Positions 1 to 51,634 of a stretch of DNA of 51,634 nt are shown one piece after another. How positions within the stretch are numbered: the first letter of the stretch is position 1; every line of letters begins with the position of its first letter. The stretch lies in IMG/VR virus record IMGVR_UViG_2579779024_000005. One strand, written 5' to 3'. The notes beneath the pieces were generated by a model. It had not been told where the DNA came from and made no database searches. It worked only from the letters and a program-made list of their open reading frames with translations. Made by a program: the position numbers and the translations under genes. The stretch comes from a virus. Lineage: Duplodnaviria; Heunggongvirae; Uroviricota; Caudoviricetes.

Positions 1-10800: not shown

Positions 10801-11343
10801 CATCCGGATGTTAAAGGGCCGGGGAGGCAGATTATCCAGAATCACCGAGGCCAGGAACTGTGAGGTGGTCTTGCCGTTAATGGTGACGTCCTTTTCTGTC
10901 ACCCAGTTACCGTTACGCTGTAACTGAATCAGCAGGCGGACGGATGCCGGGTTACGGTCACCCTTTGAGGTGGTCTCCACCAGTGACTGCACCCCGAAGG
11001 TAACCCGCAGGCGGTCAATGTTCGCGGACGTAATGGTGCGCGTCACCGGTTTTGCCTTCGTCACTTCCACGCCCAGTCCGGTTTCAGCTCCGGAGGACTC
11101 AAAGCCTTCCGGTGGTGTCTGCTCCTGCTCCCCGGCGCGCCAGACCGCCGTCACACCGTGTATCACGGGATTGCCGTCCGTGTCCGTCAGTGGGGTTTTG
11201 TTCACCAGAATACTCTGCAGTCCCTTCACCGGACCTTCTATCGGTCCCTCACCAATCGCATCAATCACGCTCATCATCTGCGTGGATTTGAGATTATCCT
11301 TCGCCTCACGAGGCGTGTGTGCCTTACCGCCACCTTTTCCCAT
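7870..11343 (-). CDS. J: Tail tip / host specificity protein J
   Basis: 1157 aa; [25 protein letters not shown]... is a lambda-J-like N-terminus; sits between I and lom. Confidence 0.9.
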
Positions 11344-11447
11344 ACAGCCTTCCCCTGAATAAATTAACCGCCACTTGCCATTCCGTACAGAAGTCGGATA
11401 TCCTTCGCCCGAAAAGCATGAAACACATTTCTGCCATGCTAAAGAGA

Positions 11448-11481
11448 AACCCCGGTATCAGCAGATACCGGGGTTTTCTTT
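11448..11481. terminator. Strong hairpin (12-bp perfect stem) in the I-J intergenic insert
   Basis: aaccccggtatc-agca-gataccggggtt followed by ttttctttc on plus; the reverse complement also carries a T-rich tail. Confidence 0.4.
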
Positions 11482-11548
11482 CATGCCCACCGATAATCCT
11501 GTTGGTTAAAACCGGTAATGGCATAAAAATTCTGAATATCTTCACATT

Positions 11549-11576
11549 TTCACACACTGACTGTGGCGCTTATAAT
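11549..11576 (+). promoter_or_regulatory. Candidate sigma70 promoter on the plus strand, antisense to the tail operon
   Basis: TTCACA-16 bp-TATAAT. Confidence 0.35.
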
Positions 11577-11582
11577 TTCGCT

Positions 11583-11682
11583 GCGTTAGTGTTTTTTTGC
11601 CCGAGTAACAAAAACAACTCCTTAACATTGATCTTCATTTGTCTGTCCCCGCAGCTCCGCGATCACTGCGGGATTTTTTTAT
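11583..11682 (+). ncRNA. Candidate ~100-nt small RNA (promoter to intrinsic terminator) in the I-J intergenic region
   Basis: No ORF; ends in a cccgcag...ctgcggg hairpin plus T7 run at 11648-11680. Confidence 0.3.
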
Positions 11683-11685
11683 GTT

Positions 11686-12366
11686 TTATCCCTGTCGCCC
11701 GATAACCACGACCGTTCCGCCCCCGCCTTCATCACGGGTGCTGATGTCCTGGGATATACGGCGGGAGCCAACCAGCATTTCCCCGTAAGGCACCGGCATC
11801 GGGTTCCCCTGGGCAATCATGTTATCCAGCGAGGAAAAGTACGTGTTCTGTCTGCCGTTATCCGTTGCGCGGTAATCCGGTGTTTTTGCCTTCGGGGCCA
11901 GCATCTGGGCCACACCGCCCAGAATCATGCTGGCTCCAAGTGAAAACAGCATCGTGGTGGCAGAAAAACCACCGGCTGCCAGGGCTGAACCCCATAACGC
12001 CATTGATGCCCCGGCAGTGAAGAAAGAGCCCACGATGGCTGCCGCCCCCAGCACAATCTGCAGTCCACCCTTTCCGGCCCCGGCCAGTCGCGGCACAATA
12101 TGGATGACCGTTCCCTCACCCAGCTGTTCGTGAAGACGGGCGTACACCGCCTCCGGTGCCGTGTCATAACCGGCAATACGTATCTGGTACCAGCCTTCGT
12201 TCATCTGACGGCGAAAGCCCGGCACCTGTAACGACAGCGCCCGGATGGCTTCCGCTGCCGTGTTCACATACAGGCTGAGGCGGCGGCCAAATCGTTGTAA
12301 ATCCCCGTGAAGGCAGATGCGTGCCAGTGGCGGTGACGCCAGACAGAATGCGTTCGTCGTTGCCAT
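11686..12366 (-). CDS. I: Tail assembly protein I
   Basis: 226 aa; ...ARICLHGDLQRFGRR...WYQIRIAG... is lambda-I-like. Confidence 0.85.
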   Translation of the reverse strand: MATTNAFCLASPPLARICLHGDLQRFGRRLSLYVNTAAEAIRALSLQVPGFRRQMNEGWYQIRIAGYDTAPEAVYARLHEQLGEGTVIHIVPRLAGAGKGGLQIVLGAAAIVGSFFTAGASMALWGSALAAGGFSATTMLFSLGASMILGGVAQMLAPKAKTPDYRATDNGRQNTYFSSLDNMIAQGNPMPVPYGEMLVGSRRISQDISTRDEGGGGTVVVIGRQG

Positions 12367-13007
12367 TTTTCGGAATACCTCTCCCGTTTACTCAGTTGTT
12401 CAGGCAGATGGTGAAGCAGCTCACCGTTGCCGCAGTAAATGGCGGCATGGTTCGGTACCGAAGCACCAAAGCAGCACAGCAGAATATCGCCCGCCTGTGC
12501 AGAGGACAGGGGCACCCGGTAAAAGCCGGTGACCGCCATATTGTCCAGGTAAAGGTTCTGACCGTTGCGCCACCAGTCATCCTCGCGATGAAAATCCGGC
12601 ATTTCAGTCCCCGCCAGATGATAAGCATCCCGGAACAGCGTGTAACAGTCCGTCACCCCGTGCTCAAAGCGCCGTCCTGTCAGATGTGGCACACAGCGGA
12701 ATTTGTGAATGTCACCCCGGCAGACCAGCCACCAGGGCAGTGCGCTTTTTATCTGCAGCCGCCGGTCAGCCTCGCTCAGCCAGGGCAGCCCACCGGGATG
12801 ACTGTGGACCAGTGCCACAATCTCCCCCTGCATCTCTGCCCGCAGCCAGTCTTCCGGTGCGATACGAAAATACGCCTCCGGCTCTGCAGAAATATTCACA
12901 CAAGGGATATACCACTCCCCCTCCGACGTGCTTATCACGAAGCCGCACGACTCCGCAGGCGCACACCGCCGGGCATGCGCCAGAATCGCTGATTCAGTCT
13001 GTGTCAT
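12264..13007 (-). CDS. K: Tail assembly protein K (MPN/JAMM plus NlpC/P60)
   Basis: Starts MTQTESAILAHARRCAPAESCGFV (an internal Met of the listed 334-aa ORF); HSHP JAMM motif and Cys/His peptidase motif; the C-terminus overlaps the start of I by about 100 bp. Confidence 0.85.
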   Translation of the reverse strand: MTQTESAILAHARRCAPAESCGFVISTSEGEWYIPCVNISAEPEAYFRIAPEDWLRAEMQGEIVALVHSHPGGLPWLSEADRRLQIKSALPWWLVCRGDIHKFRCVPHLTGRRFEHGVTDCYTLFRDAYHLAGTEMPDFHREDDWWRNGQNLYLDNMAVTGFYRVPLSSAQAGDILLCCFGASVPNHAAIYCGNGELLHHLPEQLSKRERYSEKWQRRTHSVWRHRHWHASAFTGIYNDLAAASACM

Positions 13008-13017
13008 AAACCGGGAT

Positions 13018-13716
13018 TTACTGCGAAAGTTTATTAATGGAAAGGAAACCGCCAAAATTGCCGACATTCCTGCGCAGTTCACACCCGCGCATGCACTTGC
13101 TGCATCTGTCCTTACGGATATCCGTGGTGGGGTTGTCGAACTCATCCGCCACCGCAGGACCGTTATACCCGCATTCATCTCCCCGGTAATCCCACATACA
13201 GGTGTTCGCCAGCATGATGCGACCGGGAAACAGCGCCCCATCCGTCTCGGTCGGTGTAGCCAGCACAAACGAGGCCGTCATGGCTGTCAGCTGCGACATC
13301 TGCTCCACCACCCAGCGGTCACTCAGCTCCTGCTCCGGGTCCGCCTCCGGATTGCCCGCAACGAAATTCACCGCATCCAGAAAACGGGCATACACCCGGC
13401 GGCGGACCACCGTGGCCCCCACCAGACTCTGCAGGTCTTCCGCCATCCCGGTGACCAGACCGAACAGATTGGACACCGTCAGCGACGGTCTGGCACTGCT
13501 GCCCTTCCCGCTCATCTCAAAACCGCTGCCGTCAATCGGGTATGCCTGATATTGCCGCCCCTGCCAGGTGACCGGCTCCCCTTTTTCATTCAGCTCATTA
13601 CAGAAAAAATACCGCTCACCGCCCTGTACCGTCAGGTCGATTTCCCAGAGTACCACCCGCGGTGACTGCTCTGACTTAACCGACTCGTTCAGACTTTCTT
13701 CGCGAATATCCTGCAT
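13018..13716 (-). CDS. L: Minor tail protein L
   Basis: 232 aa; lambda-L-like, with a C-terminal Cys cluster (CSKCMRGC). Confidence 0.9.
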   Translation of the reverse strand: MQDIREESLNESVKSEQSPRVVLWEIDLTVQGGERYFFCNELNEKGEPVTWQGRQYQAYPIDGSGFEMSGKGSSARPSLTVSNLFGLVTGMAEDLQSLVGATVVRRRVYARFLDAVNFVAGNPEADPEQELSDRWVVEQMSQLTAMTASFVLATPTETDGALFPGRIMLANTCMWDYRGDECGYNGPAVADEFDNPTTDIRKDRCSKCMRGCELRRNVGNFGGFLSINKLSQ

Positions 13717-14057
13717 CAGTTCACCACCTGCTCAATCGTACAACTGAAATCACTGTGCCTGGCGTTATCTGTGACGCTCCACTCCCGGCACACCACCCTC
13801 ACCGTCAGGTTATGTTTCGGCGGTCGCCACAAAAAGGCACGGTAACCACCATGCCACGATAAAAATTCATCCAGCCAGCGCCGGGTTGGTTCATCCGTCA
13901 CCCGGAACACCGCCTGAAACGTCTTCAGTCTGGCATTAAGTCCCGTCGGTCGGCGCTGTTCATAACCGTCACCAAACCGAACCCTCACCACCGACGGTTT
14001 CTCACTCACCTGCATCCCTTCACGCGGGACCAGATGCAGCGTTTTTATCTCAGCCAC
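13716..14057 (-). CDS. M: Minor tail protein M
   Basis: 113 aa; ...VRVRFGDGYEQRRPTGLNARLKT... and ...EQVVN terminus are lambda-M-like. Confidence 0.85.
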   Translation of the reverse strand: MAEIKTLHLVPREGMQVSEKPSVVRVRFGDGYEQRRPTGLNARLKTFQAVFRVTDEPTRRWLDEFLSWHGGYRAFLWRPPKHNLTVRVVCREWSVTDNARHSDFSCTIEQVVN

Positions 14058-17000
14058 TCAGCATTCCTCCGTCACGTCGCATGGACAGCATCACCGCCTG
14101 CACCCGCTGGTCAATCAGCTGCACAAGACTGCCTGCCGCCTCCGCCCCTATCTGTCCGTTAGCCCCGTCATTCTGAATGGCGATGTGGTAGACCGGGGAA
14201 TACACCAGACCGGCACTGCCGTTCATACTGCCCACCGCGCGTACGCCCAGCGAGCCATCCGCCGCCCGGGTCAGGGGCATAATGGCTTCAGGTCCGGCTT
14301 CCCCCATCAGCCCGGCCCCTTTTGCAAACGCAAAGTACGTGGGCGTGTCCACAATGCTGTTGCTGTACGCACTCAGGTTTGCCGAGGTATACACGCCGCC
14401 TTTTGCATTGGCCACCGCACCGCCCAGCCAGTCACCAATGCTGCCAATAAATCCTCCCGCACCGGACATACCGTTTGCCGCCGTCTTAATTCCGTTGACA
14501 ATCGCAGCATTCATAAGAACTTTTGAGATTTCCTGCAGTACGGATGAGGCCCAGTTGCGCCATTCCACTTTGTTTCCGTTCAGCATCTCCGTGATGTTAT
14601 TCACCATCCCTGAGATACCCTCCGTCGCAAGCTGTGCTGCCTGTGAGGCGTAATCGGATGCATTGTCCACCCAGTTACTGAGCCCCTCCTGCAAGCCTTT
14701 CTGCCAGTCCGCACGCTGCGCATCCGATTCGGCATAAAAGGCTGCCTGGTCCTTAAGGCGTTCGCTCAGATACTGCGCGTTCTGTGCCCGTGCCTGTCTG
14801 TAAAAATCCTCACTGATATCCCCGGTCTGATACTGAGACTGAAGGTCCGCATCCTTCTGGCGGAAGCTGTCACGGATCTGCTGCAACTCCCGCATGCGTT
14901 CCCTGGCTCGTTCTCCCTGCCCGTATCCCAGCAGTTCGGCTTCATTTGATGCACGCGCAGCCACATTATCATTCTTCAGGGTCTCTTCCCGGGATCGCAA
15001 CTGTTCCCGGATTTTTTGCTGGTCAATCAGGGCCGCGTTACGCAGCAGTTCCTGCTTCTGCATCTCCGTCAGGGTTTTCAGTTCGCCCTGCGCAGTCTGG
15101 TACTTCAGCTTCGCCAGCTCTGTATTCTGACCCGCCAGTGCCAGTTGCTCTTTCTGCTGCTTCAGTAGCCGGGAAAAACTGTCTTCCGCTTTTTCCGTCT
15201 CTGATTTTCCACCCCGGGATTTAGGTTTGTTCGCCTCGTTATTACGCCAGGCTTCCAGAGCATTACTGATATAACGCTGTCTCGCCTCCTGATACGAATC
15301 CCCCACAAAACCAAGGTCATCCGCCGCATACCCCAGCCGGGCACGCTCTTTTTCCTCCCCCTTCAGTCGGGACAGGGCCAGCTCACGTTCTGTTTTTGTC
15401 AGGGCGCTCTGCTGTTTATCATCCAGGGTGGCCTGCGGCAGCCGTAACGGTACATTCACCAGTCCCTGACGCTGCTGAAGCAGTTCATTCCCCAGCCCCA
15501 GCAGACGGTTGAATTCCGTATGCTGACCGTTCATAACCAGCATGGACTGGTACACCTTATTCTGCTCTGCCGCCTGCTGACGAATTAACGCCACACGACG
15601 GTCTTCCAGCCCGGCAAGCACATCCTGAATGGACTGCGCTTTTTCCTGCATCTGTGCCAGACGGGACTGCTCAACGGCAAGCTGCTCTGTTGCCTGAGAA
15701 AGCCCTTCCGTCACGGTCTTCACCGATGTCAGATGGTTTATCATGAATCCGTCACCGGTTGTCCAGCCAGGGTTAGCCAGAACATACTGATATCCAGCGA
15801 TTTTTTCCTGCAGGGATTTCACCCGGCTGGCCTGTTCATCAATCAGCCGGTTCTGCTCTGCCAGCGCCGCCCGTGTTCGTCCTTCATTATCTGAGGCTTC
15901 AGGCAAAGACATTGACGGCGTTTTATGCGCGATTTCATCTATCGTCAGTGCATACTGGCGCGCTGACTCCCTGGCCTGCTCCTGATTCTGGTACAGCGTA
16001 TACCATGCTGCTGCCCCCAGCATCACCAGTCCGGGTACGCCACCAACCAGTCCCAACGCACCAGTCATCAGACGTGAGCCCACCGCCGTTGTACTGTTCA
16101 GCTCATTCTGGGCTGCGGTTCTGGCAGCAATATTTCTGTTCAGGCGTTCCTGTGTGGCCGCCAGACGGGCTTCTGCAGCAATCTGCATCTCCGTCCCGCG
16201 GGCTGCCGCCACAGCCTGCTGTGCACGGTACACGGCTGCCCTTGCCCGCGCCGTGGCAATCTGCGTCCCCCTGAGCTGTGCTTCCGCCAGTGCCACTTCA
16301 TTACGTGCTGCCGTCACAAGTCCTGCCGTGGCAGACACCGCTCCGGAGGCCATATTGCCAAAGTACCGGGCAACCCCGACGGCAACCAGCGCCCCCGCGG
16401 CTGTTGCCACATTATCAATATTACCGGCAACACCGTTCAGCACGCCGGAGAGCGTTTTCGTCGCTCCGCTGGCTTCATTCGCGCCACCCACCCAGGCCAT
16501 AAAGGCGTTTTCCACCTTTGTGATCCCGTCAGAGACCGTTTCCGGCATGGCGGCATATTCATCACGCAATACCCCCAGCTGGCTGATTAACGCAGGAACG
16601 ACTTTATCCGCCGTCAGTTTGCCGTCGTCCGCCATCGCCTTAAGGTCTTTACGGGCCACGCCCATACCCGCAGCCAGTGCACGTACGATCCGGTCTCCGC
16701 TTTCATTGACCGAATTAAATTCCTCACCGCGTAACACACCCTGTGCCAGCGCCTGGCTGAACTGGGTGATCACCGAGCCCGCCTCTGCCGTACTGGCACC
16801 GGAGATTTTCAGCCCCGTGGAAATGGCCTCCGTCACCTTCAGCACATCATCAGCACTGTAACCATATTCACGCATTGAGGCTGCCGAGCGGGCAAACAGG
16901 GCCGCATTATCTGAAAATGCCGTGCCCGTCCGCTGGCTGATATCCATCAGCACTTTCTGTGATGACGAAAATTCATCGGATGACTGCGACGCCTGTTTCA

Positions 17001-17292
17001 GTCGGGCATTCACGGAACTCCATTCATCGGCCAGAGAAATCAGGTGTCCGGTGGCAAAGGCACCTGCAAATGCCCCCGCCGTTCCGGCAGCTGAAGCGCG
17101 GATTTCCGTCAACTGGCTGTTCAGCTCAGCCAGGGCGCGTCGCTGCACCCGGGCGACTGCGGCAGCCTGACGCCCGCCATTCTGCAGGGTCCGGTAATAT
17201 TCACTGCCCATGCGGGAAGCCCGCTGGATCTCCGACTGGAATGACTGCGAATTTGCCGAAATTTTGATAATCAGTTCACGTAACGTCGCCAT
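14050..17292 (-). CDS. H: Tail tape measure protein
   Basis: 1080 aa, alpha-helical and Ala/Gln-rich; positioned between G-T and M. Confidence 0.9.
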   Translation of the reverse strand: MATLRELIIKISANSQSFQSEIQRASRMGSEYYRTLQNGGRQAAAVARVQRRALAELNSQLTEIRASAAGTAGAFAGAFATGHLISLADEWSSVNARLKQASQSSDEFSSSQKVLMDISQRTGTAFSDNAALFARSAASMREYGYSADDVLKVTEAISTGLKISGASTAEAGSVITQFSQALAQGVLRGEEFNSVNESGDRIVRALAAGMGVARKDLKAMADDGKLTADKVVPALISQLGVLRDEYAAMPETVSDGITKVENAFMAWVGGANEASGATKTLSGVLNGVAGNIDNVATAAGALVAVGVARYFGNMASGAVSATAGLVTAARNEVALAEAQLRGTQIATARARAAVYRAQQAVAAARGTEMQIAAEARLAATQERLNRNIAARTAAQNELNSTTAVGSRLMTGALGLVGGVPGLVMLGAAAWYTLYQNQEQARESARQYALTIDEIAHKTPSMSLPEASDNEGRTRAALAEQNRLIDEQASRVKSLQEKIAGYQYVLANPGWTTGDGFMINHLTSVKTVTEGLSQATEQLAVEQSRLAQMQEKAQSIQDVLAGLEDRRVALIRQQAAEQNKVYQSMLVMNGQHTEFNRLLGLGNELLQQRQGLVNVPLRLPQATLDDKQQSALTKTERELALSRLKGEEKERARLGYAADDLGFVGDSYQEARQRYISNALEAWRNNEANKPKSRGGKSETEKAEDSFSRLLKQQKEQLALAGQNTELAKLKYQTAQGELKTLTEMQKQELLRNAALIDQQKIREQLRSREETLKNDNVAARASNEAELLGYGQGERARERMRELQQIRDSFRQKDADLQSQYQTGDISEDFYRQARAQNAQYLSERLKDQAAFYAESDAQRADWQKGLQEGLSNWVDNASDYASQAAQLATEGISGMVNNITEMLNGNKVEWRNWASSVLQEISKVLMNAAIVNGIKTAANGMSGAGGFIGSIGDWLGGAVANAKGGVYTSANLSAYSNSIVDTPTYFAFAKGAGLMGEAGPEAIMPLTRAADGSLGVRAVGSMNGSAGLVYSPVYHIAIQNDGANGQIGAEAAGSLVQLIDQRVQAVMLSMRRDGGMLSG

Positions 17293-17339
17293 TCACCTTT
17301 CTCCGGGCGTAAAAAAACCGCCTCAGCGGTTCTCATCAT

Positions 17340-17621
17340 TCATGACTGTGCTGCGAAGCTCAGCGCGTCTTCCAGCGCCGCAAACGGATCCACCTCCGGC
17401 TTATCCTCATCCTCGCCCCAGCAGAGCATGGCGTCCTTCAGTGCAACATTCATCCCCTGTGCCCCAAAAACCGCTTTCACGATCTGTGCATTACGGATAT
17501 CCCCGCGCTCATCACCCAGCGGGGATACCCTGTCGAACTCCATCCACATCATCGCCTCGCTCACACTCAGGCTGTGCCGCAGTTCGGATAAGGTGCGCCC
17601 CAGACGGAGCGCAAGTCGCAT
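17340..17621 (-). CDS. T: T segment of the G-T tail assembly chaperone, expressed by -1 frameshift from G
   Basis: Frame overlaps the 3' end of G; the upstream in-frame extension runs through the slippery site. Confidence 0.7.
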   Translation of the reverse strand: MRLALRLGRTLSELRHSLSVSEAMMWMEFDRVSPLGDERGDIRNAQIVKAVFGAQGMNVALKDAMLCWGEDEDKPEVDPFAALEDALSFAAQS

Positions 17622-17644
17622 CAGAAAGCGAATTTCCGGGCGGG

Positions 17645-18019
17645 CTACTTTTTTCTGGCCGACTCTGCATCAGCGATCAGTTCCAGTGCCTGACGCAGCA
17701 ACCGGGCATGTACCGGACCATAGACGGCCAGCACCTGCTCACGGTCGTCCGGAGCGAACACCCGCTGCAGATCCGTATCACACAGGACATCGCAGAACAG
17801 CGTCACATCCGCTTCTAGGTTACGGCGGGTTTTCGCCACCACCGACAGGGTATCGTCATCCTCTCCATCACCATTGAGCACTTCCTGCCACAGATACCAG
17901 GCCTCTGCCGAAGGCTCCCGCAGCACCACGCTGACATTACCCCATTCCGGCACCTTCACCGTTTTATGACGAAACCCTGACAGTCTGGCCAGCGCCAGCG
18001 TTTTCAGATCCTTTTTCAT
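17645..18019 (-). CDS. G: Tail assembly chaperone G
   Basis: Starts MKKDLKTLALARL (internal Met of the listed ORF, just after the stop of V); ends at the slippery site. Confidence 0.75.
   Translation of the reverse strand: MKKDLKTLALARLSGFRHKTVKVPEWGNVSVVLREPSAEAWYLWQEVLNGDGEDDDTLSVVAKTRRNLEADVTLFCDVLCDTDLQRVFAPDDREQVLAVYGPVHARLLRQALELIADAESARKK
17648..17654 (-). other. Programmed -1 ribosomal frameshift heptamer A_AAA_AAG at the end of G
   Basis: Minus-strand codons AGA-AAA-AAG-TAG; a -1 shift reads KKVARPEIRFL and joins the T frame. Confidence 0.65.
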
Positions 18020-18033
18020 GATGACCCATCCCC

Positions 18034-18750
18034 TTATCCGGCGGCTGCGCTCACTGTCACGGTGCATTCAACAGACGTCACACTCTGTGCTTTCTCTGCC
18101 GAATCGGTCACCACGCAGGTATATTTCCCCGCATCAGCGGACTGCGCACCTGGCTTACTGAAGGTGTCTGTCGTCTGCCCGTCAACCGGCTGACCATCCT
18201 TCTTCCAGGCGTATTTATACGGCGGCGTTCCCCCGTTGGCACTGACTGACATTGTCAGCAGCGCACCTGTATTCACGGTAAGTGTTTTATCCAGATTTTT
18301 CACAAACGCCAGCGGTACCACAAAGGACACCGGTTTGCCTTTCATACGCAGTGAAAACGTTGCTGCCACCACGCCGTTGGTACCGGATGACCAGGTGTGC
18401 TGACGCACTTCCGCCAGGAACTTAAAGCCCTTACCGGACGGAAACAGCACCTTAAACGCATACAACGCGTCATTGTCATAGGCATCACGCAGGGCGTTCT
18501 GGGCCTGATTCAGATAAAAATTACCCGACATGGAAATCTCAGACGACGCCCCCAGACCGTTGATGTTCTCCTGCTCGGTGGAGCAGAGCGTGGTCACATC
18601 AATATCCTGTTTCTGACCAGCGGTGAACTGGACTTCCTTGATGGTGCAGTCCAGGCGCAGATATTCCGCCTTATCCATAGTTTCAGCAGTCGCCGGGGCA
18701 GATGAAATCATCACCTGCGTCAGCTGTGAGCGTTCATACAAAGCAGACAT
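18034..18750 (-). CDS. V: Major tail protein V with C-terminal Ig-like domain
   Basis: 238 aa; C-terminal Big_2-like segment (...PPYKYAWKKDGQPV...GKYTCVVTD...). Confidence 0.85.
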   Translation of the reverse strand: MSALYERSQLTQVMISSAPATAETMDKAEYLRLDCTIKEVQFTAGQKQDIDVTTLCSTEQENINGLGASSEISMSGNFYLNQAQNALRDAYDNDALYAFKVLFPSGKGFKFLAEVRQHTWSSGTNGVVAATFSLRMKGKPVSFVVPLAFVKNLDKTLTVNTGALLTMSVSANGGTPPYKYAWKKDGQPVDGQTTDTFSKPGAQSADAGKYTCVVTDSAEKAQSVTSVECTVTVSAAAG

Positions 18751-18816
18751 TCTGCCTCCTGATAATAAAAAACCCGCACGCGGCGGGGTATGGGTTTTGT
18801 AGAAAAAAAGAAAAAG

Positions 18817-19161
18817 TCACACCGTGACCTGAAACTCCAGGGTTGCACGGTAACAGCGGTTTTCCGGAATATAGTCCTGCATTTCACTGACGGATCCCGG
18901 GGCCAGCAGCATTATGGCTTCACGGGCGTCCTGACGTATCTGACGCGCCTGCGTCACAGTCCCGGCATAAACGTCTATCTGCACCGACACTGAGGACTCC
19001 GCCTGCCCGCCCATCACGTCCGCAGACACCGATGAAATCAGGCTGAAAACCACCCACGGAAGCGCCACCGACGGCCTGCCATCCAGCAGGGGGACCACAT
19101 ACGGGTACACCTGCCCGCCGGCAAGATGCGCCAGATGAGGATACAAATCCGCCTCCGTCAT
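18817..19161 (-). CDS. Tail terminator / completion protein (U-like position)
   Basis: 114 aa, directly upstream of the major tail gene. Confidence 0.5.
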   Translation of the reverse strand: MTEADLYPHLAHLAGGQVYPYVVPLLDGRPSVALPWVVFSLISSVSADVMGGQAESSVSVQIDVYAGTVTQARQIRQDAREAIMLLAPGSVSEMQDYIPENRCYRATLEFQVTV

Positions 19162-19604
19162 CGTCTCAGTACCTCATCAATGGCCCGGTTCATCCGCGCA
19201 ATCGCCACCTGAGCTGCCTGTTCACTGCGCACATCAAACGCCGGGCGCACAAACGGGTGCGGTGGCATATTCACGGTCCCCATTTCCACAAACCGCCAGT
19301 AGAAAGCATTGCGCGGGTTATCCGCCTTCATGGTGTTATCGCTGTTACCGGTGTCCGGATTAACACCACGGATATGGACACCGGATTCCATCCCGCCATC
19401 GCGGGAGCGCCGGGAAAGGACCACCACATTGCGGCGCAGTTTTCCCCTGCGTACCGGTGCCCGTGACACCACTTCTTCTTTCAGCACATTCGCACCCGCA
19501 CGGGTTGCCTCACGCAGCACCCGGTTATTTTCCGCACCACTCAGAAGCTGCAAATCGCGGCTGATGTCCTCCAGCCCCGAAAAATCCAGCAGGGTTTCGA
19601 TCAT
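19158..19604 (-). CDS. Tail component protein (HK97 gp10-like position)
   Basis: 148 aa; position between head-tail adaptor and tail terminator. Confidence 0.5.
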   Translation of the reverse strand: MIETLLDFSGLEDISRDLQLLSGAENNRVLREATRAGANVLKEEVVSRAPVRRGKLRRNVVVLSRRSRDGGMESGVHIRGVNPDTGNSDNTMKADNPRNAFYWRFVEMGTVNMPPHPFVRPAFDVRSEQAAQVAIARMNRAIDEVLRR

Positions 19605-19951
19605 TTTTCCCCTCCCAGCCGACAGAGAATTTCCAGACGCCCGCCGGTCGCATCCGGCACGGGCAGCCCGACAACGTTCAGGATCCGGTCACGCCATGGA
19701 CCACTCAGCACATGAAGTCGTGACGCTGCCGTGATTTCCCGACCGGACTGACCGCGCACCCAGATGCGGATTTCCGCCTGCGCCATTTCCGCACCGGACT
19801 GCATCCGCTCCCGGCTGCTCCTGCCTCGGATATCCGCATGAATTTTCCCGCATGACACCCATTCTTCCGTCATTTCTCCGGCAGCGTTACGGGTTAACAC
19901 CGGGTTCAGAACACTTATCATCTGTGTCAGACGACCTGCAGATATTGCCAT
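19601..19951 (-). CDS. Head closure / head-tail adaptor protein
   Basis: 116 aa; position and size fit the SPP1 gp16 / HK97 gp7 class. Confidence 0.5.
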   Translation of the reverse strand: MAISAGRLTQMISVLNPVLTRNAAGEMTEEWVSCGKIHADIRGRSSRERMQSGAEMAQAEIRIWVRGQSGREITAASRLHVLSGPWRDRILNVVGLPVPDATGGRLEILCRLGGEK

Positions 19952-19960
19952 TCCCCCTCC

Positions 19961-20287
19961 TCATAACACCGTCGGACAACGCAAATCGTAAATCAGCACG
20001 GAAACAGAAAACGGCAGCTCCCCCTGAAGCAGTTCTTCCCGCTCCGCAAGATCCGGATTCCGGTACAGCATCCCGGTCAGTCGCATGGCAGCCCCCTTCA
20101 TCCGGGTTAATGCCTCGCCCGGGATCAGTTCACCGTCCTCACGGATCACTTTATCCCGGCTGCCCTGAATGTAGGCCAGCAGCACGGCGGTAGCCTGACG
20201 AACCTTGTCCATCAGCATGTCATCATCCGCGTCATGGTCGACACGCAGATGTGCCTTGATCTCTTCCAGTGTCAGTAATGCCGTCAT
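19961..20287 (-). CDS. Head-tail connector (gp6-like)
   Basis: 108 aa; MTALLTLEEIKAHLRVDHDADDDML... is a typical gp6-like connector N-terminus. Confidence 0.6.
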   Translation of the reverse strand: MTALLTLEEIKAHLRVDHDADDDMLMDKVRQATAVLLAYIQGSRDKVIREDGELIPGEALTRMKGAAMRLTGMLYRNPDLAEREELLQGELPFSVSVLIYDLRCPTVL

Positions 20288-29586: not shown

Positions 29587-30120
29587 TTATCTGTCGATTC
29601 CCCAGCACGCCAGCGCGCTCTCCTGGTCACGACGGAATACCTGACCGTAACAGTTATTTGAGCGAATACGGCAGTCTCTGCCACCGTCCTTAATCCACCA
29701 GCGAATCGCTTCGCATGCTCCCCTGCGATCACCTGCATTAATTCGTCTGTAAAACGTCGACGGGAAACACTTACCGGGACCAATGTTGTACGGACAGAAT
29801 GACGCGATCCCCGCTTTCTGGGGTTCGGTCAATGGCACTTTGATGTTTTTCTCCACCCATGCCAGCGCCTTATCACGCTCAATGGCGTTAACCCGGTCGC
29901 ATTTTTCCTTCGACAACTTCATGCCCGGAACGACAGGTTTGCCATCCACCAGGATGGCACCGCGGCAGATGGTCCAGATACCCGCGCCATCACGGTATGC
30001 CGTGGTGTGGTTACCTTCCTTTTCATCCAGAAACTGGTCGAGAATGTCAGGCGCAGGCGCACCAGCGGCAATCAGCGCCAGAACGGCAGCCGACAGGCCG
30101 TATCTGATTTTTGCGTTCAT
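29587..30120 (-). CDS. R: SAR endolysin (T4-lysozyme-like)
   Basis: 177 aa; N-terminal signal-anchor-release segment (LSAAVLALIAAGA) and lysozyme core (...EGNHTTAYRDGAGIWTICRG...). Confidence 0.85.
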   Translation of the reverse strand: MNAKIRYGLSAAVLALIAAGAPAPDILDQFLDEKEGNHTTAYRDGAGIWTICRGAILVDGKPVVPGMKLSKEKCDRVNAIERDKALAWVEKNIKVPLTEPQKAGIASFCPYNIGPGKCFPSTFYRRINAGDRRGACEAIRWWIKDGGRDCRIRSNNCYGQVFRRDQESALACWGIDR

Positions 30121-30225
30121 GGATATTTATCAGGATTTATCGGTTTCTGAGCCCTGGATATGTTTATCAGTTCCAGCCTGTTGCCTCAGGCTGCTAACAG
30201 GTCAATACAATCATGAGGATTATTT

Positions 30226-30498
30226 ATGGACAATAACACCATTTCTCTACAGGAGTTGCTCGACAGCATTTCCAGGCTTCGGGAAGACGTGAATACCCTT
30301 ACCGTCGCCTTCTCATATCTGGCATTCTCAATTCCAAGGGAACAGATGCAATCAACGCTGGCATCAATCCAGTTTGAATCATGCAATCCCAAATGGTCTC
30401 AGGAACAACAAGACTCTTTCAGGCGGCTTGCTGTATTACTGGATGAAAAATATGCTGGTAAAATTACCATTTCGGCGGACTCTTCAGAGAACCCGTAA
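30226..30498 (+). CDS. Hypothetical 90-aa protein, antisense to the lysis operon
   Basis: GAGGA RBS 7 bp upstream of ATG; overlaps the 3' end of the convergent 114-aa ORF by ~35 bp. Confidence 0.45.
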   Translation: MDNNTISLQELLDSISRLREDVNTLTVAFSYLAFSIPREQMQSTLASIQFESCNPKWSQEQQDSFRRLAVLLDEKYAGKITISADSSENP

Positions 30499-30808
30499 TT
30501 ATTCCCGGTAGTTTTCCTCTGTAGGTTATCAACACATCCTGCGCCTCTAAAATTACGGGGCGCTTTTCCGGCGACTGCTCATCCCCTTCACATAACCCGG
30601 CAGCAACATCCAGGAAGACCTGTCTGATGCTCCTTCTGGCTGCTGCCTCATAAAACTCCAGCGCGGCACCTTCAACACGGTCCAGCGAGATGTCCAGGTC
30701 AAAAATTTCACCGTCAAAGCGTTTTTTGTCCCGTAACGCTAAAGTTACCGTAACTTTATTCTCAAAATTGCGGATCCCTTTCACAATCAGTTCATAGTTT
30801 TGAGTCAT
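30464..30808 (-). CDS. Hypothetical protein between holin and endolysin (ydfR-like position)
   Basis: 114 aa; starts 4 bp after the holin stop. Confidence 0.55.
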   Translation of the reverse strand: MTQNYELIVKGIRNFENKVTVTLALRDKKRFDGEIFDLDISLDRVEGAALEFYEAAARRSIRQVFLDVAAGLCEGDEQSPEKRPVILEAQDVLITYRGKLPGIITGSLKSPPKW

Positions 30809-30812
30809 TGAA

Positions 30813-31028
30813 TTACTCTCCCCGTGCCGCCTTACGACGGTCCTCTCTGATTTTGAAATACAGGTTAGTCAGATATGTCAGCAGCCCAAACAGCAGACTC
30901 CCCAGCACGCCTATTGCCGCCCACTGAGACGGGGAAACCCTGTCCAGCAACTGCAGGAACCAGTAGCCCGTTCCCACCGCTGACGTGGTGTATGACACAC
31001 CTGTTGTGATTTTTTCCATCTGGTACAT
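30813..31028 (-). CDS. S: Holin with dual-start motif
   Basis: [71 protein letters not shown], as recalled for essD-type holins; M-Y-Q-M dual start. Confidence 0.85.
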
Positions 31029-31155
31029 ACCCCGTCTCCCGTTATCCGGAAGCTGACAACAATAAAAAAAGCCACCAGTTAAGTACTGATGGCTCTGATA
31101 ACTCATGCAGGCATCTCAGACGACCCACTGACACTACCGGTGAGTTTAACGATAC

Positions 31156-33417
31156 CTTCCATTTGACTGGCTCACTTTTTATGATGATGCCGGTGCATTT
31201 ATCTCCAGCACCAGACTTTCTATCTCAACGCCATACGTTGCATTTTTGGTAATATCCGTCAGCGTCAGCGCATTCAGCCCCAGTGTCAGACTGTCTTTTA
31301 TGACCTGGAATGCCGGGCCAGCCACTCCATTCAGTTTCGGAGTAACCGTGGCACTGCCGGCGGTGAACACCAGCTCCAGCGTCTGCCAGTCGTTACTGTA
31401 ATTCCCGAACTCGCCCAACTTTGTGTTTCCTGCTTTCTTGTGATGCATCAGATTCAGTTTGCCGTCTGTGGTCTGGGTGAAGAACGACATCAGGAACGGG
31501 TTACCAGTCCCGGTCATCGCCACGACGTCAGGTAACGCTACATCGGTATACAGATAAATTCCCAGACCGAACTGATTGTTGGTCAGTGCGCCTGACAGTC
31601 GAAACTTACAGCTCAGTCTGCCACCCCGTGTCAGCAGGGAGACTGCGTCATCCACCGGGCGCGTCAGGGACCAGGCTTTATTGCTCTGCTTGGTGATCTT
31701 AAATACACCATCTGACAACTGAATTCCGCCATTCTTAATGCTCCAGCCCTGCGCAGCAGCATCTCCGGCTGTCGGCAACAGGGAGATTGTGCGTACGGAT
31801 GCATCTTCAGACGGCCCCGATGGCGTGTCGCCGCCGGGCGAGGGTTTGATTTCCGGTGCCTTACCACTAATGAAGGCTAAGGTGCGACCGGCTACGTTCA
31901 GAATAGCAGTTGCCATACGATCGGGAATAATGCCACGACGCGCCCATGAGCTGAAATGCGTCGGGCGATTTGATGATACCCAGTTTTTGTTCGTTCGGGA
32001 TGCCGAACCGTAATAACCAGACCCGGCAATATCAGGATCTTCTGACGGGTTGTTTGTCGGTGTATTAACTCCGCTACCATCGGTCATAAAGGGAACAAAA
32101 TAAATCTGCTGGGATTCTTTACCTTTATATGCACCATATACCACTTCATATTGCGTACCGTGTTCTTGTTTCCACGCGTATGTCGTGTCGCCACAAATCC
32201 AGGGGACTGATGCCGGACTTCCACCGTGACACTGCGCCGCCAGCCCGGCAAGGTCAGCACGGAACTGCTGTACCATTGCAAGAAATCTTCCATTTGACTG
32301 GCTCACTTTTTATGATGATGCCGGTGCATTTATCTCCAGCACCAGACTTTCTATCTCAACGCCATACGTTGCATTTTTGGTAATATCCGTCAGCGTCAGC
32401 GCATTCAGCCCCAGTGTCAGACTGTCTTTTATGACCTGGAATGCCGGGCCAGCCACTCCATTCAGTTTCGGAGTAACCGTGGCACTGCCGGCGGTGAACA
32501 CCAGCTCCAGCGTCTGCCAGTCGTTACTGTAATTCCCGAACTCGCCCAACTTTGTGTTTCCTGCTTTCTTGTGATGCATCAGATTCAGTTTGCCGTCTGT
32601 GGTCTGGGTGAAGAACGACATCAGGAACGGGTTACCAGTCCCGGTCATCGCCACGACGTCAGGTAACGCTACATCGGTATACAGATAAATTCCCAGACCG
32701 AACTGATTGTTGGTCAGTGCGCCTGACAGTCGAAACTTACAGCTCAGTCTGCCACCCCGTGTCAGCAGGGAGACTGCGTCATCCACCGGGCGCGTCAGGG
32801 ACCAGGCTTTATTGCTCTGCTTGGTGATCTTAAATACACCATCTGACAACTGAATTCCGCCATTCTTAATGCTCCAGCCCTGCGCAGCAGCATCTCCGGC
32901 TGTCGGCAACAGGGAGATTGTGCGTACGGATGCATCTTCAGACGGCCCCGATGGCGTGTCGCCGCCGGGCGAGGGTTTGATTTCCGGTGCCTTACCACTA
33001 ATGAAGGCTAAGGTGCGACCGGCTACGTTCAGAATAGCAGTTGCCATACGATCGGGAATAATGCCACGACGCGCCCATGAGCTGAAATGCGTCGGGCGAT
33101 TTGATGATACCCAGTTTTTGTTCGTTCGGGATGCCGAACCGTAATAACCAGACCCGGCAATATCAGGATCTTCTGACGGGTTGTTTGTCGGTGTATTAAC
33201 TCCGCTACCATCGGTCATAAAGGGAACAAAATAAATCTGCTGGGATTCTTTACCTTTATATGCACCATATACCACTTCATATTGCGTACCGTGTTCTTGT
33301 TTCCACGCGTATGTCGTGTCGCCACAAATCCAGGGGACTGATGCCGGACTTCCACCGTGACACTGCGCCGCCAGCCCGGCAAGGTCAGCACGGAACTGCT
33401 GTACCATTGCAAGAAAT
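31156..33417. repeat. Perfect tandem direct duplication, 2 x 1131 bp, covering the 3' 1.1 kb of the esterase gene
   Basis: Copy 1 is 31156-32286 and copy 2 is 32287-33417; the translated ORFs in both copies are identical. Confidence 0.85.
31179..32306 (-). pseudogene. Duplicated 3' fragment of the nanS-p-like esterase gene (C-terminal 370 aa only)
   Basis: 375-aa ORF identical to the C-terminus of the 622-aa protein; its N-terminal codons are created by the duplication junction; lacks the esterase domain. Confidence 0.6.
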
Positions 33418-34178
33418 GCTGCTGGCTGCTGGGCGTAACTGGCATTCGTCATATCGAATTCCCCCTGCATCCAGCATATCGCCAGCAAAACGTTTTTCGG
33501 GTTTTTCTGCAATGCTGCCTTCGTGCGGAAAAGCAGATCCTGATATAACGGCTTACCCACTCCCCAGCGAGCCGAATCCTGACTGGCCCCCGTGGACTCG
33601 CTGAATGTCCCCTCCGTGCCCTGGGTGAATGCCGAACCACCACGACAGCATGGTACCAGCAGGATCCCCGCATTATTAGGGATATACGGAAGCAGTTTTT
33701 TGGCAATATGTAAGCCCTGTCCGACACAGCCGTACTGCCCTTTGCTCAGGTCAGCCCGGGGATGGTTAATCGTACTCATATCCTGAACATCATGCAGACA
33801 ATGGTCAGCAGGAATGATGTCGTTAAATACGCATACTTCACCACCGGGAGTCACTGTGTTACGACGGGCCAGTTGCTTAATGCGCGGATGGGGCGCATCG
33901 TATGAATCCGGAAGCGGAAGCCCTTCACCGTAAGCCATGGCATTGGATTGCCCGGCCAGTACGATGACGTAGTACCACTCCGGCTCAGTTGCACCACTGA
34001 CGACCACATCACCTTCTGCTGCAATCGCCTGCATCAGGGTATAAGGGGTTATGGCCACCGGACTACCAAACGGCTGCCAGCCCTCTTTCAGTTTATGTGT
34101 CAGCTTTTCCGCAAGATCTGACGGCGACGCCGCCCTGACAACATCATAGTGTTTAAATGCCATGGTTCTTTCCACCAT
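32310..34178 (-). CDS. nanS-p: Prophage sialate O-acetylesterase (NanS-p-like)
   Basis: 622 aa; DUF1737-like N-terminus, SGNH/SASA esterase core with GQSNA motif (IVLAGQSNAMAYGEG), C-terminal beta-rich domain. Confidence 0.75.
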   Translation of the reverse strand: MVERTMAFKHYDVVRAASPSDLAEKLTHKLKEGWQPFGSPVAITPYTLMQAIAAEGDVVVSGATEPEWYYVIVLAGQSNAMAYGEGLPLPDSYDAPHPRIKQLARRNTVTPGGEVCVFNDIIPADHCLHDVQDMSTINHPRADLSKGQYGCVGQGLHIAKKLLPYIPNNAGILLVPCCRGGSAFTQGTEGTFSESTGASQDSARWGVGKPLYQDLLFRTKAALQKNPKNVLLAICWMQGEFDMTNASYAQQPAAFLAMVQQFRADLAGLAAQCHGGSPASVPWICGDTTYAWKQEHGTQYEVVYGAYKGKESQQIYFVPFMTDGSGVNTPTNNPSEDPDIAGSGYYGSASRTNKNWVSSNRPTHFSSWARRGIIPDRMATAILNVAGRTLAFISGKAPEIKPSPGGDTPSGPSEDASVRTISLLPTAGDAAAQGWSIKNGGIQLSDGVFKITKQSNKAWSLTRPVDDAVSLLTRGGRLSCKFRLSGALTNNQFGLGIYLYTDVALPDVVAMTGTGNPFLMSFFTQTTDGKLNLMHHKKAGNTKLGEFGNYSNDWQTLELVFTAGSATVTPKLNGVAGPAFQVIKDSLTLGLNALTLTDITKNATYGVEIESLVLEINAPASS

Positions 34179-34423
34179 CTGAAAAATGATTCTTTAAAAT
34201 ACCTGACATGTAATACAGAAAAAACACAAAACCATACCTTAAATAAAAACCTCATCATCAAGCAGATATGCATGGATAAACTACAAGACGAGATATAAAC
34301 CACCCTGCATTTAAATAAACAATAAACAACATCAGAAAAATAATTCTGCTCTATGGTTTACAATCAAAAATATCATTTATACTTTTCAGAACATCACCAG
34401 CAAGGCATAAACAAGGAAACTAA

Positions 34424-34759
34424 ATGAAGTGGATTGTGATTGATACAGTTATCCAGCCATCATGCGGAATATCTTTTTCAGTCATATGGAGTAAAATAAA
34501 ATTAATAATCTGGTATCAATCGGATGCTTTCTTACCTCCTGAAAGTATATTTACACTGACTCACACAGGCATCATGCTCAATAACAAAGTGCTACCTGTA
34601 ACCATTTACAACGTAGTACCATTCAATAAAACATTCTGGAATTTAATCAAAAACAGCCAGGAATGCCCTACAAATACAGATAACGTATTGAATGAATGCT
34701 TTAATAACCGTTGCACTCTGCAAATATGTCCTTATGGACTAAAACAACAAAGTCCATAA
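34424..34759 (+). CDS. Hypothetical AT-rich ORF
   Basis: 111 aa; AT-rich; ends in a 10-bp perfect hairpin (ccttatggact...agtccataagg). Confidence 0.4.
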
Positions 34760-35206
34760 GGAGTTTACTCACATCTGACAAAATCAATATAAACAGCCCC
34801 TCCGGAGAGGGGCTGGAGAGTGGCGCTATGTGCCATTGCATGGTGCCGGGTGCCTCCCGGTGAATTCAGTACCAGCACCTGAATCCGCGATTATCCCATA
34901 TACCTACTCGCTGATTGCCCCTCCGCACAGGGGGATTCACCATGCCAGTTTCTTTTAACAAACTCCCCGCAAACCAGACAACAATCAACCGCCTGAATTG
35001 TGAAGTATTTAAAAATTTCTCCCGCTAACTGATACCCGGCTAACAGTCTGGCGTTTTCTTTTTCAGCAACGGGAAAGCAACAACCACCACACCCGCCACC
35101 AGCACACCGTCAGCCAGCACTGACATTATCCGGCTGCAGCAATGCCATTCACAAAAACAGTAAGCAATCACTTTTTACCGTAACCGGTGATAATCCAGAT
35201 ATGTAT

Positions 35207-35563
35207 CTACCCCAGATGAGTAATCCGAAGTTCATCCATACCACAGGTCCTGGCTATTCTGTTGTACTCCTGAACAAGAGTAAATAATTCTGAATTAGCC
35301 ACCATGAACTCATCGCAAACCCTCTGTATAGCATCACTATTCAGAATAATAACGTCTCTTCCCGAAAGACGATCAGGAGTACAGAACAAAACTGTCAAAC
35401 GGCTGAAGGCCTTTGCTCGTGCTGCATTGACTATATCAATACGCTGCCTAAGGATGAAACACCCCGACGCCTCATCAATATTCACTCTACCCACACCATA
35501 TGAATGATAAATATTTAATGCTGAAAAAACCATTAGACCGTATAACAAACACTCAATCAACAC
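35207..35563 (-). CDS. Hypothetical protein at the position where Stx phages carry stxAB
   Basis: 118 aa; AT-rich flanks; no recognisable motif; possible internal start at MVFSAL. Confidence 0.45.
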   Translation of the reverse strand: MLIECLLYGLMVFSALNIYHSYGVGRVNIDEASGCFILRQRIDIVNAARAKAFSRLTVLFCTPDRLSGRDVIILNSDAIQRVCDEFMVANSELFTLVQEYNRIARTCGMDELRITHLG

Positions 35564-35670
35564 TTAACAGAACTTTTATTTTTGACAAACATATAATATT
35601 TTCAACAATATCCTGAGCCAGGTATATTTCAGTATAAGGCTCTGCCGGAAGGAATCTGGAAGAATGAATA

Positions 35671-35747
35671 TGGCGCGCTGTACTGGATTCGAACCAGTGA
35701 CCGATTGCTTAGAAGGCAATTGCTCTGTCCGGCTGAGCTAACAACGC
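35671..35747 (-). tRNA. argO: tRNA-Arg (anticodon UCU)
   Basis: 77-nt cloverleaf: acceptor GCGTTGT/ACAGCGC, D-stem GCTC/GAGC, anticodon stem ATTGC/GCAAT with loop CTTCTAA, T-loop TTCGAAT, encoded CCA. Confidence 0.85.
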
Positions 35748-35847
35748 TGAATACCGATAATGGACCGCCATCGGGGACCCGCCCCCGCACCAACAACCCT
35801 GTTATCGTGTCGTCTGCTCTTCCTGATAAGCTAATGGCGGTTTGTGA

Positions 35848-35923
35848 TGGTGGCCCTTGCTGGATTTGAACCAGCGACCTGGCGATTATGAGTCGCTCGC
35901 TCTCACCACTGAGCTAAAGGGCC
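35848..35923 (-). tRNA. ileZ: tRNA with CAU anticodon, ileX/ileZ-like (tRNA-Ile2)
   Basis: 76-nt cloverleaf GGCCCTTTAGCTCAGTGGTGAGAGCGAGCGACTCATAATCGCCAGGTCGCTGGTTCAAATCCAGCAAGGGCCACCA; close to the E. coli ileX sequence as recalled. Confidence 0.8.
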
Positions 35924-35972
35924 GGGAGCAGAATAATAATGGTGCGTAATTAATTCTGCAATCTCATCCGTT

Positions 35973-37022
35973 TCAAACGATTAAACCCTGAACTTCCCTG
36001 ACTGTCTGCTCAAAACGTCCGGTCTCCAGCTCAACGCCAATCGCACGACGCCCGAGCGCCAGTGCCGCTTTTACCGTTGAACCTGAGCCCATAAAAAAAT
36101 CTGCAACCAGGTCACCCGGACGACTGCTTGCGCTGATTATCTGCTGCAGCATTTCTGCCGGTTTTTCGCACGGATGTTTCCCGGGATAGAACTGCACCGG
36201 TTTATGTGTCCACACATCCGTGTACGGCACCTGCGCCGTCACACCAAAATACCGCCGCAGATGCTTATATTCACTCTGCAGCTCCACATACTGCCGGTTC
36301 AGTGACGTATACGTATCCACCAGCTGGTGGTGGGGCTTTTCCAGTTCACCGCGCTGATGTTTCTCTTCTGCCACCCGGGCAAACAGCGACTGTAATTTCA
36401 GATAATCGCTTTCGTTCGGTAGCTGCCACTGACTGGCACTGAACCAGTGCGACACCATGTTTTTCTTTCCTGTGGCATCTGCAATCTGTTTTGCCGTTAT
36501 CCCCAGGGCCGCGCGCGCATCACGAAAGTAAGAAATCAGCGGGGCCATCACATGCTGTTTCAGTGCACTGCCCTTCGCCGCATACCCGGCATCTTTCGGA
36601 CGATACGGCCCCTGATAATGTTCCGCGAACAGAATGCGCTCTGTGGCGGGGAAATACGCCCGCAGGCTTTCCTTGTTGCATCCGTTCCAGCGTCCGGACG
36701 GCTTCGCCCAGATAATATGGTTCAGCACACTGAAGCGTTCACGCATCATGATTTCGATATCAGATGCCAGGCGATGACCACAGAACAGGTAAAGACTTCC
36801 GGCAGGTTTCAGCACCCGCCAGAACTGCGCCAGACACTGGTCCAGCCACTTCAGGTAATCATCGTCGCCCTTCCACTGGTTATCCCAGCCCTCAGGCTTC
36901 ACTTTAAAGTACGGCGGGTCCGTGACTATCAGGTCAACAGAATTTTCGGGTAACGACCGGATAAATTCCAGGCAGTCGGCGTTGATTAACTCACAACTGG
37001 ATATTTTTACAGTATTAGCCAT
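35973..37022 (-). CDS. Orphan DNA N6-adenine/N4-cytosine methyltransferase
   Basis: 349 aa; DPPY catalytic motif (LIVTDPPYF) and C-terminal AdoMet-binding region (FFMGSGST). Confidence 0.85.
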   Translation of the reverse strand: MANTVKISSCELINADCLEFIRSLPENSVDLIVTDPPYFKVKPEGWDNQWKGDDDYLKWLDQCLAQFWRVLKPAGSLYLFCGHRLASDIEIMMRERFSVLNHIIWAKPSGRWNGCNKESLRAYFPATERILFAEHYQGPYRPKDAGYAAKGSALKQHVMAPLISYFRDARAALGITAKQIADATGKKNMVSHWFSASQWQLPNESDYLKLQSLFARVAEEKHQRGELEKPHHQLVDTYTSLNRQYVELQSEYKHLRRYFGVTAQVPYTDVWTHKPVQFYPGKHPCEKPAEMLQQIISASSRPGDLVADFFMGSGSTVKAALALGRRAIGVELETGRFEQTVREVQGLIV

Positions 37023-37173
37023 AGATCAATAAGCACTTCTCTGATAGGCTCATACCGCTTTTGCGCAAAGCAGATGGGCCTGAGGTTTGCTTGTGACCCC
37101 AACGCATGAGCAGATGGCTGGTGGGTGCCCCTAACACCCACCAGCCGCCCATTTACCACAAATAAAAAAGCCT

Positions 37174-37371
37174 TCACTGCGGAAGGCGTCTGTAACAACC
37201 GAACTGATAGTCTGCCAGACCCGCCATAACCAGCTGGGTCAGTATTAACTGGCAGCGTTCGCGTGAAAGGTAAGTATTCTGCGCAATCTCCCCGGCTGTC
37301 GCCGGTTCGGTGACGCTTAATTCATTAAACACCACTCTGGCGGTTTCTGTCATATCCTGCTGTTTCAGCAT
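37174..37371 (-). CDS. Small hypothetical protein downstream of tR'
   Basis: About 65 aa from an internal ATG with AAGGGA RBS. Confidence 0.35.
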   Translation of the reverse strand: MLKQQDMTETARVVFNELSVTEPATAGEIAQNTYLSRERCQLILTQLVMAGLADYQFGCYRRLPQ

Positions 37372-37493
37372 GTCTTTTTCCCTTTTCCGGTTAACGTGAC
37401 ACACCAATAACTCTTGTCGAAAAAGCCAGCAAGCTGAAAGACAGGTATTCACCGCCACCAGCGCGTTTACTGTACTGACGCGATTTCAGTCAT

Positions 37494-37515
37494 AAAAAAC
37501 CCGCCAGGCGGCGGG
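37494..37515 (-). terminator. tR'-like intrinsic terminator downstream of the late promoter
   Basis: Minus strand: cccgcc-gcct-ggcggg followed by a U-run. Confidence 0.55.
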
Positions 37516-37564
37516 GTGTAAAAAATCTTCTAACGTCAGGCATAAAACGCCCATCGTTAGAGCA

Positions 37565-37592
37565 AATTTACCACAGATTCGGGAAAAATCAA
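37565..37592 (-). promoter_or_regulatory. Late promoter pR' with expected qut site
   Basis: Minus strand TTGATT-16 bp-TAAATT directly downstream of Q; lambda pR' has -10 TAAATT as recalled. Confidence 0.5.
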
Positions 37593-37597
37593 CAACA

Positions 37598-38419
37598 CTA
37601 TCGCGTTACCCTCTTTAACTGCCGCTCCGCCCATGCCTCTTCAATGTCAAACCGAACCACCAACGTATCGTAAAAGCGTTTCACTGATTTTTTCCACGTA
37701 TCAAGCGTGATAGCACTCGTCACTTTGCATATGGCATTAAATGCCTCCGTTGATGGTAGTCTTTCACAGCCACGACCACCACAACGCTGGCAGTCTCTGA
37801 TAACAGGCATACCACGTTTTACCGACTCTTCACGATGAATGGCGACACCACGCCCACGGCAGTCTTTACAGGCAGTGGAAATCTCCCCCTTCCCTTTACA
37901 TTCAGGACAAGAAACTTTCACCACCTCCCGAATTTTTTTCCATTCTTCCCAGTAAGACGGATACACACCTTTCGTACACTTTGCCCATACTGGCGGCTTG
38001 CCATCCGGATACTGAACCTTGTTTGTAAAAACTTCGCCTTCAATAAATTTTTCCCCTCGGCAACAGGGGCACTGCTTTTTACTCGCTGCGCTGCGGGCAT
38101 AATCCTCAAAAGCGTACGAAGCCATAATGCGCATCACTACCGGTTTTATTTCTGCCGGAAGTTTTCTCAACGCCGCCACACGATCGCACCGACTGAGTGC
38201 ATAATCTGCCAGTAATTCTGTTGCCCGCGCCCTGTCATTCATACTGATGCCCATTTTCCCCAGGAACGCAGAAAACCCCATCTCAGCCCGATTCTGTGTC
38301 ATGCCCTGCGCGGCCATCACATCAGTGATACTCAGCGCATCTTTCGACGTTGAGGCCGATGCATCAGTCAGGCCGGGGGATTTTGGGGAGTAGTATTTCG
38401 GTAAATCTTCCAGTTTCAT
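37598..38419 (-). CDS. Q: Antitermination protein Q-like
   Basis: 273 aa with several CxxC pairs (CPCCRGEK, CPECKGKG, CKDCRGRG, CQRCGGRG); position upstream of pR'/tR'. Confidence 0.65.
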   Translation of the reverse strand: MKLEDLPKYYSPKSPGLTDASASTSKDALSITDVMAAQGMTQNRAEMGFSAFLGKMGISMNDRARATELLADYALSRCDRVAALRKLPAEIKPVVMRIMASYAFEDYARSAASKKQCPCCRGEKFIEGEVFTNKVQYPDGKPPVWAKCTKGVYPSYWEEWKKIREVVKVSCPECKGKGEISTACKDCRGRGVAIHREESVKRGMPVIRDCQRCGGRGCERLPSTEAFNAICKVTSAITLDTWKKSVKRFYDTLVVRFDIEEAWAERQLKRVTR

Positions 38420-38796
38420 TTTTTGACCTGCTCTTCATGCATTATGGGGTAAATCTTCACCCCCAGACGTCCACCAGATACTGGCTGACCACGAACGATA
38501 TTGATTTCATCAAACTGCTCATCGTCCATTAGCAACCCCGCATGCGTCAGCGCATCCAGCGGCGCTTTCAGAATATTGTCCAGATCACGGCGGCGCTTAT
38601 CCGGTGGTTCTGCAATAATTTTTATTGCCAACCTTCCGGACAGGCTTAATTTCAGCCGCTGCTGGCGAACAATAAGCGCCACTGCCCGGCGATAACGCTC
38701 CCCGGCTTTTGATACAAAATATGTGCTGCCACGACGACGCCAGTAAGTGTTCACCGTTGGCGGGTAAGGCAAAACAAATTCTATGCGTTCAGTCAT
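38416..38796 (-). CDS. rusA: Holliday junction resolvase RusA
   Basis: 126 aa; ...PPTVNTYW...RRRDLDNILKAPLDAL... is RusA-like. Confidence 0.85.
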   Translation of the reverse strand: MTERIEFVLPYPPTVNTYWRRRGSTYFVSKAGERYRRAVALIVRQQRLKLSLSGRLAIKIIAEPPDKRRRDLDNILKAPLDALTHAGLLMDDEQFDEINIVRGQPVSGGRLGVKIYPIMHEEQVKK

Positions 38797-39852
38797 TTAT
38801 GCTTTCCACTTCAGAACACCCGAATTTCTCGCGTGCATTAAAAAACGAATCAGCAACAACAGCTGGCTGCCGTGTTTTTCTTCAAAATCTTTTACCCCGG
38901 CGTGTAGTTCGCTATGGCATTTACGGCACAGCGGAATAACAAACAAATCATCAGCCTTTGTTCCCATCCCTCCCAGTCCATGACCAATGATGTGATGCGG
39001 ATCATCTGCCTGATTGCCACACGTCATGCATTTCTGCGTTTTTACCCAACGCGTGTATACAGGCATCTCTTCCCGTTGTGATTTCTGGCGCTGGAGATAC
39101 TGAGCCGGTGACTCCGGATCAACGGCAATGCTGACCACCGTCTTTTCCTGTGGCGGGTTTTGCTGGTGGGCGTGAGGCAGCGGCGCAAGATTTTTTGTGC
39201 GCTGCTTCAGTATGCTGGTGGCGGTCTGCTCTCCCGGTACGATGTCGCTTTCACGGTACATTGAGCGGATTTTTTCCGCACGCAACCCCAGCGAACGACG
39301 TAATACCGCTTCCGGTAGCGCGTCCGCCACCTGATTGCGGACCGCCCACCAGGATAATTCAGCCAGCGATAATTCCCGTTCCTGCGAGCCATTCATTGCA
39401 TGGCGTATGACGTCAATCATCCATGCAAACAGGTTTTGGTGAGCAAGTTGCCCGAGTGATTCGGAGGTCTGGTCGCGCAGCTGGTTGTCGCAGTGCCAGC
39501 ACAACACCATTGCGCCGGTACCATAACGGTGAATGACGGTTTCACTGTGGTGATAATCGCCGTGTGGCCACTGGCAGGATTTAACATGGCGCAGTAACCA
39601 GTCAGACAATGCGCCAGCGCCACCAGCAGCACGAATCACTCGTTCGTCGCTGAAAAATGGCAGTAATGATTTATCCTCCGCCAGCGGCTGGCGAACGGCA
39701 GGAACGACCCCGGACGGCAGATTACGCATGCTTTTCGGTTCCGGCTCCACCAGTACCCGGGTATTGTGGAATACCGGCATGGATTCACGGCCCGGCTTAA
39801 CGATCACCAGCCCGAGTTCCGGTACCAGAACAGGTCGAAGTAATACCCGCAC
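38797..39852 (-). CDS. DUF968-type protein with C-terminal HNH-like Cys/His cluster
   Basis: 351 aa; CMTCGNQADDPHHIIGHGLGG...CRKCHSELH; ydfU-like position upstream of rusA. Confidence 0.65.
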   Translation of the reverse strand: MRVLLRPVLVPELGLVIVKPGRESMPVFHNTRVLVEPEPKSMRNLPSGVVPAVRQPLAEDKSLLPFFSDERVIRAAGGAGALSDWLLRHVKSCQWPHGDYHHSETVIHRYGTGAMVLCWHCDNQLRDQTSESLGQLAHQNLFAWMIDVIRHAMNGSQERELSLAELSWWAVRNQVADALPEAVLRRSLGLRAEKIRSMYRESDIVPGEQTATSILKQRTKNLAPLPHAHQQNPPQEKTVVSIAVDPESPAQYLQRQKSQREEMPVYTRWVKTQKCMTCGNQADDPHHIIGHGLGGMGTKADDLFVIPLCRKCHSELHAGVKDFEEKHGSQLLLLIRFLMHARNSGVLKWKA

Positions 39853-39853
39853 G

Positions 39854-40126
39854 TTACCTCCAGATGCGTTGCTGGAATGTGCGGGACGGACGCGGTGGGC
39901 GTTCAGAGTAAGGAAGCCTGACGGAGATTATCCAGTGACGATAATCGAGGCTGAGGGCTTTCTTAATCTCGTATCCGCGTCTGCGGTAGTTATGAATTAG
40001 CCATTCGGCCTGTTCTTCAGTACATGGTGGGTGTTGGTACCAGTCGGTTTTAAATGCGTGTGAACGCCGCCCATGCCGGATGGCAAGGTCGGTATCAGAA
40101 TTGTGAAATTTGGTTTTGTGCGCCAT
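39854..40126 (-). CDS. Small hypothetical protein (nin-region)
   Basis: 90 aa; basic and aromatic-rich. Confidence 0.4.
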   Translation of the reverse strand: MAHKTKFHNSDTDLAIRHGRRSHAFKTDWYQHPPCTEEQAEWLIHNYRRRGYEIKKALSLDYRHWIISVRLPYSERPPRPSRTFQQRIWR

Positions 40127-40293
40127 CTGTTTTCTCTGCTGGCGCAGCAGGTGTCAGGTGTTCAGGCTGACGTGCGAATTGTAAACCAGAATGCCAGAAA
40201 AAAACAAAACCCGCCGAACCGGGTTAAGTGCGGGTGCGTTGAGGATGCCTGACACATCAGAGGTGGCGAGGGATTTCTCCCCCGCCGGGTCTC

Positions 40294-40449
40294 TTACTCC
40301 TCAGGTTCGTAAGCTGTGAAGACAGCGACCTCCGTCTGGCCGGTTCGGAGTCGTACCTCGCAGAGGTCTTTCCTCGTTACCAGTGCCGTCACTATGACGG
40401 TTAAACAGATGACGATCAGGGCGATTAACATCGCCTTTTGCTGCTTCAT
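40294..40449 (-). CDS. hok: Hok/Gef-family type I toxin
   Basis: MKQQKAMLIALIVICLTVIVTALVTRKDLCEVRLRTGQTEVAVFTAYEPEE; the listed 70-aa ORF extends upstream in the mok-like region. Confidence 0.85.
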   Translation of the reverse strand: MKQQKAMLIALIVICLTVIVTALVTRKDLCEVRLRTGQTEVAVFTAYEPEE

Positions 40450-40686
40450 AGCCTGCTTCCCCTTGCCTTTCGGCACGTAAGAGGCTAACCTACATTTGTG
40501 AGACATAGATTGGGCCTCAGATTAATGTTAAGCGTCTTGCAGGACGCGAAATGTTAACTGGGGCTTTTCTCTATCTGCCTTTCAGTGTTCATGCCTGAGA
40601 CAGATAGCCTCAAGCACCCGCAGCCATTCTACTTAACTCACGTCACCTCGCCAATATGAAATCAATCAGAAAGGTGATCCATAAAA

Positions 40687-41373
40687 TCACTCCTTCTCTT
40701 CTTTTCCGTAGTGGAGTTGGCCAATTTTGATAAGAGGGCGTCCCTGAGATTTGCGGTGTAGATTGGTATCGCGCAGAGAATACACACAGCCACAATATTC
40801 CTGCTGATAGAATTTTTCGCGCTTGCTGATTTCAATCATACGGGACGAGCCGCCCTGCTTGCGCCAGTTATAATCCCAGTACACCATACCCGGATAATGC
40901 GCAACAGCTCGCCGCCCACACTCGTTAACCTGCTGCATATTTTTCCAGCGTGAAATGCCCAGTGAACTGCTGATCACACTGAAACCATTTTCAGCAGCGT
41001 ACAACGCTGTCCGCTCAAAACGCATGTCAAAACACATGGTACAACGGATCCCCCTCTCAGGCTCCCATTCCATTCCTTTGGCACGTTCAAACCAGTTGTC
41101 GGTGTCGTAATCAGCATCGATAAACGGCACGCCGTGTTGTTCAGCAAAGCGAATATTTTCATCCTTACGAATTAAATACTCTTTCTGAGGATGAATGTTC
41201 GGGTTGTAGAAAAAGATGGTGTAGTCGATTCCCGAGGCCTGAAGCGCCTCCATCACTTCACCGGAACATGGAGCACAGCAAGAGTGCAGTAGTAGTTTGT
41301 TTGCCCCGTTTGGGAGCTCCAATTTAGGCCGTTTGAAATCAGCAATAGTCATAAATATTTTTATTGGGGTCAT
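40687..41373 (-). CDS. queH: QueH-like (DUF208) epoxyqueuosine reductase homolog
   Basis: 228 aa; motifs [41 protein letters not shown]. The ORF track labels this '+', but the ATG (41371-41373 reverse complement) and stop exist only on the minus strand. Confidence 0.7.
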
Positions 41374-41526
41374 GAAAATAGCACAGAGTGTAGCATCAGA
41401 GCAGGGCTATCGGGAATATATGTCTAAATCTGGTAATATCTGGTTTTGACGCAAAGCGGACAACCACGCTGGCTCTACCCTGCGCCATGAAAATGTCAAT
41501 TCACATCTGAACTAATGCTCTTTAAT

Positions 41527-41952
41527 CTAGTAACGTCTAAAATACCTAACATTTCCTTGATAAAATGCCAGTACACGCTGCATAGCTTCGCTCTTCCGGC
41601 ACTCGCGACAGATTATATTCAGGCGCCTGTCGTAGCGGCGTATTTCGCCGTCTGGTAACGACCAGATAAGGTCCGGATCAACCACTGCAGGTTTCTTCAC
41701 CTTTGCCCTTGAGAGTTTTTTGCGAGCATTTTGCCAGTCCTTACGCGCCTGTTCAGACGGGAATAACCCGTAACCAGAGTTGTATACATCGCCACTGGCA
41801 ACCAGCTCTCTGGCGAGAACACTCATCAGATATCTTGTCGCACCTGTCTTGGCTTCCAGTTGCCGCAACGTCTCGCGACCGCTCAGACGTACAAGTTCAA
41901 CAACCTGCCCTTTAATTTTTTCCCGCTCTTCTTGTGTAAATACTTTTGCCAT
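41527..41952 (-). CDS. Hypothetical early protein
   Basis: About 141 aa from the ATG at MAKVF; the listed ORF begins at an upstream TTG. Confidence 0.45.
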   Translation of the reverse strand: MAKVFTQEEREKIKGQVVELVRLSGRETLRQLEAKTGATRYLMSVLARELVASGDVYNSGYGLFPSEQARKDWQNARKKLSRAKVKKPAVVDPDLIWSLPDGEIRRYDRRLNIICRECRKSEAMQRVLAFYQGNVRYFRRY

Positions 41953-41967
41953 AAGCGCCTCCGGCAA

Positions 41968-42738
41968 TCACTTTTCCGATACAACACGGCGGGAAGAATC
42001 AGTAATCTGTCGAACAATATCCCGGTGCTTGTTCAGCTCCCGCAGCGCGGCGCAGACTCGCTCCCACTTCTGAACATCACTTTTCGCCCTGCGCAGCGCC
42101 AGGTTTGCCCTGCGAAGGGACGGAAAAATCAGCTCATCTGCTTGCGTTTCGGTAAACGATGGCAACGGCTGCACAATGTCCGCCACAGTTTCTGTTTTAA
42201 TTTCTTCCTGTGTTGCGGCTTCCCGGACTGGTAACGCAGCACCTGCTGGCTGAGGAAAGGCCTTACCATCACTTTCCGTTACCAGCGCGGCTTTCGGCTC
42301 TGCTGGTAAATTATCGCCCGGCATGCAGTAACGAAATTTACCGTTCTGATTAACGCGTGCCAGCCGCCCCGTTGCGGTTACCACCGCCAGCGTGGAAGCA
42401 ACCTTGCGAGTACTGACACCGAACTTACCCGCCAGTTCCTCACACGTTTTAGCCCCATCCTGACCGATAAACTCAATCATCATGTCTGCGGTAACTTTTT
42501 GTTCGACCTCCCCGGTCAGCATATCCTGTGCTTCAGATTTTACTGGCCGCTCTTCGGTTACCCGGGATTCACCTTCGCCAGCCAGAAACCAGGTGTGACC
42601 AGTTTTATCAACGACGCCTTTTCTTTTGAGTTCCCACAGCTCGTTGACAGCCTCTTCACGACTGATTCCAAGGCGAGCTGCCACCACATGTGAAGAGGCT
42701 TTTTTCAGTGCTTTCAGTGCGTCAGATACGGTTTCCAT
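41968..42738 (-). CDS. DUF1627-like phage protein with N-terminal HTH
   Basis: 256 aa; N-terminal winged-helix-like region; downstream of the DnaC-like gene. Confidence 0.5.
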   Translation of the reverse strand: METVSDALKALKKASSHVVAARLGISREEAVNELWELKRKGVVDKTGHTWFLAGEGESRVTEERPVKSEAQDMLTGEVEQKVTADMMIEFIGQDGAKTCEELAGKFGVSTRKVASTLAVVTATGRLARVNQNGKFRYCMPGDNLPAEPKAALVTESDGKAFPQPAGAALPVREAATQEEIKTETVADIVQPLPSFTETQADELIFPSLRRANLALRRAKSDVQKWERVCAALRELNKHRDIVRQITDSSRRVVSEK

Positions 42739-42759
42739 TAAAATTTCCTCCGGACAAAA

Positions 42760-43506
42760 TTACTTCACAACCCTCATATTGCTGACATTTGGACGCCAGC
42801 TATCCCAGTTAAACGTCACCCATCGACCACCGTTCATGGTCATGCGGTCCATAATCCTCTCACCAAGAAGCGTACTCATTGCGGCATGATTCAGGTTTGT
42901 TAACATCCCGACACTGCACAGTGATGCTGTCCGGCGATCAATTATCTGGTGCAATACCACCTGCTCGTTTTTCGTCTCCCGCTGAACGCCTATTTCATCC
43001 AGGACCAGCAAATCAACCCCGCAAAGCTCCTGTAAAAATTTTTCCCCGGATTTGCCGTTGTCGTAGCTGTCATGCAACACGCTCATGACGTCAGACACGG
43101 TGACGATAATCACGCTGCGCCCCTTCACCATCAGCCGGTTGCCCATCGCCGCTGCAAGGTGATTTTTCCCGGTGCCGGTTTTACCGCTGAACACAAAATT
43201 CGTGCACCCGGTCATCAGTTCGTCAGCTATGGATTTGGCCTGGCTCAGCGCGTATTTTTGCCCGTCGTTCTGCACCTGATAATTTGCAAACGAGCATTTG
43301 CTGTGCAGAGGCTGGATGCCCGAACGATTCAGGATTTTTTCCACCCGCAACTGGCGATTCTGGCGGTTAATCTCCTCGCTGCGTTTTCGTCCTTCAGCAA
43401 GTTGCCATTCCCGCCACTCCTCCACCGTCCGGTACGGTGGAACCGACCCCTGTGGTGCAAGTCTGCGAATACGTTCAAGAACCCCAACTGCCGCAATGTT
43501 TTTCAT
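42760..43506 (-). CDS. Replication protein, DnaC-like helicase loader
   Basis: 248 aa; Walker A GKTGTGKNHLA and Walker B LLVLDEIG. Confidence 0.8.
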   Translation of the reverse strand: MKNIAAVGVLERIRRLAPQGSVPPYRTVEEWREWQLAEGRKRSEEINRQNRQLRVEKILNRSGIQPLHSKCSFANYQVQNDGQKYALSQAKSIADELMTGCTNFVFSGKTGTGKNHLAAAMGNRLMVKGRSVIIVTVSDVMSVLHDSYDNGKSGEKFLQELCGVDLLVLDEIGVQRETKNEQVVLHQIIDRRTASLCSVGMLTNLNHAAMSTLLGERIMDRMTMNGGRWVTFNWDSWRPNVSNMRVVK

Positions 43507-43512
43507 GACACG

Positions 43513-44490
43513 TCACCCCCTGAATCCCGGCGGTATTTCAGTGTCCGGTTCAGAAATGTGATTCACGCAACGCTGCGCAGGCGAACGCCCCAGGCGGATA
43601 ACCAGTTCATCCCATTTTTCCCGGAGTTTTGCCGGACTCATGATGTTTTTTACCCAGAACGAATCCCGCTGGAGACGCCCAAACATTTCACAAATTTGTC
43701 TGTGAGTTCTGCCATCCAGCATCCGCATTGTGCGAACGTCATTGGCCCATGCTGTCCAGTTGGGTTCTTTCGGTCTAGTGATCTCGCCATCATAGCTGGC
43801 CGCCTGCTCGTAAAGACTCACGATTCGTCCCCAGATCCACTGTGCGCACACCAAATCTTCCTGACTTCCCCACTGGCGTTTTTTCGCACTGAACACAACC
43901 GCGTCAGGGTGTCGGGTTAAAAAATCCTGTTCAGCCGTCTGCGGGTCCGGTTGCGAAGCGTCCGGACAAGAAGATCTTTTATCTGACGGATCAGGTTTTA
44001 ATACTGACGGATCGGGGTCAATCATCGGCCCCCTAATCGGCAGTTTTTTATCAACAGTTGATCCATCAAAATTTGACGGGTCAACCGTTGAGGGGTCAAT
44101 ATTTGACGGGTCAACTGTTAACGGGTCATTTTTTGCCGGGCTAATTTTTCTTTTCGGTTTATATGACTCACGCGCCGCCGCCGCAGCTGCTTCGAGTTTT
44201 TCCACATTAAGCCGATAGATATTGCTTACATTACGCCCACCGACCTTACGCTCTTCCTTCGTCAGCCAGCCCTCTTTCGCCAGTTCTGCAATAGCCGATT
44301 TCACTGTGGATTCACTTCTTGCACCGATCTGACGCCGGATAGTTTCAATGGCAGGCCATGACACGCCCTCGTCATTGCTGTAGTCTGCAAGACGGGCCAT
44401 AACCGCCACCCTGGATAAGATCATGCCGGTGAAGGCGCACCCTTCCCAGACAAGACCATGAAGCTTGCTGCTCATAAAACCCCCGAACAC
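43513..44490 (-). CDS. Replication initiator (O-like) containing the origin iterons
   Basis: 325 aa; N-terminal HTH; a central peptide repeat (DPSNIDPSTVDPSNFDGSTVD) is encoded by the DNA iterons. Confidence 0.7.
   Translation of the reverse strand: MFGGFMSSKLHGLVWEGCAFTGMILSRVAVMARLADYSNDEGVSWPAIETIRRQIGARSESTVKSAIAELAKEGWLTKEERKVGGRNVSNIYRLNVEKLEAAAAAARESYKPKRKISPAKNDPLTVDPSNIDPSTVDPSNFDGSTVDKKLPIRGPMIDPDPSVLKPDPSDKRSSCPDASQPDPQTAEQDFLTRHPDAVVFSAKKRQWGSQEDLVCAQWIWGRIVSLYEQAASYDGEITRPKEPNWTAWANDVRTMRMLDGRTHRQICEMFGRLQRDSFWVKNIMSPAKLREKWDELVIRLGRSPAQRCVNHISEPDTEIPPGFRG
44020..44160. repeat. Origin-like iteron array (TTGACGGGTCAA-type, 15-bp period) plus adjacent AT-rich tract
   Basis: At least four iterons at about 44072, 44087, 44102 and 44117, followed by ttttttgccgggctaatttttcttttc. 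Confidence 0.55.
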
Positions 44491-44497
44491 CGTGCTT

Positions 44498-44923
44498 TTA
44501 GTGCATCACCACAGCATTCCCTGCCGGGCCGCCGCGATTCATCTGGTCATACAAAACAACCGCTGACGCAACAAAATCATCGACATCCTTCACCAGCCGA
44601 TCCCGCCGTTCGACGATCTCACGGTAATATTCAGAACTGTGGCTGCGCATACGGGCCACCAGCAAAGGCGGCATCGCCTTTTCGATCGCCGGTAACAGAG
44701 CCTGCATTTTTTCAACAGCATCAGGGGTGTCTTTATCCAGCCAACGGAAAATTTTCTGGGTATTACGGGCCAGGGCTTCCGGATGGCTGTCGTCATACAG
44801 TTCCGGGAACGTCATTCCCAGCTCGAAATACGCTTTGGTAATTTTCGCAGCCGGCACTTTTTCGCCGTCCGGATGCGCCCAGGCATTCATCGCCATGCGG
44901 ATGTGTTCATGCTTGATTTTCAT
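44498..44923 (-). CDS. YdaT-like protein (cII position)
   Basis: 141 aa; begins MKIKHEHIRMAMNAW; lies directly downstream of the cro-like gene. Confidence 0.45.
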   Translation of the reverse strand: MKIKHEHIRMAMNAWAHPDGEKVPAAKITKAYFELGMTFPELYDDSHPEALARNTQKIFRWLDKDTPDAVEKMQALLPAIEKAMPPLLVARMRSHSSEYYREIVERRDRLVKDVDDFVASAVVLYDQMNRGGPAGNAVVMH

Positions 44924-45135
44924 GAATCATTCTTTCCTTCGTTCGAGGTGCTATCCTGCTTCTTGTAAAGTTCTGGGTTGTATTTCAATTCACCGTTAGT
45001 AATTTCATCCAGTTCCATTGCGCGAAGTTTGGGAATAACTGCTTTCCACCGCACAACAGCCACATGTGAAATTCCAAGAGCCTCAGCTACTAGTCGCTTT
45101 TTTTTGAAATAGCGCAGAACATCATCTTTGAACAT
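44920..45135 (-). CDS. cro: Cro-like HTH regulator (YdaS-like)
   Basis: 71 aa; HTH (RLVAEALGISHVAVVRW); divergent from the repressor gene. Confidence 0.65.
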   Translation of the reverse strand: MFKDDVLRYFKKKRLVAEALGISHVAVVRWKAVIPKLRAMELDEITNGELKYNPELYKKQDSTSNEGKNDS

Positions 45136-45226
45136 AAAACTCTCCTGTTATTTCGAGCAGAAGGGTAACAATAGTTACATAACAATGTCAACCATAGCAA
45201 CATCACTTGGTAGTAACATTGGTTAC
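45136..45226. promoter_or_regulatory. Immunity-region operators (OR-like) and divergent promoters
   Basis: Two palindromic sites, GTAACAATAGTTACAT and GTAACATTGGTTACAT. Confidence 0.5.
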
Positions 45227-45901
45227 ATGAAAAACACTATCAGCGAACGTATTCGGAATCGTCGAAAAGACGTTGGATTAACCCAACAGCAGGTTGCGAA
45301 AGCAATCGGCATATCTCGTGTATCCGTAACAAAATGGGAAAATGGCTCTTCAAAACCTGACGGTGAGAATTTGTATCTACTGTCAAAATTGCTTTCCAAA
45401 TCTCCTGAATGGATTCTTTATGGAAAGGACGGTCACGATAAAACCGATGATCTGCGTCTGAATCAGTACCCTTACATTAGTGACAACATCGCCCGGTTGC
45501 CCGTTTTAACGTGGGAACAGGCTGGTTATTGGGATATGAGTTGTCCAGTAACCAAGATTCCTGGTATTAAGAACTGGGTTGATGTCATGACAAAAACCGC
45601 TGAAAACTCTTTTTTATTGCATGTTGAGGGAGATGCGATGACAAACTCTAACGGCCTCCCAACCATCCCCGACGGATCTACCGTGCTGATCACACCATGC
45701 TCAAGTAACATTAGAGAACTGGTGGGAAAAATAATCTTAATCCAATTGGAAGGAACGCCAAACGTAACACTAAAAAAAGTTGCGATTGACGGACCAAACA
45801 TCTATCTGTTGTCACTGAATCCGCTTTACAAACCCATCGAACTGAATGGTGGTTACACCATTAAAGGTAAAGTTTCACAAATACATCAATACTTAGACTG
45901 A
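45227..45901 (+). CDS. cI: CI-type repressor (HTH plus LexA/S24 autopeptidase domain)
   Basis: The listed ORF starts at TTG 45128; the likely start is ATG 45227. N-terminal HTH (LTQQQVAKAIGISRVSVTKWENG) and C-terminal S24-like domain. Confidence 0.85.
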   Translation: MKNTISERIRNRRKDVGLTQQQVAKAIGISRVSVTKWENGSSKPDGENLYLLSKLLSKSPEWILYGKDGHDKTDDLRLNQYPYISDNIARLPVLTWEQAGYWDMSCPVTKIPGIKNWVDVMTKTAENSFLLHVEGDAMTNSNGLPTIPDGSTVLITPCSSNIRELVGKIILIQLEGTPNVTLKKVAIDGPNIYLLSLNPLYKPIELNGGYTIKGKVSQIHQYLD

Positions 45902-45905
45902 GTCA

Positions 45906-45932
45906 GAACCCGCATTCATTGCGGGTTTTTTA
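45906..45932 (+). terminator. Intrinsic terminator after the repressor gene
   Basis: acccgca-ttcat-tgcgggt followed by tttttt. Confidence 0.55.
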
Positions 45933-45964
45933 TGCCCTCAAATGTACCTTTTGCAACATTGTAT

Positions 45965-45995
45965 TGACTCGAAAGGTAACTCTTGTTACCTTAAC
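45965..45995 (+). promoter_or_regulatory. OL-like operator with candidate pL
   Basis: TTGACT -35-like hexamer followed by the palindrome GGTAACTCTTGTTACC, which matches the OR half-sites. Confidence 0.35.
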
Positions 45996-46173
45996 AACAT
46001 ACCAACCCACCCCGCCCCACAGAACGCCGGGCAATACTTCGAGTTACCAAGCAGTGGTCAGGGGGTAAGTAGCCAGCCCGAGGCGTAAGAACATGACGGC
46101 AGGGTTCAACTTTAATAACTATGCAGCAGGTTTTTGTTCCGCTCCCCCGGCGTTAAGGGGAAATGAGGTCAGC

Positions 46174-46329
46174 ATGGATACTATCGATCTTGGCAACAGC
46201 GAATCTCTGGTATGTGGCGTGTTCCCCAACCAGGACGGCACGTTCACCGCAATGACGTATACCAAAAGCAAAACGTTTAAAACCGAAAATGGTGCCCGTC
46301 GCTGGCTGGAAAGAAACTCAGGTGAGTGA
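46174..46329 (+). CDS. ydfA: YdfA-like small protein (dicB operon)
   Basis: MDTIDLGNSESLVCGVFPNQDGTFTAMTYTKSKTFKTENGARRWLERNSGE. Confidence 0.65.
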   Translation: MDTIDLGNSESLVCGVFPNQDGTFTAMTYTKSKTFKTENGARRWLERNSGE

Positions 46330-46330
46330 T

Positions 46331-46459
46331 ATGGATTTCGACACAATCATGGAAAAGGCTTACGAAGAATACTTCGAAGGCCTTGCCGAAGGCGAAGAAG
46401 CTCTCAGCTTCAGTGAGTTTAAACAGGCGCTTTCCAGCTCGGCAAAATCTAACGGCTGA
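46331..46459 (+). CDS. ydfB: YdfB-like small protein
   Basis: 42 aa, MDFDTIMEKAYEEYFEGLAEGEEALSFSEFKQALSSSAKSNG; not in the ORF track because it is under 60 aa. Confidence 0.55.
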   Translation: MDFDTIMEKAYEEYFEGLAEGEEALSFSEFKQALSSSAKSNG

Positions 46460-46488
46460 TAAGCGAAGCAGCACCGCGAGGAATCAGT

Positions 46489-46707
46489 ATGCAGAAACGA
46501 GAACCCGTCATCATCGCGCCAGACTATACCGATGATGAACTTTATGAGTGGATGCGCCAGAAAATTAATGCAGCGCAGGATCTGAAATGGGCCAATGAAG
46601 CCAGGACTAAGCAGGCTGAAAATCTGTCCGCTCTGGAGCAGGATATCACCAGGCTGGAAAAAGCAGCGGCATTAAGCATTGCCAGAATGGTTACATACCC
46701 GCGTTAA
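46489..46707 (+). CDS. ydfC: YdfC-like small protein
   Basis: 72 aa, MQKREPVIIAPDYTDDELYEWMRQKINAAQDLKWANEARTKQ... Confidence 0.65.
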   Translation: MQKREPVIIAPDYTDDELYEWMRQKINAAQDLKWANEARTKQAENLSALEQDITRLEKAAALSIARMVTYPR

Positions 46708-47046
46708 TAGCTAACCAACGAAGCTAAGGTTGGTAATTAAGGAGTTCTCCACGGGTCAGGTGGAGTGCGTGCGCCGGACACGGGTGAACATCCGGCACTG
46801 ACAGTTTACTGAAAGGATATGTCCCTGAAAAGTCAGGGCATAAAGCGAAAGCGCACGGCGAAATTGGTCTCTCTGTACGGTGTCGTTAAATTTAGTTCGA
46901 CCGTGCGCTTCCGGTTGTGGCACTCCGCGAAATGGCGCGGCGGTAAGTATGGCGGGGTTATTCCTTCCTCCGTTGAGGACACCGGGTTGTCAGGTTGACC
47001 ATACGCTTAAGTGACAACTCCGCTGCAACGCCCTCTGTTATCAATT

Positions 47047-47102
47047 TTCTGGTGACGTTTGGCGGTATCAGTTTTACTCCGTGACTGCTCTGCCGCCCTT
47101 TT
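47047..47102 (+). ncRNA. dicF: DicF small RNA (cell-division-inhibitor sRNA processed from the dicB operon transcript)
   Basis: TTTCTGGTGACGTTTGGCGGTATCAGTTTTACTCCGTGACTGCTCTGCCGCCCTTTTT matches the DicF sequence as recalled; it lies in a 560-bp ORF-free region. Confidence 0.75.
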
Positions 47103-47272
47103 TAAAGTGAATTTTGTGATGTGGTGAATGCGGCTGAGCGCACGCGGAACAGTTAAAACCAAAAACAGTGTTATGGGTGGATTCTCTGTATCCGGCGTTA
47201 ATTGTTAACTGGTTAACGTCACCTGGAGGCACCAGGCACCGCATCACAAAATTCATTGTTGAGGACGCGATA

Positions 47273-47461
47273 ATGGAAACGTTATTACCAAACGTTAATA
47301 CGTCTGAAGGTTGTTTTGAAATTGGTGTCAATATCAGTAACCCTGTATTTACTGAAGATGCCATTAACAAGAGAAAACACGAACGGGAGCTATTAAATAA
47401 AATATGCATTCTTTCAATGCTGGCCCGTTTACGTCCGATACAAAAAGGATGCTGGCAATGA
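47273..47461 (+). CDS. dicB: Cell division inhibitor DicB
   Basis: 62 aa, METLLPNVNTSEGCFEIGVNISNPVFTEDAINKRKHERELLNKICILSMLARLRPIQKGCWQ. Confidence 0.85.
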   Translation: METLLPNVNTSEGCFEIGVNISNPVFTEDAINKRKHERELLNKICILSMLARLRPIQKGCWQ

Positions 47462-47649
47462 ATACAGCATTTGCACTTGTTCTGACAGTTTTTCTTGTTT
47501 CCGGAGAGCCAGTTGATATTGCAGTCAGTGTTCACAGGACAATGCAGGAGTGTGTGACTGCAGCAACCGAACAGAAAATTCCCGGTAACTGTTACCCGGT
47601 CGATAAAGTTATTCACCAGGATAATAACGAAATCCCGGCAGGTCTTTAA
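47458..47649 (+). CDS. ydfD: YdfD-like small membrane/lysis protein
   Basis: 63 aa, MNTAFALVLTVFLVSGEPVDIAVSVHRTMQECVTAATEQKIPGNCYPVDKVIHQDNNEIPAGL. Confidence 0.7.
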   Translation: MNTAFALVLTVFLVSGEPVDIAVSVHRTMQECVTAATEQKIPGNCYPVDKVIHQDNNEIPAGL

Positions 47650-47741
47650 AACAGTTCCGTAATAAATATCCGGTTTCATTCTTATATGCCAGCAATGGCA
47701 GGGATTTGTTCACCCTTAAATCTGTAATGAGGTAAAACAAA

Positions 47742-51634: not shown

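Follow-up and report, generated by a model that had tools for sequence, protein, structure and literature searches.

A pasB-like small RNA gene between the tail genes I and J in a lambdoid prophage

The gap between I and J and the RNA encoded in it

The tail genes I and J of phage lambda are separated by 60 bp. In the window, which is the whole stretch of 51,634 nucleotides of viral DNA analysed here, the gap between them measures 342 bp (positions 11344-11685), and the locus raises the question of what this additional DNA encodes. The original prediction, which described I and J as abutting in lambda (approximately correct, given the 60-bp gap) and the insert as about 340 bp long, placed in it a plus-strand small RNA (sRNA) of about 100 nt, antisense to the tail operon. 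The gap is bordered on the left by the tail tip and host specificity gene J (ORF 7870-11343, minus strand, 1157 aa), which matches the Pfam models FNIII-A_GpJ and Phage-tail_3 on residues 1-448 and whose identical DNA carries the label gpJ in RefSeq. On the right it is bordered by the tail assembly gene I (ORF 11686-12366, minus strand, 226 aa), which matches the Pfam model Lambda_tail_I (2.3e-16) and is a tail assembly protein in PHROGs. The GC content is about 42% in the gap, against about 52-65% in flanking windows inside I and J.

The candidate sRNA is already known: it is PasB, which has been experimentally detected in pathogenic E. coli. Positions 11598-11680 (plus strand), whose length of 83 nt follows from homology with the published ends, share 82 of 83 nt with PasB of EPEC E2348/69 (NC_011601.1, 1466343..1466261), and the published PasB Northern probe AATCCCGCAGTGATCGCGGAGCT matches the window at 23 of 23 positions with 0 mismatches (11653-11675, minus strand). 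The predicted antisense unit is thus the PasB gene. The sole mismatch to E2348/69, an A at window position 11624, is position 27 of the RNA, at which PasB and the variant PasB-2 differ (Zhu et al. 2026, bioRxiv 10.64898/2026.05.13.724894), and the window copy is probably this published PasB-2. The two genomes are near-identical over about 11523-11697, and from a CRP-like site through the terminator the window equals E2348/69 apart from A27. The context is also the same, PasB of E2348/69 being flanked by the gene of tail assembly protein I and by gpJ and encoded on the strand opposite to them, with the same terminator and U7 tail; its orientation is listed as '(> <) >' (PMC8550237 Table S6). 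The copies differ in the filler between J and the promoter region, which in E2348/69 is of 'type B' (84 nt) and in the window of 'type A' (186 nt, including a separate hairpin). PasB was described in EPEC; the window host is probably not EPEC.

In EPEC E2348/69, RIL-seq revealed PasB and a Northern blot confirmed it, as an RNA of 83 nt whose stability depends on Hfq, with log2 fold changes of -6.8 and -2.4 in the hfq mutant (Pearl Mizrahi et al. 2021, PMC8550237). It has 37 listed RIL-seq interactions, is always the 3' RNA in the listed chimeras, and its partners include the napF 5'UTR (70 chimeras, 3 libraries) as well as hflX, fabR, map, ftsZ, ler and bfpB; its level in overnight LB exceeds that in exponential DMEM (PMC8550237). 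No validation of a PasB target by reporter or compensatory mutation was found in the PasB literature. With Rfam, no match reached the gathering threshold anywhere in the gap, and the permissive matches are weak terminator look-alikes.

The stretch 11598-11680 is very probably a pasB copy, which would be the gene of an Hfq-dependent, trans-acting, base-pairing sRNA that lambdoid prophages carry between I and J, as an insert that is moron-like but non-coding. From the 82/83 identity of the RNA and the almost identical promoter region we infer that it is expressed in the window strain. As for the characterised gene, the RNA would be made in lysogens and would end at the intrinsic terminator CCCGCAG/CTGCGGG-U7, its accumulation would require Hfq, and it would be ligated on Hfq to many mRNAs.

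Terminator, promoters and pairing region

The intrinsic terminator of PasB (11648-11680, plus strand), which is likely also the Hfq-binding 3' module, has a 7-bp stem formed by CCCGCAG (11648-11654) and CTGCGGG (11666-11672), with an 11-nt loop, followed by an A and by T7 at 11674-11680. This is the hairpin with a T7 run that had been predicted some 100 nt past the promoter; the T-run ends 5 nt away from the I stop codon. The 7-bp stem and U7 tail are the form described for all Pas sRNAs (Zhu et al. 2026), and of 24 aligned variants 23 have the stem unchanged, the remaining one having an A-C pair, while loop length and loop sequence vary. The window RNA has the features of Hfq-associated sRNAs, namely the U7 tail and an unpaired stretch at 11626-11647 in the centroid fold. 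Covariance, to which the original prediction had looked, did not lend support: RNAalifold on the 24 variants returned 7 pairs, all of them in the terminator, with 0 compensatory changes. The folding z-scores of the PasB RNA are unremarkable (-0.8 to -0.9).

Upstream of the RNA, a scan of a 1.5-kb region returned 3 promoter-like sites against 0.8 expected. The predicted promoter, called P-up here, has the -35 element TTCACA, a 16-bp spacer and the -10 element TATAAT (11549-11576, plus strand), and agrees with 11 of 12 consensus positions. Nearly all of 66 cassette variants have at its -10 element nATAAT, TATCAT or a similar hexamer in a slightly shifted place, while the -35 element varies. A start about 7 nt past its TATAAT, at about 11583, gives an RNA of 98 nt. 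A second candidate -10 element, P-down, is TAGTGT preceded by cGt (11587-11592, plus strand); its predicted start at G11599 gives 82 nt, which matches the published 83 nt, and an in-register TAnnnT is found in 63 of the 66 variants with the middle three bases free. The published PasB 5' end, which derives from RNA-seq coverage and not from primary 5' end mapping, corresponds to window position 11598 and better fits P-down than P-up, so that P-up may not yield the main species. The predicted promoter element is itself present at the coordinates given for it. The 83-nt species would be transcribed from about G11599 off the -10 element at 11587-11592, and the stronger-looking P-up, located 16 bp upstream, may add a 98-nt form. 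A possible helix between a 5' U-run and an A-run would exist in the 98-nt form only.

The CRP-like inverted repeat TCTGA-ATATCT-TCACA (11531-11546, plus strand), which may bind CRP, agrees with the core TGTGA-N6-TCACA at 9 of 10 positions. Taken alone, the site does not exceed chance expectation in the window (1 found, 1.77 expected). Its half-sites are invariant in 66 of 66 site-carrying cassette variants, array paralogues included and with 5 different spacers, 46 of these 66 having been found by a search with the CRP-like site as bait. The centre of the site, 11538.5, is at about -60.5/-61.5 from the P-down start and at about -44.5 from the P-up start. The former would be the class I position (near -61.5), only if transcription begins at G11599/11600, a predicted start; the spacing to P-up does not suit a class II arrangement. 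The invariant TCTGA-N6-TCACA may place the cassette under cAMP-CRP control. The excess of PasB in overnight LB is the only hint of cAMP-CRP dependence, and growth phase could explain it equally well.

The seed of PasB has been placed just upstream of the terminator (Zhu et al. 2026, bioRxiv 10.64898/2026.05.13.724894). In the window the probable seed is CAUUGAUCUUCAU (11626-11638, plus strand), which is predicted to be single-stranded in the centroid fold just 5' of the terminator and which includes ATCTT (11631-11635), invariant across the PasB family. This seed would pair with translation-initiation regions. The best case is napF, in whose start region 13 contiguous pairs join the window RNA to GUGAAGAUUGAUG, inside the napF fragment recovered by RIL-seq, and where a duplex covering the GUG start and the codons after it would keep ribosomes from binding. 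The pairing was measured by the count of contiguous pairs and by shuffles, as RNAduplex on whole fragments gave noisy long-range structures. The 13 pairs equal the best of 500 shuffles, and mononucleotide shuffles reach 13-16 contiguous pairs, so that the napF complementarity is only moderately significant. The C27 form of PasB has a 16-bp register with napF, from the Shine-Dalgarno sequence to GUG, which is broken by A27 of the window. Complementarity was also computed for caiF and hflX.

Action in cis, loss of function and coding potential

The type A filler (11344-11529), which by sequence comparison extends from the J start codon to the PasB promoter region, contains a perfect GC-rich hairpin with A-tract and T-tract flanks on both strands (11447-11476; arms 11447-11459 and 11464-11476, 4-nt loop). 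It had been predicted as a perfect 12-bp hairpin with T-rich tails on both strands, and is confirmed with 13 bp and 100% complementarity. Its folding energies are -28.7 kcal/mol (plus) and -32.2 kcal/mol (minus), with z-scores of about -6.3 and -6.2, and 0 of 200 shuffles are as stable. The T-tract that follows it is TTTCTCTTT on the tail-operon (minus) strand and TTTTCTTTC on the plus strand, and these flanks make the hairpin terminator-like on both strands. One stem position is C-G, against T-A in the other type. E2348/69 and Sakai lack the type A filler, have an 83-107-nt type B filler in its place, and carry at the position of the first hairpin unrelated hairpins with a T-tract on the tail-operon strand. 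This suggests that the first hairpin is a terminator for the tail-operon direction whose position is conserved. It would act as an intrinsic terminator for tail-operon transcription unmodified by the antiterminator Q, while Q-modified polymerase would read through it in lytic growth; attenuation of read-through into J, as originally proposed, is plausible. With the type A filler as query, 1445 genomes match at a coverage of at least 80% and 1446 match at all, and the identity is 99% or more in 1442 of 1451 records.

The filler also contains a weaker promoter-like site, TTGCCA-18-TATCCT (11375-11404, plus strand, 9 of 12 positions). Combined with the first hairpin, this site would delimit another plus-strand unit, of about 72 nt (about 11411-11482). 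Support for such a unit was found neither in experiments nor in comparisons, and EcOnc33 (about 71 nt), considered as an RNA ending at the first hairpin, was rejected as it adjoins a sialate esterase gene.

The antisense position of PasB raises the possibility that it acts mainly in cis, by pairing with the I-J junction of the late mRNA or by collision of convergent transcription in lytic growth, so that together with the tail-operon-strand hairpin it would set the J:I output, with its trans interactions of secondary importance. Over its full length PasB is complementary to the late polycistronic mRNA at the I-J junction, its position and antisense orientation are constant in the inspected cassettes and according to the I and J annotations of the database matches, an unrelated tail-operon-strand terminator hairpin always lies just before J, and the gene order around PasB is unusually strongly conserved (Zhu et al. 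2026, bioRxiv 10.64898/2026.05.13.724894). Against these points, PasB accumulates in lysogens under the assayed conditions (overnight LB and exponential DMEM), its accumulation requires Hfq, and many unlinked mRNAs are ligated to it. Array paralogues keep the promoter architecture and change the seed, which is expected of trans regulators and not of an antisense RNA whose target changes with it. The passage of Q-antiterminated polymerase through terminators is established lambda biology, and such a polymerase should be affected neither by the terminator nor by a weak promoter that faces it. We consider a mainly cis-acting role unlikely.

The PasB-like cassette of this prophage could also be a silent relic, unexpressed or non-functional through the seed change at A27 or through the other upstream filler. 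The promoter has clearly been lost in some family members: the upstream region is replaced in 10 IMG/VR loci (5 distinct sequences), and an IS629-like element splits the promoter spacer in 2 IMG/VR loci. A change at position 27 can moreover abolish a predicted stem-loop (Zhu et al. 2026, bioRxiv 10.64898/2026.05.13.724894). The window itself, however, matches E2348/69 from the CRP-like site to the terminator save A27, its exact variant has 17 copies (the window included) against 12 of the E2348/69 form among the sampled viral contigs, and 884 E. coli records match the window variant at 99% or more, which argues for maintenance of the cassette. Decay of this copy is quite improbable.

That the gap codes for a small protein and not for an RNA regulator is extremely improbable: there are three candidate ORFs, of 77 aa (11324-11557, minus strand; a 66-aa hypothetical protein in the annotation of phage ASU11), of 128 aa (11319-11705, plus strand) and of 22 aa (minus strand, opposite the PasB seed, MKINVKELFLLLGQKNTNAAKL), and two phage records annotate hypothetical proteins in the I-J gap, but the gap ORFs have no match in Pfam or PHROGs, perfect terminator hairpins lie within the long ORFs, indels of 1, 1, 5 and 47 nt among natural variants of the left part would shift the reading frame, other prophages have unrelated sequence in place of the whole left part, and the ATG of the 22-aa ORF is ACG in the commonest family variants (CTTCGT for CTTCAT). 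Protein-coding readings were rejected on the indels and the lack of domain matches, in agreement with the original view that the gap holds no convincing ORF.

Relatives, distribution and significance of the pasB cassette

EcOnc22, EcOnc23 and EcOnc24 of EHEC O157:H7 Sakai are Hfq-crosslinked RNAs of about 85 nt by Northern blot, which are destabilised without hfq (Tree et al. 2014, PMC4104026, Table S2). After a coordinate shift of +137 to +146 between genome versions, which was calibrated on AgvB and HnrS, the EcOnc22 and EcOnc24 peaks fall within PasB-like RNAs of the I-J gaps of Sp15 and Sp11. In one Sakai piece (L131) the shifted Hfq crosslink peak covers about 1152-1221 and the PasB-like RNA ends at 1227, a fit that depends on the calibration. 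Sp15 and Sp11 were inspected, and the PasB-like RNA of Sp14 (EcOnc23) was assumed from published homology. The Sakai RNAs of Sp15 and Sp11 are, as in the window, on the plus strand relative to minus-strand I and J, and share with it the CRP-like site, the -10 elements, the seed ATCTTCAT and the terminator; their body differs from that of the window and their filler is type B. The Northern size of about 85 nt sits between the two promoter predictions for Sakai (75-78 and 91 nt). A query with promoter and RNA gave a best match of 60-80% identity in 639 records, and Sakai is not among the matches listed. With the shift of +137 to +146 as its basis, the comparison suggests that EcOnc22-24 are PasB homologues, a link made neither in the PasB papers nor in a review.

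AgvB/AsxR, HnrS (EcOnc10-12), PasA/C/D, StxS, DicF and svsR/co293 are likewise short, Hfq-associated, prophage-borne RNAs with an intrinsic terminator, which occupy different loci and share no sequence with the I-J unit. Four were considered as identities of the unit and rejected: AgvB/AsxR, whose locus is 3' of the late promoter PR' and which has no Rfam match in the gap; svsR/co293, which overlaps the end of cI; PasA/C/D, which are near sialate esterase, holin and lysozyme genes; and HnrS, which has a different sequence and locus, being located in Sakai Sp12 between a DNase gene that adjoins the small terminase gene and an endopeptidase gene, 3' of a small hypothetical ORF.

Classical morons code for proteins and usually point in the same direction as the operon. 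The morons of lambdoid phages are reportedly treated by Juhala et al. and by Hendrix et al., both in 2000. The pasB insert of the window is moron-like in having its own promoter and terminator, in lying between genes that are nearly adjacent in lambda and in having a GC content below that of its neighbours. Unlike classical morons, its cargo is a non-coding RNA that points against the late operon.

The unit from promoter to terminator is present, at coverage of at least 80%, in 1809 of 5426 complete E. coli genomes at 5507 places, which is more than chance. Identical copies are found in ST131-like clinical isolates, in ATCC 25922 and in O157 strains. A scan of one genome per species returned only E. 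albertii and two odd short contigs, and gives little information beyond Escherichia. The 73 distinct cassette variants have in common the terminator stem, the U-tail and the ATCTT core, two of these three features being shared by the selection criteria; 66 of the 73 have the CRP-like site with its invariant half-sites, and nearly all keep -10-like hexamers. Some STEC prophages have arrays of 3-4 PasB-like cassettes.

These comparisons allow a wider reading, which we offer tentatively as possible and some way from probable: the I-J gap may be a landing site for diversifying sRNA cassettes, 1-4 per prophage, with an invariant CRP-type operator, twin -10 elements and differing seeds, which would tie host genes to carbon and cAMP status, here through the napF start codon, and would also tune J on induction. 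Neither the shared operator, nor the cassette arrays, nor the equivalence of PasB and EcOnc22-24 was found in the PasB literature. If this reading is true, this copy would target the periplasmic nitrate reductase via the napF start codon, and the tuning of J upon induction would come from the antisense orientation and from the terminator on the tail-operon strand.

The RNA appeared as EcOnc22-24 in 2014 and as PasB in 2021, and its distribution was surveyed in 2026, and here a real, experimentally confirmed sRNA gene was recovered by the original prediction from raw sequence. The PasB gene occurs in a third of complete E. coli genomes, yet it has neither an Rfam family nor a RefSeq annotation. 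Testable leads are the likely start site, the conserved CRP-like operator, the complementarity to the napF start codon with position 27 in the pairing region, the EcOnc22-24 link and the tandem arrays of STEC. Prophage sRNAs of pathogenic E. coli such as this one link prophage carriage to core-genome regulation.

PasB and its EHEC relatives

The lambdoid tail module is encoded on the minus strand of the window, and its genes J (7870-11343, minus strand) and I (11686-12366, minus strand), both ORF calls supported by Pfam and PHROGs, are separated by 342 bp (11344-11685) versus 60 bp in lambda. The GC content is about 42% inside this gap and about 52-65% in the flanking windows. The original prediction placed here a promoter, hairpins and a T7 run, and every listed element is found in the window: a 13-bp perfect inverted repeat (11447-11459 / 11464-11476), called here the first hairpin, the upstream promoter TTCACA-16-TATAAT (11549-11576, plus strand; 11 of 12 positions matched), and a terminator hairpin CCCGCAG/CTGCGGG (11648-11672, plus strand), which is followed by A and T7 up to 11680. 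The unit has no match among Rfam families; other Rfam hits in the same window, at gathering thresholds, are STnc100 (34785-34974, minus), the sok antitoxin RNA (40444-40619, minus), DicF (47047-47098, plus) and two tRNAs (35674-35747 and 35851-35923, both minus).

The Northern probe used for PasB, an Hfq-dependent sRNA of EPEC E2348/69, is AATCCCGCAGTGATCGCGGAGCT (PMC8550237, Table S6), and it is found without mismatch on the minus strand of the window at 11653-11675, so the RNA detected is a plus-strand one. PasB maps to NC_011601.1 1466343..1466261 (minus strand, 83 nt; PMC8550237, Table S6), where it is flanked by a tail assembly gene and gpJ in prophage PP6. In the alignment, the window and E2348/69 have one differing base from about 11530 to 11697, the end of the aligned stretch, and PasB projects onto 11598-11680 (plus strand). 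By probe match and near-identity, the sRNA predicted opposite to the tail operon is already known as PasB. The sole difference is A11624, which is C in E2348/69, at RNA position 27; this is the one-nucleotide difference between PasB and PasB-2 (Zhu, Shabalina and Storz, bioRxiv 2026), and the window copy is probably the PasB-2 variant. In the same study (Zhu, Shabalina and Storz, bioRxiv 2026) a form other than that of E2348/69 is the most frequent, and sampled viral contigs have 17 copies of the window's exact variant (window counted in) versus 12 of the E2348/69 form.

PasB was discovered by RIL-seq and validated on Northern blots. It requires Hfq for stability, with a decrease in the hfq mutant of log2 6.8 in the virulence-activating and 2.4 in the non-activating condition (PMC8550237). 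Its level is higher in overnight static LB (non-activating) than in exponential DMEM, and in all chimeras listed for its 37 RIL-seq interactions it forms the 3' side (PMC8550237). Partners include the napF 5'UTR (70 chimeras, 3/3 libraries), hflX, fabR, map, a PP9 gene, ftsZ, tolC, caiF, ler, perB and bfpB/I (PMC8550237). No validated target is given in the PasB papers.

EcOnc22, EcOnc23 and EcOnc24 of EHEC are mutually homologous RNAs located in Sp15, Sp14 and Sp11, which are about 85 nt long by Northern blot and are destabilised without hfq (Tree et al. 2014, PMC4104026). Their coordinates refer to NC_002695.1 and the comparison genome here is NC_002695.2, so the offset was calibrated on two RNAs of known sequence: AgvB1 (Rfam hit at NC_002695.2 1941920-1941981 versus a published peak at 1941783-1941835) and HnrS/EcOnc10, recognised by its terminator and by a stretch complementary to the final 15 nt of mazF. 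For both, the positions move by about +137 to +146 (Sakai, around 1.94-2.90 Mb), and reuse of the EcOnc coordinates of Table S2 of Tree et al. 2014 on NC_002695.2 calls for this correction in nt. The shifted EcOnc22 peak lies at about 1152-1221 of L131, the Sakai locus holding the EcOnc22 region, within a PasB-like RNA ending at 1227, and EcOnc24 has an equal distance to the J start codon. On this calibration EcOnc22-24 are therefore PasB-family RNAs, EcOnc22 and EcOnc24 judged from the sequences of Sp15 and Sp11, and EcOnc23 (Sp14) by its published homology to them; PasB of the window is related to all three. Table S6 of PMC8550237 gives no EHEC homologue of PasB, the EcOnc names are absent from the 2026 PasB survey (Zhu, Shabalina and Storz, bioRxiv 2026), and a 2021 review enters the targets as unknown.

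Hairpin separating J from the PasB promoter region

Two unrelated segments are found between the J start codon and the PasB promoter region. Type A, which makes up the leftmost 186 nt of the gap, is at least 99% identical in 1442 of 1451 matching records (1446 genomes) and is absent from E2348/69 and Sakai, which have an unrelated 83-107-nt type B segment instead. Both types have a GC-rich hairpin, which in the window is far more stable than shuffles (z about -6 on both strands by folding). On the tail-operon strand a T-rich tract comes directly after it: TTTCTCTTT (window), TGTTTTCTGG (Sakai) or TGTTTTTGTG (E2348/69). The Sakai and E2348/69 hairpins are flagged as terminators by the terminator scan. 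One pair of the type B stem shows a double change, from C-G to T-A, and C·A occurs as an intermediate. Since the tail-operon-strand tract is present in both types, their common property is a terminator in the tail-operon direction. The hairpin would stop transcription not modified by Q, and Q-modified polymerase would read through it during lytic growth; such read-through is established lambda biology. This putative role accords with the attenuation of read-through into J proposed originally.

The T-tract after the hairpin on the plus strand occurs in type A only, where the first hairpin could alternatively be the terminator of another plus-strand RNA, about 72 nt long. The candidate unit (11375-11482, plus strand) is formed by TTGCCA-18-TATCCT (11375-11404) and, about 45 nt later, the 13-bp hairpin with TTTTCTTTC, and its sequence hardly varies among the 1446 E. 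coli genomes having it. One viral-contig type A variant has 139 nt versus 186, by a 47-nt deletion, apparently between short TTTCT direct repeats, that takes out exactly the hairpin, so the hairpin is dispensable for prophage carriage.

Promoter elements and the predicted napF pairing region

Two -10-like hexamers are conserved among the variants. The upstream TATAAT persists as nATAAT, TATCAT or a close shifted form; the other, TAGTGT, lies 16 bp downstream, with TAnnnT in register and its middle free in 63 of 66 variants. From this downstream hexamer, transcription would begin at G11599 and give an 82-nt RNA, in agreement with the size and 5' end (11598) published; the RNA predicted from the upstream TATAAT has 98 nt, and in Sakai the band of about 85 nt has a size intermediate between the two predictions. 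TCTGA-N6-TCACA (11531-11546) agrees with the CRP core in 9 of its 10 positions, and a single such match in 51 kb is unsurprising by chance. Both half-sites are invariant, with five spacer forms, in all 66 cassette variants having the site, 20 of which were found without this block as bait, and the invariance extends to paralogous cassettes with diverged bodies. The centre of this CRP-like site would lie at about -61 relative to the downstream start, as in class I promoters; relative to the upstream start the value is about -44.5, a poor fit to class II. The larger amount of PasB in overnight LB, which lacks glucose, agrees with CRP control and is equally well explained by growth phase.

The covariance check proposed with the original prediction gave conservation and no covariation: RNAalifold recovers the stem alone, and no compensatory change is seen in the aligned cassette variants. 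These share a GCGTTA...T-run block, with a few single-base variants, as well as the U-tail, the stem of the terminator and ATCTT, the core of the probable seed; the conservation of these last three was in part pre-selected through the patterns searched for. Loop length in the terminator ranges from 3 to 16 nt.

At 11626-11638 the stretch CAUUGAUCUUCAU, predicted to be unpaired in the RNA, makes an uninterrupted run of 13 base pairs (three of them G-U) with GUGAAGAUUGAUG of napF, which comprises the start codon and next codons. This run ties with the best of 500 shuffles, and 12-13 pairs in this register are retained by the variants of the Stx1 phage and Sakai and by those most frequent in viral contigs. 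With C27, the E2348/69 RNA has an extra 16-bp register, from the napF Shine-Dalgarno to GUG, which is interrupted by A27 in the window copy; position 27, inside the pairing region, may alter target preference. The site falls within the RIL-seq napF fragment, so the simplest mechanism would be occlusion, in which the PasB seed covers the ribosome-binding region of napF.

Distribution and role of the cassettes

The promoter-plus-RNA segment is present in 1809 of 5426 complete E. coli genomes (at least 80% coverage), at 5507 places and up to 10 per genome, with no annotated feature beneath it among the matches listed. Versions of Stx-converting phages are about 78% identical to it, and exact-pattern scans of viral contigs yielded 73 distinct cassette variants. 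Tandem arrays of 3-4 PasB-like cassettes occupy the I-J gap of prophage locus L171 (IMGVR_UViG_2728369607_000007, 690-1520, minus strand) and also of L165 and L167. Every cassette of an array comes with a separate TCTGA-N6-TCACA site, -10 elements and a terminator, and the cassettes differ in bodies and seeds (e.g. GGTGACTATTCG and GTTAGTCAACATCG). The four-cassette array is found in 67 complete E. coli genomes (at least 80% coverage); the matches listed include several STEC and are annotated as flanking tail genes or not at all.

Damaged copies also occur. An IS629-like end (TGAACCGCCCCGGGAATCCTGGAGAC...) splits the promoter spacer just after TTTTCACAAACTGA in two viral contigs, in which PasB is probably silenced. 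In 10 viral contigs (five distinct sequences), PasB-like bodies keep seed and terminator, and unrelated sequence (GGCCTGCGGCATCATTCAATAATCAG...CTCTGAGTTAATG) substitutes the entire promoter and CRP-like region. The exact 22-nt promoter block on short contigs of Asaia platycodi JCM 25414 (L007, 546 bp) and Streptomyces flavalbus (L009, 3408 bp) is likely E. coli prophage DNA contamination.

A mainly cis-antisense role of the unit is less likely, given the expression of PasB in lysogens, its Hfq dependence, the large number of its trans partners and the way seeds have diversified among cassettes. That the window cassette is a silent relic is unlikely, as its promoter region is intact and its exact variant is common. 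A protein-coding gap is rejected: as originally claimed, it has no convincing ORF, its ORFs lacking family matches in Pfam and PHROGs and being broken by natural indels of 1, 1, 5 and 47 nt. With PasB already described, the remaining value lies in the leads on its start site, the CRP-like operator, the predicted napF pairing with position 27, the putative terminator on the tail-operon strand and the tandem arrays.

What the first reader, a model, noticed from the sequence alone, without database searches (positions are those of the whole stretch)
30121..30808. Holin and endolysin are separated by a co-directional unknown ORF and a convergent antisense ORF with repeats in the divergent promoter region
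A 114-aa ORF follows the holin stop by 4 bp. A 90-aa plus-strand ORF with a strong RBS converges on it with ~35 bp of overlap and diverges from the endolysin start. The 105-bp spacer before the endolysin holds direct repeats GGATAT(T/G)TTATCAG (about 30121 and 30155) and a 7-bp perfect hairpin (cagcctg/caggctg). The endolysin may therefore be under separate control from the holin.
Basis: seen in the sequence. Interest (0 to 1): 0.55.

Follow-up and report, generated by a model that had tools for sequence, protein, structure and literature searches.

The report
Antisense moron pair inside lysis cassette
Between the holin and endolysin genes of this E. coli prophage sits a common two-gene "moron" of unknown function (YdfR plus a small backward-facing gene); nothing shows that it controls the endolysin, and its upstream spacer is a worn-down copy of a conserved leader that many lambdoid phages place in front of such backward-facing genes.

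Summary
The anatomy is confirmed. On the minus strand lie an S21-type holin, YdfR/DUF1327 4 nt later, and a lysozyme with an N-terminal hydrophobic stretch. A 90-aa plus-strand ORF converges on ydfR with a 35-bp overlap, and a 105-bp spacer holds the repeats and a 7-bp hairpin.

The 90-aa ORF is a real gene: dN/dS is 0.12-0.45, it matches phrog_2411, and it is predicted to form three helices. It lies on a ~273-bp stretch absent from many phages that keep S-ydfR-R. About a fifth of complete E. coli genomes carry it.

Its homologues always converge on a late-strand gene ending in an "ITGSL..P" tail. This holds in lysis, tail and packaging slots, so the pair is a mobile module, not a lysis part.

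The spacer is a decayed copy of a conserved ~150-nt leader. The leader has a TAnnnT hexamer, a covarying hairpin and an SD/anti-SD helix. It precedes at least 18 families of 63-106-aa genes, almost always antisense to late operons. In HK022 and ES18 these genes are annotated as morons.

No terminator or promoter separates holin from endolysin, so separate endolysin control is not supported. The best model, by analogy only, is a noncontiguous operon: the antisense gene is made in lysogens and YdfR is made late.

The parts
30813..31028 (-). S21-type class II holin (71 aa)
   Evidence: PF04971 E 9e-33. PGAP and GenBank annotate homologues as class II holin or holin S.
30464..30808 (-). ydfR-like gene (DUF1327, 114 aa). 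This is the late-strand partner of the module. It has a beta-beta-beta-alpha N-domain (residues 1-73), a linker, and a tail ...IITGSLKSPPKW.
   Evidence: PF07041 E 7e-43 and phrog_406. AF2: strands 5-14, 18-27 and 34-43, helix 50-73, pLDDT 63.5 with a low-confidence C-terminus. K-12 YdfR binds the RNase E N-terminal half and co-purifies RNA (PMC13232886).
30226..30498 (+). orf90: an antisense small gene (phrog_2411) predicted to form three helices, with a disordered tail
   Evidence: dN/dS 0.12-0.45 with a third-position excess across 9 loci. phrog_2411 E 1e-58, full length. Length is conserved at 58-99% identity. AF2 pLDDT 76 with helices 8-34, 38-52 and 59-76. No PDB fold match. No Pfam, NCBIfam or PADLOC hit.
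30464..30498 (.). 35-bp convergent overlap of orf90 and ydfR
   Evidence: In the overlap, substitutions fall mainly on orf90 codon position 2, which is ydfR position 3. The orf90 tail therefore evolves under the ydfR constraint.
30186..30458 (.). Stretch of ~273 bp present here but absent from phages with S-ydfR-R only (boundaries approximate)
   Evidence: Alignment with vB_EcoS-733R4. GC is 0.44 against 0.54-0.55 in S and R.
30121..30225 (+). Spacer: a decayed copy of the conserved antisense-cassette leader
   Evidence: The left 60 nt are near-identical to full-length leaders in the same slot (Stx2 phage 86, L056) and alignable to the HK022 and ES18 leaders. The CM built from 65 copies gives its only hit in 28000-32000 here, but at just 8.8 bits, E 1.4.
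30128..30136 (+).
   Evidence: The consensus ATCAGGRTGTT is 72-94% conserved across 68 copies, apart from the R position, which is split A/G. TATCAGG is invariant.
30152..30164 (+).
   Evidence: All 68 distinct copies have TAnnnT ending 6-8 nt before TCAGCCC. That this is a promoter is inferred, not shown.
30174..30193 (+). 7-bp hairpin CAGCCTG/CAGGCTG, read as the remnant of leader helix P1 (UCAGCC/GGCUGA). The inner hairpin P2 and the SD/anti-SD helix P3 are missing here.
   Evidence: Within the orf90 group the hairpin is only partly kept, at 3-7 bp, with no compensatory change.
30215..30219 (+). Shine-Dalgarno GAGGA of orf90
   Evidence: AGG is invariant in all homologues aligned.
29587..30120 (-). 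Phage-lysozyme-family endolysin (R21-type, 177 aa) with a hydrophobic N-terminus
   Evidence: PF00959 E 9e-24. The N-terminal stretch YGLSAAVLALIAAGA is seen in the translation. The SAR (signal-anchor-release) character is from my own knowledge of R21 and was not tested.

Best explanation
The interval between holin and endolysin holds a horizontally mobile two-gene moron, not part of the lysis machinery. One gene, YdfR/DUF1327, lies on the late strand and is transcribed with S and R from the Q-dependent late promoter. The other, orf90 (phrog_2411), faces backwards and converges on it.

orf90 keeps a decayed copy of a conserved leader. That leader consists of a weak sigma70-like TAnnnT promoter followed by a structured 5' UTR, and lambdoid phages place it in front of many small antisense genes nested in late operons.

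The most likely mode of action is that of a noncontiguous operon. In the lysogen only orf90 is made, from its own promoter, and it acts for the host or prophage, most plausibly against other phages. After induction, late transcription runs antisense through orf90 and suppresses it. At the same time the cell produces YdfR, whose conserved C-terminal tail is the cognate partner or neutraliser of orf90.

Shown here: both genes are real, they are co-inherited across unrelated genomic slots, the orientation rule holds, the leader is conserved, and its hairpin covaries. Inferred: promoter activity, expression in the lysogen, protein-protein pairing, and any anti-phage role.
For: - orf90 is under purifying selection and forms a small, clade-restricted family.
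- The orf90 stretch is extra DNA relative to S-ydfR-R phages and has low GC.
- The S-R slot is a cargo site with at least four states.
- In 7 independent contexts the orf90 homologue converges on a late-strand ORF ending in [I/L][T/I]G[S/D]L..P. These are window, L009, L010, L014/15, L016, L020 and L021, in lysis, tail M-L, tail I-J, packaging-proximal and pre-holin slots. These partner ORFs are the best non-YdfR hits to a YdfR-tail HMM among 2845 fragments.
- The leader occurs in at least 96 viral contigs, upstream of 64 distinct 63-106-aa ORFs in at least 18 clusters.
- 63 of the 68 cassettes with a long ORF on each side are antisense to both long neighbours. Neighbours include a small terminase subunit, HNH, tail protein L and an R-type lysozyme.
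- Hairpin P2 is 93.7% paired, with compensatory changes in 4 of 8 pairs, and 0 of 500 shuffles reach the observed score.
- TAnnnT is invariant in 68 of 68 copies.
- The CM hits HK022 upstream of the 'srb/gp23 moron' (116.6 bits) and ES18 upstream of gene 25, a 'possible moron' that converges on a DUF1327 gene (106 bits). It also hits Stx2 phage 86 in the same S-R slot, upstream of an unrelated antisense ORF.
- The converging late-strand neighbours are recurrently DUF1327-like or MTLEQRVEALEK-type small proteins.
- Precedents for antisense defence genes nested in phage operons with an adjacent, lytically expressed neutraliser: Tai/Ati in phi80 (PMC11364771) and Tha/Ith in S. aureus phages (PMC11087260).
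Against: - No consensus sigma70 promoter is found upstream of orf90 or its homologues, and no terminator-like site lies downstream.
- The window's leader lacks the P2 and P3 helices and scores only 8.8 bits, so orf90 may be poorly expressed here.
- PADLOC and fold searches give no link to any defence protein.
- YdfR without orf90 is common, so YdfR must have a function of its own.
- One orf90 homologue (L018) stands alone in a chromosome, with no partner.
- The tail-motif similarity is short and individually non-significant (E 0.15-4.7).
- The Tai/Ati and Tha/Ith analogy rests on architecture only.
Confidence: 0.55

Rival explanations
1. Lysis-timing device. Here the antisense gene, or its transcription, uncouples endolysin from holin expression, or tunes the S:R ratio. 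It would act through transcriptional interference or a double-stranded RNA overlap.
For: The position between S and R, the 35-bp convergent overlap, and the promoter-like leader facing away from R. Antisense transcription contributes mildly to switching in the Tha/Ith system (PMC11087260).
Against: - No terminator or promoter lies on the late strand between ydfR and R.
- Identical cassettes sit in tail and packaging operons.
- Many phages with the same S and R lack orf90.
- S-ydfR-orf90 is also joined to an unrelated lysis set.
- Selection acts on the protein sequence of orf90.
- Q-modified late transcription is known to be highly processive (general knowledge of lambdoid phages).
Confidence: 0.1
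2. YdfR-centred RNA-metabolism module. In this reading YdfR is an RNA-binding, RNase E-interacting protein that modulates decay of late or host transcripts. orf90 would be its regulator or antagonist, and the convergent overlap would create a double-stranded RNA substrate.
Confidence: 0.15
3. Toxin-antitoxin or addiction pair that stabilises the prophage.
For: Two small, co-inherited, overlapping genes with reciprocal expression potential.
Against: No hit to any TA or defence profile. Each partner occurs alone, YdfR without orf90 and orf90 in L018. Overexpression of K-12 YdfR was not reported as toxic, unlike YegJ. Convergent genes on opposite strands are atypical for type II TA systems.
Confidence: 0.08
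4. orf90 is a decaying or silent remnant in this prophage. Its leader has lost the structured part, so the gene no longer functions here even though the family is real.
For: The leader scores only 8.8 bits against 31-117 bits elsewhere. Frameshifted and truncated alleles exist (P0061, P0041 and others).
Against: The short-leader form is the common one in E. coli: the 380-bp spacer-plus-orf90 query is covered at least 80% in 1117 of 5426 genomes. Within that form the ORF still shows dN/dS of 0.23-0.44 and keeps its 90-aa length.
Confidence: 0.1

Closest known systems
Morons of lambdoid phages (Juhala et al. 2000 concept, reviewed in PMC3594210). Concrete relatives are HK022 gp22/gp23 'srb' and ES18 genes 24/25.
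   Same: - It is extra DNA at a fixed position in a conserved gene order, with lower GC.
- HK022 gp23 and ES18 gp25 carry the same leader (116.6 and 106 bits), are antisense to the tail operon, and converge on a small late-strand gene. In ES18 that gene is a DUF1327 protein.
   Different: - The slot here is the lysis cassette, not the tail.
- The cargo protein (phrog_2411) differs from srb and gp25.
- The leader is truncated.
- No terminator-like site was found.
- Whether it is expressed from the repressed prophage is unknown.
Noncontiguous-operon defence/counter-defence pairs: Tai/Ati of phi80 (PMC11364771) and Tha/Ith of S. aureus phages (PMC11087260)
   Same: An antisense gene is nested in a phage operon beside a co-inherited partner on the operon strand. 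The architecture predicts mutually exclusive expression in lysogeny and lysis.
   Different: - There is no sequence or profile similarity to Tai, Ati, Tha or Ith.
- phi80 lacks the leader.
- The proteins here are far smaller, at 90 and 114 aa.
- No defence phenotype, target or interaction is known.
E. coli K-12 Qin prophage essQ-ydfR-rrrQ
   Same: It has the same S21-type holin, YdfR and R-type lysozyme order (my own knowledge of the K-12 map). The YdfR family membership is shown, and YdfR as a Qin prophage protein is.
   Different: K-12 YdfR is 103 aa with a different C-terminus. I did not check whether the K-12 locus carries an antisense gene.
PeSL-type mobile promoter/stem-loop cassettes of T4-like phages (recalled from memory: Arbiol et al. 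2010; not checked here)
   Same: A conserved promoter-plus-hairpin unit repeatedly precedes diverse small ORFs, which suggests modular shuffling.
   Different: The phage group, the sequence, the orientation rule (antisense to late operons) and the presence of a paired late-strand gene all differ. This comparison is a lead, not a test.

Membership tests
DUF1327 / YdfR family (Pfam PF07041) | Profile match above the gathering score | tested here: met
   145.2 bits against a cutoff of 25, E 7e-43, residues 1-111.
phrog_2411 (orf90) | Full-length profile match | tested here: met
   E 1.1e-58, positions 1-90 of 90. Distant members P0185, P0187, P0192 and P0194 also match.
Phage 21-type lysis cassette (S21 holin, R21 endolysin, Rz) | PF04971 holin, PF00959 lysozyme with a hydrophobic N-terminus, and an Rz spanin, all on one strand | tested here: met
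   PF04971, PF00959, PF03245; N-terminal YGLSAAVLALIAAGA. Pinholin and SAR (signal-anchor-release) behaviour themselves were not testable.
Moron (Juhala et al. 2000) | Extra DNA relative to related phages at a conserved position | tested here: met
   A ~273-bp stretch is absent from vB_EcoS-733R4 and many others.
Moron (Juhala et al. 2000) | Base composition differing from the flanking genes | tested here: met
   GC is 0.41 in the spacer, 0.45 in orf90 and 0.48 in ydfR, against 0.54 in S and 0.55 in R.
Moron (Juhala et al. 2000) | Own promoter | tested here: inconclusive
   No consensus promoter by scan. A TAnnnT hexamer is invariant in 68 of 68 leaders and present here as TATGTT 30159-30164.
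Moron (Juhala et al. 2000) | Own factor-independent terminator | tested here: not met
   No terminator-like site on the plus strand between 30498 and 30980. Only a weak inverted repeat is present, 30457-30467 with 30495-30505.
Moron (Juhala et al. 2000) | Expression from the repressed prophage | not testable with these tools
   This needs RNA-seq or reporter data.
   8.8 bits, E 1.4 in 4 kb with filters off. Only the upstream block, Block A and P1 are retained. It is a truncated derivative, not a full member.
Noncontiguous-operon defence/counter-defence pair (Tai/Ati, Tha/Ith) | Antisense gene nested in a phage operon with an adjacent partner on the operon strand | tested here: met
   Partner co-occurrence was seen in 7 contexts.
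Noncontiguous-operon defence/counter-defence pair (Tai/Ati, Tha/Ith) | Homology to a known defence or counter-defence protein | tested here: not met
   No PADLOC, Pfam or NCBIfam hit for orf90. No PDB fold match.
Noncontiguous-operon defence/counter-defence pair (Tai/Ati, Tha/Ith) | Anti-phage activity of the antisense gene, and its neutralisation by binding of the partner | not testable with these tools
   This needs plaque assays and interaction assays.
Type II toxin-antitoxin | Match to known toxin or antitoxin families, in a co-directional bicistronic operon | tested here: not met
   No profile hits, and the genes are convergent.

The most novel reading that the evidence does not exclude
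The ~150-nt leader may be an undescribed, portable expression cassette of lambdoid phages. It has five parts:

- an ATCAGGRTGTT block;
- CCCTGG followed by a TAnnnT hexamer;
- a long-range pair UCAGCC/GGCUGA;
- a covarying 8-bp hairpin with a GGGA-rich loop;
- an SD-like/anti-SD-like helix that would cross the long-range pair as a pseudoknot just upstream of the real SD.

In this reading the cassette gives many unrelated small antisense genes a shared regulatory logic, such as lysogen-specific or factor-controlled translation. The cassette would also define a large family of convergent two-gene modules, each with a late-strand YdfR-like or MTLEQRVEALEK-type partner and an antisense cargo gene. 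These modules would act as paired effector and neutraliser systems. The holin-endolysin pair in this window is one worn member.
Probability: 0.35. Interest if true: 0.7.

Novelty: new member of a known kind. Interest (0 to 1): 0.45.

Why it matters
For the locus itself the result is sobering. The gene order S-ydfR-(antisense ORF)-R is common, is already annotated as hypothetical proteins in about a fifth of complete E. coli genomes, and gives no sign of special endolysin control.

Its value is as an entry point. It shows that YdfR/DUF1327, a protein recently tied to RNase E, is the late-strand half of a recurrent convergent gene pair. It also shows that such pairs share a conserved, structured leader across HK022, ES18, Stx phages and many uncultivated phages.

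If these pairs work like Tai/Ati or Tha/Ith, they would be a large untapped set of very small prophage-encoded effectors with built-in neutralisers. The leader would then be a simple sequence tag for finding them.

Tried and rejected
- **Spurious ORF.** Rejected for orf90 by dN/dS and codon-position counts.
- **Known RNA family in the spacer or in full leaders.** Rfam 15 finds none at E<=1.
- **Structured minus-strand RNA between ydfR and R.** Rejected, z = 0.05.
- **Fold assignment of orf90.** Foldseek against PDB gives nothing below E = 1.
- **Defence-system profiles.** PADLOC gives none.
- **The ITGSL tail as a general feature of partners of all leader cassettes.** Rejected, 0 of 83. It is specific to the orf90 family.
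- **The tail motif as an artefact of antisense overlap with orf90.** Rejected, because the overlap is only 7-20 bp in L014, L009, L010 and L016.
- **The leader in phi80 next to tai/ati.** Absent.
- **Other leader copies in this window.** None with default filters.
- **Literature.**
  - No paper holds 'ybl58' or the leader sequence strings.
  - DUF1327 appears once, in passing.
  - The ES18 primary paper is not held, and I did not attempt to retrieve the HK022 one; their GenBank notes are the only source used.
- **Searches that found nothing.** The search for related loci with the broad alignment failed. Several distant homologues were absent from IMG/VR.
- **Promoter scans.** No consensus promoter lies upstream of orf90 homologues in four other loci.
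Full report
**What is there.** The window is a lambdoid E. coli prophage whose late genes run on the minus strand. Around the finding, in the late direction, the order is as follows:
- a nanS-p-like esterase (32310..34178);
- an S21-type class II holin (30813..31028, PF04971);
- a 114-aa YdfR/DUF1327 protein starting 4 nt after the holin stop (30464..30808, PF07041, E 7e-43);
- a 90-aa ORF on the opposite strand (30226..30498);
- a 105-bp spacer;
- a phage-lysozyme endolysin with a hydrophobic N-terminus (29587..30120, PF00959);
- further on, a terminator-like hairpin, two tiny hydrophobic ORFs and Rz.

The corrections are minor. The two repeat copies differ by a 2-nt indel, and the hairpin lies at 30174-30180 and 30187-30193. 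Taken as a repeat, the pair is no better than seven other short repeat families in the same 900 bp.

**The antisense ORF is a gene.**
- Homologues of 58-99% identity keep the 90-aa length.
- Across nine loci, pairwise dN/dS is 0.12-0.45, and changes pile up at third codon positions, for example 7/4/26.
- Inside the 35-bp overlap the changes move to orf90 position 2, which is ydfR position 3. The disordered tail of orf90 is therefore shaped by ydfR.
- The protein matches phrog_2411 over its full length.
- It has no Pfam, NCBIfam or PADLOC hit.
- It is predicted as three helices (pLDDT 76) and has no PDB fold match.
- An exhaustive profile search finds only 20 clusters at 50% identity. The homologues traced to an organism come from Escherichia, Shigella, Citrobacter and Yersinia.

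**It is an insertion in a variable slot.** Many phages, such as vB_EcoS-733R4, have S-ydfR-R with a 63-bp intergenic spacer and no orf90. The difference is ~273 bp, roughly 30186-30458.

After YdfR residue ~111 the same slot can hold any of four things:
- nothing (a 116-aa YdfR);
- orf90;
- a C-terminal YdfR extension (183 aa, phage 2H10);
- a 268-aa YdfR plus an unrelated 104-aa antisense ORF (Stx2 phage 86).

In the Stx2k phage the block S-ydfR-orf90 abuts a wholly different lysis set. GC drops to 0.41-0.48 across the spacer, orf90 and ydfR, against 0.54-0.55 in S and R. The 380-bp spacer-plus-orf90 stretch is covered at least 80% in 1117 of 5426 complete E. coli genomes, where PGAP calls the genes 'hypothetical protein' and 'YdfR family protein'.

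**orf90 travels with a partner, and not only in lysis cassettes.** In every phage context recovered, the orf90 homologue converges on a late-strand ORF whose end carries [I/L][T/I]G[S/D]L..P.

| Locus | Partner tail |
|---|---|
| Window | IITGSLKSPPKW |
| Two Citrobacter-type loci | KITGSLRAPIKL, KITGSLRVPMKL |
| L010 | RIIGSLITPPEL |
| L014 | QIFGDLKKPPSY |
| L016 | RLTGDILIPLES |
| Yersinia | KITGSLFAPLSAHPSE |

The N-terminal parts of the partners differ: DUF1327, short coiled coils, or a 238-aa protein. The slots differ too:
- between holin and endolysin;
- before a holin;
- between tail genes M and L;
- after tail gene I;
- beside the terminase genes.

A YdfR-tail HMM ranks these partner ORFs first among non-YdfR fragments. 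Each hit alone is weak, at E 0.15-4.7 in 2845 fragments. The overlap with orf90 is only 7-20 bp in four of them, so antisense coding constraint does not explain the motif. One distant homologue stands alone in a chromosome.

**The spacer is a worn copy of a widespread leader.** Upstream of distant orf90 homologues I saw conserved non-coding blocks and a hairpin whose stem changes with compensation. I scanned IMG/VR for TCAGCCC-N30-50-GGCTGATWAMC.

The consensus reads:

..ATCAGGRTGTT..(N)..CCCTGG-TAnnnT-N6-UCAGCC-[8-bp hairpin, loop GUGGGA]-..-GGAGGGAU-GGCUGA-UUACCUCUG-..AAGGAA..AUG

On 65 distinct copies:
- hairpin P2 is 93.7% paired, with compensatory changes in 4 of 8 pairs, and 0 of 500 shuffles reach the observed score;
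- the SD-like/anti-SD-like helix P3 is 84% paired, with two compensatory pairs;
- the long-range pair UCAGCC/GGCUGA is invariant, but only because the search pattern fixed it.

If P1 and P3 both form, they cross as a pseudoknot. That reading is my inference.

All 68 distinct copies have a TAnnnT hexamer 6-8 nt upstream of UCAGCC. This fits a -10 element with transcription starting at the structured part. That too is inference, and no consensus -35 is present.

Rfam 15 has no match, and no paper in the library holds the sequence strings.

**What follows and surrounds the leader.**
- It precedes 64 distinct ORFs of 63-106 aa (two outliers of 210-211 aa), with an overall median of 75, falling into at least 18 sequence clusters.
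- In 63 of the 68 cases with a long ORF on each side, the cassette is antisense to both.
- Neighbours include a small terminase subunit, an HNH endonuclease, tail protein L, a DNA methylase and an R-type lysozyme in the same slot as here.
- The late-strand gene converging on the cassette is usually small and of recurrent kinds. These are an MTLEQRVEALEK-type coiled coil, DUF1327-like beta-beta-beta-alpha proteins, or simply tail gene M.

**Link to named phages.** A covariance model of the leader hits three named phages.
- HK022 at 116.6 bits, directly upstream of 'srb, moron gene product gp23'. That gene converges on 'gp22, moron gene product' between tail genes I and J.
- ES18 at 106 bits, upstream of gene 25 ('possible moron'). 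That gene converges on gene 24, a DUF1327 protein, between tail genes M and L.
- Stx2 phage 86 at 46.8 bits, upstream of its unrelated antisense ORF in the S-R slot.

In the window the model's only hit within 28000-32000 is the spacer, at just 8.8 bits, E 1.4. An alignment shows why. The first ~60 nt are near-identical to the full leaders of Stx2 phage 86 and L056 in the same slot; this stretch includes both 'repeat' copies, namely the TATCAGGAT block and CCCTGGATATGTT. The inner hairpin and the SD/anti-SD helix are missing. Within the orf90 group that hairpin varies from 3 to 7 bp without compensation.

**Does this put the endolysin under separate control?** I find no support.
- The scan shows no terminator-like or promoter-like site on the late strand between ydfR and R.
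- The minus-strand RNA across the interval folds no better than shuffles.
- The conserved spacer elements face, and belong to, the antisense gene.
- The arrangement recurs in operons unrelated to lysis.

Some interference of antisense transcription with R expression cannot be excluded without transcript data.

**How it most likely works.** Two recent studies give a precedent for the architecture.
- In phi80, the defence gene tai lies antisense within the Q-dependent late operon. It sits next to ati, a late-expressed protein that binds and neutralises Tai (PMC11364771).
- In S. aureus phages, tha and ith form an antisense 'noncontiguous operon' that makes immunity and its inhibitor mutually exclusive (PMC11087260).

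By analogy I propose the following. orf90 is made in lysogens from its own weak promoter. After induction it is shut down by late read-through. YdfR is made only late and is its cognate partner through the conserved tail.

This model fits the orientation rule, the co-inheritance and the low GC. No experiment or homology supports a defence role, and YdfR often occurs without orf90.

An independent lead concerns YdfR itself. K-12 YdfR binds the catalytic half of RNase E and co-purifies RNA (PMC13232886). The predicted N-domain is a beta-beta-beta-alpha fold with only weak, generic structural neighbours.

**Verdict.**
- The interpretation about endolysin control is not supported.
- The object is a member of a known kind, a moron pair, and is common in E. 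coli.
- The conserved structured leader and the recurrent late-strand/antisense pairing are, as far as I could search, undescribed. They are the part worth following up.

**Caveats.**
- The leader set was ascertained with an exact pattern in one collection.
- Neighbour orientation used naive ORFs of at least 150 aa.
- The CM E-values are rough.
- I could not read the original HK022 and ES18 papers.

Noticed in passing
window 31179-32286 and 32310-33417: A perfect 1108-bp direct repeat (100% identity, period 1131). The 3' part, the C-terminal ~369 codons, of the nanS-p-like esterase gene 32310..34178(-) is duplicated immediately downstream as ORF 31179..32306(-). This is either a very recent tandem duplication or an assembly artefact.
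   Followed up: partly
window 28918-29586: About 670 bp are inserted between the endolysin and Rz. The stretch holds a strong terminator-like hairpin on the late strand (29496..29464, 15 pairs plus a T run). It also holds two tiny hydrophobic ORFs: 29163..29294(-), 43 aa, phrog_4906, and 29044..29160(-), 38 aa, phrog_1115. GC is 0.46. This is a second accessory insertion within the lysis cassette.
   Followed up: no
window 31068-31096 (-): A terminator-like hairpin (12 pairs plus a T run) on the late strand, between the duplicated esterase fragment and the holin gene.
   Followed up: no
L020:3587-4270 (Citrobacter meridianamericanus prophage): By eye, a HicA/HicB-like toxin-antitoxin pair sits just beyond the 238-aa partner of the orf90 homologue, upstream of a different holin/endolysin/Rz set. 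No profile search was run.
   Followed up: no
L014:1023-1040 (-) and ES18 L143:1950-1971 (-): A terminator-like hairpin on the late strand lies just beyond the leader of the antisense cassette, before the next tail gene. In ES18 it is annotated as the terminator of gene 24. This suggests the late-strand partner may also be an independent transcription unit.
   Followed up: no
Cargo ORFs in L026, L039, L066, L080 and others: Some antisense cargo proteins themselves look like beta-beta-beta-alpha YdfR-N-domain-like proteins by eye, for example MSELKLNAIDFISF... and MKFKVDVIGGL.... A YdfR N-domain HMM gives no significant hit to them, the best being E 0.16.
   Followed up: partly
window 30526-30553 (+): The only consensus sigma70-like promoter match in 29300-31300 (TTATCA-16-TAAAAT) lies inside ydfR, antisense, pointing towards the holin. 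It falls within coding sequence and occurs no more often than in shuffles.
   Followed up: no

Follow-up and report, generated by a model that had tools for sequence, protein, structure and literature searches.

An exact 1131-bp tandem repeat in a nanS-p-type esterase gene of an ST131-type Escherichia coli prophage: recent duplication or assembly artefact

Introduction

The NanS-p proteins are prophage-borne sialate 9-O-acetylesterases of lambdoid phages, both Stx and non-Stx. Such esterases, exemplified by those of 933W (L0105/z1466), phi24B (vb_24B_21/gp84) and phage 86, combine a DUF1737 domain, a SASA/SGNH catalytic domain and a lectin-like C-terminal module. This architecture has been described in a survey of NanS-p diversity, in which neither duplication nor truncation of the gene is mentioned (PMC10462455). 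Esterase activity on Neu5,9Ac2 was shown for the alleles of EDL933 and O104:H4, and in the characterised NanS-p enzymes the full-length esterase is the active unit (PMC8065619). In a 2026 preprint, DUF1737 is presented as the domain through which phi24B gp84 binds and decorates the capsid, and cleavage of the protein between its domains is reported. The chromosomal NanS (YjhS) of E. coli, represented by PDB 3PT5, is not encoded by a phage and, unlike these proteins, lacks both DUF1737 and the lectin-like module at the C terminus.

Here, we describe a nanS-p-type gene that shares the architecture and the late-operon site of the phage alleles, located between the Q/tRNA region and the holin, and that differs from the known NanS-p loci by an extra 5'-truncated copy placed after the gene. 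The stretch of DNA analysed (the window, 51,634 nucleotides) comes from ST131-type E. coli, in which it forms a non-Stx lambdoid prophage inserted next to ompW.

Results

The prophage and its late region

The end of the window coincides with the final base of the integrase CDS, which suggests that the window was excised by a prophage predictor. Approximately 300 of the 5,426 complete E. coli genomes carry the prophage at ~100% identity. Compared with one of its relatives, H105 (NZ_CP021454.1), the window showed 0 SNPs over its whole length and three structural differences only, namely the 1131-bp duplication in the window, the absence from the window of ISEc52, and one fewer 162-bp unit in the tandem repeat of the portal gene. 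In its portal gene, the window has the common form, which many ST131 genomes share at 100% identity.

With the H105 annotation as reference, the genes follow in the order Q-type antiterminator, DNA methyltransferase, tRNAs (35671-35923), iraM-like gene, esterase, holin, and lysozyme. The position of the esterase between the Q antiterminator/tRNA region and the holin is the canonical nanS-p site with stx absent. In this respect the locus differs from those of Stx phages, since tRNA genes and the iraM-like gene stand here in the place of stx.

The intact esterase gene

The full-length esterase gene lies on the minus strand at 34178..32310 and encodes 622 aa from the first ATG (34178), or 617 aa from the annotated start at 34163, with a TAA stop at 32312-32310. 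Pfam assigned DUF1737 to aa 8-55 (34157-34014), SASA to aa 71-267 (E = 1.4e-12), and DUF6645 to aa 472-582. Sharper borders for the latter two regions were taken from solved structures rather than from Pfam. PDB 3PT5 (NanS) matched aa 64-384 (33989-33027; E = 4.7e-122), delimiting a NanS-like SGNH catalytic domain, while PDB 6YP6, designated 'NanS-p', matched aa 426-618 (32903-32325; E = 8.7e-31), delimiting the lectin-like C-terminal module; all three domains are encoded on the minus strand.

The chromosomal NanS aligned over its full length with aa 64-384, including the GQSN serine and the block around His364. Both Ser78 in the GQSN motif (aa 76-79; Ser codon 33947-33945) and His364 in the RPTH motif (aa 361-364; His codon 33089-33087) were conserved in this alignment, and we take the corresponding Ser and His to be the catalytic pair of NanS in 3PT5. 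The RPTH block, an unusual variant of phage-86 type (PMC10462455), is common to the window's esterase and the phage 86 allele. The closest phage allele is the gene of Stx2 phage 86, which is 97.7% identical at the DNA level and present in a single copy.

An exact look-up placed the full-length protein, unaltered, on at least 1000 public contigs. The upstream esterase gene is complete and unchanged by the duplication, and the intact 622-aa nanS-p-like gene that the earlier note had read from the ORF was borne out by the domains found in it. The SASA/SGNH domain flanked by DUF1737 and the lectin-like domain, the SGNH sequence blocks and the late-region position agree at every sequence-level criterion with the esterase being a predicted member of the NanS-p family.

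An exact head-to-tail repeat across the 3' part of the gene

Direct comparison within the window showed that positions 31156-32286 are identical to 32287-33417 over 1131 bp, with 0 mismatches and in head-to-tail arrangement. The ends of the repeat are unambiguous, as the identity stops there on both sides (0 further bases to the left, 0 to the right), and there is no N anywhere in the window. An exact tandem repeat of this length had been proposed in the earlier note, and it holds base for base. Its origin by chance can be dismissed for an exact repeat of 1131 bp. A whole-window search for long direct repeats returned the 1131-bp repeat and the 162-bp repeat in the portal gene and nothing else; TRF missed the former because its longest period was 500.

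The copy at 32287..33417 forms the 3' part of the intact gene, running from the third base of codon 254 to codon 622 and then through the stop codon and a 3' tail of 23 nt. The second copy, at 31156..32286, lies downstream in the direction of transcription. That the 3' 1.1 kb of the gene is doubled therefore stands as first described, with the duplicated tail now measured at 23 bp instead of ~22 bp.

Between the two copies, at 32286/32287, lies the only novel junction (32277..32296), which on the plus strand reads ...GCAAGAAAT / CTTCCATTT..., or AAAT / CTTC between 32286 and 32287, with 0 bp of microhomology. The same junction can also be written as GCTGTACCATTGCAAGAAAT / CTTCCATTTGACTGGCTCAC and, on the plus strand, ...TTGCAAGAAAT / CTTCCATTTGA... 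Neither direct nor inverted repeats in register were found at the two parental breakpoints, and no IS element was found at the join. ISEc52, which in H105 is located ~1 kb downstream of the duplicated region, was rejected as a cause of the junction; the element is missing from the window and is unrelated to the junction. In H105, one 1131-bp segment only served as the mapping target of both copies. A single novel junction, a single copy in the relatives, and identical head-to-tail copies together form the pattern by which a tandem duplication is recognised.

We also considered a link to the re-orientation of circular assemblies, given that several ST131 records start at the prophage terL. This was rejected; terL (26581) is 4.6 kb away and the BIDMC 75 scaffold described below is linear.

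The truncated second copy

The second copy contains an ORF on the minus strand at 32306..31179, which can be read as 375 aa from a GTG or as 365 aa from an ATG at 32276. The GTG is 4 nt past the TAA stop of the intact gene and the ATG is 33 nt downstream of it. GenBank uses the shorter form (KDG29067.1, AE50_01703). The duplicated coding part comprises codons 255-622 and the third base of codon 254, so that the partial copy encodes aa 255-622; the 7 N-terminal residues of the 375-aa ORF derive from the former 3' untranslated tail and the junction. The 5'-truncated copy of the earlier note is thereby confirmed, with its 375-aa length qualified by the origin of these residues and by the 365-aa GenBank call. 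Since 1131 = 3 x 377, the partial copy stays in frame with the upstream gene and its reading frame is open through the junction; the only stops in this frame are codons 623 and 1000. The GTG has no Shine-Dalgarno sequence in front of it, and the ATG has only a weak GGAAG.

Of the catalytic domain, the partial copy keeps the last third with His364 (RPTH), followed by the linker and the whole C-terminal module. Missing are DUF1737, about two thirds of the SGNH fold, and the GQSN Ser78, which occurs only in the full copy. A fragment with these losses cannot be an esterase, and since DUF1737 is among them it could not decorate capsids either. If translated, it could at most supply a free C-terminal lectin-like module. 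The partial copy appears to have no function and is best regarded as a pseudogene-like passenger.

Occurrence in other genomes and collections

A 300-bp query centred on the junction matched one half or the other in 2,062 of the 5,426 complete E. coli genomes, often at 100%, and the junction was spanned in 0 of these 5,426 genomes and in 0 of 50,697 phage records. An exact 40-mer across the junction was absent from the viral, one-genome-per-species and metagenome collections. The 22-mer junction core was likewise absent from these three collections save for one match in a Flavobacteriaceae MAG (32% GC), which we attribute to chance as there was no similarity in the flanks.

The 375-aa junction ORF was not among ~15 billion proteins in an exact look-up. 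The 365-aa form led to scaffold KK736396.1 of assembly GCA_000692595.1 (E. coli BIDMC 75), in which the 617-aa gene is followed by the 365-aa ORF and then by the holin, with both CDSs annotated. This scaffold, which has no N, equals positions 25179-38276 of the window at 100%, junction included. As this is evidently the source of the window, or a copy of that source, it provides no independent support. An independent second assembly or isolate with the junction was found in none of the complete E. coli, phage, viral, metagenome and species-representative collections.

Further contigs with the 365-aa ORF (L003, L005, L006 and L008) were rejected as duplications; in each, small indels have split a gene that is present once. 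In L005 and L006, splitting extends to many of the neighbouring genes. Two proteins named 'DUF6645 domain-containing protein' in complete genomes were also dismissed, that of AR_0017 being a full-length gene under another name and that of Ecol_AZ146 a deletion fusion of the methyltransferase and the esterase.

One contig, JAGTHB010000006.1 (L007), begins with a segment of a divergent esterase allele (nt 812-1262, 82% identity), which is joined to the window allele from nt 733 on (100%). This internal junction is a different one, 29 nt from that of the window. The closeness is uninformative because the contig was retrieved by its exact match to the 365-aa ORF, and a disruption leads to the calling of this ORF only if it falls between Met244 and Met258. 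We therefore rejected a breakpoint hot spot and consider the proximity an ascertainment effect.

Discussion

Origin of the repeat

With 0 differences between the copies, 0 SNPs relative to H105 and one public assembly carrying the junction, the choice posed by the earlier note, between a very recent duplication and an assembly artefact, was the right one. We favour, with moderate confidence, a real, very recent and selectively neutral illegitimate tandem duplication private to BIDMC 75. In such an event, one breakpoint would fall at codon 254 in the SGNH catalytic domain and the other 23 nt past the esterase stop. Because these ends share no homology, the join would be illegitimate and RecA-independent rather than the result of unequal crossing-over between repeats, and its product would be the unchanged esterase gene followed by the 5'-truncated copy. 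We infer this mechanism from the structure of the junction. The absence of divergence between the copies and of SNPs in the prophage relative to H105 indicates a very young event.

Among known systems, the spontaneous short-junction (RecA-independent) duplications of enterobacteria are alike in their identical head-to-tail copies, in having no extended homology, and in being private to one lineage. They differ from the present case in that here there are 0 shared bases, a small 1.1-kb unit, and no evident selective reason for the duplication, as the complete gene is not doubled. Joins with zero microhomology are less typical of spontaneous short-junction duplications than joins with a few shared bases. 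This feature, together with the single draft carrier and the copy-count warnings of the sequencing project, is counted against a real duplication.

[quoted passage not shown] In the standard design of the institute, a 180-bp fragment library is combined with a jumping library of 3-5 kb, and ALLPATHS-LG serves for assembly and Pilon for polishing; where tandem repeats exceed the read length, their copy number can be deduced only from depth and mate pairs (PMC4237348). Mate pairs of 3-5 kb, as in the standard design, span the 2.26-kb structure, so that one copy and two would be distinguishable. BIDMC 75 itself was presumably assembled with ALLPATHS-LG and Pilon. Assemblers based on k-mer graphs write a novel junction only if the reads contain it. 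Given a short-read and mate-pair source, an invented junction is therefore unlikely, yet the copy number is still a matter of deduction.

These data bear directly on the possibility that the isolate is single-copy and that the second copy was introduced by the assembler, scaffolder or gap-closer, for example through unmerged contig ends or a mis-resolved graph loop. The structure occurs in one draft assembly only, although the prophage is common to many genomes, and perfect identity of the copies with a zero-microhomology join at arbitrary positions has the look of an unmerged overlap. As in documented copy-number errors of short-read and mate-pair assemblies, the repeat is longer than the reads, which cannot cross 1131 bp, and the draft comes from a group that has itself flagged such errors. 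On the other hand, neither the window nor KK736396.1 has an N at the junction, the window holds no other anomaly of this kind, and both the mate-pair span and the need for junction k-mers in the reads speak against an artefact. Moreover, the documented errors of the pipeline are miscounts of genuine repeats and not the doubling of single-copy sequence; as ~300 relatives are single-copy here, the junction itself would need to be spurious. We regard an artefact as the main rival but the less likely reading, and infer that the junction exists in the DNA. Considerably less probable is a real junction in a misrepresented structure, that is, one confined to a fraction of the cells, or of the phage genomes arising from spontaneous induction, or an amplification of more than two copies reduced to two. 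Tandem duplications are unstable and heterogeneous in cultures, and the dependence of copy number on depth and mate pairs would allow such an error. Nevertheless, mate pairs of 3-5 kb would tell two copies from three or more, and we found no sequence sign of selection for amplification, which would multiply only a catalytically dead fragment.

Least probable of all, and in our view very improbable, is that the second copy has become a functional neo-gene, translated by reinitiation at the GTG or the ATG past the TAA and then processed to a free lectin-like carbohydrate-binding module that alters how the phage or lysogen binds mucin or glycans. The open frame across the junction, the start codons near the upstream stop, the complete 6YP6-like module (aa 426-618), and the reported cleavage of the phi24B NanS-p between its catalytic and C-terminal domains are compatible with this idea. 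Against it, neither start codon has more than the weak GGAAG in front of it, and the N-terminal 130 aa of the product, being only part of an alpha/beta fold, would be unlikely to fold alone. The arrangement also shows no second occurrence or conservation in the collections searched, and the copies are too young to diverge, so they carry no signal of selection. Were it true, an esterase that decorates phage capsids would have given rise in one step to a stand-alone glycan-binding protein.

We regard the repeat as a commonplace structural variant, private to one isolate, or else as a copy-number assembly error, in a known gene. The arrangement was already present, unremarked, in a public GenBank draft, and a single private instance adds nothing of principle. 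If real, it captures an illegitimate tandem duplication soon after its formation in a clinical ST131-type isolate, and illustrates how accessory regions of prophages acquire partial gene copies. If an artefact, it calls for caution with draft GCA_000692595.1 and with the 365-aa 'deacetylase' entry KDG29067.1, which would then be spurious. It has no bearing on any open question of NanS-p function and matters little.

Consequences for the late operon

Whether the repeat is real or an artefact, the intact nanS-p gene and the lysis genes of the prophage are unaffected. In the favoured case of a real duplication, the partial copy would be transcribed passively with the Q-antiterminated late operon. 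The duplication would probably be neutral, and its expected fate is loss via homologous recombination between the 1.1-kb copies. An effect on packaging from the ~2% of added genome length is unlikely.

The next gene of the late operon, mapped from the H105 annotation onto the window, encodes a class II holin (30813..31028, minus strand), which the duplication pushes 1131 bp further from the intact esterase gene. As the late operon is under Q antitermination, lysis should proceed normally despite the extra 1.1 kb ahead of the holin. Between the esterase region and the holin gene, a consensus scan placed a candidate terminator-like hairpin at 31068..31096 on the minus strand; it lies outside the repeat and is single.

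Esterase Genes in Other Genomes

Over 7 kb, the chromosome-scale assemblies L005 (GCA_039615195.1) and L006 (GCA_039615235.1), both carriers of the exact 365-aa ORF, show 19–25 gap openings relative to the window but 0 substitutions. Many phage genes are split in these two assemblies, including the esterase, terminase, antiterminator, and methylase genes. This pattern looks like the product of long-read indel errors left uncorrected, not of genuine pseudogenes; the 365-aa protein entries derive in part from the split esterase of L005 and L006.

An esterase with an internal junction was found in L007, another contig carrying this ORF (GCA_050026235.1, JAGTHB010000006.1; positions 1–540). The contig start corresponds to nt 812–1262 of a divergent allele of nanS-p (82% identity); the allele of the window follows from nt 733 onward (100% identity), and the join between the two is out of frame. 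Either the contig end is chimeric, or esterase genes from two prophages have recombined here. Two further places resemble L007 1–540. In a related prophage of Ecol_AZ146 (NZ_CP018991.1; L010 3040–4922), a deletion that takes out the tRNA/iraM region fused a DNA methyltransferase gene that lacks its 3' end to an esterase gene that lacks its 5' end, and adjoining the fusion is a gene pair encoding DUF262 and HEPN-like nuclease proteins.

Prophage tRNA Genes

ARAGORN placed a tRNA-Arg (TCT) and a second tRNA with a CAT anticodon at window 35671–35923 on the minus strand. The second was called tRNA-Met (CAT) by ARAGORN, whereas RefSeq labels the same gene tRNA-Ile in H105, an E. coli strain with the same prophage; this mismatch is expected where a CAT anticodon reads as Ile after lysidine modification. 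In Stx phages, stx sits downstream of the place held here by these two tRNAs.

Variation among ST131 Prophages

The portal gene (window 20284–22707, minus strand) contains a tandem repeat of 162-bp units (20738–21223, minus strand), each unit corresponding to 54 codons in frame. The number of units differs among ST131 prophages identical in other respects; the portal gene measures 2424 bp in the window, as it does in many other ST131 genomes, and is one unit longer in H105 (2586 bp). The mismatches form a hybrid pattern, which fits unequal crossing-over between units.

Insertion sequences vary as well. In H105 (L001 20201–21449) and many other ST131 genomes, the IS3-family element ISEc52 is flanked by the lysozyme gene and by a small ORF that lies downstream of the holin; it is absent from the corresponding site at about 30196–30199 of the window. 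Other ST131 genomes carry ISEc23, ISEc53, or ISEc10 at different places of the same 22-kb stretch, in which the window, compared with H105 and these genomes, has none of the four elements. An ISEc12 insertion in the lom-like gene is common to the window and H105.

The terL start codon lies at window 26581 (minus strand). In several "complete" ST131 chromosomes (2017_APHA, EcPF18, 1162T7, S2, S4, and R2), record position 1 is the ATG of the terL gene (terminase large subunit) of this prophage, as exemplified by position 1 of NZ_CP051615.1 (L012), and the terminase small-subunit gene spans the record origin. Apparently, phage terL, not dnaA, was used to re-orient these records.

Follow-up and report, generated by a model that had tools for sequence, protein, structure and literature searches.

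The stx-equivalent moron site of a stx-negative lambdoid Escherichia coli prophage probably holds iraL, an STnc100-family small RNA and two small late-strand genes

We analyzed a stretch of viral DNA of 51,634 nucleotides (hereafter the window), and its segment at positions 34179-35670 is very probably the PR'-proximal "moron" site of a stx-negative lambdoid E. coli prophage, a mosaic in which four small elements assort independently: the anti-adaptor gene iraL, a small RNA (sRNA) of the STnc100 family, a DUF3927 gene, and a conserved 92-codon gene, here named orf92. The stx-equivalent site is in this prophage an ordinary moron site and is largely already known. Tree et al. recognized the site as the insertion point of morons downstream of PR', and described convergent sRNA pairs located between the moron coding sequence and a conserved downstream ORF (PMC4104026), so that the general architecture of the site has been on record since 2014. 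The main elements are likewise known already, as iraL has been characterized experimentally, STnc100 is a curated family rather than a new one, and DUF3927 is a Pfam family.

The late region of the prophage lies on the minus strand, and the ORF listing, a tRNA scan, and Pfam searches together place the segment in the late-gene leader. Read along the minus strand, the order is the late antiterminator Q (37598-38419; PF03589, E = 5.6e-51), an N6/N4 DNA methyltransferase forming the upstream flank (35973-37022; PF01555, E = 2.4e-44), tRNA(CAU), tRNA-Arg(UCU), the segment itself, a nanS-p-type SASA carbohydrate esterase which is the downstream boundary of the moron site (32310-34178, with the Pfam domains DUF1737, SASA, and DUF6645), and then the holin and lysozyme. 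This is the context of Q, methylase, tRNA, nanS-p, and holin that had been given in the preliminary description of this DNA, and it is confirmed here. The same description had the entire segment as AT-rich, which is true of the iraL window (32-35% GC) and the orf92 window (38-42% GC) and not of the hairpin segment between them, whose GC content of 48-51% is similar to that of the flanks. Promoter-like sites are not in excess in the segment, with 6 found versus 4.4 expected from shuffled sequence.

Many complete E. coli genomes, most of them of ST131 type, carry the 1,492-nt segment at 100% identity, and of the 5,426 complete genomes of this species that were searched, 863 have at least 80% of it. 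Window positions 27048-41000 match strain 4/1-1 at 100% identity, with the exception of one duplication in nanS-p. The potB prophage of CFT073 is 98.8% identical across the full segment and has the same order of elements, namely Q, tRNAs, an unannotated gap in which orf92 is present, DUF3927, STnc100, a gene annotated as "IraM," an esterase remnant, and the holin; the iraL promoter and its mapped transcription start are also shared. In contrast, CFT073 has nanS-p cut down to a DUF1737 remnant, an IS200 element after Q, and three called tRNAs, whereas the window has a full-length, partly duplicated nanS-p and a decayed middle tRNA.

We aligned the late region of the window with the Stx2 phage 933W, with which it is collinear: the tRNA block, the STnc100 core, the esterase, the holin, and the lysozyme all align. 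Window positions 36074-35663, which contain the tRNA block, are 86% identical to 933W. Homology is then absent over window positions 35662-35004 (659 bp, holding orf92 and DUF3927), opposite 933W positions 2381-3748, which hold stxA2B2. It returns over the STnc100 core at 35003-34837 (70% identity, with the hairpins invariant), is absent again from 34836 to 34165, where iraL stands opposite the AsxR-containing region of 933W, and resumes from 34164 onward at the start of the esterase gene. No toxin family was retrieved among the Pfam hits, and no nucleotide alignment to the stxAB genes of 933W was obtained. The earlier statements that no ORF here resembles StxA or StxB and that the segment occupies the position of stxAB are both upheld, the latter in a sharper form, as orf92 and DUF3927 fill exactly the 933W stxAB interval. 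Similar to the stxAB moron, these two genes are flanked by the tRNA block and STnc100, share the strand of the late operon, and adjoin rare-codon tRNAs; unlike it, they amount to two small genes in 659 bp rather than an AB5 toxin in 1,368 bp, and they have no sequence or family relation to it. Judging from this alignment, then, orf92 and DUF3927 replace stxAB exactly relative to 933W, and the place of the convergent anti-sRNA AsxR is taken by iraL.

Covariance models place AsxR convergent with STnc100 in 933W, and AgvB in the same place in the Stx1 phage 75/02. These anti-sRNAs, described by Tree et al. in 2014, resemble iraL in slot and orientation, each being convergent with STnc100 and located between STnc100 and the esterase gene, whereas the window has in the anti-sRNA position a gene for a 111 aa protein with its own promoter. 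An AsxR-like anti-sRNA hidden in the 3' end of iraL was ruled out by a covariance-model scan and by alignment: the AsxR and AgvB models (RF02703 and RF02702) gave no match at E values up to 10 in window positions 34700-35100, while the positive controls in 933W and 75/02 were found. The two cargo units also occur separately. Phage mEp460_ev081 has orf92, DUF3927, and STnc100 without iraL, and in phage vB_EcoS-640R1 iraL occurs with two STnc100 copies and orf92 is missing. The two units thus assort independently, which would fit a role of STnc100 and the tRNA block as conserved recombination anchors.

The tRNA block directly upstream of the segment can be read against that of 933W. A tRNA-Arg with anticodon UCU (35671-35747, minus strand) was identified as the homologue of 933W argO by ARAGORN, Rfam, and the 933W alignment. 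The next interval (35748-35847, minus strand) was not called as a tRNA by ARAGORN or Rfam; its acceptor-stem ends align with 933W argN and its interior has been replaced, and we regard it as a decayed remnant of that middle tRNA. The third tRNA, with anticodon CAU (35848-35923, minus strand), was called by ARAGORN and is annotated as tRNA-Ile by PGAP, and because its body is identical to that of 933W ileZ it is a tRNA-Ile2, reading AUA. Upstream of it, a putative tRNA promoter (TTGCAG, a 17-nt spacer, and TATTAT; 35933-35961, minus strand) aligns with the element annotated as "pT" in 933W (NC_000924). The codons AUA, AGA, and AGG, which are those read by the tRNAs adjoining the cargo, together make up 8.7% of codons in orf92 and 5.4% in iraL, versus 0.9-2.8% in backbone genes.

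The plus-strand ORF at 34424-34759, antisense to the late operon, is iraL, encoding a 111 aa RssB anti-adaptor of the IraM/IraL family. The protein matches NCBIfam NF007393 ("anti-adapter protein IraM") at 162 bits (cutoff 121), with residues 1-110 covered, and it is 100% identical to IraL of CFT073 (WP_000871291.1, c1429), a gene located in the potB prophage of that strain (PMC4045071; PMC12890032). A search against the solved structure of K-12 IraM (PDB 8TWD) gave E = 9e-32; of the 78 residues compared in the solved part, 51 are identical. The full identity to the CFT073 protein and the presence of the iraL promoter and start assign the gene to the iraL clade and not to the iraM clade. A sigma-70-type promoter (TTTACA, a 15-nt spacer, and TATACT) can be read from the sequence at 34357-34391 on the plus strand. 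The 5' end of the CFT073 iraL mRNA has been mapped by 5'-RACE (PMC4045071), and the published start matches window positions 34391-34422 at 31 of 32 bases, placing the transcription start at 34391. Across the stop codon, an 11-bp inverted repeat (GTCCTTATGGAC, a 12-nt loop, and GTCCATAAGGA, followed by GTTTAC; 34728-34762, plus strand) possibly terminates iraL.

Both RssB binding and RpoS stabilization have been shown experimentally for CFT073 IraL (PMC4045071); as the protein encoded here is identical, its mechanism rests on experiment with the same protein. Transcript levels of iraL rise at 37 °C (PMC12890032), and IraL levels are increased in a fur mutant (PMC7157518). Strains of the JJ1886 type may have iraL in duplicate. 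A literature search on the neighboring CFT073 locus tags c1427 and c1428 retrieved nothing relevant. K-12 IraM, encoded in the e14 prophage region, belongs to the same NF007393 family and is likewise an RssB anti-adaptor, but the two proteins are only about 59% identical overall, IraM touches both RssB domains whereas IraL touches the N-terminal domain only, and genomic context and inducing conditions differ (PMC4045071). The plus-strand ORF had earlier been put forward as candidate lysogenic-conversion cargo of "unknown function." By its identity to a protein for which this has already been demonstrated, iraL can here be taken as a true lysogenic conversion gene, and the second half of that proposal falls away.

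The stretch of about 450 bp that had been described as ORF-free holds the STnc100-family sRNA and, upstream of it on the minus strand, a gene for a 43 aa small membrane protein of the DUF3927 or TciB-like type (35040-35171). Its product matches Pfam PF13064 at 93.2 bits (cutoff 25, E = 9.6e-27) and the "TciB-like" phrog_1470 (E = 1.1e-12), which PHROG classes as "moron / host takeover." It consists of one hydrophobic helix followed by KKK, has a GRAVY of 1.03, and is called by PGAP in genomes identical to the window. We looked in phage N15 for a tci locus that might explain the "TciB" label and found no such annotation; the name presumably comes from phage P1.

Upstream of DUF3927, the 118-aa minus-strand ORF at 35207-35563 is open as previously described and contains a real gene, yet only its last 92 codons are conserved. 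This part, orf92 (35207-35485, minus strand), starts with a GTG at 35485 and is delimited by conservation of the frame, by dN/dS, and by a PHROG match. The 26 codons upstream of it (35486-35563, minus strand) have in-frame stops in relatives and lack conservation at the protein level, and are probably untranslated. The last 92 codons, in contrast, are open and gapless in three lineages, with copies in other prophages being 72-75% identical at the nucleotide level, and the start GTG-AAT-ATT-GAT is kept in all orf92 lineages compared. The Shine-Dalgarno sequence is weak in the lineage of the window (GGGT), and one relative lineage has AGGAG. By the Nei-Gojobori method, dN/dS is 0.25-0.29 in frame at a dS of about 1.0, versus 0.8-1.2 in the other two frames, and changes at third positions are about twice those at the other positions. 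The absence of such synonymous bias had been named in the preliminary description as what would speak against its proposal; for the minus-strand ORF the bias is present, and orf92 is therefore a real gene.

The protein matches phrog_2873, which carries the PHROG label "unknown function," over residues 1-92 (E = 1.7e-57), and a relative is annotated by PGAP as a 92-aa hypothetical protein (WP_001017777.1). In the lineage of the window, PGAP leaves orf92 unannotated in all 27 of the close copies listed (at least 98% identical). The orf92 segment is carried by about 1,180 genomes, about a quarter of the complete ones for E. coli, and genome copies of orf92 number roughly 1,300 in all. The family is very narrow. 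A collection of 5.8 billion sequences contains 20 clusters of it, and a profile run against 1.84 billion representative proteins recovered just 20 members; among species-representative genomes the family was found only in E. coli, in Citrobacter braakii, and on one doubtful, probably misbinned MAG contig. The Citrobacter prophage has the homologue in the same slot, with phage tRNAs on one side and a TerB-like gene and then a holin-endolysin cassette on the other. More distant relatives of 91-95 aa have the same motifs, and two distant members lie outside prophage late regions, one near a PapB-type fimbrial operon and the other near a GerE regulator.

An AF2 model of orf92, built from a 6-sequence alignment, is confident (pLDDT 85.5) and shows two antiparallel helices, residues 3-35 and 50-81, that form a hairpin, and the invariant TPDR-x-SG motif falls in the loop joining them; a cytoplasmic, soluble helical-hairpin protein is predicted. 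Searches for a recognizable family gave little. Pfam and NCBIfam searches with the minus-strand ORF assigned no family, the sole match being RHIM at E = 0.096, which we consider noise, and Pfam searches with 8 members of the orf92 family retrieved scattered single matches only, all at E > 0.01. The best match in a sequence-profile search of the PDB had an E value of 0.61, and Foldseek searches with the model against the PDB and BFVD returned only generic helical hairpins (best E 0.28-0.42). PADLOC models matched none of orf92, DUF3927, and IraL.

The hairpins that had been noted between the two ORFs belong to an sRNA of the STnc100 family, in the EcOnc27/sRNA103/PasD class (34785-34974, minus strand; the 5' end is set by the Rfam model alone). 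With 132.4 bits (gathering score 47), the match to Rfam RF02076 spans the whole model, positions 1-206 of 206; the predicted fold has a minimum free energy of -74.6 kcal/mol, and compensatory changes keep 16 of the 41 consensus pairs in an alignment of 8 copies from five loci. The hairpins are thus real, but they are not particular to this cargo: in 933W an STnc100 copy begins 75 nt after stxB2, and in the Stx1 phage 75/02 a copy likewise follows stxB. The STnc100/EcOnc27 copy of Sp5/933W agrees with that of the window in Rfam family, in strand relative to PR', and in its position between the moron coding sequence and the esterase, and the core hairpins are invariant between the two. Nevertheless, the copies are only about 70% identical and differ in the 5' region and by a deletion in the variable loop. 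The Hfq-binding sRNA EcOnc27/sRNA103 overlaps the STnc100 family (PMC12711010, PMC7873438), and homologues in O157:H7 are supported by Hfq crosslinking and northern blots (PMC4104026, PMC7873438, PMC5331693). EDL933 transcribes its STnc100 copies, one of which has been confirmed by northern blot (PMC5331693), and a 2026 preprint ties the family to PasD, which too adjoins esterase genes. By analogy with these Hfq-binding homologues, the copy in the window would be an Hfq-class sRNA.

It could be argued that the hairpins merely end transcription or insulate the cargo from nanS-p, with no RNA acting in trans. The terminator scan did find a rho-independent terminator at 34815-34794, which is the 3' hairpin of STnc100 and a canonical intrinsic terminator; STnc100 always ends the cargo unit; and a folding z-score of -2.26 is modest. 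A terminator alone does not account for a full-length match to a curated sRNA family, for compensatory changes that maintain the internal helices, or for homologues that bind Hfq and appear as discrete species on northern blots (PMC4104026, PMC5331693), nor for the altered fimZ and espA transcript levels that follow overexpression of sRNA103 (PMC7873438, PMC12711010), and we consider this explanation very unlikely. An analogous doubt can be raised for the minus-strand ORF, whether taken at 118 or 92 aa, which might be a chance frame in AT-rich non-coding DNA, leaving iraL and the sRNA as the only functional elements. That PGAP omits the ORF in every close copy listed, that in this lineage it opens with GTG behind a weak ribosome-binding site, and that it lacks a Pfam or NCBIfam family and has a plainly unconserved N-terminal extension would all be expected of such a frame. 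A chance frame would not be expected to stay gapless over 92 codons in three lineages at a dS of about 1 with dN/dS and third-position changes as given above, to conserve its GTG and have an AGGAG site in a relative, or to retrieve a strong PHROG match, relatives of 91-95 aa with the same motifs, and a confident AF2 model. We find a chance origin extremely improbable.

Granted that orf92 is a gene, it might, with or without DUF3927, encode an anti-defense or superinfection-exclusion factor directed at other phages rather than a factor of host physiology, and "anti-defence" cargo had been among the roles proposed earlier. The moron slot, the small size, and the narrow range of the family are compatible with such a role, as are the helical hairpin, a typical fold among small protein inhibitors, and the PHROG class of DUF3927. 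Nothing resembling such a factor was retrieved by PADLOC, by Pfam, or from solved structures and BFVD, however, the linkage of orf92 to DUF3927 is inconsistent among relatives, and some distant relatives lie outside prophage late regions, making this role unlikely in our judgment. Our best guess from the model is that orf92 would act by binding and then blocking or bridging another protein, perhaps as a dimerizing hairpin. A bolder reading, which we hold to be a slim chance, is that orf92, which is under purifying selection in the exact stxAB interval, could be an important late-expressed effector, perhaps inhibiting a host or rival-phage protein, and that together with iraL in place of AsxR it could form an alternative two-part cargo set of extraintestinal E. 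coli prophages.

Returning to the locus as an ordinary moron site with four small elements, its working may be proposed as follows. [quoted passage not shown] On the late strand, no terminator was predicted downstream of the tRNAs before that of STnc100, and because orf92 and DUF3927 lie on this strand ahead of that terminator, their transcription by Q-modified polymerase would be expected; they would be made as Stx is, by Q-antiterminated read-through upon induction. Low-level transcription from the pT-like tRNA promoter may also contribute, and the adjoining AUA- and AGA-reading tRNAs would aid translation of both genes. As late transcription would run antisense through iraL, induction should oppose iraL expression. 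STnc100 is the element that stays constant at this site in Stx and non-Stx phages; it marks where the cargo transcription unit ends on its 3' side, and it probably also acts as a recombination anchor for cargo exchange.

For this prophage of the ST131/CFT073 type, these results mean that the stx-equivalent site holds a proven RpoS-stabilizing conversion gene together with the standard sRNA of the moron site. They also reveal a gap in annotation, in that the conserved 92-codon orf92 is missing from RefSeq in every close copy sampled (at least 98% identical). With the junctions of the cargo now placed precisely against 933W, orf92 becomes a cheap target for functional testing.

The tRNA block of the prophage is homologous to the ileZ-argN-argO trio of the Stx2 phage 933W, with its middle member decayed. 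At the argN position (35748-35847, minus strand), the ends of the acceptor stem can be aligned with argN of 933W, but other sequence has taken the place of the interior, and no tRNA was called in this interval by ARAGORN or by Rfam. The neighboring CAU-anticodon tRNA (35848-35923, minus strand) was called tRNA-Met (CAU) by ARAGORN and tRNA-Ile by PGAP. Because its body is identical to 933W ileZ, and given the PGAP call, this tRNA is presumably a lysidine-modified AUA reader.

In genomes identical to the window, PGAP places a pseudogene labelled "incomplete hypothetical protein" at 34830-34955 (plus strand). Since it lies inside the gene for the small RNA STnc100 and antisense to it, this pseudogene call is probably an artefact of protein homology in the sRNA region. 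STnc100 is present twice in phage vB_EcoS-640R1 (locus L003) and five times in a single prophage of E. coli 2014C-4135 (locus L006, 1686-2665 and 4424-4636), where four of the five copies form a head-to-tail array between an orf92 homologue and the esterase gene.

Within the nanS-p esterase gene, the window carries a perfect 1,131-bp tandem repeat (31156-32286 and 32287-33417) relative to E. coli strain 4/1-1, to which it is 100% identical elsewhere. As a result, the full-length ORF of 622 aa has a partial duplicate ORF of 375 aa (31179-32306) behind it; the duplication could be a real variant or an artefact of assembly. The prophage also has a sok antitoxin RNA with hokD (40444-40619, minus strand), a DicF RNA (47047-47098, plus strand), and a gene (about 40687-41352) labelled epoxyqueuosine reductase QueH from the strain 4/1-1 annotation.

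Distant relatives of orf92, the 92-aa phrog_2873 protein, were found at 33-34% identity in loci L015 (5001-5276) and L014 (2091-2375). Both sit outside prophage late regions, one with a divergently oriented PapB/PapC/PapD-type fimbrial operon 1.2 kb away and the other downstream of a GerE-family regulator. In Citrobacter braakii (locus L011, 4989-5902), the gene directly after the orf92 homologue encodes a TerB-domain protein, and a holin and an M15 endolysin come next, whereas the E. coli orf92 neighbor is labelled "TciB-like". It is possible that orf92 neighborhoods are linked to tellurite-resistance-type (Ter/Tci) modules.

Follow-up and report, generated by a model that had tools for sequence, protein, structure and literature searches.

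Queuosine tunes the decoding of the His, Asn, Asp, and Tyr codons, and the last step in the synthesis of this tRNA modification—the conversion of epoxyqueuosine (oQ) to queuosine (Q)—is the only queuosine step in Escherichia coli that depends on a vitamin that the cell cannot make, there being no de novo synthesis of cobalamin in this species. The enzymes of the QueH family, for their part, are B12-independent catalysts of that same last step. Physiologically, oQ- and Q-tRNA are not known to differ, which circumstance makes the benefit of the conversion itself uncertain.

E. coli makes both oQ and Q (PMC9508795). QueG catalyzes the conversion of oQ34 to Q34 in tRNA (PMC9508795; PMC4646009), and the reduction of oQ in E. 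coli and Salmonella is cobamide-dependent (Frey et al. 1988, cited in PMC4646009). [quoted passage not shown] Furthermore, phage infection in Shewanella is reported to switch on queG of the host and to move oQ towards Q, affecting biofilm formation and the evolution of resistance (bioRxiv 10.64898/2026.03.05.709803), which report indicates that the oQ-to-Q step can be regulated and can be of consequence in the phage–host interplay, the partner that would benefit in the present case being left unspecified.

Our search of the literature on QueH or epoxyqueuosine reductase in phages or prophages, and on DUF208, yielded no paper on a phage-borne queH, nor any account of oQ-tRNA being converted to Q-tRNA by a member of this clade. 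RefSeq already names the protein QueH, so that the identity of the gene is in itself not new; but the literature that we found did not describe queH as phage cargo in about a fifth of the E. coli strains, nor as a B12-independent duplicate of a B12-dependent host step, nor as a gene under strong purifying selection. We present here the analysis of the queH located in a 51,634-nucleotide stretch of viral DNA (IMGVR_UViG_2579779024_000005), which stretch, at its full length, will be referred to as the window.

Reading frame and family of the prophage queH

The longest queH open reading frame (ORF) occupies 40687..41373 on the minus strand, with an ATG at 41373, a stop at 40687, and 228 codons for amino acids; and no overlapping plus-strand ORF longer than 51 aa was found across 40687..41373, the frame being present on the minus strand only, as the original prediction had read it. 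The 228-aa product then proposed holds as the longest frame, but its start was shifted to the second ATG, at 41352, from which 221 aa are encoded. Three considerations led us to take this second ATG as the likely true start: the RefSeq CDS WP_000150294.1 ("epoxyqueuosine reductase QueH") begins there, the chromosomal homologues of Erwinia and other genera align from that codon onward, and the first ATG is an ATT in the prophage allele that we designate L004. In addition, the octamer ATTTATGA around the ATG at 41352 does not vary among the sequences compared, four of prophage alleles and one of a chromosomal copy, and neither of the two ATGs is preceded by a recognisable Shine–Dalgarno sequence. 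The coding sequence and its cysteine motifs are the following:

40687..41352, minus strand: coding sequence of queH (221 aa), starting with the conserved ATG at 41352 and with its stop codon at 40687-40689
41266..41280, minus strand: codons of the CCAPC motif, with Cys25, Cys26, and Cys29 (Cys32/33/36 in the 228-aa numbering)
41032..41043, minus strand: codons of the CTMC motif, with Cys104 and Cys107 (T. maritima C87 and C90)
40786..40794, minus strand: codons of the CGC motif, with Cys187 and Cys189 (T. maritima C169 and C171)

In a profile search the protein matched the Pfam family PF02677 QueH, formerly DUF208, with an E value of 1.1e-65 and 221.5 bits as against a cutoff of 23.5 bits; and the match, which covered positions 1-174 of the 175 of the profile, is by that score far beyond chance. 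The assignment to QueH/DUF208 advanced from the sequence was thus borne out at full length, and the signature motifs quoted in its favour are all present in the minus-strand translation; of the findings that were to count against it, neither a failure in the profile search nor a loss of the metal-ligand cysteines was encountered. The sequence of the crystallised QueH of T. maritima was also matched (E 8e-22), the identity between the two proteins being about 30–35%. No NCBIfam model, in turn, matches the prophage QueH, so that the name given by RefSeq is not based on an NCBIfam HMM.

We examined the conservation of individual residues in a family alignment of 66 diverse full-length representatives taken from a 50%-identity clustered library with 4775 matching clusters at E <= 0.001. 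The seven cysteines conserved in the family are all kept in the prophage protein (C25, C26, C29, C104, C107, C187, and C189 in the 221-aa numbering), where they align with C9, C10, D13, C87, C90, C169, and C171 of T. maritima QueH. Each of the three positions of the CCAPC motif is a Cys in 58 of the 66 representatives, the rest being mostly gaps; the corresponding counts are 65/66 for the CTMC cysteines, and 52 and 54 of the 66 for those of CGC. The T. maritima protein departs from the prophage one in having CCAPD, with Asp13, in the first motif, the frequency of Cys at that position indicating that CCAPC is the family norm; and the PDB contains C9S and D13N mutant structures of the T. maritima enzyme. 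In the T. maritima structure, the cysteines of the CCAPC, RCxxC, and YCGC motifs reportedly surround a [4Fe-4S] cluster and an adjacent iron, as Li and coworkers are said to have described in 2021. Other near-invariant residues are likewise kept (N50, N52, E58, Y59, R62, W87, E99, R103, and K137), and the prophage QueH agrees at all 110 invariant columns of a 36-sequence alignment with the chromosomal homologues.

An AlphaFold2 model built with 36 homologues was of moderate confidence (mean pLDDT 71, pTM 0.73), and its five best matches in the PDB were all QueH (7lc7, 7lc5, 9d86, 9dco, and 9deu), with TM scores normalised to the target of 0.77–0.81 and E values down to 5e-10, the PP-loop folds of the TtuA, LarE, and TilS type being far weaker matches. 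The predicted fold is therefore adenine-nucleotide-alpha-hydrolase-like, as in the solved QueH structures. The likeness to T. maritima QueH (PDB 7LC5/7LC7) accordingly comprises the profile match, the fold in the model, and the conserved cysteine motifs; as to the differences, aside from Asp13, the T. maritima gene is chromosomal whereas the prophage queH is carried by a temperate phage, and the prophage protein bears a basic C-terminal tail of ~20 residues, which extension is common to the chromosomal copies of the Enterobacterales.

The phage databases have a partial view of this protein. PHROG 3217, of "unknown function", matches only residues 41-228 of the long ORF (window 40687-41252), its profile beginning downstream of the CCAPC motif; and the members of the family in the phage database seem to have been annotated from an internal Met, without that metal-binding motif. 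The absence of CCAPC from PHROG 3217 may explain why no function was assigned to it.

The cargo position of queH and its distribution in E. coli

The window contains a Rac/Qin-like lambdoid (lambda-like) prophage of E. coli with HK97-type head and lambda-type tail genes, whose integrase gene lies at the right end, adjoining the chromosomal ompW. We obtained the gene order from direct Pfam scans and from the RefSeq annotation of the prophage of E. coli 4/1-1 (NZ_CP023844.1), whose aligned segments are 98.7–100% identical to those of the window. On the minus strand, queH is preceded by genes for a cro-like protein, YdaT, HTH_36 (O-like), an IstB/DnaC-like protein, DUF1627, and DUF977—in that order—and followed by hokD/sok, a 90-aa ORF, DUF968, RusA, the antiterminator Q, and a DNA methyltransferase; beyond the latter, also on the minus strand, come tRNA-Ile2(CAU), tRNA-Arg(UCU), and the lysis genes. 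The gene is hence on the same strand as the early-right genes from the cro-like one through Q, in agreement with the co-directionality noted at the outset. Its immediate surroundings are as follows:

41527..41967, minus strand: DUF977 gene, the last of the replication module (Pfam DUF977, E 7e-28)
41353..41526, minus strand: spacer of 174 bp between the DUF977 gene and queH
40294..40654, minus strand: hokD/mok/sok type I toxin–antitoxin locus (Pfam HOK_GEF, E 1.6e-22; Rfam sok RF01794, 120 bits, at 40444-40619)

The DUF977 gene was directly upstream of queH in every context that we examined, and the length of the 174-bp spacer was invariant in the ten contexts sampled for the exact allele (L014–L023; coordinates 4826 to 5001). 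What varies among the queH prophages is the immunity region, the set of replication genes, the type of Q, and the gene after queH: in the window a complete hokD/mok/sok locus lies immediately downstream as the variable cargo, while in L006 (4153-5792) that place is taken by a Kiwa KwaB-like gene with its partner, relBE being also there; in L022 (5851-7861), by a C5-methyltransferase with an NgoMIV-type restriction enzyme; and in L004 (5037-5375), by a DUF1971 gene. This constancy on the DUF977 side and variability on the other place queH on the border of a hot spot for cargo in Rac/Qin-type prophages. Located between the replication module and DUF968-RusA-Q, and variably present, the gene is dispensable cargo. 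Both cryptic prophages of K-12, Rac (ydaW then rzpR; L025 3753-4645) and Qin (ydfX/ydfW then flxA; L026 5406-6637), lack by deletion precisely the DUF977-queH-cargo segment found in their full-length relatives, for which reason K-12 is without a gene that about 18% of E. coli have.

That figure comes from the 5426 complete E. coli genomes, 995 of which (18%) contained the 687-bp queH ORF, with at least 80% of its length covered in 985 of those 995. The identity was at least 99% in 707 genomes, 95–99% in 181, and 90–95% in 107; the gene was almost always single-copy and chromosomal; and among the bearers were ST131, O104:H4, APEC, and some O157:H7 strains. The assembly collection has the exact 221-aa protein in over 25,000 of its index blocks, and the 90%-identity cluster of the prophage QueH has in addition members named from Shigella, Enterobacter, and Klebsiella. 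Among isolated phages, HannyBb, from bird faeces, carries queH, its full ORF being annotated as hypothetical, and it was the only such isolate that we found.

Some further features of the window deserve mention in their own right. The tRNA genes for Arg(UCU) and for a CAU anticodon (tRNA-Ile in RefSeq), situated at 35671-35923 downstream of Q and the DNA methyltransferase gene, supply tRNAs for rare codons. An exact tandem duplication of 1131 bp (31156-32286 = 32287-33417), which is not in the NZ_CP023844.1 prophage, lies inside a gene for a SASA-family carbohydrate esterase and splits that gene into the ORFs 31179..32306 and 32310..34178; this duplication could be either real or an assembly artefact. 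An IS21-family element, ISEc12 (window 4927-7802; istA 5688..7229, istB 4927..5676), interrupts a prophage outer-membrane gene of the lom/ail family, of which a fragment is found at 7344..7802. The portal-protein gene, finally, has, at 20738-21181, internal repeats that are imperfect (76–87% identity) and recur about every 162 bp.

Chromosomal relatives, selection, and putative signals for transcription

The nearest relatives of the prophage protein outside prophages, at 80–90% amino-acid identity, are encoded by stand-alone chromosomal queH genes in non-phage neighbourhoods of other Enterobacterales, so that the prophage copies belong to a clade of chromosomal origin. The sites are:

Providencia: beside tmcA
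Erwinia: between purL and glrK
Citrobacter/Klebsiella-type copy: beside a LysR regulator gene (for Citrobacter, Klebsiella oxytoca, and E. albertii, the surroundings of the gene are known from a single contig, L013)
Photorhabdus: beside benE
Ewingella: stand-alone, in a non-phage neighbourhood
Gibbsiella: between yciI and yciA

The simplest history suggested by these comparisons would be that a phage captured a housekeeping queH borne on the chromosome of a different Enterobacterales bacterium. The Gibbsiella gene (L029 2533-6654) is located between yciI and yciA/yciB/yciC, and it is beside this same conserved neighbourhood, near ompW, tonB, and yciI, that the E. coli prophage described here is integrated (L001 31281-35366); this shared neighbourhood is probably a coincidence, because the queH prophages also occupy the Rac and Qin sites.

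The gene has remained intact in the prophages, its ORF being full length in every allele examined. In pairwise Nei–Gojobori comparisons of four prophage alleles we obtained dN/dS ratios of 0.05–0.09 with dS values of up to 0.45, which combination of a high synonymous divergence with almost no amino-acid change indicates that queH has been under purifying selection while residing in prophages.

Upstream of the gene we observed the following candidate signal:

41387..41395, minus strand: candidate extended -10 element TGCTACACT (TGnTAnnnT), 34 nt ahead of the conserved ATG (41352)

The same 9-mer is present at the same place in the prophage allele L005 and in phage HannyBb, and it recurs unchanged 31 nt ahead of the Erwinia chromosomal queH, a copy whose flanking DNA cannot otherwise be aligned with the window and which has reached saturation at synonymous sites in that comparison. 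The Citrobacter/Klebsiella-type chromosomal copy has TGCTAAAAT at that position and the Gibbsiella one TGATATATT, whereas among the prophage alleles the element is mutated to TGCCACACT in L006 and weakened in L004. A generic sigma-70 scan, for its part, gave no minus-strand promoter ahead of queH and did not call TGCTACACT, for which we found no good -35; a TTGACA at 41494-41499, though a perfect match to that hexamer, was discarded for having no usable -10. We also discarded a structured RNA ahead of the gene, a riboswitch included, since a permissive Rfam search over 39800-42000 gave only sok, and the fold of the spacer was not unusual (z = -1.45). Downstream, the terminator scan found none between the queH stop (40687) and the promoter-like TTGGCG-17-TAGAAT at 40626-40654 in the hok locus; the only terminator-like hairpin of the region lies after hok, at 40208-40225.

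The -10-like element common to the prophage and the chromosomal queH constitutes moderate evidence that the gene may have been captured together with its own promoter and might be transcribable in the lysogen; in addition, the gene order leads us to expect read-through from the early-right promoter after induction. The description of queH as a gene of an early operon therefore stands as regards the early-right position, but has to be qualified to the extent that the gene, with that element upstream, is possibly a self-transcribed cargo.

Proposed role and comparison with described systems

We found queG in all of the 5426 complete E. coli genomes (at least 95% identity and at least 80% coverage), so that the check for a host queG that had been recommended was positive in every complete genome searched, including the 995 that bear queH. 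With queG universal in E. coli, the prophage queH does not fill a gap, but rather adds a non-homologous isoenzyme whose cofactor requirement differs from that of QueG. The co-occurrence of QueG and QueH was, reportedly, considered rare by Zallot and coworkers in 2017, with A. baylyi as the example; if so, a prophage-driven co-occurrence in 18% of the E. coli genomes is a modest surprise.

With moderate confidence, we favour the interpretation that the prophage carries a functional captured queH, located in the accessory-gene slot that separates the replication module from Q and maintained by purifying selection, whose product would convert oQ to Q without cobalamin. The sequence of events that we propose begins with a lambdoid phage lineage of the Rac/Qin type, which would have acquired a chromosomal queH from the Enterobacterales and kept the gene under purifying selection. 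The iron–sulfur QueH would then, most likely, reduce oQ to Q at position 34 of the host tRNA-Asp, -Asn, -His, and -Tyr; and, since QueG needs cobalamin and E. coli has no de novo synthesis, the last step of Q synthesis would become independent of external B12. The transcription of queH may proceed from the inherited promoter in the lysogen, and by early-right read-through once the prophage is induced. The cobalamin independence of this particular QueH is what we would expect from its family, and both its activity as an enzyme and the benefit of dispensing with B12 are to be read conditionally in the same manner.

A manipulation of host decoding, as originally suggested for this gene, is plausible. 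The presence of tRNA genes in the prophage had been offered in its support: the two genes are indeed there, but the support is weak, for Arg(UCU) and Ile2/Met(CAU) do not have a GUN anticodon and are thus not substrates for queuosine. A bolder reading, which we advance only tentatively, is that of a lysogenic conversion of the tRNA epitranscriptome, in which a QueH expressed from a housekeeping promoter would uncouple the maturation of Q from cobalamin in about one in five strains. Were this true, the lysogens would keep a fully matured Q-tRNA when B12 is scarce or BtuB has been lost, and there would be a measurable benefit in fitness or in the trade-off with phage resistance, the BtuB receptor being a target of phages and colicins. 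The gut is often rich in corrinoids, in which environment queH would be redundant much of the time.

A different proposal would be that queH is solely a helper of the lytic cycle, transcribed from the early-right promoter upon induction or infection in order to improve the translation of phage mRNAs rich in Q codons, with no role in the lysogen. The gene does lie inside the cro-to-Q early-right transcription unit and runs in its direction, the generic scan revealed no strong promoter upstream, the prophage contains other cargo that tunes translation (tRNA-Arg(UCU) and tRNA-Ile(CAU)), and the Q/oQ ratio changes on phage infection in Shewanella (bioRxiv 10.64898/2026.03.05.709803). The codon usage, however, lends no support to that proposal: the U-ending fraction of the His/Asn/Asp/Tyr codons is 0.557 in the late genes, 0.548 in the early ones, and 0.584 in the flanking host genes, and the overall share of those codons is equal in phage and host genes, which figures indicate no phage-specific demand for Q decoding. 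Moreover, the -10-like element common to the chromosomal queH lies upstream, and any effect would be possible only with oQ-tRNA in the host, that is, under a shortage of B12. We consequently regard an exclusively lytic role as rather unlikely. Still less probable, in our estimation, is that queH is a neutral passenger, spread by the success of the prophage module in which it resides and serving no function under selection in E. coli. The host having queG already, the absence of queH from 82% of the complete genomes, and the loss of the region from the Rac and Qin of K-12 at no obvious cost would all be compatible with a passenger; but dN/dS ratios as low as those obtained, over the synonymous divergence indicated above, would not be expected of one; the ORF is full length in every allele examined, and the gene persists across prophages with differing immunity, replication, and Q modules.

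The least probable of the alternatives, to the point of being hardly credible, would have QueH act on a 7-deazaguanine derivative in the phage DNA instead of on tRNA, as a DNA modification or an anti-restriction function. Phages do use FolE, QueC/D/E, and DpdA to put 7-deazaguanines into DNA (PMC6884629; PMC10516641), and the slot harbours restriction–modification and Kiwa genes in other prophages, with a DNA methyltransferase gene nearby. Neither the annotation of the NZ_CP023844.1 prophage nor the Pfam matches of the queH neighbours, however, contain a DpdA/TGT transglycosylase or the preQ0 genes folE and queC/D/E; furthermore, the protein has kept all the invariant residues and is 80–90% identical to the housekeeping chromosomal QueH, and it gave no PADLOC match. 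We know of no DNA base that bears an epoxide. A defence role of QueH, in whose favour the location was the one argument, was likewise set aside, there being no PADLOC match at E <= 0.01.

Returning to a captured queH that would mature Q without cobalamin, we note that, if the enzyme is active, ~18% of the sequenced E. coli would mature their tRNA unlike K-12 under B12 limitation, which would represent a difference between strains that has gone unrecognised and that travels on a mobile element, and a rare example of a temperate phage with a tRNA-modification enzyme as cargo. The gene also provides a natural genetic handle on the question whether oQ and Q differ functionally.

With respect to the described systems, QueG shares with the QueH family the reaction, oQ34 to Q34, but is non-homologous, requires cobalamin, and is universal in E. 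coli, whereas queH is accessory there (18%). The chromosomal queH genes of the Enterobacterales resemble the prophage copy in length, in start, in being stand-alone genes, and in having a -10-like element about 30–35 nt upstream of the ATG; they differ in lying among housekeeping genes at genus-specific sites, while the prophage copy is found between the replication module and Q. The E. coli chromosome, in the cases examined, has queG but no queH outside prophages. With the 7-deazaguanine clusters of phages—DpdA together with FolE and QueC/D/E—the locus has in common that a family of enzymes of the queuosine pathway is present in a phage genome; those clusters, however, contain the DpdA and preQ0 genes, whereas QueH acts after the insertion into tRNA, and the epoxide is absent from the DNA pathways. 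A further parallel is with the morons and other cargo that lambdoid phages carry between the replication genes and Q, such as relBE and hokD in Qin, to which the tRNA genes downstream of Q in the Stx phages may be added as another example: queH likewise occupies a recombination-prone accessory slot, adjoins toxin–antitoxin or defence cargo, has a function that the propagation of the phage does not need, and maybe has a promoter of its own. It departs from the morons in that no terminator was found downstream, and in that its product is neither a toxin, nor a defence system, nor a virulence factor, but a tRNA-modification enzyme.

Follow-up and report, generated by a model that had tools for sequence, protein, structure and literature searches.

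The dicBF operon of a near-complete lambdoid prophage beside ompW, with a DicF RNA identical to that of K-12

The locus analysed here is almost certainly a dicBF operon in the early-left position of a lambdoid prophage beside ompW, with processing and action of the K-12 type. It lies in a stretch of 51,634 nucleotides, which we call the window, and combines the dicBF gene order, a DicF identical to that of K-12, a full-length DicB and a structured, conserved non-coding stretch around DicF. A preliminary description had already read the region as a prophage-borne operon of the dicB type that encodes DicF and DicB, and this reading is borne out by the DicF covariance model, identity with K-12, Pfam matches and the RefSeq annotation of identical DNA. 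It is an ordinary copy of a well-studied E. coli division-inhibitor operon; the finding holds and is not new. Work on DicF and DicB goes back to the late 1980s, and many public E. coli genomes contain precisely this sequence, which leaves little novelty in the finding itself. Its practical value lies in annotation: RefSeq lists the protein genes of identical genomes and omits dicF, so the small RNA is easily missed. The operon contains the following genes.

46174–46329, + strand: ydfA (51 aa; Pfam DUF1391, 94.5 bits; RefSeq; 49/51 aa as in K-12)
46331–46459, + strand: ydfB (42 aa; RefSeq; 42/42 aa as in K-12)
46489–46707, + strand: ydfC (72 aa; RefSeq; 69/72 aa as in K-12)
47046–47103, + strand: DicF small RNA (53 nt, 47046–47098) and its U-tract (Rfam, K-12 identity, hairpin fold)
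47273–47461, + strand: dicB (62 aa; Pfam PF05358, 124.9 bits, full length; 54/62 aa as in K-12)
47458–47649, + strand: ydfD (63 aa), a lysis protein in K-12 (Pfam DUF1482; 59/63 aa as in K-12; K-12 annotation; PMC8835842)

The preliminary description had proposed an Rfam scan, and in a scan of the whole window the DicF model (RF00039) matched at 47047–47098 (+) over model positions 1–52 of 52, with 76.7 bits (E 2.9e-15) against a gathering score of 48 bits. The 53 nt at 47046–47098 equal K-12 dicF (b1574) at every position (53/53) and lie between ydfC and dicB of a lambdoid prophage. The GC hairpin and T-run that had been said to end the RNA are both found in the fold, as a 3′ hairpin (GGCGGUA.../...UGCCGCC, 47061–47097, −15.9 kcal/mol) followed by UUUUU at 47099–47103. 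In K-12 experiments DicF blocks translation of ftsZ and DicB works via MinC (PMC10448788, PMC5069750). Repression of ftsZ by the present DicF would carry over from its complete identity with the tested K-12 RNA (PMC5069750). The duplex predicted by RNAduplex between DicF and K-12 ftsZ (−76 to +45) extends across the RBS at −38.5 kcal/mol; shuffled sequences averaged −33.4 ± 4.2 kcal/mol and 57 of 500 did as well, this being a simple energy test that does not discriminate.

The protein genes were called from the RefSeq annotation of a 100% identical chromosome and from comparison with K-12, and all five ORFs (ydfA, ydfB, ydfC, dicB, ydfD) are intact. ydfA, formerly begun at 46093, starts in reality at the ATG at 46174; the 78-aa ORF is merely the longest possible frame, similarity to K-12 sets in about 40 nt 5′ of this ATG, and the ATG is also where the Pfam match starts. 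As previously described, a 62-aa dicB follows the gap after ydfC and is itself followed by ydfD: the Pfam DicB model, whose threshold is 27 bits, covers residues 1–62 of 62. Eight of these residues differ from K-12, four of them within the last eight, and the MinC-dependent division block known for K-12 DicB (PMC10448788) would be expected here from the 87% identity. YdfD is a lysis protein and its gene is toxic (PMC8835842). The earlier phrase ‘two cell-division inhibitors’ is right for DicF and DicB and overlooks ydfD as a third toxic gene, one acting by lysis.

The interval between ydfC and dicB measures 565 nt (46708–47272). It had been called a 560-bp ORF-free segment, which is not strictly accurate, since a mechanical ORF list gives frames of 59 and 44 aa there, but nothing in it looks coding. 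The same list contributes to the idea of an unannotated protein from the gap or the antisense strand, since it contains both the 59-aa frame (46819–46998, +) and a 201-aa antisense frame (47074–47679, −). We consider the probability of such a protein next to negligible. The 59-aa ORF is not conserved as coding, because a 1-nt indel relative to K-12 and many other related copies breaks its frame, the 201-aa ORF is split in K-12 into pieces of 111 and 71 aa, and RefSeq annotates neither.

Upstream of ydfA, the arrangement of genes and signals resembles the immunity region and left operon of a lambdoid phage and comprises the elements below.

44920–45135, − strand: cro-like gene, divergent from the repressor gene (Pfam P22_Cro, 59.4 bits; RefSeq Cro/CI family regulator)
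45165–45226, no strand assigned: OR-like region with two exact GTAACnnnnGTTAC palindromes, 45165–45178 and 45213–45226 (motif search)
45185–45901, + strand: CI-type repressor, 238 aa, with HTH and S24 peptidase domains (Pfam HTH_3, Peptidase_S24)
45907–45931, + strand: terminator-like hairpin, AACCCGCA-TTCAT-TGCGGGTT and then TTTT (read from the sequence)
45964–45992, + strand: candidate PL-like promoter, TTGACT (45964–45969), 17 nt, TACCTT (sequence reading and operator motif)

The layout, in which the end of the repressor gene at 45901 is followed by a hairpin with a T-run and then by the PL-like promoter, corresponds to the lambda early-left (PL) operon. Three exact copies of GTAACnnnnGTTAC occur in the 51.6-kb window, two between cro and the repressor gene and the third at 45976–45989, within the spacer of the candidate promoter upstream of ydfA; with up to one mismatch allowed, 0.66 matches are expected by chance. 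The operator palindrome common to the cro/repressor region and the DNA upstream of ydfA supports silencing by the prophage repressor, and it is plausible that the operon is silenced in this way in the lysogen. That the repressor silences the operon had been claimed before, and the shared palindrome favours the claim, while the promoter on which the repressor would act is less clear. The candidate −10 element TACCTT is weak (three of six positions match), and a sigma-70 scan of 44800–47800 called no + strand promoter upstream of ydfA. Because the scan called no site, the promoter proposal rests on a reading of the sequence together with the operator motif. A terminator scan of the same interval called neither the terminator of DicF nor the hairpin that follows the repressor gene.

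These observations bear on the alternative that the module is a silent relic, with intact sequences that no promoter serves here, so that DicF and DicB are never made. The scan result would fit such a relic, as would the fact that the DNA upstream of ~46135 is unrelated to the dicBp region of K-12. Against this stand the five intact ORFs, a −35-like TTGACT overlapped by a palindrome of the same form as the two at cro/cI, which is the layout expected of a lambdoid PL, a non-coding core better conserved than the rest of the module, and the presence of the module in inducible and isolated phages. We therefore regard a relic as very unlikely and retain a repressor-controlled early-left operon as the preferred reading.

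The repressor aligns with lambda CI (3bdn) over both domains and is not DicA. The Ala-Gly cleavage site is kept (WEQAGYW versus HVQAGMF in lambda), as is the catalytic Lys (TLKKV). The catalytic Ser is replaced by Ala (VEGDAMT versus VEGNSMT in lambda; codon GCG at 45635), which leaves the Ser/Lys dyad incomplete. Ala is shared with close relatives at 98%, 88% and 68% identity; Ser is retained in one relative at 87%, in one at 65% and in nearly all more distant ones, mostly as GDSM or GESM, and one 45%-identical relative (P0022) reads DDKT. Classical Ser-to-Ala mutants of LexA and CI do not self-cleave. By analogy, the Ser-less repressor should not cleave itself, and direct SOS induction is doubtful because its catalytic Ser is Ala. 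For an SOS-controlled antirepressor, no convincing LexA box was found within the window: the sole match to CTGTn8ACAG, at 5544–5559 in the tail-fibre region, is at chance level (44 of 100 shuffles).

The non-coding segment between ydfC and dicB is highly structured. Its fold over 46708–47272 (−214.6 kcal/mol) lies well below that of shuffled sequences (z = −4.9), and the following elements can be distinguished in it.

46760–46928, + strand: interrupted long-range helix of 22 bp, 46760–46783/46901–46928 (MFE fold; 190-nt species, PMC10448788)
46851–46908, + strand: local stem GCGCACGG/CCGUGCGC around a hypervariable loop (ensemble probability 0.67)
46909–47045, + strand: conserved 5′ part of the 190-nt precursor (96% column identity, 99 loci)
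47106–47257, + strand: perfect 21-bp helix, 47106–47126/47237–47257, enclosing more hairpins (fold)

In K-12 a single dicBp transcript is processed, with RNase III generating the 5′ end of a 190-nt species and RNase E that of the 53-nt DicF (PMC10448788). A 72-nt form of DicF arises from RNase III cutting of read-through transcripts (PMC9438474, PMC5069750). Counting back from the terminator, and thus by the 190-nt length alone, we place the first RNase III cut at ~46909–46914, directly 3′ of the 8-bp local stem and in the middle of the 22-bp interrupted helix. The long-range helix 46760–46783/46901–46928 is accordingly a candidate substrate of RNase III for the 190-nt 5′ end, as far as the predicted fold allows. 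In the alignment of dicF loci 84% of its cells are paired, and its 5′ arm is missing in about one fifth of related loci, which carry other upstream modules. The local stem had been named earlier as gcgcacgg/ccgtgcgc around 46846–46902; its arms actually lie at 46851–46858 and 46901–46908. The stem itself is real and kept, with 98.4% pairing in 95 distinct sequences and changes on one side only. It competes with the long-range helix for 46901–46905, and the two are partly mutually exclusive. The suggestion that such stems fit the known processing of DicF thus stands for the existence of the named stem, whereas the published ends are better explained by the longer alternative helix and by the 21-bp helix 3′ of DicF.

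This 21-bp helix is 98.5% paired across dicF loci, varies mostly by exchanges among G-C, G-U and A-U, and stops three bases 5′ of the Shine-Dalgarno sequence of dicB. Seventy-two nucleotides counted from 47046 end at ~47117, inside its 5′ arm. The published lengths of 190, 72 and 53 nt would therefore put the RNA ends inside predicted helices or loops, an agreement that is positional only. Within the 5′ part of the precursor, 46929–46958 is complementary to the 3′ half of DicF. The 190-nt precursor folds at −68.7 kcal/mol with this pairing, compared with −63.1 kcal/mol when the terminator hairpin is forced; the terminator stem, displaced by 46929–46958, has a probability of ~0 in this fold. 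In the modelled structure, the pairing could sequester DicF until the RNase E cut, or it could govern read-through into dicB.

Processing from an operon transcript has one competitor, namely that DicF is made from its own promoter inside the ydfC–dicB gap. Older work, mentioned in PMC10448788, suggested an internal promoter, and the gap is long enough (565 nt) to accommodate the idea. We judge it exceedingly unlikely: the scan gave no + strand promoter-like site within 46708–47046, and primer extension together with rnc and rne mutants in K-12 ascribed the 190- and 53-nt ends to processing, with no internal promoter (PMC10448788). The gap is ~95% identical to that of K-12, and fully so at ~46995–47239. 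Processing of the operon transcript is hence the route adopted below.

The best-conserved stretch of the module is 46901–47272: in 99 related loci its sub-segments show 93–99% column identity, versus 58–85% for the flanking protein genes; the loci were picked by a 25-nt DicF word, which biases the conservation of that part upward. Pairs were counted in an alignment of 96 distinct dicF loci from viral contigs. Among these 96 loci, hardly any two-sided compensatory changes occur, whether in the two competing helices (the preliminarily named stem and the long-range one), in the 21-bp helix, in the hairpins of DicF or in the pairing of 46929–46958 with DicF. Because the sequences are too conserved, covariation can neither prove nor disprove the helices, nor choose between the local and the long-range one. 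Since near-invariant sequences give almost no covariation, the structures rest on folding energy, conservation and published RNA lengths.

A separate observation concerns the spacer between DicF and dicB. Positions 47096–47305 score 38.7 bits (E 2e-6) against the small RNA STnc100 (Rfam RF02076), a significant match although below the 47-bit threshold, and the spacers of related loci score 35.6–37.4 bits. The alignment runs over the whole STnc100 model and includes a common closing helix and the motifs UGGUGAAU and UCACCnGGAGGCACCnGGCACC. A true STnc100 copy is present in the same prophage at 34785–34974 (−). STnc100 maps to the late region, whereas the spacer belongs to the early-left operon, and nothing in it corresponds clearly to the STnc100 terminator hairpin. 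Related loci retain this spacer behind DicF, including those in which IsrK and a C4-type antisense RNA take the place of dicB. A 2026 preprint connects STnc100 with PasD and makes no mention of DicF. The spacer thus weakly resembles the prophage sRNA STnc100, which we note as a minor lead.

From the K-12 experiments and the anatomy of the locus, we infer the following course of events. In the lysogen, the CI-type repressor would occupy the GTAACnnnnGTTAC operator over the PL-like promoter (~45964–45992) and keep the operon off. Once repression is lifted, a single transcript would start upstream of ydfA, and part of the transcripts would terminate at the DicF terminator (47098–47103). RNase III would cleave the long helix at ~46909–46914 to yield a precursor of ~190 nt, and an RNase E cut at 47045/47046 would release the 53-nt, Hfq-binding DicF. 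In read-through RNA, RNase III would cleave the 21-bp helix (47106–47126/47237–47257), giving the 72-nt DicF and a separate dicB-ydfD mRNA. DicF would then stop translation of ftsZ and act on other targets, DicB would steer MinC against the FtsZ ring, and YdfD would be lytic.

Two features may go beyond what has been described, the repressor without its catalytic Ser and surroundings of DicF that do more than serve as a scaffold. A joint proposal would hold that the Ser-less repressor uncouples dicBF and the prophage from RecA cleavage and that the conserved stretch exceeds a processing scaffold; taken together, we consider this rather unlikely, though worth stating. If the uncoupling were true, derepression would need a trigger other than RecA-stimulated self-cleavage, and the prophage would have arrived, by a different route, where Qin arrived with its truncated DicA. 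If the second half were true, 46929–46958 would out-compete the terminator hairpin in the precursor and could thereby determine how many transcripts terminate and how many run on into dicB, and the spacer after DicF would be a diverged relative of STnc100/PasD that travels with DicF despite replacement of dicB.

The operon sits in a largely complete element, whose genes downstream of ydfD are given here as one block.

47742–51634, + strand: 823-aa exonuclease (47742–50213), excisionase (50278–50526) and integrase (50504–51634) (Pfam Rv2179c-like exonuclease domain; RefSeq)

In an identical genome ompW adjoins the integrase gene. On the other side of the operon lie the CI-type repressor, the divergent cro-like gene, replication genes, a Q-type antiterminator, tRNAs, and lysis, head and tail genes. 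Over 45 kb the window matches the prophage of the identical genome at 99.9–100%, and the two share an ISEc12 insertion in lom. The host element is a near-complete lambdoid prophage next to ompW and not a Qin-like remnant. Many complete E. coli chromosomes match the interval 45900–47750 at 100% identity, and in them RefSeq lists ydfA, ydfB, ydfC, dicB and ydfD; identical chromosomes come from human isolates, including records named O25b:H4 and JJ1887. A related copy is found in 4771 of 5426 complete E. coli genomes; the median number of such places in a genome is two and the maximum ten. Among phage records 59 match, isolated phages among them, and one annotates DicF. What emerges is a toxic division-inhibitor module on a near-complete prophage of human-associated E. 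coli, whose repressor is apparently unable to cleave itself. Such a context bears on when prophage-borne regulators ever get expressed and is mildly useful in this respect.

Several known systems can be compared with this copy. Lambda Kil and KilR of Rac are small division inhibitors directed at FtsZ and are encoded, like dicBF, in the repressor-silenced PL-side operon of a lambdoid phage. They are unrelated to DicB in sequence, and no RNA inhibitor comparable to DicF is known beside either of them. The closest counterpart is the cryptic prophage Qin of K-12 (ydfABC-dicF-dicB-ydfDE), which has the same gene order. The non-coding region is 94–100% identical between the two, the helices around the mapped RNase III sites included, and the DicF–dicB spacer agrees in 173 of 174 nt. 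Their immunity regions are unrelated: Qin has DicA (135 aa, without a peptidase domain), DicC and its own dicBp, whereas the repressor of the present prophage is of the CI type, with 238 aa and an S24 domain, and is accompanied by a P22-Cro-like protein and by operators unlike those of Qin. Qin is also a remnant in which ydfE and intQ are disrupted by IS2, while the prophage described here still has its exonuclease, xis and int genes along with those for replication, lysis, head and tail. In EHEC O157:H7, some genomes contain several copies of dicF and dicB (PMC5069750). PPompW phage records match the query sequence at 94% over part of it, and the dicBF copies of EHEC and PPompW have flanking genes unlike those here. 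In O157:H7 and in the ompW-integrated prophages (PPompW), dicBF likewise resides on full-size lambdoid prophages.

The spacer between DicF and dicB weakly resembles a second prophage sRNA family, STnc100 (RF02076). It matches the whole Rfam model at 38.7 bits (E 2e-6), a sub-threshold score against the 47 bits required, and the genuine STnc100 that this prophage encodes in its late region (Rfam, 132 bits) has both UGGUGAAU and UCACCnGGAGGCACCnGGCACC in common with it. Certain related phage contigs have IsrK (67.7 bits) and a C4 antisense RNA (81.9 bits) downstream of DicF and its STnc100-like spacer. Since these stand in place of dicB, DicF and the spacer form a travelling unit with differing downstream cargo. 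The features concerned are:

Window 47096-47305 (+): DicF-dicB spacer, STnc100-like
Window 34785-34974 (-): genuine STnc100
L056 578-1057 (-), related phage contig: DicF and spacer with IsrK and C4 cargo
L063 8229-8438 (+), related phage contig: DicF and spacer with IsrK and C4 cargo

Rfam also places a Sok antitoxin RNA beside hokD (120.5 bits, window 40444-40619, -) and two tRNA genes downstream of the Q-type antiterminator (window 35674-35923, -), which the identical genome's annotation assigns to Ile and Arg. Elsewhere, the IS21-family element ISEc12 splits the prophage's lom-like gene (window about 5900-8200, equivalent to L123 37156-39458), and several pseudogene fragments lie at the tail-fibre end of the window.

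Upstream of DicF, window 46929-46958 is complementary to the 3' half of the sRNA and is predicted to pair with 47076-47103. When the 190-nt precursor is folded computationally, this pairing beats the terminator hairpin (-68.7 versus -63.1 kcal/mol) and may represent a sequestering or antiterminating conformer; the sequence is invariant and thus gives no covariation to measure.

The CI-type repressor adjoining the operon (window 45185-45901, +) retains its catalytic Lys as well as the Ala-Gly cleavage site, while its catalytic Ser position is occupied by Ala (GDAM versus GDSM or GNSM; codon GCG at 45635). The protein is predicted not to cleave itself. The same Ala recurs in relatives of 98%, 88% and 68% identity; Ser is kept in one 87% relative, one 65% relative and nearly all more distant ones.

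RefSeq annotates ydfA, ydfB, ydfC, dicB and ydfD on the identical chromosomes, with no dicF ncRNA feature (L001 7000-7400); unlike them, the K-12 record does carry dicF.
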